DNA of 64,000 nucleotides from a bacterium (GCA_028824015.1 JAPPFC010000017.1:141945-205944), one strand, 5' to 3'; shown: positions 1-64,000, counted from the first letter of the stretch. Made by a program: numbers and translations. Notes: generated by a model from the sequence alone, not told the origin.

Positions 1-178
1 GGGGGCCGGCAGCGTGTCCAGGGATGTCAACCGGCCGGCTCGCACCCATGCGGAGAGTTGCCGGTTGGCATGAGGCCGGCGCGCCCTGGCTGCTCTCTTT
101 CTCCGTCGCATCTGCTCCATCACTGCAGAGAGCACCGCCGCCTCGTATTCTCCGGCTCCGCCCCGAATTTCGAACCGC

Positions 179-592
179 TCAATCATCGGAGGATTCCACC
201 AACTCGATCAGCGTTCCCGCCAGGTCGCGGGGGTGAACGAAAGCTATCCGGGTGCCCCCGCCTCCCGGCCGGGGTTCGGAGTCGACCAGCCTTGCTCCCT
301 GGGCTTTCAGGTGGTCCAGGGCGGCGTTGATGTTGGCCACCGCCCAGGCGAGATGATGCACCCCCTCTCCCTTCTTGGTCAGGAACCGACCCACCGGCGT
401 CTCGGGTCCGAGCGGCTGGAGGAGTTGGATGAATGATCCCCCCAGGGGGATCATCGCCTCTTCCACGCCCTGGGAAGCAACGGTCTCCCGGTACAGGGGC
501 GTTATGCCGTACTTCTCCCGGTACTCGTCCAGCGCATGGTCGAGATCATGGACGGCGATGCCCACATGGTCGAGATTCAGCAGTTTGATCAA
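179..592 (-). CDS. mce: methylmalonyl-CoA epimerase (VOC/glyoxalase family)
   Basis: 137 aa; N-terminal LDHVGIAV motif and overall glyoxalase-fold pattern typical of methylmalonyl-CoA epimerase. Confidence 0.75.
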   Translation of the reverse strand: MIKLLNLDHVGIAVHDLDHALDEYREKYGITPLYRETVASQGVEEAMIPLGGSFIQLLQPLGPETPVGRFLTKKGEGVHHLAWAVANINAALDHLKAQGARLVDSEPRPGGGGTRIAFVHPRDLAGTLIELVESSDD

Positions 593-860
593 GTCGCTTC
601 CTATCAGGCCCGGAGACTCTTAGACACTCGAGAAGGCCCGCGGGTTACCGGAACGGCTCCGGAATGTTCCTCGAAGTGGGAGGACTCTTCGCCAACTATC
701 CTTCGCGAGTGATGAGTGTCAGGAATCCGGTCAGACGCCCGGTCCCTCAGACCTCGCGTGCTCCCCTACCTGGAAGGACTCGCAATCCTCGGGCCGGAGG
801 CGGGATGGAGCACCCGACCGCCGGCGCCGGTCGGACGCTCGCATCGGCGGGAGAGTTGCA

Positions 861-1838
861 GTGACGGTCTCAGGCTTCGACCAGAACTACGCTCTCGATC
901 TGACCCAGGTGACGGAGCGGGCGGCGATCGCTGCCGCTCATTGGCAGGGAAGGGCTGACAAGGAAGCAGTCGATCAGGCCGCGGTGGACGAGATGCGCCT
1001 GCGTCTCAACGCCATCCGCCTGGACGGTGTGGTGGTGATCGGGGAGGGCGAGAAGGACCGCGCTCCGATGCTTCACAACGGAGAACGGGTGGGAAGCGGG
1101 AGCGGCGCGCGGGTGGATATAGCTGTCGACCCGGTGGATGGCACGGCTCTCACCGCCCGAGGCGGACCGGGGGCCCTGTCGGTGATCGCGGTCGCAGAGC
1201 GCGGGACCATGTTCTCGCCCGGGAGCCTGGTTTACATGGACAAGCTGGCCGTGGGACCGGAGGCGGCCGGGGTGATAGACCTGGAGGCTCCGGTCAGCCA
1301 CAACCTGGAGCAGGTGGCCCGCGCCAAGGGCCTCGACCTCGACCAGTTGACGGTGATCGTCCTGGAACGTCCCCGCAACCAGCAGTACATAAGAGAGATT
1401 CGAGAGGTAGGGGCCCGGATCCGCTTGATAGGAGACGGGGACGTCTCCGCCGCGATAGCCGCGGCCCGTCCCGAGACGGGTATCGATGTGCTGATGGGAA
1501 TCGGAGGCTCACCGGAGGCGGTGATCGCTGCCGCAGCCATCCGGTGCATGGGAGGAGAGATCCAGACCCGGCTGTGGGCGGGCACCGACCAGCAGCGGGA
1601 GTACGCGGCCGACCATGGTCTGGACCTGGACCGTGTGATGACCACCGTTGACCTGGTGGGGGGAGATGAGGCCTACCTGGCCGCCACCGGGGTGACCTCC
1701 GGCGAGTTCCTGCGGGGCGTGGATTTCGGACATGATCAAGCCGTCACCCACAGCGTCACCATGGAGGCCAGCACCGGGACGATCCGATACATCACCACCT
1801 ACCACAGCCTGGCGCGAGAGCAGGGCATTAGGCGGTAG
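861..1838 (+). CDS. glpX: fructose-1,6-bisphosphatase class II
   Basis: 325 aa, GTG start; VVIGEGEKD, DPVDGT and MGIGGSPEAV blocks characteristic of GlpX. Confidence 0.85.
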   Translation: MTVSGFDQNYALDLTQVTERAAIAAAHWQGRADKEAVDQAAVDEMRLRLNAIRLDGVVVIGEGEKDRAPMLHNGERVGSGSGARVDIAVDPVDGTALTARGGPGALSVIAVAERGTMFSPGSLVYMDKLAVGPEAAGVIDLEAPVSHNLEQVARAKGLDLDQLTVIVLERPRNQQYIREIREVGARIRLIGDGDVSAAIAAARPETGIDVLMGIGGSPEAVIAAAAIRCMGGEIQTRLWAGTDQQREYAADHGLDLDRVMTTVDLVGGDEAYLAATGVTSGEFLRGVDFGHDQAVTHSVTMEASTGTIRYITTYHSLAREQGIRR

Positions 1839-1943
1839 GACGCAGGCCGGTCCCCCGGCGGGGTCAGAGGGAGACGTGATGAGCAACGGGATCGCCGGAG
1901 TCGCGTTCCCTGACTCTTGGGCATGCCGGGGTTTCAGCCCACC

Positions 1944-2645
1944 TTATGACACAGGCCCGAGGCGCCCGGAGGGCGAAGCCTTACCGTCCAGGGTGTCCAG
2001 ACCCGCCCTTCTAAGGGCCGCAAGCAGTCCGTCTGCGAAGAAGTGATCCAGATCAGCGCCGGCCCCAAGGGCCTGTTCTCCATGGTGATTGATCAGAATG
2101 CAGGTACTTCCGGCTTCCCGGGCCGCGGCCAGGTCGTCATCGGTGTCGCCCACCATCACCACCCGGTGTGAAGGGACTCCGGCGGCCGCGGCCTCGAGGT
2201 GATTGCCGAACAGCCCGACCTTGCTCCCGCCGGAGAGTCCCCGGAGGCCGTCGATGCGTGTGAAATAGTGGGCGATGCCGAGTTTGTGAACCAGGGCGTT
2301 CAAGGGATCGTGGGGATACAGCGAGAGAATCGACTGGGTTGCGCCGCTCCGGGCCACTGCCTCCAGCGCTCGGAGTGCTTCGGACGCCATCCCGGAAAGA
2401 TGCAGGCTGGCGACGTATGACACCTCAAAGCGATGGTTGATCCTCTCCCACTCAGAGTCCGTAATGTCCCGCCCCAGCACCCGGCGGTAGAACAGCGGCA
2501 ACGGGCGGGTGAACATCCTGATGTATTCGGGGAGTCCGAGCGCGGGGGCCCCGACTTCCCCGAGGGCGGCATTGACGGCGAGATGCACCTGTGGCAGATC
2601 GTCCCACAACGTTCCGTTCCAGTCCCATACCACATGATCGGCCAT
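1944..2645 (-). CDS. HAD-family hydrolase (phosphatase)
   Basis: 233 aa; N-terminal WDWNGTL (HAD motif I variant) and C-terminal GDTDDD (motif IV). Confidence 0.7.
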   Translation of the reverse strand: MADHVVWDWNGTLWDDLPQVHLAVNAALGEVGAPALGLPEYIRMFTRPLPLFYRRVLGRDITDSEWERINHRFEVSYVASLHLSGMASEALRALEAVARSGATQSILSLYPHDPLNALVHKLGIAHYFTRIDGLRGLSGGSKVGLFGNHLEAAAAGVPSHRVVMVGDTDDDLAAAREAGSTCILINHHGEQALGAGADLDHFFADGLLAALRRAGLDTLDGKASPSGRLGPVS

Positions 2646-2886
2646 TCCCCCACCGAGGATATTGCCGATCGACGGCGTGCAGGCAAATCACCCGATGGCG
2701 GCCCCAGGAACGCCGCACCCCGGTCGGAGGCTCCCTGTGGCTGCGCCGGTCCCCCTTCCTGGCACAGGACCATTGGCACGTTGGAACCGCTGATATATGA
2801 TTGGTGCTGTCACGTTAGGTCAATCGGTGGAGATTCAGGTGAATACCGGAACGGGCGGACGGGGCCGGCCCCGTCTCGGCGGTTCG

Positions 2887-5307
2887 ATGGTGGTTGCAGG
2901 GGTTCTGGGCTTGGTCCTGGGGGTTTTCGGTCCGGTGGGAGCGGATGGAAGGGGCGCATTCGGAGATGACGACGGTGACCCGCACGAACCGGCCATCGAT
3001 GCCCTGGCCGACGTGGGGGTCTTCACCGGTACCGAGTGTGGGGAGAACGCCTTCTGTCCCTCCGAGGAACTCTCCCGCCGGGTGATGGCGGTCTGGCTGG
3101 TCCGCCTCCTGGAGGATGACCCGCCCGCGCCGGCGGCGTCCCCAGGGTTTGAGGATGTGGGACCATCCCAGTGGTGGGCGCCATACGTCGACCGGCTGGC
3201 TGGATTGGGGATAACCCGGGGGTGTGCAACCGATCCGGACCGTTTCTGCCCCGAGGCTCCGGTCACACGGGGGCAGATGGCGACCATGATGACCCGCGCC
3301 CTCGATCTGCCACCCGCGGGAGAGGCGGGCTACGTGGACACGGCAGGGAGCATCCACGCCGCCAGCATCGACTCGTTGGCGGCCATCAGCGCCACGGTCG
3401 GATGCGCCGCCCATCCGGACCGGTTCTGTCCGGATGCGCCCTTGACCCGTGGAGAGATGGCCACTGTCCTGGCCCGGTTCTTCGGTTTGATCCCATTTCC
3501 GGAGTTCGACCCGCTGCCGGATCCGGATCCGCACCGGATCGCATTCACCAGGTATGACACCCGAGGCCAGGATGACGACATCGTGGTGATGGATTCGGAT
3601 GGCGGCAACTCTCGGGTGCTGGTCCACGGGGAGAACCCGATGTGGTCGCCGGACGGCTCCCGCATCGTGTATAACAGCAAGGGCCGGGTCTTCCTGATAG
3701 GCGCCGACGGGAGTAATCGCCGGCACCTCGGGAACGGGCGGTTGCCCTCGTGGTCGCCAGACGGGACCCGGGTGGCATTTGTGTCGAGGGGAGACCTCTT
3801 CGTGGTGAACTCGGACGGGACCGGCTTGTTGCAACTCTCCGTGGGTCGGTCCATCGACGACTTCCTGGCATGGTCCCCGGACGGGGAGCGAATCGCATAC
3901 CACAGTCACCCTCAGGGCAGTGTCAACGCCGAGATCTACCTGGTGAGTGCCGATGGTACGGATGACCGGCAGTTGACCGACAACGAATACAGTGATTGGG
4001 CCCTGGCCTGGTCTCCCGACGGCGCCACGATCGCCTTCTACAGCCACGGAGACATCTTCCTGATGGATGCGGACGGCGGGAACCAGCGACTGCTGATACA
4101 CGGCGGGTTCCCGGCCTGGTCGCCCGACGGCGAACGGATTGCGTTCTCCCTGCACGGAGAGGTATTCGTGGTGAATGCCGACGGCACCAACCAGCAGCAG
4201 GTCACTTACGACGCCATCTTTGACCAGGATCCCGTCTGGTCGCCTGATGGCGAACACCTCGCCTTTCAGGGTATCCGGGGCGGTGACAACGAGATATACG
4301 TGGTGGCTCTCGAGAGCGGGGAACGCCGACGGCTCACCGACAATCACATAGAGGAAAGCGGCCAGGTCTGGTCCCCCGACGGATCCACCATCGCCTTCAC
4401 CAGGTCCTATCGGAGTGAGGTCTTCGTTGTGTTTGACGACGGCACAGACCAGTGGCAACTCACCTACAACAATGACAATGACACCGATCCGGTGTGGTCT
4501 CCCAATGGGCAGTGGATCGCCTATGTGGGAGCCAGGGGCGGGGATAGCGAGATCTTCGCGGTGGATCCGGTTAGTCGCAGCCACTACCAGGTAACCGACA
4601 GTGACTACTTCGTTTCGAGTCCGACCTGGTCCCCGGACAGCTCCAGAATCGCCTTTACGAGTCGGGGAAGGGGTTTCGACTCGGAGATCTTTGTGGTGGG
4701 TGATGAGGGTCGGTACGTCAGACAGGTCACCGACGACCTGAGTTCGGTGGCGGCTATGACATGGTCAATGGACGGCAGTGAGGTCCTCTTTGCCAATGCA
4801 CGAGGTCGGCATCCGGGATTGTTCGTGGTCAGTGAAGATGGGGCGAACCTCCGAAAGGTGGCGGACGACAATTACGGTTCCCCACGGGGGATGGTTTGGT
4901 CGCCGGACCGCACCCGCATCGCGTTCGCAGGGTTCCGGGGCGGTGACTACGAGATCTTCGTCATGGATGCCGACGGCGCCAACCTACAACAACTCACTGA
5001 TAACGATGCGGACGACACCGAGCCGGCTTGGTCACCCGATGGGTCCCGGCTCGCATTTGTGAGCGACCGGGACGGTGATGAGGAGATCTTCGTTGTCTAC
5101 CCCGACGGGAGCTACCGTCGCCAACTCACCTACAACGAAGCATCAGACCACAGTCCGGCGTGGTCGCCGGATGGGTTCTACATCGCCTTTGTCGGAGATG
5201 CGGATGGCGACGACGAGATCTATGTGGTGGATGCGGACAGAGGCTATCTGGCGCAACTCACTCACAACCACTACGCCGACCGTTCTCCCACCTGGATGCC
5301 CAAGTAG
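2887..5307 (+). CDS. exported surface protein: three N-terminal SLH-like repeats followed by ~17 tandem PD40/TolB-type beta-propeller repeats
   Basis: Internal ATG at 2887 precedes a hydrophobic signal-like segment. Three ~55-aa repeats each carry C-x5-6-FCP...TRG(E/Q)MA. These are followed by many repeats of WSPDG-x-x-IAF spaced ~45 aa apart. Confidence 0.75.
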   Translation: MVVAGVLGLVLGVFGPVGADGRGAFGDDDGDPHEPAIDALADVGVFTGTECGENAFCPSEELSRRVMAVWLVRLLEDDPPAPAASPGFEDVGPSQWWAPYVDRLAGLGITRGCATDPDRFCPEAPVTRGQMATMMTRALDLPPAGEAGYVDTAGSIHAASIDSLAAISATVGCAAHPDRFCPDAPLTRGEMATVLARFFGLIPFPEFDPLPDPDPHRIAFTRYDTRGQDDDIVVMDSDGGNSRVLVHGENPMWSPDGSRIVYNSKGRVFLIGADGSNRRHLGNGRLPSWSPDGTRVAFVSRGDLFVVNSDGTGLLQLSVGRSIDDFLAWSPDGERIAYHSHPQGSVNAEIYLVSADGTDDRQLTDNEYSDWALAWSPDGATIAFYSHGDIFLMDADGGNQRLLIHGGFPAWSPDGERIAFSLHGEVFVVNADGTNQQQVTYDAIFDQDPVWSPDGEHLAFQGIRGGDNEIYVVALESGERRRLTDNHIEESGQVWSPDGSTIAFTRSYRSEVFVVFDDGTDQWQLTYNNDNDTDPVWSPNGQWIAYVGARGGDSEIFAVDPVSRSHYQVTDSDYFVSSPTWSPDSSRIAFTSRGRGFDSEIFVVGDEGRYVRQVTDDLSSVAAMTWSMDGSEVLFANARGRHPGLFVVSEDGANLRKVADDNYGSPRGMVWSPDRTRIAFAGFRGGDYEIFVMDADGANLQQLTDNDADDTEPAWSPDGSRLAFVSDRDGDEEIFVVYPDGSYRRQLTYNEASDHSPAWSPDGFYIAFVGDADGDDEIYVVDADRGYLAQLTHNHYADRSPTWMPK

Positions 5308-5329
5308 CTGGAACCCGGGGTGGGGGTGA

Positions 5330-5611
5330 TCAGAAGGGGGCCTCTCCCAAACCCGCCACGCTCATCTTGATGAACGGCCCCCGTTCGGAACCGATAGCGG
5401 GGCTGACCTGAGCCAGCGACCGGACGCCATGTGATGTCTCGACCAAAGCGGTCAAGCTCTTGCGGTCCAGGCAGGATCCCCTTGAGACGGTGAGTACGCC
5501 CTCCCAGGTTCGCCGCTCCAGGTCGGTGATTTGGAGGGCGGCGGCGCCGATGTCCAGCAGGTATCCGTTAGGGTCCATTACCCGCAGGGTTCCCTGGTAG
5601 AAGTCGCTCAC
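5330..5611 (-). CDS. hypothetical small protein downstream of hspR
   Basis: 93-aa ORF starting 12 nt after the hspR stop on the same strand; no recognisable motif. Confidence 0.3.
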   Translation of the reverse strand: MSDFYQGTLRVMDPNGYLLDIGAAALQITDLERRTWEGVLTVSRGSCLDRKSLTALVETSHGVRSLAQVSPAIGSERGPFIKMSVAGLGEAPF

Positions 5612-5623
5612 GAGATAGTGAGA

Positions 5624-6082
5624 CTAGCCGTTGTCCGGACCGCCCCGGTCGGGCAGGTTCTGGTAATAGATGCGTCGCAGGCCCTCCAGTTCACCGGAGA
5701 CCGCACCCAACCGGTCGTCCAACTCGCGGATCTTGGAACGCAAACGCTCGTTCTCCGCCTCCAGTTGGGCCGCCCGCCCGGCGGTGGCTGCCAGGACCTC
5801 TCGTTGACGCCTCCGTCTTTTCTGCTCTTGGCGCAGTGCGGAGAGTTCGGCCTGCAGCTCTATCACCATCTTCACCCCTTCCAGGTTGAGTCCGGCCGAG
5901 GTGAGTTCGCCGATGAGGAGAAGCCGCTCGATGTCCTGCTGTGAATAGCGGCGGGTGCCGCCCTGGGTCCGGTAGGGCGCCACCAGGCCTCGCCGCTCGT
6001 AGATGCGCAGCGTCTGGGGATGCATGCCCGACAGCCTGGCGGCCACCGAGATCACGAACACCGCTTCCTGACCACCGCTCAT
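5624..6082 (-). CDS. hspR: heat-shock transcriptional repressor HspR (MerR family)
   Basis: Internal ATG at 6082 overlaps the dnaJ stop (ATGA). The MerR-type HTH (VFVISVAARLSGMHPQTLRIYERRGL) and a coiled-coil C-terminus match HspR. The ORF-track entry 5624..6613 is over-extended into dnaJ. Confidence 0.8.
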   Translation of the reverse strand: MSGGQEAVFVISVAARLSGMHPQTLRIYERRGLVAPYRTQGGTRRYSQQDIERLLLIGELTSAGLNLEGVKMVIELQAELSALRQEQKRRRRQREVLAATAGRAAQLEAENERLRSKIRELDDRLGAVSGELEGLRRIYYQNLPDRGGPDNG

Positions 6083-7200
6083 GCTTTCACCTCGAAGTGG
6101 GAGCGTATATCCTTGCGGTCCAGTTCGGCGAGGCTTTCCAGGAGCCGTCGTTGCTGCCGGGAGAGACGCCGGGGGATCTCGACCCGAGCTTCCACCAGCA
6201 GGTCTCCCGCCTTGCCCTTCCGGGCGGGCGCCCCCCTGCCTCTCAGCCGGAAGGTCTTTCCGTTGGGCGTACCGGGGGGAATGCGCAGCTTGACCGGTCC
6301 ATTCAAGGTGGGGACCTCGAGGGTGGCGCCCAGGGCGGCCTCGGCGTAGGTGAGGGGCAGCACCAGGTTGAGATGTTTGCCATTCCGTTCGAACAGGGGG
6401 TGCCGTCCCACTTCGACTCCCACCACCAGGTCGCCTGCGGGCCCGCCCGATCGGCCGGGAGCACCCCTCCCTCGTATCCTTATGCGGCCTCCGTCCTTCA
6501 CGCCGGGCGGAACCTTGACCCGCACCTGGCGGGTCCGGTGGCGTGCGCCGCTCCCCCGACAGCCCGGGCAGAGATCCTTGATCGTCCTCCCCGATCCCTG
6601 GCAATGGGGGCACGGTCGGCTGAAGGAGAAGAACCCCTGGTTCTGGACGGTCGTTCCCTGGCCTGAACAGGTCGGGCAGATCTCGGGTTGGGTCCCGGCC
6701 CGGGCTCCGGTTCCCCGGCAGTCCCGGCAGGGCGCCGGTCCCTTCACCGCGATCGGTTTGGTGACGCCCTTGAGTGACTCTTCGAAGGTGAGTCGGAGTT
6801 CGGCGGTGAGGTCCGCGCCTCTTCTCGCGCCCGCCTGCTGTCCCGCCCTTCCGAAGAGGTCCCCGAATCCTCCCATGCCTCCCAGGAGGTCTTCGAGGTT
6901 GACCTGGCCGCCGAAGGGGCCGCGGTGACCGGTTCCCGCCCCCGGGAAATGTTGGTACCCACCCGATTCCACCAGCCGGCGGACGTCGTCGTACTCCTTA
7001 CGGCGTTCGGGGTCGGAGAGAACCGAGTAAGCCTCTGAGATCTCCTTGAACTTCTCCGCCTTGGTCTGGTCGCCGGGGTTGGCGTCGGGATGGTAGCGAC
7101 GAGCCAGCTTCCGATAGGCGCGCTTGATCTCCTCGGGAGGGCTGGACTGTCCAACCCCCAGAGTCTGATAGAAGTCCTTGTCTACCCAGTCACGGTTCAT
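6079..7200 (-). CDS. dnaJ: chaperone DnaJ
   Basis: 373 aa; J domain with HPD (RRYHPDANPGD), Gly-rich linker and four CxxCxGxG zinc-finger repeats. Confidence 0.9.
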   Translation of the reverse strand: MNRDWVDKDFYQTLGVGQSSPPEEIKRAYRKLARRYHPDANPGDQTKAEKFKEISEAYSVLSDPERRKEYDDVRRLVESGGYQHFPGAGTGHRGPFGGQVNLEDLLGGMGGFGDLFGRAGQQAGARRGADLTAELRLTFEESLKGVTKPIAVKGPAPCRDCRGTGARAGTQPEICPTCSGQGTTVQNQGFFSFSRPCPHCQGSGRTIKDLCPGCRGSGARHRTRQVRVKVPPGVKDGGRIRIRGRGAPGRSGGPAGDLVVGVEVGRHPLFERNGKHLNLVLPLTYAEAALGATLEVPTLNGPVKLRIPPGTPNGKTFRLRGRGAPARKGKAGDLLVEARVEIPRRLSRQQRRLLESLAELDRKDIRSHFEVKA

Positions 7201-7824
7201 TTATTCCGCGTCGTTCTCTCTGGTTACCTCCACCAGGGCTGCTCGTAGGAGCCGTCCATCCAGTCGATACCCGCGGCGCACCTCATTCGAGACTATCACT
7301 TCCCCGTCTCCCGGCGGTGGCGCATTGATCGGCTGGTGCAGATCGGGGGAGAAGCTCTCCCCGGCGGCTGGAATCATCTCCAGGCCCTGGCTCTGCAGTG
7401 TTGACAGCAGGAGTTCGTAGGTGGCCCTCATCCCCGATAGAACGCTCTGGTCCTTCTCTGAGGGGGCTTCCAGGACGAGGGCGGCGTCGAAGCTGTCCAG
7501 AACGGAAAGTAAGGAGGAGATCGTCCGGGCAGTGGCCTGGGAGGCAACAGTGGACTGCTCCCTGCGCATGCGCTTTCGGTAATTGTCCAGGTCGGCCAGC
7601 GCCCGCAGGTGGGACTGGTGGGCCTGGTCCGCTCTTTCCTCGGCCTGTCGGAGAGCCTCCAGCACGAACCCCAGCGCCTCGGCGGGGTCTGCGGGGAGGC
7701 CCTCCAGCCCGACCGGGAGGGTAGCGTCGGTTTCCGGGGTCGCCTCGACGGTGGCCTTTTCGGCTGCTTCCACCGTCGGGCGGCCGGTCGAGTCGTCAAC
7801 GTCGCGGTGCGAGTCGGCCATCAC
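7201..7824 (-). CDS. grpE: nucleotide exchange factor GrpE
   Basis: 207 aa; [13 protein letters not shown] core motif of GrpE; lies between dnaK and dnaJ. Confidence 0.85.
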
Positions 7825-9641
7825 TCCTCCTCGTCCTCCACGATCTCGGCCTCCACCACATCATCGTCGTCGACGTCGGCGGCCTGCTCCTGTTCGGCCT
7901 GGGCGGCTGCCTGCTGGTACAGACGGGTCGCCATCTCCTGGCTGGCTGCGATCACCGCTTCCATCTTCTCCCGCACGGCCGCGGAGTCGGCGTTCTGGTT
8001 CTCCAGCACCGCCCGGAGGTCGGAGAGCGCCGTTTCCAGGGCGCCCTTCTCCTCTTCGGTGAGTTGCTCGCTCTGCTCCTCCATGAGCTTTTCGGTCTGG
8101 TGCACCAGTTGGTCGGCCTGGTTGCGAGTCTCCACGGCCTCTCGCTTCTTCCGGTCCTCTTCCTCGTACTGCTCGGCGTCCTGCACCATCCGGTCGATCT
8201 CGTCCCGGTCCAGGGCGGTCCCGCCCGTGATGGTCATGGCCTGCTGCTTGCCGGTGGCCAGGTCCTTGGCGGACACGTTGACTATCCCGTTGGCGTCGAT
8301 GTCGAAGGTGACCTCGATCTGGGGAATTCCCATGGGGGCCGGGGGGATGCCGGTCAGGAGGAACTTCCCGAGGCTCTTGTTGTCCATGGCCATGGCCCGC
8401 TCGCCCTGCAGGACATGAATCTCCACCGAGGGCTGGTTGCTCTCCGCCGTGGTGAAGATCTCCGAGCGGCGGGTGGGGATGGTGGTGTTGCGCTCGATCA
8501 TCTTGGTCATCACCGATCCCTTGGTCTCCACCCCCAGGGTCAAGGGTGTGACGTCCAGCAACAGGACGTCCTTCACGTCTCCCTTGAGCACCCCGGCCTG
8601 GATCGCCGCTCCGGCGGCCACAACCTCGTCGGGGTTGACTCCCCTGTGAGGCTCGCGGCCGGACAGCTTCTGCACCAACTCGTGTACGGCGGGCATCCGG
8701 GTGGACCCGCCCACCAGCACCACATGATGAATGTCTCCGGTATTCACCCCTGCATCCTTGACGGCTGAGAGGAAAGGTCCCTCGATGCGCTTGAGGAGTG
8801 ACTCCGAAAGCTTCTGGAACTCCGAGCGGGTCAGTTTGTACTGGAGGTGAAGCGGTCCCGCCGAGGTGGCGGTCACGAAGGGGAGGTTGATCTCGGTCTC
8901 GGCCACGGTGGACAGTTCGATCTTGGCCTTCTCGGCGGCCTCCCTGAGTCTCTGGGCGGCCATACGGTCGGCAGAGAGATCGACGCCGTGCTCGTCCCGG
9001 AAGCGGCGGACCAGCCAGTCGACGACGGCCTGGTCCCAGTCGTCACCCCCCAGGCTGGTGTCCCCGCTGGTGGACTTCACCTCGAACACTCCGTCGCCGA
9101 TCTCCAGAATGGAGACATCGAAGGTGCCGCCGCCAAGGTCGAAGACCAGGATGGTCTGGTCGTTCTCCTTGTCCAGGCCGTAGGCGAGGGAGGCTGCGGT
9201 GGGCTCGTTGATGATACGCAGGACGTTCATCCCCGCGATCACGCCCGCTTCCTTGGTGGCCTGCCGCTGGGCGTCGTTGAAGTAGGCGGGGACGGTGATG
9301 ACCGCATCGGTCACCGGACCCCCGAGATAGGCTTCGGCGTCCCGCTTGAGCTTGAGCAGCACCCGGGCCGAGATCTCCTGTGCCCGGTAGGTCTTCTGCT
9401 CGGCCTCGATGGACCAGTCGGTACCCATTTGTCTCTTCACCGAGCGCACCGTCAGGTCCGGGTTGGTGATGGCCTGTCGCTTGGCGACCTCCCCCACCAG
9501 GATCTCTCCGTCCTTGAAAGCCACCACCGACGGGGTGGTGCGCGACCCCTCGGCGTTGGCGATGATGACCGGATCGGCGCCGTCCAGGGCGGCGATCACG
9601 CTGTTAGTGGTTCCGAGGTCTATTCCGACTGCGGATGCCAT
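7821..9641 (-). CDS. dnaK: chaperone DnaK (Hsp70)
   Basis: 606 aa; [16 protein letters not shown] and [10 protein letters not shown] signatures; acidic EEEVD-like C-terminus. Confidence 0.95.
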
Positions 9642-9793
9642 ATCTCTTGTCCTCCGTCTTTCGATTTGAAGTGCGAGTCTCGAGCCGAGGCCCGACCCGC
9701 TTGGTTGTCTACTTAATACAACCTAACAAGAGGGGTATCATATTTCCACAACATCATATTATCAAATCGACCTGTTGGAGGGCGTGATGGGCG

Positions 9794-10198
9794 TCAGTCG
9801 GTGGGTCTCAACTCCAATGAACAGGAGTTGATGCAATAACGCATGCCGTCGGGTCCGGGGCCATCCGGGAAGACATGTCCCAGGTGACCTCCGCAAGCCT
9901 TGCAGAGGACCTCGGTGCGGACCATGCCATAGGAGTGGTCGACCCGGGTCTCGATCCGGTCGGGATCCATTGCCTGGTAGAAGGAGGGCCAGCCGGTGCC
10001 GGAGTCGAACTTGGTGTCGGAGTCGAACAACTCCATTCCGCACCCCGCACAGGAGTAGGTTCCCGAGTCCTTGGTATTCCAGTACGTTCCGGTGAACGGG
10101 CGCTCGGTGGCCCCCTCCCGCAGCACGCGGTATTGCATCGGGTCCAGGCGTTCCCGCCACTCGGCTTCGGTTTGGGGGAGGGTGGTTTCTTCGCTCAT
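9794..10198 (-). CDS. msrB: peptide-methionine (R)-S-oxide reductase MsrB
   Basis: 134 aa; paired CxxC zinc motifs and the GWPSF / HLGHVF SelR signature. Confidence 0.85.
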   Translation of the reverse strand: MSEETTLPQTEAEWRERLDPMQYRVLREGATERPFTGTYWNTKDSGTYSCAGCGMELFDSDTKFDSGTGWPSFYQAMDPDRIETRVDHSYGMVRTEVLCKACGGHLGHVFPDGPGPDGMRYCINSCSLELRPTD

Positions 10199-10408
10199 AT
10201 CCGGGACTCTACAAGGGTCAGGAGCCGGTTGTTCTACTCGTTGCGTCCTTCCGTACTTTGGGCTACATCCATTAGCGGATGAGGAAGGGCGCGAATGCTC
10301 TTCATCAGTGGGACCTCTTGTACGTCGACATTCGTGCGCTTGAGTCCGGCTCGCTCCATTTTGATGCCCACCTTGCAGATATCGTGACCTATATTTATCA
10401 TCTCCTCA

Positions 10409-12259
10409 ATGGCTGTTGACGTCCAACAAATCACTGGTATTGCTCGCTCTGTGAGTCAGCTTCTCTCCAACAGCCGGTACGGTCTCGACTTCTACCAAAG
10501 GGAATACACATGGAGGGAGACCGAGGTCGGCGAACTCGTGGATGACCTGGTCGGGCGCTTCCTCGACGAGTTCGACCCAAGTCATGAGCCGACGCAGGTA
10601 CTCTCGTATCGGCCCTATTTCCTCGGCCCGATTGTGACAGCCCAGCGCGACGGCGTTCGGTATCTAGTAGACGGACAGCAGCGAATCACAACACTCACCC
10701 TGCTGCTGATCCATCTCCGTCACGCCTTGACTCTAGAACACCCAAAAGACAGCGGTGCGCTCAACTCTCTCATTTTTTCTTGGCAGATAGACAAAGAAAC
10801 GTTCAATCTTGATGTTGATGAGCGGCATGCGTGTATGTCGGCGATCCTGGAGGGCATTGAATTCGATTCCCATGAACAATCGGAGTCCGTCCGGAATATC
10901 TGGGACAGGTACAAGACCATCGAAGAGCGATTTCCTCATCAGGATCTAAAGGAAAAAGCACTTCCCTTCTTCACCAATTGGCTTCAGCACAGGGTGATTC
11001 TGGTTGATATCGGCGCGGTGGACCAGGATATGGCTCTTGAGATATTTGAGACTATGAACGACCGGGGGCTACGCCTCACCAACACTGACATGTTGAAGAG
11101 CTACCTGCTGGCGCGGGTCCGAGACGAGGACCAGATTCGGAAGTTGAACGACCTCTGGCGTCGCAGAACCACTGAGTTGGCCGACGCTGAAAAAGATGCC
11201 CCCGCCGAGTTTATGAAGGCTTGGCTTCGCGGTAACTATGCGGAGTCCCAGCGTCAGCGCAAGGCGAAAGCGGCGCCCGGCGACTTTGACATCATCGGGA
11301 CGGCCTTCCACAAATGGGTCCGGGACCATGCTGAGATGATCGGGCTCAAACGGACGCCAGACTTCAGGCGGTTTGTCGAATACGAATTCGATGGGCTCAG
11401 CCGCCGCTATCTACAGCTTCTCGATGCTTGTCATGACCTCAAGCCGGGACTAGAAGCTGTTTTCTACAATGCCGGAAACGGGTACACCCTGCAGCTCCCG
11501 GTGATTCTGGCAGCTATTACACCAGAGGACAACGACGCCGCCTTTCGAGAGAAGGCGGCTTTGGTCGCAGGAGCGCTCGACATCTTCGTGGCTCGTCGGA
11601 TGGTGAATTACCGCTATTTCGGATATAGCACGGTCGTGTACACGATGTTCAACCTCATGAAAGACATACGAAATCGTGCCACCGATGTGGTGAGGGAGAT
11701 TCTCACTGGGTGGCTAGCGGGTGAAAAGGAGCGGGTAGAGGGAATCCGGCATCTTCGACTCACTCAACGCAACCGTCGACACATCCACTATCTGCTGGCG
11801 CGGGTGACATCCTGGCTTGACAGCGAAATGGGGAAGGGTATACCGACCTTTCCCGACTACGTGAACCGGCATAGCAAGGATCCCTACGAGGTCGAGCACA
11901 TCTGGGCCGATCACTTCGAGTGGCACGAATGCGAATTCGACAACACCTATGAGTTCGGCGAACACCGCAACAAGATTGGGGACCTCCTGCTACTCCCCAG
12001 AAGCTTTAACCGCAGCTATGGCGATATGCCATATTGCCAGAAGGTTGATCACTATAACTCCCAGAACCCACTGGCTCGGTCGCTGCACCCATTGGCATAC
12101 CAAAACAATCCCAACTTCCTTGGGCTCATCAACACCTACAATCTCCCCTTCAAGCCATATCCATGTGCCTTCACCAGGACCGACATTGATGAGCGCCAAG
12201 AGTTGTACCGGAATCTGGCTGAGGTGATATGGGATCCTGCGCGCCTCGGCCTTGGCTAA
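10409..12259 (+). CDS. DUF262 (ParB-like NTPase) + DUF1524 (HNH-like nuclease) protein; GmrSD/type IV restriction-like defence nuclease
   Basis: 616 aa; the N-terminal YQREYTW and DGQQRITTL motifs are DUF262 hallmarks and the C-terminal EVEHIW...H...N region is DUF1524-like. Local GC is clearly lower than the flanks. Confidence 0.75.
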   Translation: MAVDVQQITGIARSVSQLLSNSRYGLDFYQREYTWRETEVGELVDDLVGRFLDEFDPSHEPTQVLSYRPYFLGPIVTAQRDGVRYLVDGQQRITTLTLLLIHLRHALTLEHPKDSGALNSLIFSWQIDKETFNLDVDERHACMSAILEGIEFDSHEQSESVRNIWDRYKTIEERFPHQDLKEKALPFFTNWLQHRVILVDIGAVDQDMALEIFETMNDRGLRLTNTDMLKSYLLARVRDEDQIRKLNDLWRRRTTELADAEKDAPAEFMKAWLRGNYAESQRQRKAKAAPGDFDIIGTAFHKWVRDHAEMIGLKRTPDFRRFVEYEFDGLSRRYLQLLDACHDLKPGLEAVFYNAGNGYTLQLPVILAAITPEDNDAAFREKAALVAGALDIFVARRMVNYRYFGYSTVVYTMFNLMKDIRNRATDVVREILTGWLAGEKERVEGIRHLRLTQRNRRHIHYLLARVTSWLDSEMGKGIPTFPDYVNRHSKDPYEVEHIWADHFEWHECEFDNTYEFGEHRNKIGDLLLLPRSFNRSYGDMPYCQKVDHYNSQNPLARSLHPLAYQNNPNFLGLINTYNLPFKPYPCAFTRTDIDERQELYRNLAEVIWDPARLGLG

Positions 12260-12290
12260 CACACCTTAACTTGGGTAGCTGACTTTTCGA

Positions 12291-12740
12291 TCATTTGCTG
12301 AGCGATTCAAGGACCCGGACCAGGTGATCCAGCAGGGCTCTCTGGCTGGAGGCCACACTGACTCTGGCTTCGGGGACCGAGAACCACTGCGCACGGTCTA
12401 TTTCGGGAAACTCCCGGGTTATTCCCGAGCGGGGCGGCCACTCCATGGAGAACAACCCGGGCTGGAGGGCGTCGGGGTCGAAGTCAGCTTCCACCGCCCA
12501 GATGCTCATGATCTGGTTGGCGGCTTTGACCTCGGGCAGTGGCAGCCACGGGTCCGGTGGCGCCTTCCAACCCGTCTCTTCCTCGAATTCACGGGTGGCG
12601 GTCTCCAGGAGGGTTTCGCCTTGGTGGCCTCTTCCCTTGAAGACGGTCCAGGCTCCCTGGTCGCGCCTGGCCCAGAACGGGCCACCATAGTGGCCGAGCA
12701 GCACTTCCACGGCGCCGGAGGAGTTCCGCCGGTAGATCAA
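12291..12740 (-). CDS. NUDIX hydrolase
   Basis: 149 aa; Nudix box GETLLETATREFEEETGW. Confidence 0.8.
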   Translation of the reverse strand: MIYRRNSSGAVEVLLGHYGGPFWARRDQGAWTVFKGRGHQGETLLETATREFEEETGWKAPPDPWLPLPEVKAANQIMSIWAVEADFDPDALQPGLFSMEWPPRSGITREFPEIDRAQWFSVPEARVSVASSQRALLDHLVRVLESLSK

Positions 12741-12794
12741 TAGTCCGGCACTGATTCGAGGAGCTATGTCGATCTTCTCTCTTCTGGTCCGCTC

Positions 12795-13307
12795 TCAGGT
12801 CGACAACGCCGCCAGGATCTCCGGAAAAGCGGCTTCGGCAAGAGACTGCATCTCCTGGTCGCTGCGGTCCTGGATGGGATGGGACGTCAGCACCCTGCGG
12901 GGATGCAGACCCAGGGCCTCTCCCTGGGCGTCGGCTGCCTGCGCGAAGCGTTCTGAGGCCACGAAGACTCCCGGAACGCCGCGGTCTTCCAGATCAACGA
13001 GGTCGTGCACACTGCACGACGCGCACGAGCCTCAGTCGGCCAATGCCTCGACCACCGCGGTGCACTCGGCGGCGATCTGCTGGCGCAAATCCAATGGGGC
13101 CGGTTTGGAGAAGGTGGGCTTGCGGTAGTGCTTCACCGACACCCCCCTCTCAGAGAACAGTTCATCCAGCCTCTTGATGAACACGTCGCCTCTCGGCTTG
13201 GATATGTCCAGCAAGGCCACTGTCCCCTCTCCCAGGTCCGGAAGTCGGGGACTGAGTTGTCGCTTCTGGACGGTTCGTTCGCTGGTCGGGTCCAACAATG
13301 CGGTCAT
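12795..13307 (-). CDS. putative selenoprotein with U-G-S-C redox motif (in-frame TGA at 13032..13034 read as Sec)
   Basis: ORFs 13032..13307 and 12795..13010 are in the same frame (both ends are 2 mod 3), separated only by a TGA. Read-through gives ...EALAD-U-GSCASCSVHDL... A 7-bp stem-loop lies 12 nt downstream of the TGA. Confidence 0.5.
13002..13020 (-). promoter_or_regulatory. candidate bacterial SECIS stem-loop (GUCGUGC-AGUGU-GCACGAC) directing Sec insertion at the upstream UGA
   Basis: Perfect 7-bp inverted repeat gtcgtgc/gcacgac with a 5-nt GU-containing apical loop. It starts 12 nt 3-prime of the TGA on the coding strand, the geometry expected for a bacterial SECIS element. Confidence 0.4.
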
Positions 13308-13317
13308 ATGATCCCCC

Positions 13318-14781
13318 TTAGCTGTCGATGGCGACGGTGGTCATCTGCGAACTGGCTGCGCCGCCGATCCAACCGGAGATTATCGCCGAGAACATCCCGG
13401 CGTCTCCTCCGGCGTGGACGAACCACAGGCCTTCGGTGGTGTATTTCGCGAAGTCTTTCCCTCTGGTGGCCACATGTGGCGGCATGCCCTCGGCTACTCC
13501 GCCGGCTCCCGCCGCCAGTTCGGCTCCCGGGAGGGTGAGCAGTGAATGAATCTCCCGGCGCAGCCGGTTCTTGGACCAGCCCGCCTCTCGGAAGATCCGA
13601 GCGTGTTCGGGAGAGACCACCACTATCGCATCGGTCATCCCTGCTAGCTTGGGATGGCCGACCATGCGCAACTGCAGTGCGAAAGTCCTGGCCAGAGATT
13701 CGGGGTTGCGGGACTTCTGGTCCACGATCTCGATCGGCCCGTGGCCGGCGAACAGGGTCACCGCCGAATCGTCGGGAGAGAATCCCCGCTCCACGGAAAG
13801 GGACTCCCAGGGTGACGCCTCCTCGTCTTCGGGGAAGCAGAAGGAGAGCTTTCCCGGGCTTCCCAACGCGGCGCGGTCCACACCGCCCGGTCGGGAACCA
13901 CCCACATTCCTGACCACCAGATTGAGGGCTCGTCCGATGGTCAGGTTGGCCCGGTTGCCTGGCCCCAGGGCATTGATGCCGGAGTTCATCCCTATCCGGC
14001 GGCGGATCGGTCCGTTCACCACCATCACCGGGCCGGTGAAGTAGGTGGTGGCCGAGATGCCGTGGATGTTGAAACGGCTGGTGGCCGCCGCTTTCACCGC
14101 CGCCAGCACCACCGGCAGGTATTCGGGCAGACAGCCTGCCATCACCGCGTTGATCGCCACCTTCTCGACGGTGCACTCGACCAGGTCGGGAGGGAGTACG
14201 CACACCACCTCCCCCGGGAGCCGGGAGGTGCCCTCCAGCATTCTGGCCACCCGTTCCTCGGTCGGGGGCGTCACGGGGAGGCCGTCCGTCCACCCGCGGG
14301 CGAAGGCCGCTTCCACAGGATCTTCGGAGCTTCCCAACTCCACCCGTCGCGAGGAGAGCCGGTGGGGGGAGTGGCGCCGCATCAGACGCTCGTGAACCTC
14401 GGGGAGCATGGTGTCGGAGCCGCAGCCCGGCCGTTGAGCCGGGAGTTTCGCTCCCAGACCCTGAATCCGGGTCACCCGCTCCCAGCCGGTCCTCAGCCAA
14501 CCCGGCTCCTCATCCACGACTTCCCCGTCTTCTATCCGGTAGATGGTGGGGGTGGTCTCGGTCTGAAGTCTCCAGGAGACATCCAGTTCCCGGTCGTGAA
14601 GAACCTCGAACCCGGACGGGAAGTCGGCCCGATCCTGGGAGACCACCGCCAGGAGCTGTTCGCCCGCGGCGAGTTCGGCCAGGACCGGCACCACCATGTG
14701 GCAGGTCTCGCAATCGTCCTTCACCACCGCCAGGAGCCCGCTGGTGATGGGAAGGGACATGGTGGGCTGATCGCTCATCAA
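13318..14781 (-). CDS. uncharacterised protein with N-terminal thioredoxin-like CxxC (CETC) domain
   Basis: 487 aa; N-terminal VVKDDCETCHMVVPVL resembles a thioredoxin-fold CxxC; the remainder has no motif I can name; sits immediately upstream of the selenoprotein candidate. Confidence 0.5.
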   Translation of the reverse strand: MMSDQPTMSLPITSGLLAVVKDDCETCHMVVPVLAELAAGEQLLAVVSQDRADFPSGFEVLHDRELDVSWRLQTETTPTIYRIEDGEVVDEEPGWLRTGWERVTRIQGLGAKLPAQRPGCGSDTMLPEVHERLMRRHSPHRLSSRRVELGSSEDPVEAAFARGWTDGLPVTPPTEERVARMLEGTSRLPGEVVCVLPPDLVECTVEKVAINAVMAGCLPEYLPVVLAAVKAAATSRFNIHGISATTYFTGPVMVVNGPIRRRIGMNSGINALGPGNRANLTIGRALNLVVRNVGGSRPGGVDRAALGSPGKLSFCFPEDEEASPWESLSVERGFSPDDSAVTLFAGHGPIEIVDQKSRNPESLARTFALQLRMVGHPKLAGMTDAIVVVSPEHARIFREAGWSKNRLRREIHSLLTLPGAELAAGAGGVAEGMPPHVATRGKDFAKYTTEGLWFVHAGGDAGMFSAIISGWIGGAASSQMTTVAIDS

Positions 14782-14824
14782 GATGACTCTACAAACGCCG
14801 CCGCTGTGACGAGGAGCGAAGGTG

Positions 14825-15397
14825 TTAGCTGATCGCTCCCTCGACTCGGAGGAGGCGTCGCTTTCGCTCGGCGCCCCCTAATCCGTAGTGGCCGATCCGG
14901 CCGTTTGAGAGCACCACCCGGTGACAGGGGATCACCAGGGGGACCGGGTTCCGGGCCATGGTCTGTCCCACCGCCCGGGCGGCGCCGGGACGACCGGTGC
15001 GGCCGGCCAGCCATCCGTAGGAACGGGTCTCCCCGCGGGGGATGGCCGCGGTCTCCTCCAGGACCTGCCGCTGGAAAGCGGTGACGGAGCGGAAGTCCAC
15101 CGGGAGACTCCCCGGGGTGCCTTCGGCCAGGGCCTGCAGGATCAGCCTCTCCCAGTCACGGGGCGGCCGAGCCTCCAGGAGCTGTCTCCGGAAACGCTCC
15201 GCAAAGCGATCCTCGAATCCGTCGGTGAAGAGGTCCACCGCCGATACGCCCAGGGGGTTGAACGCCACCACCACCGATCCCAGGGGCGATTCGAACACCG
15301 AGAAGCCGTCGGAAAGGCCGGTTCCCAGCGCTACTCCGCCCGACACGCTGCCGGGCGCTGCGACCGTGAGTCGTTCCAGTTCTCTCTCCAAGGTCAT
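14825..15397 (-). CDS. ogt: methylated-DNA--protein-cysteine S-methyltransferase
   Basis: 190 aa; C-terminal active-site PCHRVV and HTH region typical of Ogt/MGMT. Confidence 0.8.
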   Translation of the reverse strand: MTLERELERLTVAAPGSVSGGVALGTGLSDGFSVFESPLGSVVVAFNPLGVSAVDLFTDGFEDRFAERFRRQLLEARPPRDWERLILQALAEGTPGSLPVDFRSVTAFQRQVLEETAAIPRGETRSYGWLAGRTGRPGAARAVGQTMARNPVPLVIPCHRVVLSNGRIGHYGLGGAERKRRLLRVEGAIS

Positions 15398-15930
15398 CCG
15401 CCTACCTCCTTGTTCGTCTCTTCTTCGATGGCCGACCGCAGTCGGGCCAGTCCCCGCCGGACGTCACTGCGGACAGTACTGGCCGGCCTGTCGGTCGCCT
15501 CCGATATCTCCCGGTAGGAGAGTCCCGCCACATGGCGCAGGATCACCGCCCGGCGCTGGGCCGGGGGCAGGAGCGCCCACCGGCGACGCCAGGCTCGGGA
15601 GTCGGGTGGCTCCGACTGGGTGTAGCCGACGTCCTCCAGTCTGACCGGGACGGGACGCCGAGCCGAGGCCCGGACGTCGTTCCGGAACAGGTTGAGGGCG
15701 ATGGTCCATATCCACCCTCGTAAACGCATATCGCGGATCCGCTCGGCCGGATAGGACTGGAGCGCCAGATAAGCCCGGATGAAAGTCTCCTGGGTGAGGT
15801 CTTCGGCCCGATGATGATCTCCCGCCAGTTGCCGGAGGCCGCTGAACACGCCGTTCTGCAGCCGGGCCACCAATTGCGGGAAGGACTCATCCAAGTCGGA
15901 TGCCAGTTCCGTCGCCAAGTTGTCGGCCAT
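15394..15930 (-). CDS. ECF-subfamily RNA polymerase sigma-70 factor
   Basis: 178 aa; region 2 (DLTQETFIRAY) and region 4 HTH (LSYREISEATDRPASTVRSDVRRGLARLR); stop overlaps the ogt start (ATGA). Confidence 0.8.
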   Translation of the reverse strand: MADNLATELASDLDESFPQLVARLQNGVFSGLRQLAGDHHRAEDLTQETFIRAYLALQSYPAERIRDMRLRGWIWTIALNLFRNDVRASARRPVPVRLEDVGYTQSEPPDSRAWRRRWALLPPAQRRAVILRHVAGLSYREISEATDRPASTVRSDVRRGLARLRSAIEEETNKEVGG

Positions 15931-16052
15931 CTACTTAAATAACACCTGTCAATCCCGCCGCGTTGCACTTGTGGACAATAAACCGTGCCTGTGTGGCGGG
16001 GGAGGTGGAAATGGATGACGGATCACGTTGACGGATAAGCTACCGTGACTCG

Positions 16053-17063
16053 GTGATGGCCGCAGAAGTCACCACGGTGGAGATCGCCGGCGAGAATGTA
16101 CGGATCTCCAGCCCCTCCCGGGTGGTCTTTCCCCAGCAGGGATGGACCAAGCTCGACGTCGTCAAGCATTTCGCAGTGTGCGCGGAAGGAGCCCTTCGGG
16201 GGGTCGCCAACCGACCGACCATGCTCAAGCGCTACATGAAAGGGGTGGATCAGCCTCCCATCTATCAGAAGCGGGCTCAGAGAAGAACCCCTTTCAAGAC
16301 CGTTGACATCCGGTTCCCCTCCCAGCGGCCGGGCGTCATGAACGTGCCAACCACCGAGGCCGACATCGTCCGTTTTGCTCAGCTGGGGTGTCTGGACCTT
16401 CACCCCTGGCCGGTCCGGGCCGACGACATCGACCATCCCGACGAGTTGAGATTCGACTTCGATCCGACTCCGGGATTCGGGTTCGGGGACGTGAAGGAGG
16501 CGGCCTTGGCAGCGCATGATCTGCTGGAGGAAGTGGGCCTGAGGGGATGGCCCAAGACTTCGGGGAGTCGGGGTATCCACGTCTATGTGCGGATAGAACG
16601 TCAATATGACTTCCACCACACCCGCCGGGCGGTCCTGGCCTTCGCCAGAGAGTTGGAGAGGCGTCTCCCCGGTCTGGTCACAACCAGGTGGTGGAAGGAG
16701 GAACGCAGGGGCATCTTCTTGGACTACAACCAGAACGCCCGGGACAAGACCGTTTCGTCCGCCTACGGGGTGCGTCCCACGGGTTATGTCTCTGCTCCTC
16801 TAACTTGGGCCGAGTTGCCCGACGTGGAGATCGAAGACTTCCCGATGGACCGCTTCGCCGACCGCTACCGGGCGGTGGGTGACCTGTCGGAGGGGATAGA
16901 TCAGTCAGCCGGCGAGATCCACACTCTCCTGGAGTGGGTGGTTCGTGACGAGGAGGAGTACGGCCTGGGAGACGCGCCCTGGCCTCCCCACTATCCCAAA
17001 CAGCCCGGAGAACCTCCCCGGGTCCAACCCTCCCGCCAACGGCGGGCCGACCACGAATACTGA
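16053..17063 (+). CDS. stand-alone LigD polymerase (primase-polymerase, NHEJ) domain protein
   Basis: 336 aa; SGSRGIHVYV motif and the overall pattern of the LigD Pol (AEP superfamily) domain; no ligase or nuclease domain attached. Confidence 0.8.
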   Translation: MMAAEVTTVEIAGENVRISSPSRVVFPQQGWTKLDVVKHFAVCAEGALRGVANRPTMLKRYMKGVDQPPIYQKRAQRRTPFKTVDIRFPSQRPGVMNVPTTEADIVRFAQLGCLDLHPWPVRADDIDHPDELRFDFDPTPGFGFGDVKEAALAAHDLLEEVGLRGWPKTSGSRGIHVYVRIERQYDFHHTRRAVLAFARELERRLPGLVTTRWWKEERRGIFLDYNQNARDKTVSSAYGVRPTGYVSAPLTWAELPDVEIEDFPMDRFADRYRAVGDLSEGIDQSAGEIHTLLEWVVRDEEEYGLGDAPWPPHYPKQPGEPPRVQPSRQRRADHEY

Positions 17064-17312
17064 GGCGCCCCGACCGAACCAGGGTGGGAAGACCCGCCCA
17101 TGGAAACCTGCTTTGCTTCTCACAGTTTGGGAAACATTCAGCGGCCCGAAGGTTGACTCTGTCACACCGAGGGAACACATTAACTGAAGCCAAAGCACCA
17201 AGAGGGTCCGTGCCGGCGCCGTTCGGACCGCCTCGAGGGATCAAATCTATTGGGCGGGAAGCCCTGTTCCACCCTGGATGGACCTTGTCTACCCCGCCAA
17301 GGTGGTGGAGGC

Positions 17313-17345
17313 GGGGGTGGGCCCAAAGGGGACCCCCGTTTTTCG
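17313..17345 (+). terminator. candidate intrinsic terminator (GC-rich hairpin GGGGGT...ACCCCC followed by TTTTT)
   Basis: Sequence gggggtgggcccaaaggggacccccgttttt; lies in a 310-nt intergenic gap about 250 nt past the LigD-Pol stop. Confidence 0.35.
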
Positions 17346-17374
17346 CGACTTTTCGTTAGTTGTCGGAGGGGCGT

Positions 17375-17953
17375 TCAGACCTGACCGCTGTTGGGGAAGT
17401 CTTGGTGGCTGCGGCTGGCCGTGGGTCCCGTCTGGCCCTGGTATTTGGAGCCGATCACCCCGCTGCCGTAGGGATTGTCGGCCGGGGTGGTCATCTGATA
17501 GAAGCTGATCTGTCCGATGCGCATCCCCGGATAGATGGCAATGGGAAGCTGGGCGACGTTCGAGAGCTCCAGGGTGAGGTGCCCGTTGAAACCGGGGTCC
17601 ACGAACCCGGCCGTGGAATGGATCAGCAGACCCAGCCGCCCCAGGCTGGACTTTCCCTCCAGTCGGGCTACTACATCATCTCCCAGCCGTACCCGTTCAA
17701 GGGTGGCCCCCAGGGCGAACTCCCCGGGATGGAGGATGAAGTGGTGATCCGGATTCACCTCATGGATAGAGGTGAGGTCCTCCTGAGGTTGGCGGGGATC
17801 TATATGCGGATAGAGATGGTTGGCGAAGACCCGGAAAGCCGCCGCCACCCTGAGGTCCACGCTGGAAGGTTGGACGTGAGACTCCTCGTAGGGGTCGATC
17901 TCGATCCGTCCTTCCGCCAGAGCTTCCTTTATGGATCGGTCAGAGAAGATCAC
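17375..17953 (-). CDS. dcd: dCTP deaminase
   Basis: GTG start at 17953 gives [12 protein letters not shown], matching the Dcd N-terminus; the ORF-track start at 18031 is probably an over-extension. Confidence 0.85.
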
Positions 17954-18043
17954 GGTACTCCTCACTCCGGGAACGATCACCTTGCAACTGTGGAGTCGAT
18001 GGCGGCGGAGGGCCCGCCGCCAACGCGTCACAGAATGACACCC

Positions 18044-21000
18044 TTACCCACCTCCATAGGAGCCGGCGGCGGGCACTCGGACGATCTCCACGCGGCCTTC
18101 CCTGCCGTAGAGAACCGCAGCCAGGGACCTTACCGAGGCCAGGGTGACCGCATCCAGTTCCTCCAGGGAACTCTGGGCAGTTGGCAAATGGGCGTCGTTT
18201 AGGTACAGCCTGCTGATGAGGGCGTTGAGCAGGGCGCCGTTGCTGGGCACGCTGTAGTCAGCCCGGGCTACGGTCTTGGCTTGCTCCAGTTCTTCTGCGG
18301 TAGGTCCGTTGGCTACCAGATCGGCCAGGATCGAGAGGACCCGGTTGTATGCAGCCTCGTAACCGTCGGCATCGACCGTGAAAAACACGTTGGAAAAAAA
18401 CGTGGGCCGGGGAGTCAGGCCTGTTTGGATCGAGACCCCCGCAACATAGGAGGCGCCCAATTCCTGACGGACGAACCGGGTTAGGCGATCATCGAGGATC
18501 GATTCCAACACACGGCCATTGACTCGAACGGAAGGAGAAGCGGAAACCTCGACGTCGTGATACATCTGCAGCACGGCGGTCATGTCTGCGGTTACAGGGA
18601 TCTCCCGCCGCACCAACTCGGTGGGGGCGGGTCGGTGACGGTCCACGAAGGTGTCGGAATCGCCGGCCGGGAGGGTCCCGATATAATGGCGGGCCAGCCG
18701 CTCCACCTCCGCGGCGCTGGTATCTCCCACCACCGCCAGCATCATGTCGTCCACCTCGCCCAGGCGTTCCTGGTAGTAGCTGAGGAACGTCTCGGCGCTC
18801 AGGGTGGCCAACTGTTCCCGGGTGGCGTAGGGGTGGTGCCACTCGGCGCCGAAGCGGGCCTCGTTGTAGGCCACCCACGCCTTCCAAGCGGGATTCACTT
18901 CGGCAAACGAGGTGCGGATGGCGGTGCTGTTGAAGGCCTGGCCGAAGGCGAGATCGTCCACCCGTGGAGCAGTGACCGCCAGGTGCAGGAGTTGGAACAG
19001 CGTCTCCAGGTCTTCGGGGTTGGCGGCGCCGTCGAAGCCCTCGTCAGTTTCACCGATGACAGCCCCCAGCGATGCGGTGCTCTCTCCGAGGAACCGGTCC
19101 ATTTGCAGTTTGCTCAGATCACCGAAACCACTTCCGAATACCGCTTCCACCGCCCGAAAGGCCAGCGCCCGCGCGCCCGGATAGAGGGTTGACCACCCTC
19201 CCAGGGACCGCGCCCGGATGTTGACCGTCGCCTCTTCTATGTCGGAGTAGACGAACACCACGCGGGCTCCGTTGGCGAATTCCCACTCGGTGGCGTCCAG
19301 CACGGCCAGTGTCCGGGTGGCGACCGGATTCACCGGCTCGGGGACCTCCATCAACCTGTCGATCTCGGGCTCGATGGGCGGCGGCTCGCTGCGGGGCGCG
19401 GCCCCATCCACGGCGGCTTCCAGGGCGGCCGGGGTAGGCACGCTGGCCGCGTCGGGACCCACTGCCAGGACAATCAGGCCCGCCCGGTTCATCAGCCAGC
19501 GGAAGTGATCGGTCAACTCTCCAGCGGTAACACCCTCCAAAAGGGCTGAGAGCCGGTCATGGCGTTCCTGCGGCGCACTTATGTCCACCCCGGACAGGAA
19601 GTGGGAGACGTAACGCTGCGCATACTCACCGTCCCTGGTTGAGGGCGCATTGTCCAGTTGGTACTCCAGAGAGGTGGCGAACGCCTCGGTGGCGCGGGCC
19701 ACGTCGTCGTCGTTGAAACCGTAACGCTGGACCGTCTGCAACACCGAGACGTAGTCTCTCGAGGCCGAGTCAAGGTTCTCGCCCTGCCAGTTGGTGCCGT
19801 AGTATCGCAGGCCCTGGTTGTGGTTGAACGCATAGAACTCGGGCACATCGACCTGGGTCAGTTCACCGCGGTAGAAGGCATCCTCGAGTCGGTTCTGGAC
19901 CATGGTTGCGGCCAGGCTCTCCAACATGAGTAGACGGTCCCCGCCGACGGTGGCGTAGTCGAAAGTCGGGATCGCGATGTCGAGGGAGATGAAGGACAAT
20001 CCGTATTCGTCGTCCGTCACCACGTCGTAGGAGGACGCCGGGTCAGGGATGATCTCGTCAAGGGAGAAGTCCGGCGCGGTACCGGGCTCTATCGATCCGA
20101 AGTGCTGCTCGACCAGGGCGAAGAGCTCGTCGGCGGGCCGGTCACCGACCACCACGATCGCCATGTTCGACGGCACGTACCAGGTCTCGTAGAACTCCCG
20201 GAGGTCCTCGGCCGTGGTGGACTCGAGGGCGGCCACCGTCCCGATCGGGTAGTAGCCCTCATACGGTGTTCCCATGGTGTACACCCGGTCGAATTCGGCT
20301 GAGATACTGCCGCTGGCAGTGGCGGTCCGGAACCGCAACTCATCGATGACCACCCCACGCTCCGAATCCACCGCCTCCGGTTCGATGAGAGCCGCGTGGC
20401 CCATCTGCGACAGAATGTGCATCGCAGTGTTGACATTCTCGGCAGGATCCGTGGTGACCGTGATGTCGTAAACCGTCTGGTCGTACCAGACACCGGCGTT
20501 GAGGTCGGGACCGAATTCCACCCCGAGCGAACGCAGGGTGGCGTTGAACTCCTCGGCCGTGTAGGCCTCGGTTCCCCGGAAGAGCATGTGCTCCACAAAG
20601 TGGGCCATTCCCAAACCCTGCTCGGGCTCGTTGATGGACCCTGCTTTGACCGCCAGTCTCAGCGACACGCTGTTGCCGGGTTTGTCGTTCTGCTGCACGT
20701 AGTAGGTGTAACCGTTGTCGAGAGTGCCGACCCGGACCGCCGGATCGGTCGGCAGCGGAGTCGAGTCCAGCGCAGGTTGGTAACCGGGCCGGGCCACCAG
20801 ACCTGTGGCACGCGCCAGGAAACTTGCCATCTGGCCCCGGGTCACCGCCCGGGAGGGACAGAACAGGTAAGGGTCGGCGGAGCAACCGGTGGTCAGCCGG
20901 GCGGCGGCCAGAGCGTTGATGTCGGATGCGTCTTCGACGCCGTCCAAGTCACCGAACCCGACGTAGCCGGTTGGTTGGAGGTTGAAGGCGCGGACCAGGA

Positions 21001-21442
21001 CTGTGGCGATCTCGGCCCGGGTGATGGCGTCCTCGGGACAGAAACCGAGCGGATCCTCCGAGCACGCCTCCATGATGCCCAGGTCGACCAACCTCTCGAT
21101 GTGGGGGGCAGCCCAGGCTATCCCGTCGTCCAGGTCGGCGAACCGCCTGGTCGCCGCTTCCTGATCAGTATTGAAGCCGAACCCGTAGGCGGCCCTGGAG
21201 ACCCACACCGCCGCCGCCCAACGCGTCACCGGCTCTTCGGGACAGAAGTTGCCGTCTTCGCAATCGGTGTCGATCAGGAGCCCTATGGCCTGCAGGGCTT
21301 CGATCGCCGGCGCGTGGGCCGTCTGAGGGGAAACATCGTCATAGGTGCCTGCATCGGCAGCGACAACCGGGTTGGCCACGAGTGTCGCAAGGAGTGTCAG
21401 GGCAACGAAAAGGGTAAGCAGCCGGGAAGATCGAACCACCAC
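18044..21442 (-). CDS. exported SLH-anchored M16-family zinc peptidase (insulinase-like, two M16 units)
   Basis: 1132 aa; signal-like N-terminus; three SLH-like repeats with C-x-FCP...TR(A/G)(E/Q) motifs; inverted zinc motif HFVEHMLF (HxxEH) and M16 domain pattern. Confidence 0.8.
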   Translation of the reverse strand: MVVRSSRLLTLFVALTLLATLVANPVVAADAGTYDDVSPQTAHAPAIEALQAIGLLIDTDCEDGNFCPEEPVTRWAAAVWVSRAAYGFGFNTDQEAATRRFADLDDGIAWAAPHIERLVDLGIMEACSEDPLGFCPEDAITRAEIATVLVRAFNLQPTGYVGFGDLDGVEDASDINALAAARLTTGCSADPYLFCPSRAVTRGQMASFLARATGLVARPGYQPALDSTPLPTDPAVRVGTLDNGYTYYVQQNDKPGNSVSLRLAVKAGSINEPEQGLGMAHFVEHMLFRGTEAYTAEEFNATLRSLGVEFGPDLNAGVWYDQTVYDITVTTDPAENVNTAMHILSQMGHAALIEPEAVDSERGVVIDELRFRTATASGSISAEFDRVYTMGTPYEGYYPIGTVAALESTTAEDLREFYETWYVPSNMAIVVVGDRPADELFALVEQHFGSIEPGTAPDFSLDEIIPDPASSYDVVTDDEYGLSFISLDIAIPTFDYATVGGDRLLMLESLAATMVQNRLEDAFYRGELTQVDVPEFYAFNHNQGLRYYGTNWQGENLDSASRDYVSVLQTVQRYGFNDDDVARATEAFATSLEYQLDNAPSTRDGEYAQRYVSHFLSGVDISAPQERHDRLSALLEGVTAGELTDHFRWLMNRAGLIVLAVGPDAASVPTPAALEAAVDGAAPRSEPPPIEPEIDRLMEVPEPVNPVATRTLAVLDATEWEFANGARVVFVYSDIEEATVNIRARSLGGWSTLYPGARALAFRAVEAVFGSGFGDLSKLQMDRFLGESTASLGAVIGETDEGFDGAANPEDLETLFQLLHLAVTAPRVDDLAFGQAFNSTAIRTSFAEVNPAWKAWVAYNEARFGAEWHHPYATREQLATLSAETFLSYYQERLGEVDDMMLAVVGDTSAAEVERLARHYIGTLPAGDSDTFVDRHRPAPTELVRREIPVTADMTAVLQMYHDVEVSASPSVRVNGRVLESILDDRLTRFVRQELGASYVAGVSIQTGLTPRPTFFSNVFFTVDADGYEAAYNRVLSILADLVANGPTAEELEQAKTVARADYSVPSNGALLNALISRLYLNDAHLPTAQSSLEELDAVTLASVRSLAAVLYGREGRVEIVRVPAAGSYGGG

Positions 21443-21588
21443 AGAAATCCTCCAACGGAAGGGGTCAGGAATGGCTACATAGGGTACTACGCAAAACGGT
21501 TATCGAACCATCGAGATCGGTGGGACCGCTGGAAGATGCCGGTGGGAAACCCGAACGCAGGTCTCGCAAAGAACAGAACCGAGAAGAG

Positions 21589-21659
21589 AGCGGGTGAGGG
21601 GAATCGAACCCCCACTCCGAGCTTGGGAAGCTCGTGTTCTGCCATTGAACTACACCCGC
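21589..21659 (-). tRNA. tRNA-Gly (anticodon CCC)
   Basis: Manual cloverleaf: acceptor stem GCGGGTG/CACCCGC, D arm GTTC..GAAC, anticodon stem CGAGC/GCTCG with loop TTCCCAA, T-loop TTCGATT, discriminator U, no encoded CCA. Confidence 0.8.
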
Positions 21660-21714
21660 CGGCCAAGAGTTCCTTAGTCTAGAGAGGCGCCCCAAGCGTG
21701 TGGGGAGGAGGGCC

Positions 21715-22563
21715 TCAGGACCCGGCGGACGGGAACGTGTACTGGAACACCCCGCCGGTGCGGACCATCTCGGCGGCGATGGCGTCGGCGTGTTCTATGA
21801 ACCGGCGGAGCATGGCGTTGACCTGGTCGGGAACGTCCTGTAGGGCCTTGTGCCCGGAGCCCACCGTCTTTCCGATCACGACCTGGGGACAGAGTTCCCT
21901 CAGCCAGTCGAAGTCCACGCCGGGCTGGCCGCAGTCGATGTACAGATAGGGCGCCTTCACCTTGGGCAGCACCGGGACGGGGTCGAACCGGGTCATGGTC
22001 TGCCAGCCGTTGACCAGCACGAAGTCAGGGACGGCCGCCATCCTCTCCATGAAGTCCTCCGCATGAGCGGGGTCGGTGGAGAGATAGGCGGCGCCGATGA
22101 AGGTGAACAGCGCTTCCCGAAGGGGGCCTCCATGGACCATCAGATGATTGAAAGGGTCGATGTAGTTCTTGGTCCACCCCGGGGCGTTACTGGGCGAGTC
22201 GAGGCTGGCTATCGCCCCCACCAGGTCGGGGTGCCGGGCGGCGGCGCTGATCACCACCTGTCCTCCCATGCTCTGGCCGATCAGAACCGGTTTGTTCAAT
22301 CCAAGGTGGCGAATCAACTCGGCTACATGGTCGGCATGTTCGTACATGCTGACATACCGATCAGACTGGTCGCTCTCGCCCGTGTTGCCAATCAGATCGA
22401 CAGCGATGCAGCGGTGGCTGGGAGAGAAGTATTCCTCCTGGAGTCCGAATCCTCCCCGGCTGCCGTACACGCCGTGTACGAAAATTATCGCCGGATCACC
22501 CGAGCCGATCTCGTGGTAGGCCATCCGTTCGCCGCCCGCGGTGGTGAACCATTTGGTGTCCAT
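21715..22563 (-). CDS. alpha/beta-fold hydrolase
   Basis: 282 aa; HG oxyanion motif (IFVHGVYGS) and nucleophile elbow GQSMGG. Confidence 0.75.
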   Translation of the reverse strand: MDTKWFTTAGGERMAYHEIGSGDPAIIFVHGVYGSRGGFGLQEEYFSPSHRCIAVDLIGNTGESDQSDRYVSMYEHADHVAELIRHLGLNKPVLIGQSMGGQVVISAAARHPDLVGAIASLDSPSNAPGWTKNYIDPFNHLMVHGGPLREALFTFIGAAYLSTDPAHAEDFMERMAAVPDFVLVNGWQTMTRFDPVPVLPKVKAPYLYIDCGQPGVDFDWLRELCPQVVIGKTVGSGHKALQDVPDQVNAMLRRFIEHADAIAAEMVRTGGVFQYTFPSAGS

Positions 22564-22623
22564 CTGGCAGGTCAGTCTACCTCCGGCGGCCCCTCAGGGT
22601 CGCTTGACAATCGACGAGAGCCG

Positions 22624-23742
22624 TCAAACCCCGATGGCCACCCTTCGGCCCTCGCGGCTCGAGGTGATGACCGCATCAATTATCCGGTGGAGGCCCACTC
22701 CGTCATCGAAGTCGGGGCGGAAGCGTCGTCCCTCCCGGATGGAAGCGGCGAAGTCCTCCAGCGCTCTTGCCACGTTGTAGCCGGAGTCGCGTTCGGTCAG
22801 CGTCGTCTCCGAGAAAAACTCGCCGGGGATCTCCACCTGCTCGAGATGGTCCGTCTCGCTGCTTCCGACGGAGACTTTCAAGGGCCCCACTGACAACCTG
22901 ACGGGGCTGAACTGGTAGTAGGAGGGCGCTCCCAGGAGGATCTGTCCCTCTTCTCCAAGGATTCGCAGGGAGTATCCGAGAGGAGGAGATGTGGTGTTCG
23001 AGGCGTACGCAGTCCCGATGACGCCTCCTTCCAACTCGGCGATGGCCATCACCGTGTCGGCGGTCTTCCACTCGAAGGTCCCCCCCTCGCTGAACACCCC
23101 CGGCGGCGAGAGGGTCATCTGGCGGCCGGAGATGTTCACCACGTCTCCCAGGATGAACCGCACCGAGTCCATCACATGGCCGAACGCCACGAACAGCGCT
23201 CCGCTTGCCTCCTCATGACGCACCAGCCAAGCCCGGTCGGAGTCCACTTCGAACTTGGAGAGCATCTGGGAGACGACGAAGGAGAGTGGACGGCCGATGG
23301 CGCCGTCGGCCAGGAGCTTTCGCGCCCACCCGACCGCCGGGGCGAAGCGGCCCTGCAGGCCCACCGCGGTGGGAATCCCTCCTTGCGCCGCCGCAGCCGC
23401 CATCTCCAGTCCCTCGGCGGTGTTCAAGGCCAGGGGCCACTCACAGAAGACCGGCTTTCCGGCGCGGAGAGCCGCCATGGACAGCGGATGGTGAAGGCGG
23501 GGCCGGACCGCAACCGTCACCAGGTCCACATCGGGGTCGTCGCACAGGTCTTCTATGCCCGCGTACCATTTGCGGGCGCCCCACTTCTCGGCGGCCGCCC
23601 TGGCGGTCTCCTCCCGGGTGGTGCAGACCGCCTCCAACGTCATTCCGGGAGAAGATTGGATGGCCGGCAGATGGGCCCGGTCGCCGAAGCCGGGCGGGCT
23701 GGCGCCCACCACTCCCACTCGAACTGGTTGGTTGTTGCTCAT
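22624..23742 (-). CDS. Gfo/Idh/MocA-family NAD(P)-dependent oxidoreductase
   Basis: Internal start MSNNQPVRVGVVG gives a Rossmann GxGxxG N-terminus; EWPLA motif; the ORF-track start at 23844 overlaps hyuB. Confidence 0.8.
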   Translation of the reverse strand: MSNNQPVRVGVVGASPPGFGDRAHLPAIQSSPGMTLEAVCTTREETARAAAEKWGARKWYAGIEDLCDDPDVDLVTVAVRPRLHHPLSMAALRAGKPVFCEWPLALNTAEGLEMAAAAAQGGIPTAVGLQGRFAPAVGWARKLLADGAIGRPLSFVVSQMLSKFEVDSDRAWLVRHEEASGALFVAFGHVMDSVRFILGDVVNISGRQMTLSPPGVFSEGGTFEWKTADTVMAIAELEGGVIGTAYASNTTSPPLGYSLRILGEEGQILLGAPSYYQFSPVRLSVGPLKVSVGSSETDHLEQVEIPGEFFSETTLTERDSGYNVARALEDFAASIREGRRFRPDFDDGVGLHRIIDAVITSSREGRRVAIGV

Positions 23743-23794
23743 CGTGAAGCCCTTTCCGCTATTTCGCCTGTGCCGACCGGAGGCGTGGTCCCGA

Positions 23795-25531
23795 CTATAA
23801 GAGACCCCGACGCTCCGATCGGAGCGCCTCGGTGGCACTCTCATCCATCTGATAGTCCTCCGGGAGGCGGACCATCCGTTCGGCCGGTCCCGTGTAGCGG
23901 ATCACCACCCCGTAGTCCCGCTGCGCCCCGGCCACCGAGACGTATCCGTCCACCACGTCGGCCAGCACCATGGCGGGGTCTCGGTCCAGCGGATCGCCGA
24001 AACCCCCGCCGCCGGGAAGGTTGAGTTGCACTCGCTGATCCGGCCGGAGCGTCAGCAGCGCCTTGGGCTGGCCCCTCTCCTGGCCGGCGAGGAGAAACTC
24101 CCCTCGTGCGCCCGGTCCGCCTCCCAGCATCCCCTCGGGTGGATGGTTGATCCGGTCCACCATGGCCGAGACCGTCCATGCCTCCTCGGTGCGACATCCC
24201 ATCTCGGTGTACTGTCCAAGACCCCCCCGGTAGCGGCCCGGCCCTCCGGAGTCGGGACGGAGTTCCCGGCGGTGCTGGATCAGCGACGAGAGGGTCTCCA
24301 CGGCTTCGGCGGGCACGCCCGCCACCCCGCTGGGGAAACCGGTCGCGCTGAGGCCGTCCTTTCCGGCCCGGGCGCCTCCGCCTCCGCACTGGAAGAGACT
24401 GAAGGTGAACAGGTCTTGCTGGTCGGCAGGCCGGCCCCGCCAGACGCTGATCCAGATCGGGTCGGATCCGGCCGCCATCAGGGGCAATGCCTCCGCCAGC
24501 GCCCCGAAGATCACGCCCGGCAGGAAGTGTCCCAGGATGTGGCGCGAAGCCACCGCGGCGGGCGGTCGGCAGTTGAGGATGGAGCCGGGGGGAGCGGAGA
24601 CATGCACCGGCCGGAAAGCGCCCTCGTTGTGGGGCACCTCGGGGCTGACCGCCGCCTTCATGGCGAAGGAGGCGTAGGCGTGGGTGTAGTTGAAGACCAC
24701 ATTGATCCCTCGCCTGCTCTGGGGCGAGGAGCCGGCGAAGTCGATGTGGATATCCCGGTCCTCGACTACTACCGCCACTTTGATCCTGATCGGTTCCTCG
24801 AACCCGTCGCTCCAGGTCTCGTGCTCGTAGCGGCCGTTCGGGATGGTCTCGATCGACCGGCGCATCGCCTCCTCGGAGCGGTCCATTATCTCACGGGCGA
24901 CCGGATCGATGGAGTCCAGGTCGAACTCATCCATGAACTCGAGGAGCGCGCGGGCGCCCACCTCGTTGCTGGTGGTCTGGGCGTACAGGTCGCCAACCGT
25001 CTCGTCGGGAGTGCGCACGTTGGCCCGGATCAGCCTGATGAGATCCCGGTTGATCTCGCCTGCCCGGAACAGTTTCATGATGGGCAGTCGCAGTCCCTCC
25101 TCATAGACCTCGCGGGCCTCGGCGGAGAGGATCCTGCCTCCTATGTCTGCCGCGTGGCAGGTGTTGGCGAAGTACCCGACGATCCTCCCCCCCCGGAACA
25201 CCGGGGTGGCGACGGTGATGTCGTTGATCTGCCCGGCGGTCATCCACGGGTCGTTGGTGAGGAGCACATCGCCTTCAACCAGCCGATCGGGAGGGTATTC
25301 GGCCAGCAGATGACGCATCCCGGTGGCCATGGCGTTGATGTGGCCCGGGGTGCCGGTGAGCGACTGGGCCACCATGGCGCCTTCGGTGTTGAACACCCCG
25401 CAGGCCAGGTCCTGGGTCTCGCGGACGATGGTGCTGAACGCGGTCCGCATCAGGGCCACCTGCTGTTCGTTCACCACCGAGAGGAGCCTGTTCCACAGAA
25501 CTTCCAAGAAGATGGGGTCCATCCCGCTCAT
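23795..25531 (-). CDS. hyuB: hydantoinase B / 5-oxoprolinase family protein
   Basis: 578 aa; family-typical N-terminus (DPIFLEVLWNRL...) and length; directly downstream of hyuA with a 4-nt overlap. Confidence 0.85.
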   Translation of the reverse strand: MSGMDPIFLEVLWNRLLSVVNEQQVALMRTAFSTIVRETQDLACGVFNTEGAMVAQSLTGTPGHINAMATGMRHLLAEYPPDRLVEGDVLLTNDPWMTAGQINDITVATPVFRGGRIVGYFANTCHAADIGGRILSAEAREVYEEGLRLPIMKLFRAGEINRDLIRLIRANVRTPDETVGDLYAQTTSNEVGARALLEFMDEFDLDSIDPVAREIMDRSEEAMRRSIETIPNGRYEHETWSDGFEEPIRIKVAVVVEDRDIHIDFAGSSPQSRRGINVVFNYTHAYASFAMKAAVSPEVPHNEGAFRPVHVSAPPGSILNCRPPAAVASRHILGHFLPGVIFGALAEALPLMAAGSDPIWISVWRGRPADQQDLFTFSLFQCGGGGARAGKDGLSATGFPSGVAGVPAEAVETLSSLIQHRRELRPDSGGPGRYRGGLGQYTEMGCRTEEAWTVSAMVDRINHPPEGMLGGGPGARGEFLLAGQERGQPKALLTLRPDQRVQLNLPGGGGFGDPLDRDPAMVLADVVDGYVSVAGAQRDYGVVIRYTGPAERMVRLPEDYQMDESATEALRSERRGLL

Positions 25532-27648
25532 TCTCCGACGTCCCCTACGCCTGGTGTCACCACCAGGTTCAATTGAGAGTCCACCCGGATGCGGGCCCCC
25601 GGGCCCACCACCGCGGTCGACTCCCGTTCCTCGATGATGGCCTGCCCGGTCATCTCGTCGCCCGGCCTCAGCAGGTAGCGGTCGTAAACCGGCGTGTCCC
25701 GATAGTCCGAGTACTCCGGGAAGTAGGCCGGTCTCATTCCCTTCAGTGCGCCCCGGTCGGCAGGAGGCGGGTCACCGGTCGGTTGGTGGATGCTGGGCGC
25801 CGGCCCGGAACTCACCACCCTCCAGGTGAGCGCCTCCAGTCCTACTGCGGGGCCTGACCGTCCGTAGAGCTCCCGATAGACCCGGTCAAAGCTCTGCTGC
25901 AGGGGCAGTTCGTCATCCTCTCCCAAGGACCCTCCGGGTACCGGGACCCGAACCTCGTGGCCCTGTCCTATGTAACGGATGTCGACGCTGCGGGCGTGGG
26001 TGATCTCATCCGGGACCACCCCCGATGCGGTCAGCAGTTCGGTTCCCTGCCTTTCGAGATAAGCAAACAGCCGGTTGAGGTACTCCCAGTCGAGGTCGTC
26101 CAACCGGGCATAGTGGGATTGGACGAAATCGAATGCCAGGGGAGCGACCAGGAAACCCAACGCCGAGGTGACCCCGGCGGAAGGGGGGAGGACCAGAGAG
26201 GGGCTGCCGGTCAGTTCCGCAACCCGGTATCCGTGCACCGGCCCCGCCCCCCCGAAGGCGGCCAGCGGCAACGACCGGGGACTCTTGCCCCGCTCCACGA
26301 CATGCACGCGGGCGGCGTTGGCCATGTTCTCATTCACCAATTGGTGGATCCCCCACGCCGCCTCGGTCACCGACAGCCCCATCGGTCCGGCGATCCGGGC
26401 CTCGATGGACCGGCGGGCCGCTTCGGCGTCGAGTTCCATGCGGCCGCCCAGGAAGTAGTGAGGATCGAGGTATCCGAGGACCAGGTCGGCATCGGTGACG
26501 GTCGGCTGGGTCCCGCCCAGGCCATAGCACACCGGTCCCGGGTCCGATCCGGCCGACTCCGGTCCGATCTTTAGCAGTCCGAGTGGGTTGATCCGGGCGA
26601 TCGAGCCTCCTCCCGCCCCGATCTCGATCATCTCGATCACCGGCACCTTCACCGGCAGACCCGAGCCCTTCCGGAACCGGTACCGCCGGTCGACCTCGAA
26701 GTCGTATGTGACTGCCGGACGCCGGTCGGCGATCACGCACAGCTTGGCGGTGGTGCCCCCCATGTCGAAGGAGAGCAGGTTGTCCACCCCGGCGTCCGCA
26801 CCGAGGGACGCGGCCGCCAGCGCCCCTGCGGCCGGGCCGGATTCCAGCAGCCGGATGGGGAAGCGGGTGGCGGTATCCACGGTGGCTATACCACCCGACG
26901 ACAGCATCACGAAGAAGGATCCCTCGAACCCCAGATCGGAGAGGCGGCCCTCCAATCCCGACAGGTATTGCTCGGCGAGGGGCTGGACGTAGACGTTGGC
27001 GATGGTGGTGGAGGCGCGTTCGTATTCACGGATCTCAGGTGCCACCTCCGATGAGATCGAGACCCGCATCCGGGGAGCGGCGCGGTTCACTGCCCGGCGA
27101 GCGGCGCGTTCGTTGGCGGGATTGGCGAAACTGTGGAGAAAGCTGATCGCCACCGCTTCGATCCCCCGCTCGGCCAACTCGGCGGCGAGGGCCTCCACAA
27201 ACTCCTCGTCAACTTCCCGAAGCATCTCGCCCCCCGCCGCCATCCTTTCGGGAACGTCGAATCGAAGATGGCGAGGGGTGAGGGGAACGGGCATCTCCAG
27301 GAACAGGTCGTAGAGTTCGTAGCGGTGCTCCCGTCCGATCTCCACCGAGTCCCGGAAACCCCGGGTGGCCAGCAGAGCGGTGCTGGCGCCCTTGCGCTCG
27401 ATGATGGTGTTGGTCACCAGAGTGGTCCCATGCACCAGGTGCCTGACGTCCGACGCCCGAAGGCCTGATCTGTCAAGAGCCCGGACCAGGACTTCTTCCA
27501 CTCCCCGGGAAGGATCGTCGGGGGTGGTCAGGACCTTGCCCACCACCGTCTCTCCGGACAGGTCGTCGATCAACATCAGATCGGTGAAGGTGCCTCCGAT
27601 GTCAACCCCGATGCGAAAAGTGGCCGCTGGCGAGCCGGATGTCTTCAT
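25528..27648 (-). CDS. hyuA: hydantoinase A / 5-oxoprolinase family protein (ASKHA fold)
   Basis: 706 aa; N-terminal IGVDIGGTFTD actin-like ATPase motif typical of HyuA. Confidence 0.85.
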   Translation of the reverse strand: MKTSGSPAATFRIGVDIGGTFTDLMLIDDLSGETVVGKVLTTPDDPSRGVEEVLVRALDRSGLRASDVRHLVHGTTLVTNTIIERKGASTALLATRGFRDSVEIGREHRYELYDLFLEMPVPLTPRHLRFDVPERMAAGGEMLREVDEEFVEALAAELAERGIEAVAISFLHSFANPANERAARRAVNRAAPRMRVSISSEVAPEIREYERASTTIANVYVQPLAEQYLSGLEGRLSDLGFEGSFFVMLSSGGIATVDTATRFPIRLLESGPAAGALAAASLGADAGVDNLLSFDMGGTTAKLCVIADRRPAVTYDFEVDRRYRFRKGSGLPVKVPVIEMIEIGAGGGSIARINPLGLLKIGPESAGSDPGPVCYGLGGTQPTVTDADLVLGYLDPHYFLGGRMELDAEAARRSIEARIAGPMGLSVTEAAWGIHQLVNENMANAARVHVVERGKSPRSLPLAAFGGAGPVHGYRVAELTGSPSLVLPPSAGVTSALGFLVAPLAFDFVQSHYARLDDLDWEYLNRLFAYLERQGTELLTASGVVPDEITHARSVDIRYIGQGHEVRVPVPGGSLGEDDELPLQQSFDRVYRELYGRSGPAVGLEALTWRVVSSGPAPSIHQPTGDPPPADRGALKGMRPAYFPEYSDYRDTPVYDRYLLRPGDEMTGQAIIEERESTAVVGPGARIRVDSQLNLVVTPGVGDVGE

Positions 27649-27785
27649 GAAAGCGTCAAGCGAGGGAGGGTCGGGGAATCGGAACTGAATTCAGGTTACT
27701 GCCCCGGGTGTTTGGGGCTCATCAGGGTATTCGGATGGGTGGATCCAAAGCCGGATCCAGGTAGGGGGCTGGCACATAGTCTGGG

Positions 27786-28685
27786 GTGGGAATGACCTCG
27801 TCACCGAATCCCACCTCCCTGTCCCGGCGCCCCGGCTTGGGTTTCGCCATGGCGTTGACGGGCGGAGTCCTGTTCGGTATCGCCGACACCGTGGCGGCCA
27901 GCCTCTTCTCAAAGATCAGTCCGGCCGAACTGAACCAGTACCGGCTGGTGCTGGCGGCGGTCTTCATCTCCGCCATCGCGGCTCGAAGGGGCCTGACGCA
28001 TCACGGGGGGATGCTCGGGTGGCTGGTGCTTCAAGGGATCATCACCGCGGTGATCACCTTTGTCTTCTTCGTGGCGGTCGAACGCCTGGGAGTGGGACCG
28101 GGGATCACCATCCAGTATCTGGGACCGATCCTGATGCTGATGTGGCGGCGTTTCGTGCAGGATCTGGCGGTGCCGATCACCGGCTGGATGGGAGCGGCGG
28201 CGGCCGTGGTGGGAATCGGGCTGATAACCGGCGCCTTCACCGCCGACTACGCCGATGCGATAGGGGTGGCGGCCGGTTTGGCGGCTGCAGTGTCCTACGC
28301 CGCGCTCACCATCGTGGGCGAGAAGCTGGGGAAGACCCTCCATCCGCTCACGTACAGTTCCTACAGCCTGACCGTTGCGGCGGTGATCTGGCTGGCGATT
28401 CTGCCGGTGAGAGTCCCCCAACTCTCGATCGCCGGCTGGCTGGGAGTCGGTTGGGTGTCGATCATCGCCATGGGGATCGGGTACCTGCTCCTGATGAGTT
28501 CCCTACGCCACATCAGTCCCGGCCCGATGGGAGTGGCCGCCACCTCCGAGCCGATAGTGGGCACACTGACCGCCTGGGTGGCATTGAGCCAAGCGCTGTC
28601 CCTGGTGGAGACGGCCGGCGTGACGCTGACTGCCTTGGGGATTGCTGTAGTGCATTGGAGCATCCGCAGGACCCCCGGTTTCTAA
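27786..28685 (+). CDS. DMT-superfamily (EamA-like) transporter
   Basis: 299 aa, ~10 predicted TM helices in two EamA-like halves. Confidence 0.75.
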   Translation: MGMTSSPNPTSLSRRPGLGFAMALTGGVLFGIADTVAASLFSKISPAELNQYRLVLAAVFISAIAARRGLTHHGGMLGWLVLQGIITAVITFVFFVAVERLGVGPGITIQYLGPILMLMWRRFVQDLAVPITGWMGAAAAVVGIGLITGAFTADYADAIGVAAGLAAAVSYAALTIVGEKLGKTLHPLTYSSYSLTVAAVIWLAILPVRVPQLSIAGWLGVGWVSIIAMGIGYLLLMSSLRHISPGPMGVAATSEPIVGTLTAWVALSQALSLVETAGVTLTALGIAVVHWSIRRTPGF

Positions 28686-28742
28686 GCGAGAACCACCCGA
28701 TGCCTGATCGTGGCGGGACCCAACGGTTAGTTCCCTACCTGG

Positions 28743-29435
28743 TCACCTGCCCATTGTCGAGGGGAGGGCGCTCCCCTTTAGGAACTTCACGCCAAGCATG
28801 ACGAACCAGGCCACCCAGGGGAAGTAGCAGGCTCTGGCCACACTGATCATGGCAGGGCTCGCTCCGGTCTGGCCGATGATGAAGGCGACTAGGGCAAGGA
28901 GCGAGACCGCGGCGATCACCAGAGCTGCATTCCTACTGAAACCGGGAGGATGTATGCCCGACATCCCCAGGCTGAAGGCGAGGACCCCGGTTGAGACCAC
29001 GACGCCCGAGAGGAGCGTGATGGCCGAATCCACTCTGTAGATAGGGATCGCCTGCTGAATACTCTGTTCAATGTCGATTGAAGTCTGGGCGAGGACGTGA
29101 GTCAGCCCGGCCGTGAGAATCCAGCCGGTGGCGCCCATCACCACGCACAGAATGCTCAGGCGTGACAGGGCGGCTGCCATCGTCTCTCCCTGGATCACCC
29201 GATTGACTCCTGCCAACCCGAAAAGCATCATCACCAGGCCCGGCGGCACCAGGAGCGCGGAGATGTGAGCCAATTCGCGGTTCGACGCAAGAGCGGTGAT
29301 AGTCCCAACGGCGTCGCCTATCTCTACGGGATCGATGAGTATCCCTCCCGGCTCCAGCAGAAAGAACAGCAACGCCAGCACAGGCCCCACAATCAGTCCC
29401 AGAGCTTCCAGTTTGTTGATTGTCTTCGTTGCCAT
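28743..29435 (-). CDS. hypothetical integral membrane protein
   Basis: 230 aa, multiple hydrophobic helices, no recognisable motif. Confidence 0.5.
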   Translation of the reverse strand: MATKTINKLEALGLIVGPVLALLFFLLEPGGILIDPVEIGDAVGTITALASNRELAHISALLVPPGLVMMLFGLAGVNRVIQGETMAAALSRLSILCVVMGATGWILTAGLTHVLAQTSIDIEQSIQQAIPIYRVDSAITLLSGVVVSTGVLAFSLGMSGIHPPGFSRNAALVIAAVSLLALVAFIIGQTGASPAMISVARACYFPWVAWFVMLGVKFLKGSALPSTMGR

Positions 29436-29606
29436 GGCTCTACCTCCTCAGGAAGAGTGTCGCCTTCTCGTTTCCAGTTACCGTCTTGCCCTTCCATCAA
29501 ATATATCCGACCGTAGAGTCCCAGCCTGTCCTATGGTCGGTTTTGGCTACTTTGTCACATCGCCCTTATAGCCTGTGCAGCGGGGTTTGAAGGAGGTCCC
29601 CTTTAA

Positions 29607-29945
29607 ATGGAGCGCGTAGACATTACGGAGTTGATCGCCCGGGCTCCCTGGCGGGAAGCGGTGACATATCGGAAGACCTGGCCTCACGAGTACGTGGTGA
29701 TCAAGAAGGACGGACAGCAAGCGCTGCTGGATGCGTTCTGTGCCCGGATCACCGCCGGGGAGGGCGTGGAATGCTGGTTCTTCCACCAGAAGCGCAAGTA
29801 CCTGTTCCTCGGGGGCTACAAGTATTGGACGATGACGGATTGCCCTGACATAGACCTCGAGAAAGACGACTACGTACTTAACCGGGCGCCCCTATACCGG
29901 GATCGCCGCGACTTCGTGATCCAACCCGGCGACAGGGGCATCTGA
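29607..29945 (+). CDS. hypothetical small protein upstream of fic (lower GC)
   Basis: 112 aa, good coding appearance, strong upstream GGAGG-like RBS (gaaggaggtcccc), no motif recognised. Confidence 0.45.
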   Translation: MERVDITELIARAPWREAVTYRKTWPHEYVVIKKDGQQALLDAFCARITAGEGVECWFFHQKRKYLFLGGYKYWTMTDCPDIDLEKDDYVLNRAPLYRDRRDFVIQPGDRGI

Positions 29946-30036
29946 AGGGAGCCAAACCCCGTGAGGTTCCACTTGCCTCATCCTTGACATCAATGCGGAC
30001 ACTAGAGTGGTCAAAACAACATGCTGTTAAGAAAAG

Positions 30037-31242
30037 GTGCTTATGCGCTCCTATTTGAATTCACATCCATGGATCACCTTCGAAGCCACAGACATCAACT
30101 CCCTCCATCCCAGGATCTGGATGCTCTTGGGCGAGGCGCGGTCCAAGTGCGAGCATCTTGCGGGAACTCCGCTCCAACCTGAGGTAGCAAAACACTTCTA
30201 CGAGGTAGCGCTGATCAAGGGGGCACAGGCGACCACGGCGATCGAGGGGAACACCCTCACCGAGGACCAGGTAGCCGGAATCCTGCGGGGGACCTTCCGC
30301 GCTCCCCCGTCTCGTGCATATCAGGAGCGGGAAGTCAAGAATGTGCTTGAGGCTCTGACCACTATCGCCCAACAGGTCGTGGACGGTGGTCTTCCCACCA
30401 TCACCAGCGAGTTGATCTGTGACTTCAACCGTCGGGTGTTGGAAGGCACTCAATACGAACCAGACGTTGTGCCCGGACGGATACGTGACTACCCGGTCGG
30501 CGTGCTGGATTACCGGGGCGCGCCGCCGGAGGACTGCCAGTACCTGGTCGACCGTCTGGCTGAATGGCTGGAGAGCGCCACATTCCGCTCAGAGGATGCT
30601 GAGATCCGATTTGCCCTGGCTGTTGCCTGCGCGGTCTACGCTCATCTTTACCTAGCGTGGCTGCACCCCTTTGGAGACGGAAACGGACGGACAGCCAGAC
30701 TTCTCGAGTTCTTGATCCTGGCAAGGTGCGGAATGCCGCTTCCGGTGGCTCATCTTCTATCGAACCACTACAACCTGACCCGAGACGAGTATTACCGTCA
30801 ACTGGCCGCAGCCAGCAGGACCCAGAAGACCCACGAATTCCTGGGCTATGCGATACAAGGACTGGTCGACGGCATTCGAGAACAAATCGAACAAGTGCTA
30901 CAGCAGCACTTCCGCGTGACCTGGCTCAACTTCGTGCATGAGACCATGAGGCAGTTCCCGTCGAGTCCGGCGCGAGACCGCCAAAGATCCCTGGTGCTCG
31001 CCATGCCTTCTGATGAGGAGATCCCCAAGAGGAACCTTCCCGAACTCACCCCGAAGCTTGCGCGTCTCTACGCCACGAAGGGACCCCGCACCTTGAGCCG
31101 CGACCTGAACAGGCTTCTGAGCGTCCAGTTGGTCGCCAAAGGACCCAAGGGATGGAGATCAAACGACAGAATTATCAGGGCCTTCCTGCCTCCGACGGCA
31201 GAATCCGTGACGGGGCTGGCGTTACCCGCTCCCATCTCCTGA
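30037..31242 (+). CDS. fic: Fic/Doc-family protein (class II, self-inhibited AMPylator-type)
   Basis: 401 aa; canonical FIC motif HPFGDGNGRTARL; an N-terminal inhibitory-helix-like TTAIEGN fits (S/T)xxxE(G/N). Confidence 0.8.
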   Translation: MLMRSYLNSHPWITFEATDINSLHPRIWMLLGEARSKCEHLAGTPLQPEVAKHFYEVALIKGAQATTAIEGNTLTEDQVAGILRGTFRAPPSRAYQEREVKNVLEALTTIAQQVVDGGLPTITSELICDFNRRVLEGTQYEPDVVPGRIRDYPVGVLDYRGAPPEDCQYLVDRLAEWLESATFRSEDAEIRFALAVACAVYAHLYLAWLHPFGDGNGRTARLLEFLILARCGMPLPVAHLLSNHYNLTRDEYYRQLAAASRTQKTHEFLGYAIQGLVDGIREQIEQVLQQHFRVTWLNFVHETMRQFPSSPARDRQRSLVLAMPSDEEIPKRNLPELTPKLARLYATKGPRTLSRDLNRLLSVQLVAKGPKGWRSNDRIIRAFLPPTAESVTGLALPAPIS

Positions 31243-31298
31243 CTCTGAGGAGAGTTCTGGCCCAGCTTTGTCCGGTGACTGTGCTCTTCTGCGTAGAG

Positions 31299-32195
31299 TC
31301 AGCCGACCATGTACCGGTGCGCTAACGAGTCGGCTATGGCGACACCGAACAGGAGCGCCAGATAGGCGATCGAGAACACATATAGAGCCTTGGCTCCCTC
31401 GATGCCATCCTCTCTCGCCAGTCGTACTGCCCGGACGATAAACCCCCCACCCAGGGCCAGAGCGCCGCTCAGGTAAATCCATCCGACCGCACCGGTTGCG
31501 GCGAAGGATGCAGAGAATGCGACCAGCACCACGGTGTAGAGCAGGATCTGGCGCTTGGTTTCCGCCAGGGTGGAGACGACGGGCAGCATCGGGATCCCGG
31601 CGCGGGCGTAATCGTCCTTGATCAACAGGGCGAGAGCCCAGAAGTGGGGTGGCGTCCACAAGAAGATGATCGCGAAAAGGTAATAGGCGGGAAGTTCAAG
31701 TGTTCCCGTCACCGCCGCCCATCCCACCAGAGGCGGAACGGCGCCCGCTGCACCTCCGATCACGATGTTCTGGGGTGTGGTCCGCTTGAGGCCCTTGGTA
31801 TAAACGAATATGTAGATGAGGGTGCCGCTGATGGCGAGAACGGCGCTGAGGACGTTGACGAAGAGAGCCAGGATCGCGAAAGCAGCCAGGTTGAGAGCAA
31901 TTCCAAAGACGAAAGCCTGCCGTTGCGAAACCCTGCCGCTGGCTACCGGGCGACGGTGGGTCCGTTGCATTCTCTGGTCTATGTCCCCTTCCAGACTGTG
32001 ATTGAGGGCATTCGCCCCACCCGCCGCCAGATAACCGCCCACCACAACCAGGGCGGCCAGGAGGGGATCGGGCCAGCCCTCCGATGCCAGGAACATGCTG
32101 CCCACCGCAGTAATCAGTAACAAGAAAATGATTCGGGGTTTGGTCAGGGCGACATAGTCCCGCAGTACGCGGGATACGGGACTCCCAGAGTCCAT
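31299..32195 (-). CDS. ctaB: protoheme IX farnesyltransferase (heme O synthase)
   Basis: UbiA-family TM protein; internal ATG at 32195 (MDSGSPV...LTKPRII) overlaps the ctaA stop (ATGA); the ORF-track start at 32636 is over-extended. Confidence 0.85.
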   Translation of the reverse strand: MDSGSPVSRVLRDYVALTKPRIIFLLLITAVGSMFLASEGWPDPLLAALVVVGGYLAAGGANALNHSLEGDIDQRMQRTHRRPVASGRVSQRQAFVFGIALNLAAFAILALFVNVLSAVLAISGTLIYIFVYTKGLKRTTPQNIVIGGAAGAVPPLVGWAAVTGTLELPAYYLFAIIFLWTPPHFWALALLIKDDYARAGIPMLPVVSTLAETKRQILLYTVVLVAFSASFAATGAVGWIYLSGALALGGGFIVRAVRLAREDGIEGAKALYVFSIAYLALLFGVAIADSLAHRYMVG

Positions 32196-33250
32196 CAGGC
32201 TGCGGTCCTCCCTCGTTTGGTCCTCACCCGGAAGGTTCCGGGATCGAAGTGGACCGCCATCATCAACACCATTGACACCCACGACAAAGTGGCGAACGTC
32301 AGATGCAGAGCCGCTATGAAAGGGGATGAACCCAACCACGCCGTAAACGCCCCTACTCCTATCTCGATCATCAGGAAACCGGCGGTGAGCACCGCCATCC
32401 AGCGCAGTTGCGCCAACGCCACTCCCCGTTTCCATGCCGCGATGCAGGCGCGAAAGACGAACACAGCCACGATCGCCACCATGTAGCGGTGGATCATGTG
32501 GATCAGGAAAGGAGTACCGGCAGGGTTGCGCTCGCCCAGGCAAAGCGGCCATCCGGAGCATATGGCTCCATACCCGACCCCCACCATGTAGGAACCGTAG
32601 AGGATGACCACCAGCAAACCGGCCAAGCCGGCCCATGCCATGGTCCGATCCCGTCTGGAAGCCTTGCTCTCAAGACTCTGTGAACGTCCGGGTTGGTCAC
32701 CCGGAGGACCGGCCAACCAGGCAATGGCGAGCGCGGCCACGGTCAGTTCGGCCAACCCAAGGTGGATCAGACGTGTCCACCAGGAGAGTTCGCTAAGGAC
32801 AGTGAGGCCACCCAGGATCGCCGCGGCGACCACCAGCACCATGCTCGCGCTCATGGCAAGCATCACCGGTTTCGATGTCCGGTAGTGCCGCCACGCCAGC
32901 ACCAGTGAAGCCAACACCAGGAGTCCCACCGCAGTCGCCACCAATCGGTGCGTGAACTCGAGCCAGATGTGGTAGTCGAACGGCGGGATGATCTGTCCGT
33001 GACAGAGCGGCCAATCAGGACACGCATCCCCCGAACCGGTAACCCGGACCACCCCACCCAGAACGATCTGTGCTATAGCCGCGATCAGGCTGAGCAGCGT
33101 GACTATCCGGTATCTTGCCTGACCGGCATGGGTACCGACTGCAACCTGCGGCATGACTGACTCGCTCCGGAATTCAAAAGGGGATTCTCTCGGAACGATC
33201 CCGAGCTTCCAGGACAGCCCTCCAGTAGCCACCGGATCGAATCCCTGCAC
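32195..33250 (-). CDS. ctaA: heme A synthase (COX15/CtaA)
   Basis: GGVVRVTGSGDACPDWPLCHG motif and multi-TM pattern; true start may be the internal Met at about 33154. Confidence 0.8.
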   Translation of the reverse strand: MQGFDPVATGGLSWKLGIVPRESPFEFRSESVMPQVAVGTHAGQARYRIVTLLSLIAAIAQIVLGGVVRVTGSGDACPDWPLCHGQIIPPFDYHIWLEFTHRLVATAVGLLVLASLVLAWRHYRTSKPVMLAMSASMVLVVAAAILGGLTVLSELSWWTRLIHLGLAELTVAALAIAWLAGPPGDQPGRSQSLESKASRRDRTMAWAGLAGLLVVILYGSYMVGVGYGAICSGWPLCLGERNPAGTPFLIHMIHRYMVAIVAVFVFRACIAAWKRGVALAQLRWMAVLTAGFLMIEIGVGAFTAWLGSSPFIAALHLTFATLSWVSMVLMMAVHFDPGTFRVRTKRGRTAA

Positions 33251-33321
33251 ATTTTAGTCTGTTTGCTAAAGCGGCCTCCTCAATGTCGGGCGAGGGCCAA
33301 TACAGGTACCGGGGTATGGAC

Positions 33322-33603
33322 CTACTCACCCAAAAGAGGAACGGGACCGTTCAGTGATCCCCGGTAGAACTCCTTGAAACGTTGGGCAGAGAATTGGTGA
33401 AGTGCCTTGACGCGCTCCCGTTCTTCGGCAGGAAAAGCGCACTCTTTCATGATGTCATCTACGGTGCTGGTCAGAAAGTCGAACCAGACCAGTCGGTCCT
33501 CGACGTAGTGCCCGACCGCGAAGGTGGTGTCGTGAGGATCGTAGGGGCCATGTCTGTCGATGAGGTCGCTCATCTCCCACCCCATCTCCTCGTCCTTATC
33601 CAA
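33322..33603 (-). CDS. hypothetical small protein
   Basis: 93-aa ORF, acidic, no motif recognised. Confidence 0.3.
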   Translation of the reverse strand: MDKDEEMGWEMSDLIDRHGPYDPHDTTFAVGHYVEDRLVWFDFLTSTVDDIMKECAFPAEERERVKALHQFSAQRFKEFYRGSLNGPVPLLGE

Positions 33604-33729
33604 CCTTGTGTTCCTTCCGGTCGGCGGTCGGTCTATCTAGGCGCGCCTTCTTCACATCCCCGATCCTAAGGCGATTGGCAATGCCTGTGGCGGAGAGTGT
33701 GACGGGAAAGCTAGCCAGCTTGCATCGCT

Positions 33730-34797
33730 CTATTCGTCTTGGCCCAACGCGGACTGGAACGCCCGCAGTGTTCGGTTATCGAAGCAGACGAAGCGGATTG
33801 ACTGCACATCGGTTGGGGTCCAGCGGACCATGTTCACGGCGATTCTTGCCGCCTCCTTGAGCGGGTAGCCGTGGGCGCCGGTGGCGAGGGCCGGGAAGGC
33901 CACGCTCTGGGCGCCTACCTCGTCGGCGCGGGCTAGGGCCTCGCGGTAGCACGACTCCAGGAGCACGGGCTCGCCTCGGTTTCCGCCCCTCCATTGCGGC
34001 GTGACGGTGTGGATCACCCAGCGGGCGTCCAGCCAGTAGCCGGGGGTGACCTTGGCGCGGCCGACGGGGCAACCACCGAGCGTCTTGCAGTGGGCGAGGA
34101 GTTCCGGGCCCGCTGCTTTGTGGATAGCCCCGTTGACTCCGCCTCCATAGGACAGCCTTGTATTGGCGGGGTTGACGATGGCGTCCACATCTTCGGCTGT
34201 GATGTCGCCGAGTACGGCTTCGATGGTGGGTCCGCTATACCCGACTATCGGGAGCGAGATGGGTATTGGTTCCCCGGATACGTGGACTATCAGGTCCCTG
34301 AGAAAGTCGCGCTCTCCGATCGGGTCAAACTCCTCCGGGCTGTAGCGGCGGGGATCGCTTTCGACCCTCGCCGAGGTGGGCATGAAGCCGGTCTCGTCGG
34401 TCCAGCTGAACCCTTTGGCTGCGAAGGTCACCTCATAGATGCCATAACCGGTCCAACTCCGGTGAAGGAACAAACGGTTGTCCTCCATGAAAGCCAGCCA
34501 CTTGTCGTTCATGTCGATGGGCCTGTATCCCTTGGCGATCTCCTGCATCTCCTCTCGGGAGAGGATCATCTCCGGTGGCGGGATTGTGACCGGCGCTCTG
34601 ATAGGGGAGACACACAAGCAATGGTCATCGTGTGTGTCACCCTCCGAGCAGGATCCCCAATCGTTCCTGCCGAAGACCCGCTCGGGTGGTCCCTCCGGTC
34701 CCCACAGCGCCATGCTGAACAGGCTCGGCGGTGGTCTCTCCGGACCGTCGGAGCCGCCGTTGGCCTCTCCTCCTTCGTCCGATGGTTCCTCTGCCAT
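33730..34797 (-). CDS. two-domain protein: uncharacterised N-terminal domain fused to C-terminal MacroD-type macro domain (ADP-ribose binding/hydrolase)
   Basis: Start taken at internal ATG 34797 (MAEEPSDEGG). The C-terminal ~170 aa (LGDITAEDVDAIVNPANTRLSYGGGVNGAIHKAAG...) is a typical macro domain. The N-terminal ~180 aa is unassigned. Confidence 0.65.
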   Translation of the reverse strand: MAEEPSDEGGEANGGSDGPERPPPSLFSMALWGPEGPPERVFGRNDWGSCSEGDTHDDHCLCVSPIRAPVTIPPPEMILSREEMQEIAKGYRPIDMNDKWLAFMEDNRLFLHRSWTGYGIYEVTFAAKGFSWTDETGFMPTSARVESDPRRYSPEEFDPIGERDFLRDLIVHVSGEPIPISLPIVGYSGPTIEAVLGDITAEDVDAIVNPANTRLSYGGGVNGAIHKAAGPELLAHCKTLGGCPVGRAKVTPGYWLDARWVIHTVTPQWRGGNRGEPVLLESCYREALARADEVGAQSVAFPALATGAHGYPLKEAARIAVNMVRWTPTDVQSIRFVCFDNRTLRAFQSALGQDE

Positions 34798-34912
34798 GCT
34801 CTCACTCCGTTTTCCTGCTTCTGCTCTGTTCTCTACTCTCGATTCAAGCACCCCCCTGTGACACTTTCCACACGGAACCGGTCGCAACGTGATAGGGGGT
34901 AGGGTGTAGACG

Positions 34913-35764
34913 GTGACGACATCGGTGACGATCACGGGCACGGGGATGCCGGTCCCGTCGCCGGAAAGGGCGGGGCCGGGGGTCTTGGTGCGGTCACGGG
35001 GAGCCGCACTGCAGTTCGATGCGGGTCGGGCCACCACTATGCGCTTGGCTGCTGTAGGTGTGTCGCCGGTCGATCTCGACGCAGTTTTCGTCACCCATCA
35101 CCACAGTGATCATGTCAGCGGCCTGGATGACCTGGTGATGTCTCGCTGGATAATGGACCGGCTGGATCAGGTGCCGGCCCTTCCGATTCTGGCCCCGGAG
35201 GGACCTGCCACCGACTTCTTGGAACGGATACTCGACCCCTGGGAGCACGATTTGGCCGTCCGGAGTGCACACACCGAGCGGGGCACCTATCCCGGTTACG
35301 AGGTCAGGCCCTTCGAGGCTGAGGACTCGCTGGTAGAGGTCTGGTCCCAAGGGGACGTTCGGGTGACAGCCGGACCGGTCCGTCATGAGCCGGTGACGCC
35401 GGCCGTGGGTTACCGGGTCGAGACGCCGGACGGGGTGGTGGCCGTCAGTGGAGACACCCTGGTGTGTCCGGAGGTGGCGGTACTGGCCGAGGGCGCCGAC
35501 GTGCTGGTCTACGAGGCGATGCGATTCGACCTGATCCGGGCCCTGCCGGACCACCTGCACTTCGTGCTTGACTATCACGCCGACACGATGCTGATCGGCG
35601 CCCAGGCGCAAGAACTTGAGATACCGACGCTGGTCCTGACGCACCTCATTCCAGAACCTATCACCGATGAGGATCGGCAGGGCTTCGTGGATGATGTCCG
35701 CCGAGGAGGCTTTGCAGGGCAGGTGATCGTCGCCGATGACCTCACCTCAGTCAATTTGGGATAG
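34913..35764 (+). CDS. MBL-fold metallo-hydrolase
   Basis: 283 aa; THHHSDH metal-binding motif. Confidence 0.8.
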   Translation: MTTSVTITGTGMPVPSPERAGPGVLVRSRGAALQFDAGRATTMRLAAVGVSPVDLDAVFVTHHHSDHVSGLDDLVMSRWIMDRLDQVPALPILAPEGPATDFLERILDPWEHDLAVRSAHTERGTYPGYEVRPFEAEDSLVEVWSQGDVRVTAGPVRHEPVTPAVGYRVETPDGVVAVSGDTLVCPEVAVLAEGADVLVYEAMRFDLIRALPDHLHFVLDYHADTMLIGAQAQELEIPTLVLTHLIPEPITDEDRQGFVDDVRRGGFAGQVIVADDLTSVNLG

Positions 35765-35861
35765 CTCTCCATGGGTCCCGCGGGTTGTCACTGGACCCTC
35801 CCCATATGAGGGCTTCTGGCAGTCGACTGGGACTTGTCTGCTGTTACTCTGAAAAGAGCAA

Positions 35862-36611
35862 ATGAGCAGCGCCATGGAATCGAACAAGGACTCTCCGTCT
35901 TCGCCGCGCCAGGGTCGGGGTTTGGTCCGAAGGATTGGCGACGGCATCGGGGTGGAAGAGAGGGTCCTGGTCCCGGCTCGTAGGGTCGGGCGTTTGGTTC
36001 GTTCGTTTGGCAGCAGTGTGGAAGGGGATGAGCGGCTTCCATTCCCGGCTCGTAGGGTCGGGAGCCTGATCCGCTGGTTGGGCGACAGCGTCGAGTGGGA
36101 TGACCCGGTATCGGACCGAGAGGTAATCGACGCCAGGGAGTTCCGCAATGCCTGCGGGCAGTTCATGACCGGGGTGAATGCGGTAACGGCCATCGATCAG
36201 GAGTCTGTCCTGGCCGCACTGGTGGTCAATTCCTTCACATCGGTCTCTCTCGATCCTCCCCTGGTGCTGGTATGCATCGACAGGGACACCAACAGCTACA
36301 ACGTCATGTCCACCGCCACCCGGTATGCCGTGCACGTCCTCTCGGCCGACCAGGAGTCGGTGTCGAGACGATTCACCCGCAGCGACCTCTCCGGCGAAGA
36401 GAAGCTCGACGGGGTTTCCTGGTCGCCGGGCCTGGGAGGGGTACCTCTCCTCTCCGACTACATAGCGCGGTTCGAATGCCGGATAATCGCAGGCTATGAC
36501 GGCGGCGACCACGTGATTTACCTGGGGGAGGTGGAGAGGATGGAGACGGCTGACACCGACCAGCGCGCCCTGGGGTATTTTCGAGGGAGCTATTACCACT
36601 ACCCGGAGTGA
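35862..36611 (+). CDS. flavin reductase-like (NAD(P)H:flavin oxidoreductase) domain protein with repeat-bearing N-terminal extension
   Basis: C-terminal ~160 aa match the flavin reductase domain (GVNAVTAIDQ...; SFTSVSLDPPLVLVCI). The N-terminal ~85 aa carries three degenerate ARRVGxLxR repeats mirrored by a 19-nt DNA direct repeat. Confidence 0.65.
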   Translation: MSSAMESNKDSPSSPRQGRGLVRRIGDGIGVEERVLVPARRVGRLVRSFGSSVEGDERLPFPARRVGSLIRWLGDSVEWDDPVSDREVIDAREFRNACGQFMTGVNAVTAIDQESVLAALVVNSFTSVSLDPPLVLVCIDRDTNSYNVMSTATRYAVHVLSADQESVSRRFTRSDLSGEEKLDGVSWSPGLGGVPLLSDYIARFECRIIAGYDGGDHVIYLGEVERMETADTDQRALGYFRGSYYHYPE

Positions 36612-36736
36612 GTTCAGCCTCAGCGCTCTATTGATTCAGCCGAAGACCATCCCTTCCCTCCCAAACGCGAAGCAAGGCCGGGCGTTGCGCCCGGCCTTGC
36701 TCAGTCGAGGGGTTCTTTAGTTACGAGAGCTGTAAC

Positions 36737-37903
36737 TCAGCAGTCGAGGACGATCCACTCGTCGACCTGATCCACCATCCGGACCGGTCCGTCGGCGGTG
36801 ACCAGGACGTTGTCGGCGATACTGATCCCGCCCAGCATGGCGCCCTTCTCGGGATCGGGGATCGAGACGGCCGGGTGGGTGTTGATGATCATGTTCTCCT
36901 GCATGATCCGCTCCTTACCCGGTATCCACGGGGGTTCCAGCGAGTCGACGCCGATCCCGTGGGCGGTGAAGGAGTTGATGCTCCTCGCCGGGGGATAACC
37001 CCAGGCTTCGTAGCACTTATCGCGTGCGGCGAGAACGGTGTCGGAAGACTCTCCGGCCTTCATTGCCTGCACCACGGCGTCGAAGCTCGCCACCCGCATC
37101 TCCCAGAACTTCTGTTGCTCTGCAGTCGGAGGCTTGAAGCTGTACACCCTACGGACCTCGACCCAGTATCCCGAGGGGCCTCCCCACTCCAGGTCGATCA
37201 CCATGATGTCATCCTTCTCGATCACTCCCCGGGTTCCCGGCCCGAAACACTCGAAGGGCGCGCGGCCCATGAGGGCGATCCCCTCCATGCAGCCCAGTTG
37301 ACGCGCCAGCCGGTGCGCCTCGGAGAGAACATCGAGTTCCTCGACTCCGGGGCGTATCTCCGCCTCGATTCCCCTGAATACCTGGCGGACCAGCTTGCCG
37401 GTCTCGTAGGTGGCGTCGATCTCCTCCTGGCTCTTTATCATCCGGACGTCGTCGAAAAGGTCGGTGGCGTCCTGCCAGGTGGCGTTGGGGAGGGCGTTGC
37501 GCATGTCGTTGTAGTCCCCAACGCAGGTGATGTCGACCAGTCCCACTACGCCAATGGTTCCCTTGGCCAGTCCAAGATCGGAAAGGACCTCTCCGATCCC
37601 CGCTCCCGCGTTGTCGGGTTGGCGGTAGTCGTTGAGCCATCTGCCCTGCATGGCGTAGCCGGTGCCCCAGAGCGGATCCACCACGAATGTGGCCTCGCCG
37701 GAGGAGGGGAAAACCACGAAGCCACGGCCTGCCCACTGGAAGATGTCGCTCACATACTGGACCCGTCCACGTACGAACTCGTCGCCGCGGCTGCAGATAA
37801 CCCAGGCATCATGGCCGGCGGCGGCCATGACTTCCCGGAGGGCGGCATAGCGTCGGGCGCGCTCGGCATCTGAGGTGATGTGGCTTACGGGGACTTGTGT
37901 CAT
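36737..37903 (-). CDS. M24-family creatinase/Xaa-Pro peptidase-like hydrolase (paralog 1)
   Basis: 388 aa; creatinase-N-like domain + pita-bread fold; paralogous to 53477..54640 and 56602..57768. Confidence 0.8.
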   Translation of the reverse strand: MTQVPVSHITSDAERARRYAALREVMAAAGHDAWVICSRGDEFVRGRVQYVSDIFQWAGRGFVVFPSSGEATFVVDPLWGTGYAMQGRWLNDYRQPDNAGAGIGEVLSDLGLAKGTIGVVGLVDITCVGDYNDMRNALPNATWQDATDLFDDVRMIKSQEEIDATYETGKLVRQVFRGIEAEIRPGVEELDVLSEAHRLARQLGCMEGIALMGRAPFECFGPGTRGVIEKDDIMVIDLEWGGPSGYWVEVRRVYSFKPPTAEQQKFWEMRVASFDAVVQAMKAGESSDTVLAARDKCYEAWGYPPARSINSFTAHGIGVDSLEPPWIPGKERIMQENMIINTHPAVSIPDPEKGAMLGGISIADNVLVTADGPVRMVDQVDEWIVLDC

Positions 37904-38164
37904 GGTGCTCTCCTTGTTTCTGGGCTAGCGCTTGTCAGTTGATAATAGTTGCGGTGTCAGATGCGACTTCTCCAAGAGTGGGGGGAGTTAAAAGGCGTGT
38001 CCACGGGGCCTGCGGGCGGTTGTTTGGGGCGTTATCCTTACTGAAAAGCGCTTCGAAACTTCTGCCCTGCCGCCCGGATGGGCAGCGCGTGGAAAGGACC
38101 GGCTATCTCACCTGCAAAAGTAAAGACCAAGGGCGAGAACTTCACACGTCTCACCGGTGAGTGG

Positions 38165-39232
38165 ATGACGCCGCGCCGCCGCTTTTTGTCCGCGCTGTAC
38201 GGCGGGCGGGTCGACAAGGTCCCTGCCATGACACTCAGTTCGGTGGTAACCCTTGATGCAATGGAGATCGTCGACTCTTGGTTCCCTGAAGCGCATCTCG
38301 ACGCGGAGAAGATGGCCCGCCTGGCGGCCACCGCCCACGAGGAACTCGGTCTCGACACGATCATGCCGGTGTTCCATTCCCAACTCGAAGCCGACGCCCT
38401 TGACGCGGCCACCTGGTGGGGGACCGTGGACAACTGGCCGGCCACCAACGATCATGTGTTAACCGACCCCGAAGACTTCAAAATCCCATCCGACTACCTG
38501 AAGCGGCCGTCGTTCAAAGCGGTGCTCGGCGCCATCAGGCTGCTCCGGAAGCGTTACCCCGACGTGGGGATCGTGGGGAAGGTCTATGGCCCGTGGTCGG
38601 TTGGGTACCACTTGGTGGGAATCGAGAATTACCTGATGGATACGATCCTCGACCCCGACAAGATCCGCCGTTACCTCGAAGTGATGCTTCCTGCCTGCAT
38701 GATGTCGGCCCACGCTCAACTGGAAGCGGGCGCCGATGCCATCATGTGGGCGGATCACGCCAACCGGGAACTTGTCAGTCCCGAGACGTACCGAGACTTC
38801 CTCCTGGAGATGCACAAGGAAGTCACGGTGGAGATGGGCGGGCCCAGCATATTCCATTGCTGTGGGGAGACGACCGACCGGATCGACTATTTCGCCGAGG
38901 CTGGCTGGGACTGTTTCCACTTCGAGTCCCAGGTGGATCCCCATGTCGCCAAGGAGATCGCCGGGGACCGCATGTCCCTGATGGGCAACATCAACAATCC
39001 GACCACCCTGTTCAGCGGCACTTACGAGGACACCTACGAGGCGTGCATGAAGGTGCTGGAAGCCGGGATCAACGGGATCGCCCCGGAGGGTTCTGTGCCG
39101 CTCGGCACCAAAATTGACGTGCTCAGGGCACTGGCTGACTCGGTCCGCGACTATTCTGACACGCATAGGCCGGACGGGCGGCTGGTGGTTCACAATCCCC
39201 CACCGGCAGACCACGCGGCTGAAACAGACTGA
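38165..39232 (+). CDS. UroD-family methyltransferase (MtaA/O-demethylase MT I-like, substrate:corrinoid)
   Basis: Internal start MTPRRRFLSALYGGRVDKVP matches the URO-D/MtaA N-terminus; the ORF track begins at 38078. Confidence 0.75.
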   Translation: MTPRRRFLSALYGGRVDKVPAMTLSSVVTLDAMEIVDSWFPEAHLDAEKMARLAATAHEELGLDTIMPVFHSQLEADALDAATWWGTVDNWPATNDHVLTDPEDFKIPSDYLKRPSFKAVLGAIRLLRKRYPDVGIVGKVYGPWSVGYHLVGIENYLMDTILDPDKIRRYLEVMLPACMMSAHAQLEAGADAIMWADHANRELVSPETYRDFLLEMHKEVTVEMGGPSIFHCCGETTDRIDYFAEAGWDCFHFESQVDPHVAKEIAGDRMSLMGNINNPTTLFSGTYEDTYEACMKVLEAGINGIAPEGSVPLGTKIDVLRALADSVRDYSDTHRPDGRLVVHNPPPADHAAETD

Positions 39233-39281
39233 TAAAATGCCTGGCGCAACCCCACTTTGATATCCAGCCCCTTCTTTTTCC

Positions 39282-40031
39282 ATGGCCCAACTATCTGACA
39301 TAGCCAACGAGTTCATCCGCTTGGAGATTGAGGAGTTCCTCGAACGGCCCGAAGAGATAGAAAGGAATGTGGCGCTCTTCAACCGGGTATCGCCGGCCAT
39401 GCAGGACATCGCCGCAGCCCTGATCGATGGAGACGACGTCACCGTCGATCGGCTGACCAGGGAAGCATTGGATGGGGGAGTCGGAGCCCTCGAGATCATG
39501 GACGACGGGCTCATCGCCGGGATGGGGATAGTCGGAATCAAGTTCCGTGAGGGATACGTGTTCGTCCCGGAAGTTCTGGTGTCGGCCCGGGCGATGAAAG
39601 CCGGGATGGCGCACATCGAGCCGATCCTGGCCGCCTCCGGCGTGGAGCCGATCGGCACGGTGATCATGGGCACCGTCCAAGGCGATCTGCACGACATCGG
39701 CAAGAACCTTTGCATCATGATGCTGCGTGGCGGTGGTTTCACGGTGATCGACCTCGGCGTCAACACCTCCCCGGCGGAATTCGTCGCCGCGGTGGAAGAG
39801 CACCGCGCTCATCTGATCGGCATGTCCGCTCTGCTGACCACCACGATGCCGAACATGGCCAAAACGGTGGAGGCTTTCAAGGACGCCGGCCTGCGGGAGT
39901 CGGTGCGGTTCATGGTCGGCGGCGCTCCGGTCACCCCGGAGTTCGGCAAGGACGTGGGCGCCGACGGCTACGGTAAGGACGCGCTGGCCTGCGTGGAGTT
40001 GGCCAAGAAACTAGCCGTCGAGGTCAACTGA
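39282..40031 (+). CDS. cobalamin-binding corrinoid protein (MtaC/MtmC-like)
   Basis: 249 aa; B12-binding DxHxxG motif (DLHDIGKN) and Rossmann-like B12-binding domain after an N-terminal helical cap. Confidence 0.8.
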   Translation: MAQLSDIANEFIRLEIEEFLERPEEIERNVALFNRVSPAMQDIAAALIDGDDVTVDRLTREALDGGVGALEIMDDGLIAGMGIVGIKFREGYVFVPEVLVSARAMKAGMAHIEPILAASGVEPIGTVIMGTVQGDLHDIGKNLCIMMLRGGGFTVIDLGVNTSPAEFVAAVEEHRAHLIGMSALLTTTMPNMAKTVEAFKDAGLRESVRFMVGGAPVTPEFGKDVGADGYGKDALACVELAKKLAVEVN

Positions 40032-40043
40032 ACAGCACGGGCA

Positions 40044-40385
40044 ATGTCCGATTCCGAGAAGCAGGCCTTCCAGGAGCGGCTGGACCGCATGGCTGCAATC
40101 TTCGCGGACATAGTTTCCCACGCTGAGGAATCCTCCCGCACCCGCTGTCCCTATCGCGACCGCCACGATCTCTGCACCGCTATGTTCCGATGCCGCAACC
40201 AGGCGCCCGTGGCCGACCGCGACTCGGACGAACTTGTCTGTACCCACGACGGCACCTTCGATTACCGCACCGCCTGGGAATCCAATCCCCGAGCCTACGA
40301 GCGGACCCGGGAAAAGATAGTCAGGATCAAACAGGATGCGGAAGAGCGACGGAGACGCCGTTCCGGGGAGGACCCGATCCGGTGA
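40044..40385 (+). CDS. small Cys-containing protein of unknown function embedded in the methyltransferase cluster
   Basis: 113 aa; cysteines spaced CPY...C...C...C; tightly packed between the corrinoid protein and the activase, with its stop overlapping the activase GTG start. Confidence 0.4.
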   Translation: MSDSEKQAFQERLDRMAAIFADIVSHAEESSRTRCPYRDRHDLCTAMFRCRNQAPVADRDSDELVCTHDGTFDYRTAWESNPRAYERTREKIVRIKQDAEERRRRRSGEDPIR

Positions 40386-42061
40386 GCACCGTCGCCCATG
40401 GCGCGGAGACGCGGCCCCTTGTTGTCGGCAACACCATCTTCGACCATGCTGACGATTTGGGAGTCGAAGTGCCCACGTCGTGCCTGCGCAGGGGGGAATG
40501 TCACGAATGCGTGGTGGAGATAAGCGAGGGGATGGGAGCGCTGACGGAGCGGACCGAGACCGAGCGGTTCCTGCGAGGTGACTTCCGCCTTGCGTGCCAG
40601 GCCCGGGTCGTGCGCGAAGACCTCCCCGTCAGATTCGCACCACTTCGCAGACAGCCGAGGATCCTCGAGGCCAGCCGCCTGCGGGACCGGGGGCGCGGCG
40701 ACTTCTGTCCGGCCGTGACCCGGGTCGGCGACGAGGTCAGATACGGGGACATGGTGCTCGACCGCTACCGGGGCGCCATCTGCGGCCTGGCGGTGGATCT
40801 CGGCACTACCACGGTGGTCCTCGAGTTGGTGGATCTCGAATCGGGTACCACATTGGGGGTGGCCGGCTTCGAGAATCCCCAGCAGTTCGGCGGCAGCGAC
40901 GTGATGAACCGCATCTCCTACGAGGCCCGACCGGGGGTTGCCGGCGAACTCCAGAATGCCGCGGTGGCGGCCATCAACCGGGGCACCCGGGACCTGGCAC
41001 GCCGGGCCGGTCGGCGCGTCCCGCACGTATACGAGATCGTGGTGGCGGGCAACTCGACCATGCGGGACATCCTGTTCGGCATGAGCGTGCAGAGCATCGG
41101 GGAGATGCCGTACAAGTCCCTGACCGAGCACGAGTACCTGGCCGGGCGCCGACCTCACACCGCGGTGGTGGCCGACAGCAGGAGTTTGGGATTGCGCGCC
41201 AACCGCCGGGCCAAGGTGTATGGGATTCCACTGGTGGCCAGCCATGTGGGCGCCGATGCGGTGGCGTGCGTGGAGACGGTTCGATTGGGTGAGGAGGGAC
41301 GGACCGAGATGCTGGTCGACATGGGCACCAACACCGAGGTCGTGCTAAGCCATGGGGGCAGAATGTGGGCGGCCTCCTGTCCCGCAGGCCCGGCGTTCGA
41401 AGGCGGTCTGGTCACCTACGGGATGCGCGCCTACGACGGGGCCGTCGAGTCTATTACGGTGTCCGGGGACGGGACCGCGTCTTCCTACCGGACCATCGGG
41501 GACGAACCGGCGGTGGGCATCTGCGGTTCGGGTCTGGTTGACCTGCTGGCTGGGCTCCGCAGGCAGGGTCTGATGACCGAACGGGGCGCCTTTCCTCATG
41601 ATCGGAAGTTGTCCGACATCGACGTGATACCCGAGCGTGGCATCACCTTCTCGCGAGAGGACGCTAGCAACCTTGCCCAGGCCAAGGCTGCCAACTACTG
41701 CGGACAGTTGATCGTGATGCGCACCGCAGGAGTGGAACCCGCCGAGATCGACCGGTTGTACCTGGCGGGAGGGTTCGCCACTTATCTGGATGTGAGCGCC
41801 GCCATCGAGATCGGGCTCATCGCACCGGTGGCGATCGAAAGAGTGGTAAAAGTGGGCAACGCGGCGGTCGAAGGCGCTCGCGCCCTGCTGCTGTCGAAGA
41901 AGAAGCGACGCTGGGCGGAGGAGTTGACCAAGCAGGTCACCCACATAGAACTGGAAACCACCCCGGATTTCTTCGACATCTTTGTCGAAGGCTGCCAGCT
42001 AAAACCGATGCCTCCTGTTTTTGCGGGTCCTGAACCGGTGGCCCAACCGGTGCGATCATGA
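40382..42061 (+). CDS. RACo-like corrinoid reductive activase (N-terminal [2Fe-2S] ferredoxin + ASKHA ATPase)
   Basis: GTG start at 40382 (GTGA overlap); plant-type ferredoxin Cys pattern (C-x4-C-x2-C...C); large ASKHA-type domain (DLGTTTVV, DMGTNTEV); length matches RACo/RamA-type activases. Confidence 0.75.
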   Translation: MSTVAHGAETRPLVVGNTIFDHADDLGVEVPTSCLRRGECHECVVEISEGMGALTERTETERFLRGDFRLACQARVVREDLPVRFAPLRRQPRILEASRLRDRGRGDFCPAVTRVGDEVRYGDMVLDRYRGAICGLAVDLGTTTVVLELVDLESGTTLGVAGFENPQQFGGSDVMNRISYEARPGVAGELQNAAVAAINRGTRDLARRAGRRVPHVYEIVVAGNSTMRDILFGMSVQSIGEMPYKSLTEHEYLAGRRPHTAVVADSRSLGLRANRRAKVYGIPLVASHVGADAVACVETVRLGEEGRTEMLVDMGTNTEVVLSHGGRMWAASCPAGPAFEGGLVTYGMRAYDGAVESITVSGDGTASSYRTIGDEPAVGICGSGLVDLLAGLRRQGLMTERGAFPHDRKLSDIDVIPERGITFSREDASNLAQAKAANYCGQLIVMRTAGVEPAEIDRLYLAGGFATYLDVSAAIEIGLIAPVAIERVVKVGNAAVEGARALLLSKKKRRWAEELTKQVTHIELETTPDFFDIFVEGCQLKPMPPVFAGPEPVAQPVRS

Positions 42062-43083
42062 GCCGTCGGCGGTTCACGGTCATCGGCGAGAACGTCCACA
42101 CCAGCCGCATCGTTCTCCGCAAGGGCAAACGGTTCGCCACTCACGGGGGAGTCGAGGGGGTCAAGTTCGTGTCGGTTGACGGCGCTCCGGGTCTCTTGGT
42201 CATATCGGAGACCATGCGGGCAAGCCAGGCTTACGACGAGGGTCGCATCAAGCACATCGCGTTGGCTGTCGAGACGGCCATGGCCGGCGGCGACGGGGCG
42301 CCGACGGGCTGTGAGTACCTGCGGCGGGTGGTGTTCGACCAGGAACAGGCAGGCGCCCACTACCTGGACGTGAACGTCGATGAGATATCACTCAAGACCG
42401 AAGGACAGCGCCAGGCCATGGAGTGGCTGGTCGGCTACGTTCGGTCGTTGACAGCCCTTCCGATCTCGGTCGACTCCTCCGACATCACCGTGATAGAGAC
42501 CGGTCTGTCCGTGACAACCGGGACCGGTGATGGGAGACCGATGCTCAACTCGGCTTCCCTGGAACGGGCCGAGGCCGTCGAACTGGCCGTCGAGCACGGA
42601 GCGAGGGTGATAGTCACGGCCGCCGGCGCCGCCGGCATGCCGTCGGACGCCGCCGAGCGGATCGACAACGCGTCGCAGATGGTCGAAGCGGCCCTCGGGG
42701 TGGGAATCGCCATGGGAGACATCTTCGTGGATCCGCTGGTGTTCCCCATATCGGTGGATGGGTCCTTCGGGTTGCACACCCTCGACGCCATCCGCGAGAT
42801 CCGGCGCCGATTCGGCCCCGAGATCCACATCACAGGAGGCATGAGCAACGTCTCCTTCGGGATCCCCGCTCGTAGGTTGATGAACACCGTGTTCATCAAC
42901 CTGGCGGTCGAGGCCGGAGCGGACAGCGGCATCATCGACCCGGTCATGAACCCACTCTCCGCCGTGTTCGCCGCCGACCGCAACTCGGCGCCCTACCGGT
43001 TGGCCGAGGACGTCTTGCTGGGCCGGGACGAGCACTGCATGAATTACATCAGGGCATGGCGCAAAGGCGCCCTCAACCCGTAA
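42058..43083 (+). CDS. pterin-binding methyltransferase (methyl-corrinoid:tetrahydrofolate MT II, MtrH/MetH-pterin-domain-like)
   Basis: 341 aa; VIGENVHTSR N-terminus and DHPS-like TIM-barrel pattern; ATGA overlap with the activase. Confidence 0.75.
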   Translation: MSRRRFTVIGENVHTSRIVLRKGKRFATHGGVEGVKFVSVDGAPGLLVISETMRASQAYDEGRIKHIALAVETAMAGGDGAPTGCEYLRRVVFDQEQAGAHYLDVNVDEISLKTEGQRQAMEWLVGYVRSLTALPISVDSSDITVIETGLSVTTGTGDGRPMLNSASLERAEAVELAVEHGARVIVTAAGAAGMPSDAAERIDNASQMVEAALGVGIAMGDIFVDPLVFPISVDGSFGLHTLDAIREIRRRFGPEIHITGGMSNVSFGIPARRLMNTVFINLAVEAGADSGIIDPVMNPLSAVFAADRNSAPYRLAEDVLLGRDEHCMNYIRAWRKGALNP

Positions 43084-43216
43084 TCGAATTGGCGGCGGCG
43101 CATCCTCGCTCGCCCCGTGTCCCGGTGCTGGGAGGCGCATGTCCGAATTGGTCTGCAACGGGGTGTCCCGGCCACCGGGGCCGGAACACCCCCTCGCATG
43201 AGGTGGGCGGCGTCTC

Positions 43217-45229
43217 CTACTTGGCCGGTATCTTCAGCACCCAGCCAACCCGAATCAGGTCCGGCTTGGTAAGGGCCCGACCGTCGGCCTGTGTAACTCC
43301 TTGGTTGAGTTCGAAGATCTCCATCCAGCGGTTCTCGTCGCCGAGATGCGTCATGGCGATCTTCCGCAGGTAATCACCTGCCTGAACCGTGATCTCGAAC
43401 GTCTCGGGCTCCGGTTCCAGGGCGACGATCCGGCCGGCCCCGTCGGTCGGGTAGGCGGCCGCCGTGATCGTTCCTCCCAGGTCGACGGAGATGTAGTTGG
43501 CCAGGGCCTGCTGATAGCTGACGCCCAGCTTGGTGAAGTCGATGTCAGCCAGCGGGTAGCAGTCACCGCCGTTGGCGAGGAAGTCGATGGTTGCCAGCAC
43601 CACCGGATCGCCCGGCACGACCTGTCCGTCGGTCACGATCACGGTCCCGTCGTTCAGTGTCACCTCCCGCACCCGCTCGCCGGGGTTGCCGCTCAGAGAA
43701 CAGTCACCGCCGCGGGCGATCTCCCGCGCCGGAGCGGACGGGTCGTAGATGAAAGTGAACCCCGAGACCTGGGCGAACTGGCCCCCGGCGCGGGGTATCC
43801 GGTCCACCGCCTGTTCAAGTAACACCCGGAAGACCTCTCGCGGGACATCGCCGACCACCACGAAGTTCCTGAACGGAGCGATGTCCCAGGTGGTTCCGGT
43901 TGTGATCTCCCCTGCCGGGATCACTGAGTCGTTGCGGATCCCTCCTCCGTTCTGGACGGCCACATCCGGCGGGGCGAGCCCGAACTCATCGGCCAGGTTG
44001 GCAGCCGTGGCTCGCAGGGCGTCCGCCATCAGGTTGCCCCCGTTGGTGGCCCTGGTGCGCACTCCCGAGCGGCGCCCGTCCAGTTCCACCTCGCTCGTCC
44101 CGATCACCTCGGCGTCGATGAGGCCCACCGCCTCGGTCAGAGGCTCGATCACGTTGGCCTGGACCACCGGGTCCGGTACAACGTCGAAGCCAACCCCGAC
44201 CGAGCGGCCCTCGGCATCGGTGACCTTGCCGTCGGCATCGAACGTCACGTTCAATTCGCCGATACAGCGATACCCGCCGGGAGCGGTGATGACCGGCACC
44301 GTGGCGCCCGAGGCGTCAGTCGCTTCGATCGGGTAGGGCGCCACCGCATCCGTTTCGGGAAGGCAGGTGTCGCCCTCGTTGCGGAGCAGGTCGTCTCCTC
44401 CTCCGGCGATCACGACGTCCACGCCCGAGAGGCTCCCCACCAACTCGATCTCCTCAGCCACGTCCTGAAGATGGCTGACCAGGATGATCTTGTTCACCCC
44501 CTGGCCGGTCAGGCTCTCCACTTGTGCCATCACGGCCGGCAACACCGGGGACACCGCGGCGTTGCGAGGGGTGGAGATGTTTGGCAGCATCGGGGTGACC
44601 GCCCCGATCACGCCGATCCGCTCGCCACCGGTCTCTATGACCGTGCTGGCGGCGATCAGTCCCTGGTCCACCAGCGCCTGCAGGGCGGGTTCGCCCGAGA
44701 AGTCCATGTTGGCGGATAGGAACGTGACCGGCGGGGAGAAGCCGTTCACGAACCGGGCGGTCACCTCGGGTCCCAGGTCGAAGTCGTGGTTGCCCAGAGC
44801 CATCGCGTCATAGATTCCGCTCAGAGCTATCGAGTCATAGAGGGGACCCTCCCGGCCCAGGGAGACCCCCAGCTCCTGGGAAGCCAGGAAGTTGTCTCCC
44901 GACGTCAGGATCACCAGGCCCGCGCCGGTGGCGCCGGCTTGGAGTTGCTTCATCAGGGCGACGAAACGGGCCACGCCAGGATCGGCGTTCCCGTCGGGGA
45001 GGAGCTTGGACTCCCCGTCGTTGTTGTGCAGGATGGTGAGGGTGAAACCTCCACCGTCATCGGTTTCCTGGGCGCCTGCGGGCGCCGACACCAGAGTCCC
45101 GGTTATCAGCACCAAGGCGAACAGGACGATGAACCGCCGTCCGGGCCGAATGTTTGCCATGCTCGCTCCCTGTAGGTTTGTTTGCGTCAGGAGTGAGGAT
45201 ATATGGGCGCCAGGAACTCCGATCCGCAA
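43217..45229 (-). CDS. secreted bifunctional metallophosphatase / 5'-nucleotidase with C-terminal LysM domain
   Basis: 670 aa; signal peptide; calcineurin-like GNHDFD motif; 5'-nucleotidase C-terminal domain; terminal LysM (GDYLRKIA...). Confidence 0.8.
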   Translation of the reverse strand: MRIGVPGAHISSLLTQTNLQGASMANIRPGRRFIVLFALVLITGTLVSAPAGAQETDDGGGFTLTILHNNDGESKLLPDGNADPGVARFVALMKQLQAGATGAGLVILTSGDNFLASQELGVSLGREGPLYDSIALSGIYDAMALGNHDFDLGPEVTARFVNGFSPPVTFLSANMDFSGEPALQALVDQGLIAASTVIETGGERIGVIGAVTPMLPNISTPRNAAVSPVLPAVMAQVESLTGQGVNKIILVSHLQDVAEEIELVGSLSGVDVVIAGGGDDLLRNEGDTCLPETDAVAPYPIEATDASGATVPVITAPGGYRCIGELNVTFDADGKVTDAEGRSVGVGFDVVPDPVVQANVIEPLTEAVGLIDAEVIGTSEVELDGRRSGVRTRATNGGNLMADALRATAANLADEFGLAPPDVAVQNGGGIRNDSVIPAGEITTGTTWDIAPFRNFVVVGDVPREVFRVLLEQAVDRIPRAGGQFAQVSGFTFIYDPSAPAREIARGGDCSLSGNPGERVREVTLNDGTVIVTDGQVVPGDPVVLATIDFLANGGDCYPLADIDFTKLGVSYQQALANYISVDLGGTITAAAYPTDGAGRIVALEPEPETFEITVQAGDYLRKIAMTHLGDENRWMEIFELNQGVTQADGRALTKPDLIRVGWVLKIPAK

Positions 45230-45292
45230 CCGGTGGGCTGGGCCTCAGAGGCCGATCTGACCCGGGACGGCCAGGACCTCGGCAGGCAGGCG

Positions 45293-46681
45293 CTAAGTGG
45301 CGGAAGCCTGGGTCTCGGTGACGTTGCGGGGAGGACCGTCCGGGGAGACGAGTTTGCCTCCCGGCCCTTCCGCGACTTGACCCTTGTCGTAGACAACGCG
45401 GCCTCGAGACAGCGTCGTGAGGATCCGTCCGGAGAGGTCCAGTCCGTCATAGGCCTTGCCGCTTCCGCCGGATCGGCTGAGGAACCGGGAGGAGTGGGCG
45501 GTGATCCGCGCCTCGGGATCCACCAACACCAGGTCGGCTTCCGACCCGGGGGAGACCGTCCCCTTGCGGGGATAGATGCCGAACAGCTTGGCGGGATTGG
45601 CGGTCATCACCTCCACGGCCCTGGTCAGGGGAAGCCGACCGGTTAGACCGGCGTCGAGCATGGTCGGGACCAGCATCTCCAGGGAGGGGATCCCCTGCCC
45701 GGTGGTGGCGAAGTCGGCGGCTGCTTTCTCCTCGGGCGTGAATGGGGCGTGGTCGGACGCCACCACCGACAGCGACCCTCCGTTCAGCGCTTCCCACAAA
45801 TATGCAACGTCCTCGGGAGGGCGGAGCGGCGGGGCCACTTTCACGAAATTGCCGAGCTTGGGGATCAGGGACTCGTCGAACAGCAGATAGTGAGGGCAGG
45901 ACTCGGCGGAGAGGTCGACGCCCAACGCTTGGGCTGCTTCTACCTCTTCTGTGGCCATACGGGAAGTGATGTGGACGATGTGGGCGGGTATGCCGAGGTC
46001 CCGGATGGCGGTGGCCACCAGGCCCACCGCCGCCGCCTCCACCATGGGAGGACGGGAGGGATGTCCGAACCGGTCCGGGTCGAGGCTGAAACGCTCGATG
46101 AACTGCTGGCTCTCGGCATGCACCGCGCAACGCAGGCCGGTTGCGCCCACGGTCCGCAGGCAATCATAGATCTCTTCGGGCCCCGACGCCCACAGGCCCT
46201 CGAAGTCCACCATGCGGTGGGCCGGCGGGGTGTGGGTGAAGAGCTTGAACCCGATCGCGCCCAATTCGGCCATCGCCTCCGCCCGGGCCGGGTCGGTTGT
46301 CCCGGCGCCGCCGTACAGGGCGAAGTCGACCAGGCTTTCGGATTCTCCCAGATCCCGTCGCAGTTCAAATGCCTCGGGAGTGCTGCACGGAGGGTTGGAG
46401 ATCGGCATCTCGAAGAGCGTGGTGACCCCCGCCGAGGCGGCGGCCCGCGACTCCGACGCGAAGGTGGCCCGTTCGGGGTTGCTGGGCGCCCGGCAGTGGA
46501 AATGGGCATCCACCGCGCCGGGAATCACCAGCAGCCCCGAGGCATCGATCTCGCGCCGGGCCGCTCCCAGAGCGCCGGTCGGGGAGACCTCGGTGATGAG
46601 CTCGCCCTCCACGCCGACGTCAGCCGGACGCGAACGACCGTCGCTCACCACCGTCCCCCCGATGATTCTCAGATCAAGCAC
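45293..46681 (-). CDS. cyclic amidohydrolase (dihydropyrimidinase/allantoinase/dihydroorotase superfamily)
   Basis: 462 aa; metal-binding DAHFH motif and D-hydantoinase-like length. Confidence 0.75.
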   Translation of the reverse strand: MLDLRIIGGTVVSDGRSRPADVGVEGELITEVSPTGALGAARREIDASGLLVIPGAVDAHFHCRAPSNPERATFASESRAAASAGVTTLFEMPISNPPCSTPEAFELRRDLGESESLVDFALYGGAGTTDPARAEAMAELGAIGFKLFTHTPPAHRMVDFEGLWASGPEEIYDCLRTVGATGLRCAVHAESQQFIERFSLDPDRFGHPSRPPMVEAAAVGLVATAIRDLGIPAHIVHITSRMATEEVEAAQALGVDLSAESCPHYLLFDESLIPKLGNFVKVAPPLRPPEDVAYLWEALNGGSLSVVASDHAPFTPEEKAAADFATTGQGIPSLEMLVPTMLDAGLTGRLPLTRAVEVMTANPAKLFGIYPRKGTVSPGSEADLVLVDPEARITAHSSRFLSRSGGSGKAYDGLDLSGRILTTLSRGRVVYDKGQVAEGPGGKLVSPDGPPRNVTETQASAT

Positions 46682-46715
46682 TGATCTGTCTTATGTTGTC
46701 CTTGGCGAGCTTGGG

Positions 46716-48002
46716 CTAGGCCAGGCGATACTCGAGCTGCGGGCTGGGGCCCCAGTGGCTCTTCATGTCGCCGACGTCCCGTCCGGCTTGGGCGTAGCCG
46801 CCCTCCGACGAGATGGCCAGCATTCCACGGACATAGACCTTCTTGACATCGCCCACGGCGTTGAGGTCGGCGAGCGGATCGCCTCCCAAAGCCACGATGT
46901 CGGCGATCTTGCCCGGCTCCACTCTGCCCAGGTCCTCTTCGAGGCCCAGCACCACCATGGCGCGGCTGGTTGCCGCGTTGAGAACGTCCCTGGCGTCGGG
47001 GACCACCCCGATCTTCACCATGAACTTCATCTCCTCGACGATGGCGTAGTGGGGCACCGCCGGGCTTCCGGCGTCCGTGCCGAATATGATCCGGCCACCG
47101 GCCTTGGCGAAGTTGATGTTGCCCTCGAAGCGGGCTGTGTCATGCATGCTTGCCTTGCGGGCCTTGAGGTCGGTCTCGCTCATCCCGTACAGGTGGCCGA
47201 ACAGTGCCTGCTGCACATTGGGGGAGTAGGTGGTGACGATGGGGATGTCCTTTTCCACCAGCTTCTCGATGGTCTTCATGGTCATCTGACCACCGTGCTC
47301 CACGCAGTCCACCCCGGCCTCCACCACCCGGTCGATGGCGTGGTCGAAAGTGGCGTGAGCGGTGACCTTCATGTTGTTCTGATGCGCTTCTTCGCACATG
47401 GCTTGCAACTCTTCGAAGGTGAACTGCTCTCTCACGTGGGAGCCCATGATCTTGATCCACTTGGCGCCGGCCTTGAACTGCTCCCGGATGGCCTGGCGAA
47501 CCCCGTAGATCCCGTCGGCTTCCCGACAGACCCACCAGGTGTGGCCGCCGGTGGTGCAGATCGCCCGTCCGTTGGGGAACAGGCGGATCCAGGGCGCCCA
47601 GCCGTTGTCGATGGCGTACTTGGCGTCGACGTTGGCATTGTTCATGCCCAGGTCGCGGATGGTCGTGACCCCCGCGGAGAGGGTGCGGTGGATGTTCATT
47701 ATCGCCTTCATGGCGTTGACGGCGGGGGACTCATAGCCCTGCATCTCCAGGTCGTGGGTGCCGTCCCAGCCCAGGTGAACGTGGAGGTTCGCCAGGCCCG
47801 GGATGAGCCACATGCCAGATACGTCCACCACGTTGTCGCCCGGTTGGGGGTCCGACGCTCCTACCGCTACGATCCGCTCGGCCTCGATGGTTACGTCCTG
47901 TTGCTGGGAAGGCGTGTCGTCGTCGAGATTGACTACGACGCCACCTTTGAGAATTGTTCTCACGGGTTGGTTCCTTTCTATATCGTGGTCAGATTCTTCC
48001 AT
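46716..48002 (-). CDS. amidohydrolase-family metal-dependent hydrolase
   Basis: 428 aa; HVHLGWD metal-binding motif and amidohydrolase_1 pattern. Confidence 0.75.
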   Translation of the reverse strand: MEESDHDIERNQPVRTILKGGVVVNLDDDTPSQQQDVTIEAERIVAVGASDPQPGDNVVDVSGMWLIPGLANLHVHLGWDGTHDLEMQGYESPAVNAMKAIMNIHRTLSAGVTTIRDLGMNNANVDAKYAIDNGWAPWIRLFPNGRAICTTGGHTWWVCREADGIYGVRQAIREQFKAGAKWIKIMGSHVREQFTFEELQAMCEEAHQNNMKVTAHATFDHAIDRVVEAGVDCVEHGGQMTMKTIEKLVEKDIPIVTTYSPNVQQALFGHLYGMSETDLKARKASMHDTARFEGNINFAKAGGRIIFGTDAGSPAVPHYAIVEEMKFMVKIGVVPDARDVLNAATSRAMVVLGLEEDLGRVEPGKIADIVALGGDPLADLNAVGDVKKVYVRGMLAISSEGGYAQAGRDVGDMKSHWGPSPQLEYRLA

Positions 48003-49371
48003 GGCGCCGTAGGGCGGTCCCCACCGCGGCCAGGTTGGTAAGGGTCAGTTCCGAGTAGTTGCGGGAGATCATCACTCCCCCCGCTCCGCCTGCCAGGGAG
48101 GCGTCCACCATGTCCTCCACGTCTGGGGGGTTGATGGCGCGATCCACCGTCTCAACGCCCAGGCCGATGCCGGGATAGACCTGAACATCCGGGCCCACCG
48201 CCTCCACGTGCCGCCTGGTGAACTCTTTGACGTACTCAGGGCTGAATCCTGCGGCCGGGAGGTCCTCGTAGGGAGCCTCGTCCAAGCCGAGGATCTTGTA
48301 GAGGATCGGCGTCCACTCCGACGGCGAGGCGTCGCCCAAGATGGTCTGACACATCTTGTTGACGAAACTGACGAACCGCGCACCGCCGGGTGCGTTGTAG
48401 AACACCGGCTTCAGCCAGTCGGCGTACAGCTTGTACTCGGCCGGATCGAAGGCTGCCCGGAGCAGGGGGTTGAACGTGTTGATCATCTGCCAGATCCCGA
48501 AGCCCACCTGGTACTGGGGGCCGAAGAAACGGATCTGTCCGGAGATCTCCCGGTAGAGGCCCTTGTGTCCGTCCCACCAGAGCTTTTGCCATTGCAGGAC
48601 CTCGGGGTACTCGAAGAGGTGGCGGAGGAAGGTGATCAGCTTGCCGTCGGGTGGCTCATGGCCGCCTCGCACCGCGGTGAGATAGTCATAGATCCTCCGG
48701 TAACCCTCGGCGGCCCGTCCGGCGTCGATGTTCCGGCGATGGGCCTCTGAGCGGCAGTGGACGCAGAAGCAGGTAGGCACTTCGGCCGAGACGATCATCG
48801 ACGAGAGCGGGTCCTCGCGCTCGATGCCCCACATAACCCCGTTCAGGTCGTACTCGTTGAGCCAGTTGTCGATGACGCCGAACCACCAGTTCTTGTAGTT
48901 GGGGTTGTGGAAGCAGGGGCGGGTGTCCTTGCGGCCCCACGCGTCGATCTCCAACACCTGGGAGAACCCCGGCTGCCACAGAGGCTTGGGTCTGGCATGA
49001 GCGGTCTCGCAGTAGTAGGTGAAGACCTCCATGCCCCGTTCCTTTGCGGCGGGGATCACGTCTCCGAGGATGTCCCAGCCCTCGTAGAGAGGATCGGGAG
49101 CGGTGAAGTCCTTGATCGTGGTGCCGTGGTAGTACTTGGGGTCGGGCGGGAAGAACGCCCCGCCCTGCAGGTTGTCGGGTTCCTGCCCACCGTGGTCGGG
49201 GTAGTCGCCGCTGCCGGAACGCCCGGCGTTGCCCCGCGCCCAGGAGAGGGCGGAGATGAAGATGGCGTTCACGCCGGCCAGTTCGGTGAAGATGTCGAGG
49301 GTCTCCTCCACCCCTTCGTCGATGAAGCTGATTCCCCCTACCTGCATACCGACAAATGTCTTCTCGCTCAT
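47989..49371 (-). CDS. conserved hypothetical protein (~460 aa) within the amidohydrolase cluster
   Basis: Internal start MSEKTFVGMQVGG at 49371 overlaps the stop of the upstream dehydrogenase (ATGA); no motif recognised. Confidence 0.5.
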   Translation of the reverse strand: MSEKTFVGMQVGGISFIDEGVEETLDIFTELAGVNAIFISALSWARGNAGRSGSGDYPDHGGQEPDNLQGGAFFPPDPKYYHGTTIKDFTAPDPLYEGWDILGDVIPAAKERGMEVFTYYCETAHARPKPLWQPGFSQVLEIDAWGRKDTRPCFHNPNYKNWWFGVIDNWLNEYDLNGVMWGIEREDPLSSMIVSAEVPTCFCVHCRSEAHRRNIDAGRAAEGYRRIYDYLTAVRGGHEPPDGKLITFLRHLFEYPEVLQWQKLWWDGHKGLYREISGQIRFFGPQYQVGFGIWQMINTFNPLLRAAFDPAEYKLYADWLKPVFYNAPGGARFVSFVNKMCQTILGDASPSEWTPILYKILGLDEAPYEDLPAAGFSPEYVKEFTRRHVEAVGPDVQVYPGIGLGVETVDRAINPPDVEDMVDASLAGGAGGVMISRNYSELTLTNLAAVGTALRRHGRI

Positions 49372-50369
49372 CCTGGTACTCCATTCCGTCGGCGGATGAC
49401 CCGTCCGGCGGAGCCCAGTTCCAGGGCCACCGTGTCGCCGGCGGGCGTCCCGGCGGTGTGGGGGGTCATCAGCAGGTTGGGGGTGCTCCGGAGAGGACTG
49501 TCCGGGAGGATGGGCTCCCACCAGAACACGTCGAGGGCGGCGCCCGCCAGATGCCCGCTGTGAAGCGCGGCCATCAGGGCGTCCTCGTCCACCAGGCGCC
49601 CGCGGGCGGTGTTGACGAAGAAGGAGCCCTCGGGCATCAGGGCGAACTCCCGAGCGCCCATCATCTTCTCGGTCTCGGGGGTGAACTTGTTATGGAGCGA
49701 GACGCAGTGTGACTCGGCCAGGAGCTCGTCGAAGGGAAGGTAACGGATTCCCAGTTCGGCCTCTTCCTCGGGCGAGAACCTGTTTCGCTTGTAATACACG
49801 ACATCACACCCGAACGCCACCAAAAGCTTGGCCGCCACCCGTCCGATGCCGCCTACGCCCACCAGGCCCACTGTCTTGCCCAGCACGGCCTCGAACAACT
49901 CGAGGCCCACCCAGTTGTAGGAGTAGTTGATCTGGTCGGTGACGAACGGCTCCATTCCATCCACGATCACCCCGTCCATCAGCCGCTCGTAGGCGGTGGG
50001 CAGGCGTTTGAAGAGCGCCAGGATCATCATCACGGCGTGCTCGGCCACGCTGGTGGGCCCGGGGGACACGACGCCCTCGGTCCAAATCCCCATGGAGTCA
50101 CAGACCGCCGGGGAGACGGTGGCGCCACCCGAGTCGATGGTGACCACGCCCCGGAGAGAGGAGAGGCCGGCCAGTTGGTCGTCGTCGAGGCTCGTCTCCC
50201 GCAACACCAGGTAGTCGGCCTGGCCTATGGTCCCCGACGCGAGAGCGTCGGTGAGTACCGTGGCGCCCTCGGGGAGGGCATGCTGGAGGGTCGCCACCTG
50301 GGCGGCTGTGAACTCTTCGACTATTGCTACTGCGGGTCCACTCACTTGTCGGCCAGACAGTCGTTCCAC
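49368..50369 (-). CDS. D-isomer-specific 2-hydroxyacid dehydrogenase (NAD-binding)
   Basis: 333 aa; GKTVGLVGVGGIGRVAAK Rossmann motif and catalytic R/E/H pattern. Confidence 0.8.
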   Translation of the reverse strand: MERLSGRQVSGPAVAIVEEFTAAQVATLQHALPEGATVLTDALASGTIGQADYLVLRETSLDDDQLAGLSSLRGVVTIDSGGATVSPAVCDSMGIWTEGVVSPGPTSVAEHAVMMILALFKRLPTAYERLMDGVIVDGMEPFVTDQINYSYNWVGLELFEAVLGKTVGLVGVGGIGRVAAKLLVAFGCDVVYYKRNRFSPEEEAELGIRYLPFDELLAESHCVSLHNKFTPETEKMMGAREFALMPEGSFFVNTARGRLVDEDALMAALHSGHLAGAALDVFWWEPILPDSPLRSTPNLLMTPHTAGTPAGDTVALELGSAGRVIRRRNGVPG

Positions 50370-51544
50370 AGTTGCGTGAACTTCTCCATGGCTAAGGCCA
50401 GTTCATCGCGTGGAGCCAGATAGGAGATGCGGATGTACTTGGCCGCGCCTTCGGAGAAGGCCCTGCCGGGGGAGAAGATGATCCCGTATTCGGTTGCCTT
50501 GGCGGCGAACTCGCCCGCATCCATTCCCGATCCGGCGACGTTGGCGAAGAAGTAGAACCCGCCCTGGGGCTCTCCGTAGGTGACGCCCAACTTGTCGAAG
50601 GTGTCCCTCATCATCTGCCGGCGGTGGTGGTACTCCTCCATCATCTCGTCCAGGAAGTCCTGGGGTCCGTCCAGGGCAGCCAGTGCGGCGTGCTGGGAGG
50701 GCAGGTTGGTGGAGATGCTGAGGGAGTGGCGCGGTTCGGTGGCGGCCAGGATGTAGTCGGCCGGTCCGGCCATGTATCCCACCCGGAAGCCGGTCATGCT
50801 ATAGGCCTTGGAGAAACCGTTGATGGTGATGGTCCGCTCCCACATGTCCGGCAGGGTGGCGAAGCTGACGTGCTCGAAGCCGTCGTAGACCACCTTCTCG
50901 TACAGTTCGTCGGAGATCACCACCAGGTCCGGATGGTTCCGCACCAACTCCGCAATCCCCTCGAGGGTCTCACGGGTGAGCACTCCGGCGGTGGGGTTGT
51001 TCGGGGTCACCAGCACCAGAACCTTGGAGCGGTCGGTGATGCACGACTCGATGATCTCGGGATTCAGCTCGAAGTTGTCTTCTTCCACCGTGGGCACGTA
51101 GACGGGCTTGCCTCCGGCCATGGTGATGTTGGTGGGGTAAGCCATGTAGTGGGGGTTGGCCAGAAGAACCTCGTCCCCGGGGTCGCAGAGGGTCTGGAGG
51201 CTGACGGCCATCGACTCCTGGGCGCCGGCGGTGACCAGGATCTCGCTCTCGGGGTTGTACACCAGTCCGTTGTCCCTCTTGAACTTGCGGGCGATGGCCT
51301 CGCGCAGCTCGATCATTCCTCCCGGCGGGGTGTAGCCGATGTGGCCCGTGTCCAGGCAACGCTTGGCGGCTTCGATGATGTGGGCGGGAGTCGGAATGTC
51401 CGGCTCCCCCCTCACCAGGCGGATGACGTTCTCGCGCTGCGATGCTTCCCGCACTACCCGGAGGTATGGGGACTCCTGGCCCTCTCGGATTCGCAGGATG
51501 CGTTCGGCGACCGCGTTTCTTAGTTTCGTTTGGCTCATTGGCAC
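50342..51544 (-). CDS. class I/II PLP-dependent aminotransferase (AspC-like)
   Basis: 400 aa; PLP-lysine motif SKAYSMTGFRVGY. Confidence 0.85.
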   Translation of the reverse strand: MPMSQTKLRNAVAERILRIREGQESPYLRVVREASQRENVIRLVRGEPDIPTPAHIIEAAKRCLDTGHIGYTPPGGMIELREAIARKFKRDNGLVYNPESEILVTAGAQESMAVSLQTLCDPGDEVLLANPHYMAYPTNITMAGGKPVYVPTVEEDNFELNPEIIESCITDRSKVLVLVTPNNPTAGVLTRETLEGIAELVRNHPDLVVISDELYEKVVYDGFEHVSFATLPDMWERTITINGFSKAYSMTGFRVGYMAGPADYILAATEPRHSLSISTNLPSQHAALAALDGPQDFLDEMMEEYHHRRQMMRDTFDKLGVTYGEPQGGFYFFANVAGSGMDAGEFAAKATEYGIIFSPGRAFSEGAAKYIRISYLAPRDELALAMEKFTQLWNDCLADK

Positions 51545-51615
51545 TCCATCTCTGATGCGTCGGTTCTCGGGTGGGTGTTCTAACAGATTCGGACTATTCG
51601 GATTGTGTGGGGTGC

Positions 51616-52548
51616 TCAGCCTCCCAACTCGGCGTAGCGGCGCATTCCCTCCGCTATGCCCATCGGGTTCCAGCCGAGTTCAGCCCGGGCCTTGTCGCAG
51701 GAGATGGTGGTGGGCCGGTCGGGGGTGGCGTCCACCAGCGTCTCGGCGTTTTCGTCCACCACGACTCCGAAGGAGTCCTGGGCTGCCGCCAGCACGTCGC
51801 TGAAGGGTATGGCCTCTCCGGAGGAGAAGGCGAAGGAGCGGCTATCCATGGTTCCGGAATAGAAACGGTGTGCGGCCTCGGCGACATCGTCCACGAAAAC
51901 CCAGTCGCAGCGGTCGTCCAGTCCGATGACCCGTACCGGCGCCCCGTCCAGGGCGGCGTCCGCCAACTGTTTTGCCTGGGTGACGAACGGGCGGGTGTCG
52001 CGGAACTCCTCGGCAGGGCCGTACATGGAGGTGGGACGGATAGCGCCGGCGTCGAACCCGAACATCACGGCGTACCGGTAGAGCATGATCTCGGCGGCTA
52101 TCTTCGCCGAGCCGTACAGAGAGAAACCGCCGTCGGCGTCGTCTTCGGTGAGTACCTCTTCCACGGATTGGTTGTAGACGCCGGCAGAGGAGATGAAGAG
52201 GAATTTGCTCAACTGCTCTTTTCGGGCGAACTCCAGTGCGTTGAGAGTCCCGATCAGGTTGACTGAAACCAGGCCGGCAGGGTTGCCGAACGCCTCTTGC
52301 ACGCTGGGAGTGAGCGCCGCAGCCTGGACTATCCCTTCCACCGGCCCGGTGGTCTCGGTGGACCAGGCATCCGGGTCTGCAACGTCCAGGACCACATATT
52401 CGACGCGGTCTTCGGGAGTGTCCGAACGGGGAACGAACTGATCGGGCGGAAGGATATCCGCGGCAACCACATGATCCCCACCCCGGGCGAAAGCCCGGAC
52501 CAGCGCCCTGCCGAAAAACCCCGCCGCTCCCGTCACCAAAACTCTCAT
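51616..52548 (-). CDS. NAD-dependent epimerase/dehydratase (extended SDR)
   Basis: 310 aa; N-terminal VLVTGAAGFFG. Confidence 0.8.
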   Translation of the reverse strand: MRVLVTGAAGFFGRALVRAFARGGDHVVAADILPPDQFVPRSDTPEDRVEYVVLDVADPDAWSTETTGPVEGIVQAAALTPSVQEAFGNPAGLVSVNLIGTLNALEFARKEQLSKFLFISSAGVYNQSVEEVLTEDDADGGFSLYGSAKIAAEIMLYRYAVMFGFDAGAIRPTSMYGPAEEFRDTRPFVTQAKQLADAALDGAPVRVIGLDDRCDWVFVDDVAEAAHRFYSGTMDSRSFAFSSGEAIPFSDVLAAAQDSFGVVVDENAETLVDATPDRPTTISCDKARAELGWNPMGIAEGMRRYAELGG

Positions 52549-52674
52549 CTCTCTGTGTTCATCCCTTCTCCTGCGCGGGTGCGCGGGTTTGTAACGCTCT
52601 TTCCGGAAATCGGCCCAAGGGCGCCGACAGCCGAACCGTGCTAAATATACTTACTAAAACTTGGAGTCGCGCTA

Positions 52675-53412
52675 TTGCAGCGGGAGACTTTCTTTGCGTA
52701 CCGACCAGCTAAATCCAGGAAGGCAAGAGACTTGAATCTGCACGATCCTTTTTACGACCTGTTCCCCCGGCCCTCCTTTGCTTCCATAGCTCCGGGAAAG
52801 ACCGCCCTCCTCACCATCGACCTGCAGTATCTGGATGCGCATGCCGACGGGTGGATAGGACGGATCGCCACCGACGCCGGCAAGCCCGAGATAATGCAGG
52901 AGCGGTGGGACAACATCAACGCCATCCTGCCCAACGTCAGAAGGTGCCAGGACGCCTTCCGGGCTGCGGGTGAGGAAGTCATCCATGTTCGGGTGGCCTA
53001 CCGCACCGGCGACGGCCGGGACGCCGGGAAGGCATTCATGCCGGACGCCGATATCGAGCCGGTGCCCCGTGAAGGGTGGGACGACGATCTCCTGCCGGAG
53101 GTGGCGGAACAGGGCGACGAGATGATCTTCTCCAAGACCTCCGCCAGCGTCTTCAATTCCACGGATATCGACAAAGTCCTCAAGCGCATGGGGATCACCC
53201 ACCTGGTCATCACCGGAATAGTGACCGAGGGTTGCGTCGAACTCTCCGCCCGCGACGCGGCCGACCGGGGGTACACGGTGTCGCTGGTAAACGATGCCTG
53301 CACCTCTTCAACCAAGGAGCTTCACGACAATGCCCTCGTCAGGATGACCGACGGGGGGTTCATCGCCTCCCGGACCACCGACGAGATATGCGGGGAGCTT
53401 GAAAACCTGTAA
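52675..53412 (+). CDS. isochorismatase-family cysteine hydrolase (RutB-like amidohydrolase)
   Basis: 245 aa; TALLTIDLQ start of the fold and catalytic Cys in TGIVTEGCVE. Confidence 0.8.
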   Translation: MQRETFFAYRPAKSRKARDLNLHDPFYDLFPRPSFASIAPGKTALLTIDLQYLDAHADGWIGRIATDAGKPEIMQERWDNINAILPNVRRCQDAFRAAGEEVIHVRVAYRTGDGRDAGKAFMPDADIEPVPREGWDDDLLPEVAEQGDEMIFSKTSASVFNSTDIDKVLKRMGITHLVITGIVTEGCVELSARDAADRGYTVSLVNDACTSSTKELHDNALVRMTDGGFIASRTTDEICGELENL

Positions 53413-53476
53413 TAATCCGCCGCCTAACCCCTGGCGTCCAAGAACCGGCGCCGGTTGACGAAGGAGCGAAGAAGAA

Positions 53477-54640
53477 ATGGCAGAAGGAACCGTAACCCAT
53501 ATTTCCTCTCCCGCTGAGCGGGAAAGGCGTTATCGAGTACTGCGCGAGGCCATGGCCGCGGAAGGCATGGATGCGTTGATCATCTACAGCCGCGCCGATG
53601 AGTTCATGAGAGGCCGCATCCAGTACGTGAGCGATGCCTTCCAGTGGGCCGGATGGGGGATCATCGTGCTTCTCCCCAAGGGCGATGGCATCTACGTCGG
53701 CGATCCCCTGTGGGGAGGCGGACGGGTGGCCCTGGCCGGCTGGGTCGACGACATTCGAGCCACCCAGCACCCCGATACCGAGATCGCCGGCATTCTCTCC
53801 GACCACGGTTACACGAGCGGGAAACTCGGAGTAGTGGGTTTGGCCGACATCGTCACCTACGCGCACATGCGCTCCTTCCAGAAGACTCTCAGCGGCTTCA
53901 CCCTGGTGGACGCCACCGACCTCTTCGATGACATCCGCGCCGTCAAGAGCCCCGAGGAGATGGAGAACCTGCGGGAGACTTCACGGATCCTCAAGCAGGT
54001 GTTCAACAGCCTCGAAGCCCACCTGCGTCCTGGGGTCCTCGAGATCGACGCGATGGCCGAGGCCGAGCGACTGGTTCGCCAGTATGGCTGCCTGACCGGG
54101 ATCGCCCAGATCGCCCGCCCGCCCTTCAAGTCCTACACCTTCGGGATGTTCGCCGAGATAGATCGCAAGGACATCATCTCCATAGACCTGGAGTGGGGAG
54201 GCCCCTCCGGCTATTGGCTGGAGTTGCGACGCAATTACAGCTTCGGAGAGCCCTCCGACCAGGTCAAACGCTTCTTCGAGTACCGGTTGGAGTGTTTGGA
54301 CGCCTGCATAAATGCGATGAAGACCGGCAACTCCTCCGACGACGTACTGGTGGCCCGCGACCGGGTGAACGACAAGTACGGCTATGGCGGACGGGAGTCG
54401 GTGGGCTACACCGCTCACGGCATCGGTCTGGACTCCCTGGAGCCCCCGTGGTCGCCGGGGAAGGAGCGGATCATGGAGACCGACATGGTGATCAATCTCC
54501 ATCCCCACATGAGCTTCAGCGATCCGGCCGAAGCCCTGGCGGTTTCGGGCATCTCGCTCTCCGACAACATCCGGGTGACTCCCACCGGAGGCGAGCGGCT
54601 CACGGAGTGGACAGACGTACTGGTCGACCTGGATGCCTAA
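53477..54640 (+). CDS. M24-family creatinase/Xaa-Pro peptidase-like hydrolase (paralog 2)
   Basis: 387 aa; near-collinear with paralogs 1 and 3 (shared HISSPAERxRRY...VQYVSD N-terminus). Confidence 0.8.
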   Translation: MAEGTVTHISSPAERERRYRVLREAMAAEGMDALIIYSRADEFMRGRIQYVSDAFQWAGWGIIVLLPKGDGIYVGDPLWGGGRVALAGWVDDIRATQHPDTEIAGILSDHGYTSGKLGVVGLADIVTYAHMRSFQKTLSGFTLVDATDLFDDIRAVKSPEEMENLRETSRILKQVFNSLEAHLRPGVLEIDAMAEAERLVRQYGCLTGIAQIARPPFKSYTFGMFAEIDRKDIISIDLEWGGPSGYWLELRRNYSFGEPSDQVKRFFEYRLECLDACINAMKTGNSSDDVLVARDRVNDKYGYGGRESVGYTAHGIGLDSLEPPWSPGKERIMETDMVINLHPHMSFSDPAEALAVSGISLSDNIRVTPTGGERLTEWTDVLVDLDA

Positions 54641-55724
54641 CCGAGCGGCGCTGGTGGTGTCGCCTGGGGAGATCGAGATCACCGAGATCGAGATCGGTCC
54701 TCCCCGAGCGGGGGAGGTGATCCTCCGGATGCAGGCGGCCGGGGTGTGCGCCACCGACTACAAGGTGGCCGCAGGCCGCCATGGCCCCCGCATGTCTCGC
54801 TATCCGATGCTGCTGGGCCACGAAGGGGCGGGCGTGGTGGAGGAGGTGGGTCCGGGCGTGACCCATCTGAAGGTGGGCGACCGGGTGGCGACAGGGTGCC
54901 GGGTGCAATGCGGCGCCTGCTCGATGTGCCGGCGCAACGACCCGAGACGGTGCCGGGACTCCTCGCCCCGGGCCCCACAGGTCACCCTTGCCTCCGACGG
55001 TTCGCCGGTTGAGGTACCCATGGGTCTCGGGATGTACGCCGAGCGGATCGGGGTGGACGCCATGGCCACCTTCCCAGTCTCCGACGGGATGCCCATGACT
55101 TCTGCCTCGCTGCTCGGGTGCGCGGTGATGACCGGGGCGGGCGCCGTCTTCAACATCGCCAAGGTGTGGCCGGGGGCTACCACGGCGGTGATCGGGTGCG
55201 GCGGCATCGGACTCTCTGCCGTGCAGGGCGCCCGGATCGCCAACGCTTCCAAGGTGATCGCAGTGGACCTCTCCGATCAGAAACTCGAATGGGCGCGGGC
55301 GCTGGGCGCCACAGACGTGGTGAACGCGGCTTCCGAAGACCCCGTCGAGGCGGTGCGGCGGATCACGGGCGGCCTCGGAGTGGACTTCTCCTTCGAGGCG
55401 GTGGGGGCCAAGGTCTGCGTGGAACAGTGCATAGAGATGCTGGCTCACGGGGGTACCGCCACCCTGATCGGGGGCAACCCACCCGGTGTGATGGCCTCCT
55501 TCGACCCGGCGGCCTTCTCCCGCAGCGCCCTGACGCTCCAGAACACCCACGGAGGCGGGGGAATACCGGCCCATGACTTTCCCGTGTTGGACTCCCTCTA
55601 TCAGCAGGGAAGCCTCGATCTGGACTACATGGTCACCCACACCGTCCCCCTGACCCAGGCCGCACAGGGCTTCCGCAACCTGGAGGCGGGTTCGGCGATC
55701 CGCACCGTGGTGGTCCCCGATTGA
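54633..55724 (+). CDS. zinc-dependent alcohol dehydrogenase (MDR family)
   Basis: 363 aa; GHEGAGVVEEVG zinc motif and GxGxxG. Confidence 0.85.
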   Translation: MPNRAALVVSPGEIEITEIEIGPPRAGEVILRMQAAGVCATDYKVAAGRHGPRMSRYPMLLGHEGAGVVEEVGPGVTHLKVGDRVATGCRVQCGACSMCRRNDPRRCRDSSPRAPQVTLASDGSPVEVPMGLGMYAERIGVDAMATFPVSDGMPMTSASLLGCAVMTGAGAVFNIAKVWPGATTAVIGCGGIGLSAVQGARIANASKVIAVDLSDQKLEWARALGATDVVNAASEDPVEAVRRITGGLGVDFSFEAVGAKVCVEQCIEMLAHGGTATLIGGNPPGVMASFDPAAFSRSALTLQNTHGGGGIPAHDFPVLDSLYQQGSLDLDYMVTHTVPLTQAAQGFRNLEAGSAIRTVVVPD

Positions 55725-55793
55725 TCCTTGTCCTTTGCCAGTTGATGAATGTGGAATCCACCACCCTGCAAGGTAATTACATTAGTGTAGTTT

Positions 55794-56390
55794 ATGATTG
55801 ACTCTATGTCTGTATTGACTGCTACTCGACGCCACCAGCTACTTAGAATCTTGAAGGAGAAGGGTTATCGCAGGCTGCCGGAGCAGGTCAAGCTGGCATC
55901 CGGTGAGTGGTCATTCGATTTTATTGATGGTAAGAAGGCCCTTGCTAAGTGGAGCGATCTCCGAGTCGCATGCGAGGCCATTGTCGAAGAAGTTTCAGAG
56001 GCCGGCCATCAGTTCGACGCGGTCGGTGGCCTAACTTTGGGTGCTGATGCTCTTGCTGTGGGAGTTGCTGCCGTCAGTGACACCAAGTGGTTTTTTGTTC
56101 GCAAAGAGCCAAAGAAACGCGGCACGCGACGTTTGATAGAGGGAGCTTCCCTTGGCAAGAAAGACAGAGTTCTCTTGGTCGACGATGTGGTGACAACAGG
56201 AGGGTCGATTTTCAATGCTCTAAAGGCAATTGAAGAAACGGAGGCCAAAGTCGTTGCGGCAGTAACGCTCGTGGATCGGGGAGATTCAGCAGAGCCGCGG
56301 TTCAAAGAAAAGGGTATTGCATACTTTCCCATGGCGAACTACAAGGATCTGGAAATCGAACCGGTTCGTTCTAAACGAGTCATTCAGTGA
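55794..56390 (+). CDS. type I phosphoribosyltransferase, orotate-PRTase (PyrE)-like, in a low-GC insert
   Basis: 198 aa; PRPP-binding motif VLLVDDVVTTGGS and an upstream KKRG...IEG block as in OPRTases. The gene and the ~70 nt upstream are markedly AT-richer than the flanks. Confidence 0.75.
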   Translation: MIDSMSVLTATRRHQLLRILKEKGYRRLPEQVKLASGEWSFDFIDGKKALAKWSDLRVACEAIVEEVSEAGHQFDAVGGLTLGADALAVGVAAVSDTKWFFVRKEPKKRGTRRLIEGASLGKKDRVLLVDDVVTTGGSIFNALKAIEETEAKVVAAVTLVDRGDSAEPRFKEKGIAYFPMANYKDLEIEPVRSKRVIQ

Positions 56391-56601
56391 ACCAGGCGGG
56401 GCGGGGATGTGCCTGGAAACCTCGTCCGGTCAGTCCGTTGTGTGGGAGCCGATAGAGGGGTGAGTGGCGTCCCGCCCTCGTAACATATAACGACACACAC
56501 CCTTTTTTACCGAGGAGCCTCCCAGAGAGAGCCTTGAGGTGATGGGCATCGGTACCGAAGCCCGGCAATAGAGCCCCGGGCACCAAAGGAGCTGAATAGA
56601 C

Positions 56602-57768
56602 ATGGCAAAAGGACCTGTAAGCCACATTTCCTCTCCCGCTGAGCGGGCGAGACGTTACAGAGCGCTGCGCGAGGCTATGGCCGGAGCGGGCATCGACGCC
56701 CTGGTCATCTACTGTCGCGGCGACGACTTCATGCGAGGCCGCGTCCAGTACGTGAGCGACATCTGGCAGGCGGCCGGATGGGGGATCGTGGTGCTTCCCG
56801 CCAAGGGCGAGCCCTCCTACATAGGCGATCCTCTTTGGGGAGGCAAACGCATGGCGACGATGGTGAACTGGATCCAGGACGCCCGGCACACCCAAACCCC
56901 CGAAGTGGAGATCGCCGGGATTCTCTCCGACCACGGCTACTCGAATGGAACGATCGGCATGGCGGGGCTGGCGGACATCACCACCTATGCGCTCATGAGC
57001 GGTCTGGGAAAGTTGGCGCCTGGCGCCACCCTGGTGGACGCCACCGACCTCTTCGACGACGTCCGGATCAAAAAGAGCCCCGAGGAGATGGAGAACCACC
57101 GGGAGACCTCGAGGATTCTCGAGCAGGTGTTCCGCAGCCTCGAGGCCCATATACGCCCCGGGGCCCTCGACATCGACGTCATGGCCGAGGCTCACCGGCT
57201 GGTCCGCCAGTATGGCTGTCTGACCGGGATCGCCCAGACCGGCCGTACCTCCCCCAGGGCCCTTACCGAGGGGAGGCACGCCCCGTACGAACGGGGCGAA
57301 TACCTCTCCATAGACCTGGAGTGGCAAGGCCCATCCGGATACTGGTTGGAGTTGAGACGCAATTACTGCTTCGGGAAGCCCTCCGATGAGGCCAAGCGCT
57401 TCTGGGAGATTCGATGTGAGGTCTTCCAGGCTTGCATAGACGCGATGAAGAGCGGCCACTCCTCCGATGACGTCCTGGCGGCCCGCGACCGGGTCAACGA
57501 CAAGTACGGCCTCGGAGGCCGGGAGTTGGTGTCTTACAGCGCCCACGGTCTTGGCACGGACTCCCTGGAGCCCCCGTGGTCGCCGGGGAAGGAGCGGCTC
57601 ATGGAGACCGACATGGTGATCAATCTCCATCCCCACTCGACCTTCAGCGATCCTGCTGCCTACCAGTCTGTGTCCGCTCTCTCGCTTGCCGACAACATAC
57701 GGGTGACTCCCACCGGCGGCGAGCGCCTCACGTACGCCGAAGACGTACTCGTCAACCTGGATGACTGA
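56602..57768 (+). CDS. M24-family creatinase/Xaa-Pro peptidase-like hydrolase (paralog 3)
   Basis: 388 aa; paralog of the other two, with a short insertion (TGRTSPRALTEGRHAPYERGE). Confidence 0.8.
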   Translation: MAKGPVSHISSPAERARRYRALREAMAGAGIDALVIYCRGDDFMRGRVQYVSDIWQAAGWGIVVLPAKGEPSYIGDPLWGGKRMATMVNWIQDARHTQTPEVEIAGILSDHGYSNGTIGMAGLADITTYALMSGLGKLAPGATLVDATDLFDDVRIKKSPEEMENHRETSRILEQVFRSLEAHIRPGALDIDVMAEAHRLVRQYGCLTGIAQTGRTSPRALTEGRHAPYERGEYLSIDLEWQGPSGYWLELRRNYCFGKPSDEAKRFWEIRCEVFQACIDAMKSGHSSDDVLAARDRVNDKYGLGGRELVSYSAHGLGTDSLEPPWSPGKERLMETDMVINLHPHSTFSDPAAYQSVSALSLADNIRVTPTGGERLTYAEDVLVNLDD

Positions 57769-57861
57769 GGGAGCGCCACCGTTGGCGGCCCCCGTCCGAG
57801 TCGAGGTCACCGCCATGGCGTTCCGGCACACGGCTCGTCCCGATACGAAGGAGGCTCCGAG

Positions 57862-58251
57862 GTGAGCATCGAGGCGATCAACCCCGACGGCCTGTCCGAG
57901 CCTCCCGAGCCCTACTCCCACGCGGTCCGGGCTGGCGACACCGTCTACCTGGCCGGTCAGGTGGCGTTCGACTCCTCGGGTGAGATCGTGGGCGAGACCA
58001 CCGGAGAGCAGGCCGAACAGATCTGGGGCAATATCGCCGAGATCCTGGAGGCGTGCGGGGGATCGGTGGCCAACATCGTGAAGATCACCTACTTCTGCCA
58101 GGACATCCGGGAGTTGCCCGAGGAGATGGAGGTACGCCGGCGGGTGTTCGACGGGGGTCCCTATCCGGCGGTCACCGCCTGCCAGGCGGCTGCTCTGGGC
58201 CTGCCGGGCCTCAAGCTCGAGGTGGACGTCATCGCCGTCATTCCACAGTGA
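57862..58251 (+). CDS. ridA: RidA/YjgF-family reactive-intermediate deaminase
   Basis: 129 aa, GTG start; VYLAGQVA...KITYF pattern of the Rid family. Confidence 0.8.
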   Translation: MSIEAINPDGLSEPPEPYSHAVRAGDTVYLAGQVAFDSSGEIVGETTGEQAEQIWGNIAEILEACGGSVANIVKITYFCQDIRELPEEMEVRRRVFDGGPYPAVTACQAAALGLPGLKLEVDVIAVIPQ

Positions 58252-58433
58252 GCGCCATCGGTCCCGAGGAGATGGCCGCCATGCTCTCGGCGGTCGGGCT
58301 GAATCCTGACGACTGGGAATCGGCGGAGTTGGCAGACATGCTCGAGAGCCAGAAGGCCGGGATCGACTCGCTGCGGGAGCGGTTGGATCAGACGGACGAA
58401 CCTGCGCTGCGGTTCGACCCGCGATGGGAATGA
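58248..58433 (+). CDS. small GatC-like (AtzG-like) protein, probable partner subunit of the downstream amidase
   Basis: 61 aa from GTG 58248 (GTGA overlap with the ridA stop); ends by overlapping the amidase start (ATGnnnnTGA). Its size, acidic helical character and position mirror GatC/AtzG partners of amidase-signature enzymes. Confidence 0.35.
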   Translation: MSAIGPEEMAAMLSAVGLNPDDWESAELADMLESQKAGIDSLRERLDQTDEPALRFDPRWE

Positions 58434-59842
58434 GTCCTCCGGGGGTCATAGCCGCACTGAGCCGACAGATCCGGTCCGGCGAGGTGTCGGCCCGAGAGGT
58501 TGCCGATGGGTCCTTGTCGGCCGCGGAAGACCTCAATCCGCAGTTGCAGGCCTTTGTGGTCATCGACCATCGCGGTGCCCGGGAAGCCGCCGATCTGGTT
58601 GACCGCCGCCTTGCCCAGGGGATCGACCCAGGTCCCCTGGCAGGCATCCCGGTGGGCGTTAAAGACATAATCGACATGGCCGGACATCCCACTCGATGTG
58701 GCTCTCCCGCCTATGCGGATGCGCGGCCCGCAGAGCGTGACGCACCGGTGGTGGACCGCCTCCGAGCGGCGGGGGCTGTGATCGTGGGCAAGACCACCAC
58801 CCATGAACTGGCTTGCGGGGTGGAGTCCCCACCGGCCTCCAACCCCTGGGACACCGGGCGGATCCCGGGAGGTTCCAGCGGAGGATCGGGAGCGGCGGTG
58901 TCGGCAGGCATAACGGCCGCGGCCCTCGGGAGCGATACCGGCGGATCGATCCGGATCCCCGCCTCCCTGTGCGGGACAGCCGGACTGAAGGGAACCTACG
59001 GGAGAGTTCCCCGCAGCGGAGTGGCGGCCCTCAGTTGGTCGCTCGACCACATCGGACCCCTGGCGCCCACTCCCGCCGACTGCATCCTCGTCCAGTCGGT
59101 GATCTCGGGTTTCCATCCTTCCGATCCCACCACCCTGGCCGACCGTCCCCCTGACGGCTACCCCGTCTCGGATGTCGGCTTGGAAGGCGTGCGGCTGGGC
59201 GTGATCGAGCGTTACCGGGGCCCGCTGATCCAACCGGCGGTGAGCGAGGCTTTCGAAGCGGCGGTCGGGGTGCTGGCCGACATGGGAGCGGAAGTCCTGC
59301 CGGTCGAGGTCCAGGAACTCGACATGGTGATGGAGGTGGAATACGCGGTGTTCAGCGCCGAAGGGGCCGCCTACCACCAGAGGCTGCTGGCAGAAGCGCC
59401 ACACTTGATCGACTCCGGGATAGGGGCGCTCCTGGCGACCGGGCTGATGATGCCCAGCGAGCGATACTTGACGGCTCTGAGGGCAAGAGGACGCATCCGG
59501 CAGGGAGTACGCGAGTGCTTTGAAGCGAACCGCCTCACCGGGATGGTCATGCCCACCCTGGCGGCCACCGCCGCTCTGAAGGACCAGGATTCCTTCGACT
59601 ACGGAGGGCCGAGCGAAGCTGTGATCTCGGCCTATGTGCGGACCACCGCTCCCTGGAACCTGACCGGCCTGCCCGCCTTGTCGGTCCCCTGTGGGTTCGA
59701 TCCCGCCGGGCTTCCCATCGGGCTGCAGATCATCGGCCGCCCACTGGCGGAGACCGAGATCTCCCGCGTCGGACAGGCATACCACACGGCTGCCGCCTGG
59801 GACCTGGTCCCGCCCATCTCCGCCGGTGGATCGGCCGCGTAG
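58424..59842 (+). CDS. amidase-signature (AS) family amidase (GatA/AtzE-like)
   Basis: 472 aa; AS motif GGSSGGSGAAV and catalytic Ser-cisSer-Lys context. Confidence 0.85.
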   Translation: MGMSPPGVIAALSRQIRSGEVSAREVADGSLSAAEDLNPQLQAFVVIDHRGAREAADLVDRRLAQGIDPGPLAGIPVGVKDIIDMAGHPTRCGSPAYADARPAERDAPVVDRLRAAGAVIVGKTTTHELACGVESPPASNPWDTGRIPGGSSGGSGAAVSAGITAAALGSDTGGSIRIPASLCGTAGLKGTYGRVPRSGVAALSWSLDHIGPLAPTPADCILVQSVISGFHPSDPTTLADRPPDGYPVSDVGLEGVRLGVIERYRGPLIQPAVSEAFEAAVGVLADMGAEVLPVEVQELDMVMEVEYAVFSAEGAAYHQRLLAEAPHLIDSGIGALLATGLMMPSERYLTALRARGRIRQGVRECFEANRLTGMVMPTLAATAALKDQDSFDYGGPSEAVISAYVRTTAPWNLTGLPALSVPCGFDPAGLPIGLQIIGRPLAETEISRVGQAYHTAAAWDLVPPISAGGSAA

Positions 59843-59865
59843 GGGTTACGCTCCTTCACCAGGCA

Positions 59866-60681
59866 ATGGAGATACCAGAATTTCGACCGCTGGGGACCGG
59901 AGAGGTCATCCGCTTCTCTTGGGATCTCTACAGGAGGCGGTTCGGGAGCCTGATCGGAGTCAGCCTCACCCTGTTGGCCATTCCCTCGCTTCTCCAGTGG
60001 CTTCCCGGCGTCGGCTTGATGATGAGCATCCTGCTGGTGTTTGCGGAACTCCTGGCCATCGGGGCATTCATACGGATCGTGGCTTCCCATTGTGTCGACC
60101 TTCACTTCTCGGCTGCCGAAGCCATACGGATGGCCTGGAGACAGTACGGGAACATGCTCCTGATGGCGGTGGTCTTCGGGTTGACCGTGGCCGCGGTTGC
60201 TGCCGTCATGACCATGATCGGCTCAGCCATCCTGGCCGTGGTGGCTCCCGGCTTCGCCGCGGAGGTGAGTTCCTACGGCGACGACCCCTTCTCAATGCCG
60301 GCCGAGACCTTGCTGCCGTTCCTTTTGTGGACCTTCGTGATGGTCCTCCCCGCAATCTGCTTGGCGATGACCTGGTGGGTGGCTCCCATGGGCTTGACGG
60401 TGGAGGGTGCGGGGGCCATCCCCAGCCTGGTGCGGTCATGGAAGCTGGTCTTGCCGAACCTGTGGCGAACCATCAAGGTCCTCTTGCTGGCGCTGCTGGT
60501 GGTGGCATTGCCTTTTCTGGTCCTTTACCGGGTCCTTCCCTACCACTGGGCGGTCTTGTTGCTCAACGTGTTCGGCTTGCCCTTCTCCTGGGTGGTGGCG
60601 ACTGTGCTCTACCTGGATCTTCGAGTGCGATCGGAGAATCTAGATCCCGGAGACCTGCATCAGGAACTGATCGACGGTTGA
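59866..60681 (+). CDS. hypothetical polytopic membrane protein
   Basis: 271 aa, ~6 hydrophobic helices. Confidence 0.5.
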   Translation: MEIPEFRPLGTGEVIRFSWDLYRRRFGSLIGVSLTLLAIPSLLQWLPGVGLMMSILLVFAELLAIGAFIRIVASHCVDLHFSAAEAIRMAWRQYGNMLLMAVVFGLTVAAVAAVMTMIGSAILAVVAPGFAAEVSSYGDDPFSMPAETLLPFLLWTFVMVLPAICLAMTWWVAPMGLTVEGAGAIPSLVRSWKLVLPNLWRTIKVLLLALLVVALPFLVLYRVLPYHWAVLLLNVFGLPFSWVVATVLYLDLRVRSENLDPGDLHQELIDG

Positions 60682-60765
60682 GTTGAACCTCGAGGAGATT
60701 CTCGAACAGAGGATCTTGGGCAGGCGGCTCGTCATGCCGGCAAGCCGCCTCTTTGTGGCTATGCC

Positions 60766-61014
60766 ATGGTGCAAACTGTGTGTATGAGGCGTATACATCT
60801 CTATTTGGAGCCGGACCTTGATGAGGCTCTGTCAGCCGAGGCCACTCGGTTGGGGACATCCCGGTCTGCCTTGGTCCGCGACGCGGTCCGGGCTTCGCTG
60901 GAGGCTTACTTCGATACTCCCGGCGATGCAGTTGACGAGTTGATTGGTGGTCTGGACGTCGATCCCGATGACGATCTCGATTGGGTCATATACGCGCCCC
61001 AACAAAGCCCCTGA
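60766..61014 (+). CDS. ribbon-helix-helix (CopG-like) putative type II antitoxin, orphan
   Basis: 82 aa; RIHLYLEPDLDEAL...SRSALVRDAV is a classic RHH; no toxin ORF downstream. Confidence 0.55.
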   Translation: MVQTVCMRRIHLYLEPDLDEALSAEATRLGTSRSALVRDAVRASLEAYFDTPGDAVDELIGGLDVDPDDDLDWVIYAPQQSP

Positions 61015-61050
61015 AACCAACGCGCCGCCGTTCCGGGCTGGTTGTATCCG

Positions 61051-62310
61051 TTAGCCGCCTTCGGCGAACTTCACGAGGGTCGTGGCGACTTCCTCCACTT
61101 GGGATTCGGTGATCTGGGGGAAGCAGGGCAGTCCCAGCATCCGCGACGCGGTGTATTCTGCGGTCGGCAACGAGCCCGGCCCGAGTCCCATCCAGCGGTA
61201 GGCGGGATGGAGATGGAGGGGCGGGTTGTAGATCAGCCGGGCGGGAATGCCCCGTGAGTTCAGGTAATCCTGGGCCTCGTCGCGATTGTCGACCATTGCG
61301 TTGTAGGCGAAGTAGACATGCTTGGCCCATGGTTCCTCGTGGGCGGCAATCACCGGGGTTCCCTCGAAGATCTCCCGGTAGAGGGCGGCAGCCCGTCGAC
61401 GGCCCGCGATCCGGTCGTCCAGGGTGGGGAGCTTGGCTCTCAGGATCGCCGCCTGGATGGTGTCGAGACGCTGATTGAAGCCTTCCTCGAGCACCGTCCA
61501 TTTGCCTCCGGTCAGGTCTCCGGGAAAACGCGGCACGCGGGGCGCATGGCCGTAATTGCGGAGTACGCGGATTCTCTCAGCCATGTCGGGATCGTTGGAG
61601 ACGATCATCCCTCCGTCGCCATAGCCTCCCAGGATCTTTCCCGGCGCCACGCTGAAGCACCCGAGCGGGCCGTAGGTCCCCATCCGTCGGCCCTTGTACT
61701 CGGCGCCGATGGCGAGGCAGGCGTCTTCGATCACCGTTATGCCATGGTGATCGGCGATCTCCATGATGGGGTCCATGTCGGCAGGGTGGCCGAACAGGTG
61801 CACGGGGAGGATCACCTTGGTGCGGGGAGTGATGTATCGCTCCAGCTTCTCGGGGTCCATGTTGAAGGTGTCGGGAGTGGTATCCGCCAGCACCACCTTC
61901 GCTCCGGCATGGGTCACCACCGAGGCGGTTGGATTGTCGGTGTTGGGGACGGTGATCACCTCGTCACCCGGCTGCAGGTCCATCGCCTCCAGGGCGAGAT
62001 GCAAAGAAGCAGTGCCCGAACCCACTCCCATGGCGAACCGGGCGTTCTGGTACTCGGCGAACGCTTCCTCGAAAGCCTCCAACTCCTCGCCGAGGACGTA
62101 GTTGCCGCTGGCCAGTACTCGCATAATCGCCTCGTCGATCTCGGGCTTCAGCGACTGGTATTCGGCGGCCAGATTGCTGCTGGGGACTGCCAAGGGGTGC
62201 TCCTCTGTCGGTTGGATATGCGAAATGTTAGCCCTGGGCAGGTTGCCCGGGCAATGGAAAGCACCATGCTCTGCCTGGATCTCGGGCAGGGAACAAGGAG
62301 ACTCGGCCAT
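61051..62310 (-). CDS. DegT/DnrJ/EryC1/StrS-family PLP-dependent (sugar) aminotransferase, copy 1
   Basis: PLP-lysine context SVAPGKILGGYGDGG; ~80% identical to copy 2; the true start is probably downstream of the ORF-track start. Confidence 0.8.
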   Translation of the reverse strand: MAESPCSLPEIQAEHGAFHCPGNLPRANISHIQPTEEHPLAVPSSNLAAEYQSLKPEIDEAIMRVLASGNYVLGEELEAFEEAFAEYQNARFAMGVGSGTASLHLALEAMDLQPGDEVITVPNTDNPTASVVTHAGAKVVLADTTPDTFNMDPEKLERYITPRTKVILPVHLFGHPADMDPIMEIADHHGITVIEDACLAIGAEYKGRRMGTYGPLGCFSVAPGKILGGYGDGGMIVSNDPDMAERIRVLRNYGHAPRVPRFPGDLTGGKWTVLEEGFNQRLDTIQAAILRAKLPTLDDRIAGRRRAAALYREIFEGTPVIAAHEEPWAKHVYFAYNAMVDNRDEAQDYLNSRGIPARLIYNPPLHLHPAYRWMGLGPGSLPTAEYTASRMLGLPCFPQITESQVEEVATTLVKFAEGG

Positions 62311-62422
62311 GGGCTGCCGGCCCTACGAAACTCGCCCGGCTCCAAGATCCGTCACGCTCGGGCCGAGCAAACCTATGGCGTCAGGAATTCGATGCCCAGG
62401 CTCTCGGCGCCGGCAGCCACCG

Positions 62423-62698
62423 TCAATGCCGTTCCGCTCCACGCATCTCCTCGAGCGCTGCCGACAATGTAGGAGACGCGGGCCGGCACTCTGCGGGAGG
62501 GGGCAGATCACTGAGCCTCCGGCGGGATTGCCGGGCCCTACCGGCTTGGATGAGGGCCTCGACACGGTTGTCTGAGATAGGCACCATTTGAGCGACTGGG
62601 CGGCCTCGAACCGTAATCTTCACGGAGGCTCCTGCCGCAACTCTGGCCACCACCGTCGAAGCATTCTGCTTCAGTGCCCGGATCCCAACTTCATCCAT
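62423..62698 (-). CDS. Phd/YefM-VapB-like putative type II antitoxin, orphan
   Basis: 91 aa; N-terminal ALKQNASTVVARVAAGASVKITVRGRPVAQMVP is typical of Phd/VapB antitoxins; no PIN/toxin ORF in the 112 nt before the next gene. Confidence 0.55.
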   Translation of the reverse strand: MDEVGIRALKQNASTVVARVAAGASVKITVRGRPVAQMVPISDNRVEALIQAGRARQSRRRLSDLPPPAECRPASPTLSAALEEMRGAERH

Positions 62699-62818
62699 GT
62701 GCTACATTGTTGCACGAAACCTCTGAGCGATCATGCCAAATCTGGATGTGGTCGCCGGAAAATGTCCACCACAGTGGGACAGCGGGGCCGGCGACCTGTT
62801 GCCGACCGCTCGAGTGCG

Positions 62819-63988
62819 TCAGCCGGCGCCCAAGAACTCCAGGAGCGTTGCCGCGGCCTCCTCCACCTGCGACTCGGTGATCTGGGGGAAGCAGGGTAGC
62901 CCGATCATCCGGGAGGCGGTCTTCTCAGCCACGGGAAAGGATCCCGGGCCGAGACCCATCCACCGAAAGGCCGGGTGGAGGTGCAAGGGAGGGTTGTAGT
63001 ACAGCCTGGTGGCCACCCCCCGCGAGGCGAGGTATTCCCGTGCCTGGTCGCGAACCCCTTCGGGGACCATCGCGTTGTACGCAAAGTAGACGTGACGGGC
63101 CCAAGGCGCCTCGTGGACGGCCGTAACCGGAGTGTCCGCAAAGAGGGTCCGGTAGAGGGCGGCCGCTCGCCGCCGACCTGCGATGCGGTACTCCAGGGTG
63201 GGAAGCTTGGCGTTGAGGATGGCCGCCTGGATGGTGTCGAGACGCTGGTTGAACCCTTCCTCCAGCACCTTCCATCCGCTTCCTCCGGTCAGGTCCTTCC
63301 CGGACAATCGCAGGCCCGGCGCATGACCGTAGTTTCTGAGCACCCTGATGCGGTCGGCCAGGTCGGGGTCGTTGGTCACCACCATCCCCCCGTCTCCGTA
63401 GCCTCCGAGGATCTTGCCCGGCGCCGTGCTGAAGCATCCCAGCGGCCCGAAGGTCCCCGTGCGCCTTCCCTTGTACTCGCCGCCCACCGCCAGCGCCGAG
63501 TCTTCCAGCACCAGGATCCCGTGCCGGTCGGCGATCTCACAGATCGGGTCCATGTCGGCAGGATGCCCGAACAGGTGGACCGGGATGATCACCTTGGTGC
63601 GAGGAGTGATCTTTTCCTCGAGCTTCTCCGGGTCCATGGTGAAGGTGTCTGCGGTGGTGTCAGCCAGGACCACCTTCGCCCCGGTATGCGTCACCGCCGA
63701 AGCGGTGGGGTTGTCGGTGTTGGGAACGGTGATGACCTCGTCCTCGGGTCCCAGGTTCAAGGCGGCCAGAGCCAGATGTAAAGACGCCGTACCCGACCCC
63801 ACCCCCATCGCATACCGGGCGCCCACATAGCGGGCGAAGGCCTCTTCGAAGGCCTCGAGTTCGTCGCCAAGCACGTAGTCGCCGCTGGCCAGCACCCGCC
63901 CCACGGCCTCGTCGATCTCTGTCTTCAGTGACCGGTACTCCGCGGCCAGATCGGTCATGGGCACTACCAAGACAGACTCCTCAGTCAA
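62819..63988 (-). CDS. DegT/DnrJ/EryC1/StrS-family PLP-dependent (sugar) aminotransferase, copy 2
   Basis: 389 aa; STAPGKILGGYGDGG; tandem paralog of 61051..62310. Confidence 0.8.
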   Translation of the reverse strand: MTEESVLVVPMTDLAAEYRSLKTEIDEAVGRVLASGDYVLGDELEAFEEAFARYVGARYAMGVGSGTASLHLALAALNLGPEDEVITVPNTDNPTASAVTHTGAKVVLADTTADTFTMDPEKLEEKITPRTKVIIPVHLFGHPADMDPICEIADRHGILVLEDSALAVGGEYKGRRTGTFGPLGCFSTAPGKILGGYGDGGMVVTNDPDLADRIRVLRNYGHAPGLRLSGKDLTGGSGWKVLEEGFNQRLDTIQAAILNAKLPTLEYRIAGRRRAAALYRTLFADTPVTAVHEAPWARHVYFAYNAMVPEGVRDQAREYLASRGVATRLYYNPPLHLHPAFRWMGLGPGSFPVAEKTASRMIGLPCFPQITESQVEEAAATLLEFLGAG

Positions 63989-64000
63989 GTTGCTACTGAG

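Follow-up and report, generated by a model that had tools for sequence, protein, structure and literature searches.

The locus analysed here raises the question of how two antitoxin genes with no toxin beside them came to stand between and next to a tandem pair of aminotransferase genes. The initial annotation of this DNA, which comes from a sponge-symbiont actinobacterium whose related genomes are sponge-associated Acidimicrobiia, proposed that the aminotransferase gene had recently been duplicated in tandem, with disruption of toxin–antitoxin pairs, or else that the antitoxins take part in non-canonical pairings. The account that we reach, and in which we place high confidence, is a different one, i.e. 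old aminotransferase paralogs, stepwise decay of a vapBC pair within a variable islet, and a second solo antitoxin.

Results

Organization of the locus

Within the window (the whole 64,000-nt stretch of DNA that was analysed), two DegT/DnrJ/EryC1 genes lie in tandem on the minus strand (AT1, 61051-62193, and AT2, 62819-63988), with a Phd/YefM-type antitoxin gene between AT2 and AT1 and an RHH antitoxin gene convergent with AT1. The initial description of this arrangement holds in all its elements: PF01041 is matched by both copies, the Phd/VapB-like gene between them is a 91-aa ORF at 62423-62698(-), the RHH gene is an ORF at 60766-61014(+) that ends 36 nt from the AT1 stop codon, and no intact toxin ORF adjoins either antitoxin. 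The features are as follows.

60784..61014, plus strand: solo RHH (CopG/VapB-type) antitoxin gene (PF01402; NCBI gene call, 76 aa)
61015..61050, no strand: spacer between the RHH and AT1 stops, 36 nt, with a weak hairpin (six-frame translation, tblastn)
61051..62193, minus strand: AT1 aminotransferase paralog, 380 aa, TTG start (PF01041; NCBI gene call)
62194..62255, minus strand: conserved AT1 upstream region, putative own promoter and ribosome-binding site (alignment of relatives)
62373..62426, minus strand: vapC deletion stub, 17 codons and a stop (DNA alignment with intact relatives)
62423..62698, minus strand: solo Phd/YefM-type (VapB-like) antitoxin gene, intact, 91 aa (PF02604, TIGR01552)
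62699..62715, minus strand: 17-nt palindrome, putative autoregulatory operator (conservation in relatives)
62819..63988, minus strand: AT2 aminotransferase paralog, 389 aa, TTG start (PF01041; syntenic orthologues)

The surrounding chromosomal neighbourhood is conserved (CN-hydrolase, SDR, MscS, PRTase, AT2, AT1, DUF7847, amidase, RidA). An assembly artefact was considered and ruled out, as positions 57681-64000 of the window are identical to contig JAPPJU010000005.1 of GCA_028820285.1 and the deletion junction described below recurs in an independent ENA assembly (L080). A strict consensus scan of 60600-64000 for sigma-70 promoters and terminators gave no promoter and only one terminator, at chance level, and for this reason the statements on promoters that follow are drawn from conservation alone.

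Identity and start sites of the aminotransferases

In a Pfam search, AT1 and AT2 match PF01041 with E-values of 7e-104 and 1.5e-104, respectively, and as judged from these full-length matches (profile positions 3-359 of 360) both are members of the DegT/DnrJ/EryC1/StrS family. The lysine within CFS(V/T)APGKILGGYGDGG (K192 by AT2 numbering) is the same in both copies, and the FS-x4-K-x7-GDGG stretch of both copies is presumably the one that holds the PLP-binding lysine in this family. The same full-length PF01041 matches and the same stretch are found in the sugar aminotransferases (DesV 2oga, PseC, ArnB; 7b0d), of which 7b0d, a glutamine--scyllo-inositol transaminase, is the best solved homologue of AT1 in a PDB sequence search (E 2e-92). 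In contrast to these enzymes, the window pair has no equivalog assignment, and its neighbours (PRTase, amidase, RidA, M24 peptidase and an MscS channel) are not those of a sugar-nucleotide pathway. No equivalog reached its cutoff in an NCBIfam search with both aminotransferases, the best being PseC at 241 and 235 bits against 423.5; thus, no substrate can be named for AT1 or AT2. Orthologues of AT1 in ten other genomes are 92-99% identical (omega 0.02-0.04), and the syntenic orthologues of AT2 in L002-L015, L023, L080 and L082 are 86-98% identical (omega 0.06-0.09). AT2 is the copy found in nearly all syntenic relatives, seven of which (L006, L008, L010, L011 and L013-L015) carry AT2 only. Both old paralogs are expected to be functional DegT-family aminotransferases.

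Translation of AT1 most likely begins with the TTG at 62193, in agreement with the 380-aa NCBI gene call, and not with the ATG at 62310. GAGGAG precedes this TTG, and the region upstream of 62193 contains non-triplet indels among relatives, which argues that an N-terminal extension of AT1 is not coding. On the grounds of the NCBI call and these indels, we prefer the TTG and reject a 419-aa AT1 ORF with a 39-residue N-terminal extension into the spacer; the spacer between phd and AT1 is consequently 229 nt, not 112. The adjoining upstream stretch (62194..62255; GGCTAACAT...GAGGAGCACCCC-TTG) shows hardly any variation across all two-copy relatives, L004 and L023 included; farther upstream, on the far side of 62255, relatives diverge, with indels. 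A strict sigma-70 consensus scan found nothing in 62194..62255, and it is by its conservation that the stretch is considered a putative promoter and ribosome-binding site of AT1's own.

Age of the aminotransferase paralogs

The two copies had been described as ~80% identical, which is borne out by the 77-78% identity seen in a protein alignment; at the DNA level, identity is 76% over 386 aligned codons. The dS between AT1 and AT2 in the window is 0.85 (NG86) or 2.9 (ML), with a third-position identity of 57%, and the within-genome dS of the paralogs (0.79-1.34, four genomes) exceeds that of their orthologues (0.28-0.51, all two-copy genomes). When the region is compared with itself, three blocks appear in collinear order, 72-80% identical and offset by 1768-1777 nt. 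The 3′ coding ends, held in the initial annotation to be near-identical in DNA, are in fact the least similar block (61030-61285 against 62798-63053, 72%), and third-codon-position identity is 0.33-0.43 in the last 30-codon windows. The motif quoted in support of that claim amounts to 23 nt of exact identity that encode the conserved PCFPQITE, and the longest exact run anywhere in the two genes is 26 nt; by our own estimate, two sequences of ~1.1 kb that are 76% identical should share a longest run of ~20 nt by chance, so that both are roughly at chance level. Gene conversion between AT1 and AT2 was ruled out, there being no tract with raised third-position identity. In a phylogenetic tree that spans many genomes, AT1 and AT2 sequences fall into separate clades (bootstrap 100 for that of AT1), and at least ten related genomes of sponge-associated Acidimicrobiia have both paralogs. 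With dS near saturation, separate clades and no long shared tract, a recent tandem duplication is not tenable, and as read from these comparisons AT1 and AT2 are old paralogs that predate the radiation of all two-copy genomes.

Deletion of vapC beside the phd gene

The Phd/YefM ORF matches PF02604 (E 1.1e-8; 35.1 bits, cutoff 29.8) and TIGR01552 (E 2.6e-8; 33.1 bits, cutoff 20.8), and its closest solved chains in a PDB sequence search are M. tuberculosis VapB46 (6jqy, 4e-8) and chain A of 3dbo, which we take to be VapB5. In five relatives (L002, L003, L005, L007 and L009), the phd stop is overlapped by 4 nt by the start of an intact PIN (VapC) ORF of 128-130 aa (PIN domain, E 3.2e-14), for which a PDB sequence search gave no matches. 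Aligned with the DNA of these relatives, the window exhibits one clean in-frame gap of 339 nt corresponding to vapC codons 4-116. What is left is the stub LTV/AAGAESLGIEFLTP (17 codons and a stop; the slash marks the junction, at about 62419/62420), which comprises codons 1-3 and 117-130 of the 130-aa PIN gene and the start of which overlaps the phd stop by 4 nt. D7, E44, D92 and D113 (L009 protein numbering), assigned by eye from the sequence as the PIN catalytic acidic residues, all lie within the deleted codons; an adjacent, co-oriented PIN toxin gene with these four acidic residues is present in the five relatives and absent from the window. The identical junction TTGACGGTGGCTGCCG is carried by L080, the nearest relative by flanking-gene dS (0.17-0.29), which makes the vapC deletion an old one; of the 17 stub residues, 4 are not the same in L080 as in the window. 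The loss of vapC from the phd locus, with one and the same junction, is thus shared by two lineages.

Of the options offered initially, a toxin–antitoxin remnant is thus the correct one for phd, as shown by the 339-nt deletion relative to five relatives with an intact PIN. It was not the duplication that disrupted the vapBC pair, because these five relatives have the AT2-phd-AT1 layout and retain an intact vapC; the toxin was lost by the later deletion. Nor does a non-canonical pairing of Phd find support, as all metagenomic relatives of Phd with enough downstream DNA (70/70) have a VapC-like gene adjoining, in a scan with the Phd alignment that covered relatives of ≤70% identity only and that serves as a pairing baseline, not as a deletion-allele frequency. 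A tblastn search of the whole window at relaxed E-value, using L009 VapC and the PIN partner of an RHH homologue (L081), gave chance-level matches only (E ≥ 0.02) and no second PIN gene. A cognate PIN toxin encoded elsewhere and paired in trans is possible, the portion of the genome seen being 64 kb plus 8.7 kb.

The phd frame is still open in both deletion lineages (window and L080) after a dS of ~0.2, and omega between the two is 0.40 (P = 0.02 against neutrality, 91 codons), which hints that the solo phd is still under constraint. Lineage-unique residues number 10 and 7 in the two toxin-less lineages, the 10 being those of the window, as against 0-5 in most intact ones, and the solo Phd may be drifting under relaxed constraint. 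A 17-nt palindrome, GTGCAACAATGTAGCAC, abuts the phd ATG and contains a -10-like hexamer, and we consider it a putative autoregulatory operator. It is kept as GTGCTACAATGTAGCAC in L003, L005, L007 and L009, its right part is visible in L002 (where the left part is N), and a one-base variant, GTGCTACAATGTAGAAC, is kept in the cassette of L021/L023. The palindrome of the window is imperfect, with one arm mismatch that is a T to A change in the -10-like hexamer (TACAAT to AACAAT). In L080, it is deleted, and phd, which is without a promoter of its own, lies 9 nt past the AT2 stop within the AT2-AT1 transcription unit. The solo Phd probably still binds its own putative operator; given the change in the -10-like hexamer of the window and the promoter loss in L080, phd may perhaps also be a relic in the course of being lost.

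A solo RHH antitoxin gene convergent with AT1

The RHH ORF matches PF01402 (E 1.3e-7; 31.7 bits, cutoff 20.5); an NCBIfam RelB-like match is far under its cutoff (19.7 against 50 bits), and a PDB sequence search with the protein gave no matches. The longest ORF from 60766 is of 82 aa, and the NCBI gene call begins at M7 to give 76 aa. Four other assemblies (L009, L080 and L082/L083), which stand for three further genomes, likewise have the gene at this slot with no toxin partner, and it is full-length in the four genomes at synonymous divergence of 0.12-0.42. With an omega of 0.19-0.33 and a binomial P against neutrality of ≤0.0005 in four of five pairs tested, the RHH gene is under purifying selection, and its C-terminal tail (DAVDELIGG-D-DPDDDLD-VIY) is as conserved as in paired homologues.

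In L081 (69% identity) and L165 (76%), the RHH homologue is overlapped by 4 nt by a PIN gene of 133 aa, and in L166 and L168 the adjoining PIN is truncated. That the closest paired homologues adjoin PIN genes argues against a non-canonical pairing of RHH. At the AT1 slot, a cognate PIN downstream of RHH is absent in the window, L009, L080 and L082/L083, and none of the relatives examined has a PIN gene adjoining RHH there. Six-frame translation of the 61015..61050 spacer revealed nothing toxin-like, and the matches of the L081 PIN partner to the window (tblastn, E ≥ 0.02) are at chance level, none of them adjoining RHH. The spacer contains a weak hairpin (MFE only -10 to -13 kcal/mol), and an equally short RHH-AT1 spacer is found in L009. 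By analogy with the paired homologues, RHH would have lost its toxin at this slot rather than arriving solo. Most plausibly, the solo gene is kept for a function, either neutralising a related incoming VapC (anti-addiction) or acting as a repressor. A degraded RHH is found at the slot in L014.

A variable islet and stepwise decay

The AT1/DUF7847 slot carries diverse cargo among relatives (Fic, MazF/PemK, TacA-like, IS5-like transposase, AAA/DUF4143 and phosphotriesterase), and the spacers flanking AT1 would together constitute a small variable islet with repeated gain and loss of addiction and defence cassettes. The cassette of the AT2-AT1 spacer would have comprised a palindromic operator, a Phd/YefM-type VapB and a PIN VapC that shares 4 nt with it. 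In an ancestor shared by the window genome and L080, the in-frame deletion of 339 nt would have taken vapC codons 4-116, and with them all four expected PIN catalytic acidic positions, to leave the 17-codon stub and an intact antitoxin. As loss of the toxin is expected to be harmless and loss of the antitoxin first to be lethal, decay would proceed from pair to solo antitoxin to nothing, and these three stages are all present among close relatives. In L082/L083, both aminotransferases are kept, the phd-vapC cassette is wholly absent, and the AT2-AT1 spacer is 86 nt. RHH would be a second VapB-type antitoxin, its PIN partner gone without trace, that is kept solo in four genomes.

Discussion

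Stepwise toxin–antitoxin decay is a known and well-documented phenomenon. Orphan antitoxins occur in large numbers, and the interpretations offered for them are degraded pairs, anti-addiction genes or genes of new function (PMC7192599); sponge symbionts are enriched in toxin–antitoxin systems (PMC5649159, PMC11706023). As in the orphan antitoxins of Klebsiella and E. coli populations (PMC7192599; PMC10790755), the antitoxin here stands alone in the context of a formerly valid pair, whereas the lesion in the present case is base-resolved, is common to two species-level lineages and is found in uncultured sponge symbionts. The N-terminal domain of the window Phd is like that of VapBC systems with a Phd/YefM-fold VapB (M. 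tuberculosis VapBC46 and VapBC5; PF02604), and the cassettes of the relatives are alike in their 130-aa PIN partner, 4-nt overlap and promoter palindrome, whereas the 17-codon PIN gene of the window allows no toxin and leaves a solo antitoxin that is no longer a toxin–antitoxin system. Likewise, RHH (CopG-type) VapB-PIN pairs share with the window gene the RHH_1 domain (PF01402), and the homologues of 69-76% identity, whose acidic C-terminal tail is the same, overlap a PIN gene of 133 aa, whereas neither toxin nor remnant lies beside RHH in the window, where it converges on AT1 at 36 nt, or in the four other assemblies. The locus chiefly corrects the earlier reading, as neither a fresh duplication nor a hidden or unusual toxin system is present. 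Its further value is modest: it offers a clean natural decay series among closely related, uncultured sponge symbionts, to which a solo RHH under purifying selection in four genomes adds, and with it a concrete example on which to test the long-standing proposal that protection against incoming addiction modules is what keeps orphan antitoxins in genomes.

A recent tandem duplication that made both aminotransferase copies and broke pre-existing toxin–antitoxin pairs is almost certainly not what occurred; the copies are indeed neighbours that share a strand and stay collinear from end to end, with a 23-nt exact match close to their 3′ ends, but a dS of 0.85-1.3 at 57% third-position identity, a 3′ block that is the least similar (72%), the separate conservation of both paralogs in at least ten genomes and the intact vapC of five relatives with the same layout are all opposed to it. 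We also regard as highly improbable a non-canonical pairing with the modules still active, in which the partner would be the 17-aa stub peptide, the AT1 N-terminal extension or an aminotransferase. The 419-aa AT1 ORF can be drawn, 39 residues upstream of the 380-aa TTG start, and the stub frame is open and overlaps the phd stop, yet the stub has none of the expected PIN catalytic positions and differs from that of L080 at 4 of 17 residues, the indels upstream of the TTG are not in triplets, L082/L083 have both aminotransferases and no phd, and a PIN partner is found in 70/70 family members.

If both solo antitoxin genes were pure relics, i.e. functionless leftovers with no anti-addiction or regulatory role, one would account for a phd omega of up to 0.40, the 10 and 7 lineage-unique substitutions of the toxin-less lineages (0-5 in most intact ones), the T to A change at the -10 of the window, the promoter loss in L080, the complete loss of phd in L082/L083 and the degraded RHH of L014. 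This we nevertheless consider rather unlikely in view of an RHH that is full-length in four genomes at divergence of 0.12-0.42 (omega 0.19-0.33, P ≤ 0.0005 in four of five pairs) with its C-terminal tail conserved as in paired homologues, and of a phd that is open in both lineages after a dS of ~0.2 (P = 0.02 against neutrality). Only tentatively do we suggest that the solo antitoxins are selected as anti-addiction immunity against VapBC cassettes circulating in sponge symbionts, or have been co-opted as regulators of the aminotransferase pair. As to the origin of AT1, its branch position (bootstrap ~50%) does not discriminate between in situ tandem duplication and the insertion of a paralog acquired laterally. 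Somewhat doubtful, though a real contender, is that AT1 is a lateral paralog from another sponge-Acidimicrobiia lineage, inserted beside AT2 possibly together with a phd-vapC cassette: in the tree its clade falls outside every AT2-like and non-syntenic AT gene of the group, the seven syntenic genomes listed above carry AT2 only, its flanks are an insertion-prone islet, and in L021/L023 a phd-vapC cassette directly follows AT1. Against this, besides the ~50% bootstrap, the flanks of AT1 show no mobile-element scars, its promoter-like upstream region is conserved in all AT1 carriers, and its GC content is the same as that of its surroundings. Finally, the cassettes that follow AT2 in one clade and AT1 in another have a common promoter palindrome and group as sisters in a set of 80 cassettes (bootstrap 54), which raises the possibility that the original duplication copied the whole unit of aminotransferase and phd-vapC.

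Gene content and relatives of the locus

The ORF list and Pfam scans bear out the genes that the initial annotation had placed at this end of the window, and the features considered here are as follows.

60766-61014, plus strand: RHH, a ribbon-helix-helix (CopG/VapB-type) antitoxin ORF converging on AT1 (RHH_1, PF01402, 1.3e-7)
61051 (stop) to 62310 (longest ORF), minus strand: AT1, DegT/DnrJ/EryC1 aminotransferase (PF01041, 7e-104)
62373-62426, minus strand: stub of the PIN toxin gene vapC, overlapping the phd stop (junction at ~62419/62420, with 1-2 nt of microhomology)
62423-62698, minus strand: phd, a 91-aa Phd/YefM-family antitoxin ORF between AT1 and AT2 (PF02604, 1.1e-8; NCBIfam TIGR01552, 2.6e-8)
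62819-63988, minus strand: AT2, the second aminotransferase (PF01041, 1.5e-104)

The reported absence of toxin genes beside both antitoxins is also real, as neither the ORF list nor sequence inspection of the window gave a toxin-sized ORF adjoining phd or RHH. The RHH stop lies 36 nt from the opposite-strand AT1 stop. In the NCBI gene call, AT1 begins with a TTG at 62193 (380 aa); since GAGGAG stands in front of this codon and non-triplet indels occur among the relatives further upstream, we take 62193 as the start, which gives a phd-AT1 spacer of 229 nt. AT1 and AT2 are full matches to the DegT family; no specific enzyme model scored above its cutoff for either, and their neighbours form no sugar-nucleotide pathway. 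Window positions 57681-64000 match the opening 6320 bases of contig JAPPJU010000005.1 (GCA_028820285.1) exactly. That contig begins inside a 388-aa M24 peptidase/creatinase-like gene (56602-57768) that is intact in the window, which extends 57.7 kb further left of 57681 and therefore derives from another or a longer assembly than this record.

When one genome per species was scanned, 26 close loci (L002-L027) came up, most of them recorded as Acidimicrobiia or Candidatus Spongiisociaceae. Mapping of the window proteins onto these relatives reveals a kept backbone of CN-hydrolase, SDR, MscS, PRTase, AT2, AT1, DUF7847, amidase and RidA. AT1 and AT2 occur together in L002, L003, L004, L005, L007, L009 and L023, as well as in L080 and L082/L083; AT1 is alone in L021, and the AT2 type is alone in L006, L008, L010, L011, L013, L014 and L015.

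An in-frame deletion in vapC

The distance from phd to AT1 is ~570 nt in L002, L003, L005, L007 and L009, and this spacer holds an ORF of 128-130 aa (LTLYYLDTSAAVKLL...RLAAGAESLGIEVLTP) whose start overlaps the phd stop and which encodes a PIN domain (Pfam E 3.2e-14). In a six-way DNA alignment, the window exhibits a single clean gap of 339 nt with both flanks well aligned. At the junction, TTG ACG GTG is joined directly to GCT GCC GGC GCC GAG AGC CTG GGC ATC GAA TTC CTG ACG CCA TAG; the 17-codon stub, LTV followed by AAGAESLGIEFLTP and the stop, corresponds to vapC codons 1-3 and 117-130, and the deletion is in frame. Lost with the deleted part are D7, E44, D92 and D113 (L009 numbering), judged by eye to be the conserved acidic quartet of the PIN domain.

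The same junction (CGGTATTGACGGTGGCTGCCGTCGCC), together with an intact 91-aa phd, is present in L080, an independent ENA metagenome assembly that was located through its RHH homologue and that is nearest to the window by flanking-gene dS (0.17-0.29 versus 0.30-0.43 to the others). The simplest account would be a single loss of this vapC segment in the ancestor of the window and L080; the lesion is old, and both lineages have it. In L082/L083 (the sister MAG GCA_028820275.1 and the ENA copy of the same contig), the AT2-AT1 spacer measures 86 nt and is without phd, so that the intact pair, the solo antitoxin and the empty site are all found among close relatives.

A metagenome scan with the Phd alignment returned 80 loci (49-70% identity), 70 of which have at least 420 nt downstream; a VapC-like gene directly follows phd in 68 of these 70 and stands ~160 nt further on in two. 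The phd family is normally paired with a VapC-like gene. Among solved antitoxins, those nearest to Phd are VapB46 of M. tuberculosis (6jqy, 4e-8) and chain A of 3dbo, the VapBC5 complex.

The solo phd gene and its upstream region

Since the deletion, the phd frame has stayed open in both the window and the L080 lineages. The two genes differ by 16 non-synonymous and 14 synonymous changes (dN 0.086, dS 0.213, omega 0.40; binomial P against neutrality 0.02), and omega among intact-toxin lineages mostly falls within 0.12-0.25 and reaches 0.35 in one pair. Lineage-unique Phd residues number 10 in the window and 7 in L080; four of five intact-toxin lineages have 0-5, with L003 as an outlier at 10. 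We read these values as constraint that was probably relaxed, not absent, after toxin loss. The solo phd of L080 (ENA ERZ25069412 ctg853021, about 4425-4933 in locus coordinates) was missed by the gene caller.

Directly against the phd ATG of L003, L005, L007 and L009 stands a palindrome of 17 nt, GTGCTACAATGTAGCAC; in L002 its right part is visible and its left part is masked by N, and a one-base variant, GTGCTACAATGTAGAAC, abuts the ATG of the cassette in L021 and L023. The palindrome contains a -10-like TACAAT that ends 7 nt before the ATG, a spacing that, given what is known of Actinobacteria, suggests a leaderless phd transcript. The window copy (62699-62715) reads GTGCAACAATGTAGCAC, with a T-to-A change that would weaken the palindrome and the -10-like hexamer alike. 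In L080, the entire upstream spacer and palindrome are gone, which leaves 9 nt from the AT2 stop to the phd ATG, and phd would be transcribed only together with AT2. A consensus promoter scan of the region reported nothing, and these statements on the putative promoter and operator are thus drawn from conservation only.

The solo RHH gene

A large protein collection contains 41 homologues of RHH, and gene context was looked up for seven of them. Solo RHH genes occupy the identical slot, between DUF7847 and a convergent AT1, in L009 (93-94% identity), L080 (82%) and L082/L083 (85%), and a degraded RHH is found at the same slot in L014. At unrelated loci, L081 (69%) and L165 (76%), the homologues form canonical pairs with a 133-aa PIN gene at a 4-nt overlap; apparently decaying pairs, also at other loci, are those of L166 and L168 (a 100-aa PIN fragment), L167 (an unassigned 80-aa ORF) and L164, where no gene was called downstream. 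For the RHH of the window, no recognizable PIN remnant was detected in the 36-nt spacer or in the rest of the window. Omega among the four solo-bearing genomes is 0.19-0.33, and non-synonymous changes are significantly under-represented (P 0.0001-0.0005 in four pairs). In VapB-type antitoxins, the C-terminal tail is the toxin-binding part, and the acidic tail of RHH equals that of the paired L081 protein in its degree of conservation. From these patterns of substitution, we infer that the solo RHH is probably maintained for a function. In L166 and L168 (3001-4439), the RHH homologue and the truncated PIN gene adjoin a TacA-GNAT (TacT-like) pair; this is a further cluster of toxin-antitoxin genes in varied states of decay.

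Age of the aminotransferase duplication

The initial annotation had proposed that the antitoxins are either remnants of toxin-antitoxin pairs disrupted by a recent tandem duplication with near-identical 3′ ends, or members of non-canonical pairs. Remnants are indeed present, and neither phd nor RHH forms a non-canonical pair, but the duplication is neither recent nor the cause of the breakage. AT1 and AT2 are 77-78% identical in protein and 76% in codon-aligned DNA (84%, 87% and 57% at codon positions 1, 2 and 3), with dN of 0.17 and dS of 0.85 by NG86; the ML estimate of dS, 2.9, indicates saturation. Self-comparison of the window gives three collinear repeat blocks of 78%, 80% and 72% identity, and it is the least similar block that lies at the 3′ end. 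The longest common exact runs, of 26 and 23 nt (the 23-mer encoding the conserved PCFPQITE), are by our own estimate near chance expectation at 76% identity. No stretch of raised third-position identity was found between the two genes, and there is thus no sign of gene conversion between them.

Within-genome AT1/AT2 dS (0.79-1.34 in four genomes) exceeds orthologue dS among all two-copy genomes (0.28-0.51), which places the split before the radiation of every two-copy genome. Both genes are strongly constrained (omega 0.02-0.09). Neighbour-joining unites the AT1 genes in one clade (bootstrap 100%), and the placement of this clade outside every AT2-like gene of the group has only ~50% bootstrap; AT1 may have arisen in place or by insertion from a related lineage.

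A variable islet beside AT1

The slot between DUF7847 and the final aminotransferase gene (AT1; in single-copy genomes, AT2) is a small islet whose cargo differs among relatives.

Cargo of the slot among relatives
Fic-domain protein (~390 aa, motif HPFRDGNGRxAR; Pfam confirmed for L007 only): L007 9502-10674; L010 7271-8440; L013 8028-9212; L014 7264-8457, here adjoining the degraded RHH and a TacA-like antitoxin
MazF/PemK toxin: L008
IS5-like transposase and AAA/DUF4143 ATPase: L003
Phosphotriesterase: L004
phd-vapC cassette: L021, L023
Almost empty: L006, L011, L015

The cassette follows AT1 in L021 and L023 and AT2 in the window type. Among 80 cassettes, the L021/L023 form is the sister group of the window type (bootstrap only 54%), a relation that would fit an ancestral duplication in which the whole aminotransferase-vapBC unit was copied. 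L021, L023 and L004 are more distant AT1-only and two-copy relatives, in which an AMP-binding gene (phenylacetate-CoA-ligase-like, 460-490 aa) is inserted between PRTase and the aminotransferases (L021 1540-6016; L023 and L004 4578-5960). At this place, L021 has apparently dropped AT2 and taken up ~4.5 kb of other genes.

The locus is a fresh example of an already known process, the decay of toxin-antitoxin pairs in steps that begin with the toxin; the variable islet in which it lies adjoins two old paralogs. Its chief interest is the evidence for persistence of solo antitoxins across species-level lineages. Orphan antitoxins are common, with 2253 occurrences and a median of nine per strain in a Klebsiella survey, and degraded pairs, anti-addiction genes and new functions have been proposed to explain them (PMC7192599). 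Sponge symbionts show an enrichment of toxin-antitoxin genes, those for VapC among them (PMC5649159, PMC11706023).

Other features of the region

A GC dip at 55650-56400 (51-53% versus 62-70% in the surroundings) falls on a 198-aa phosphoribosyltransferase-domain ORF (55794-56390; PF00156, 2.9e-11) and may be a foreign insertion; a second PRTase adjoins AT2 just past the window end. A 61-aa gene (58248-58433, plus strand) without a Pfam match is flanked by RidA (57862-58251) and the amidase (58424-59842) and overlaps each by a few bases. Its position is kept in L080 and L082, and its product may serve the amidase as a partner or small subunit.
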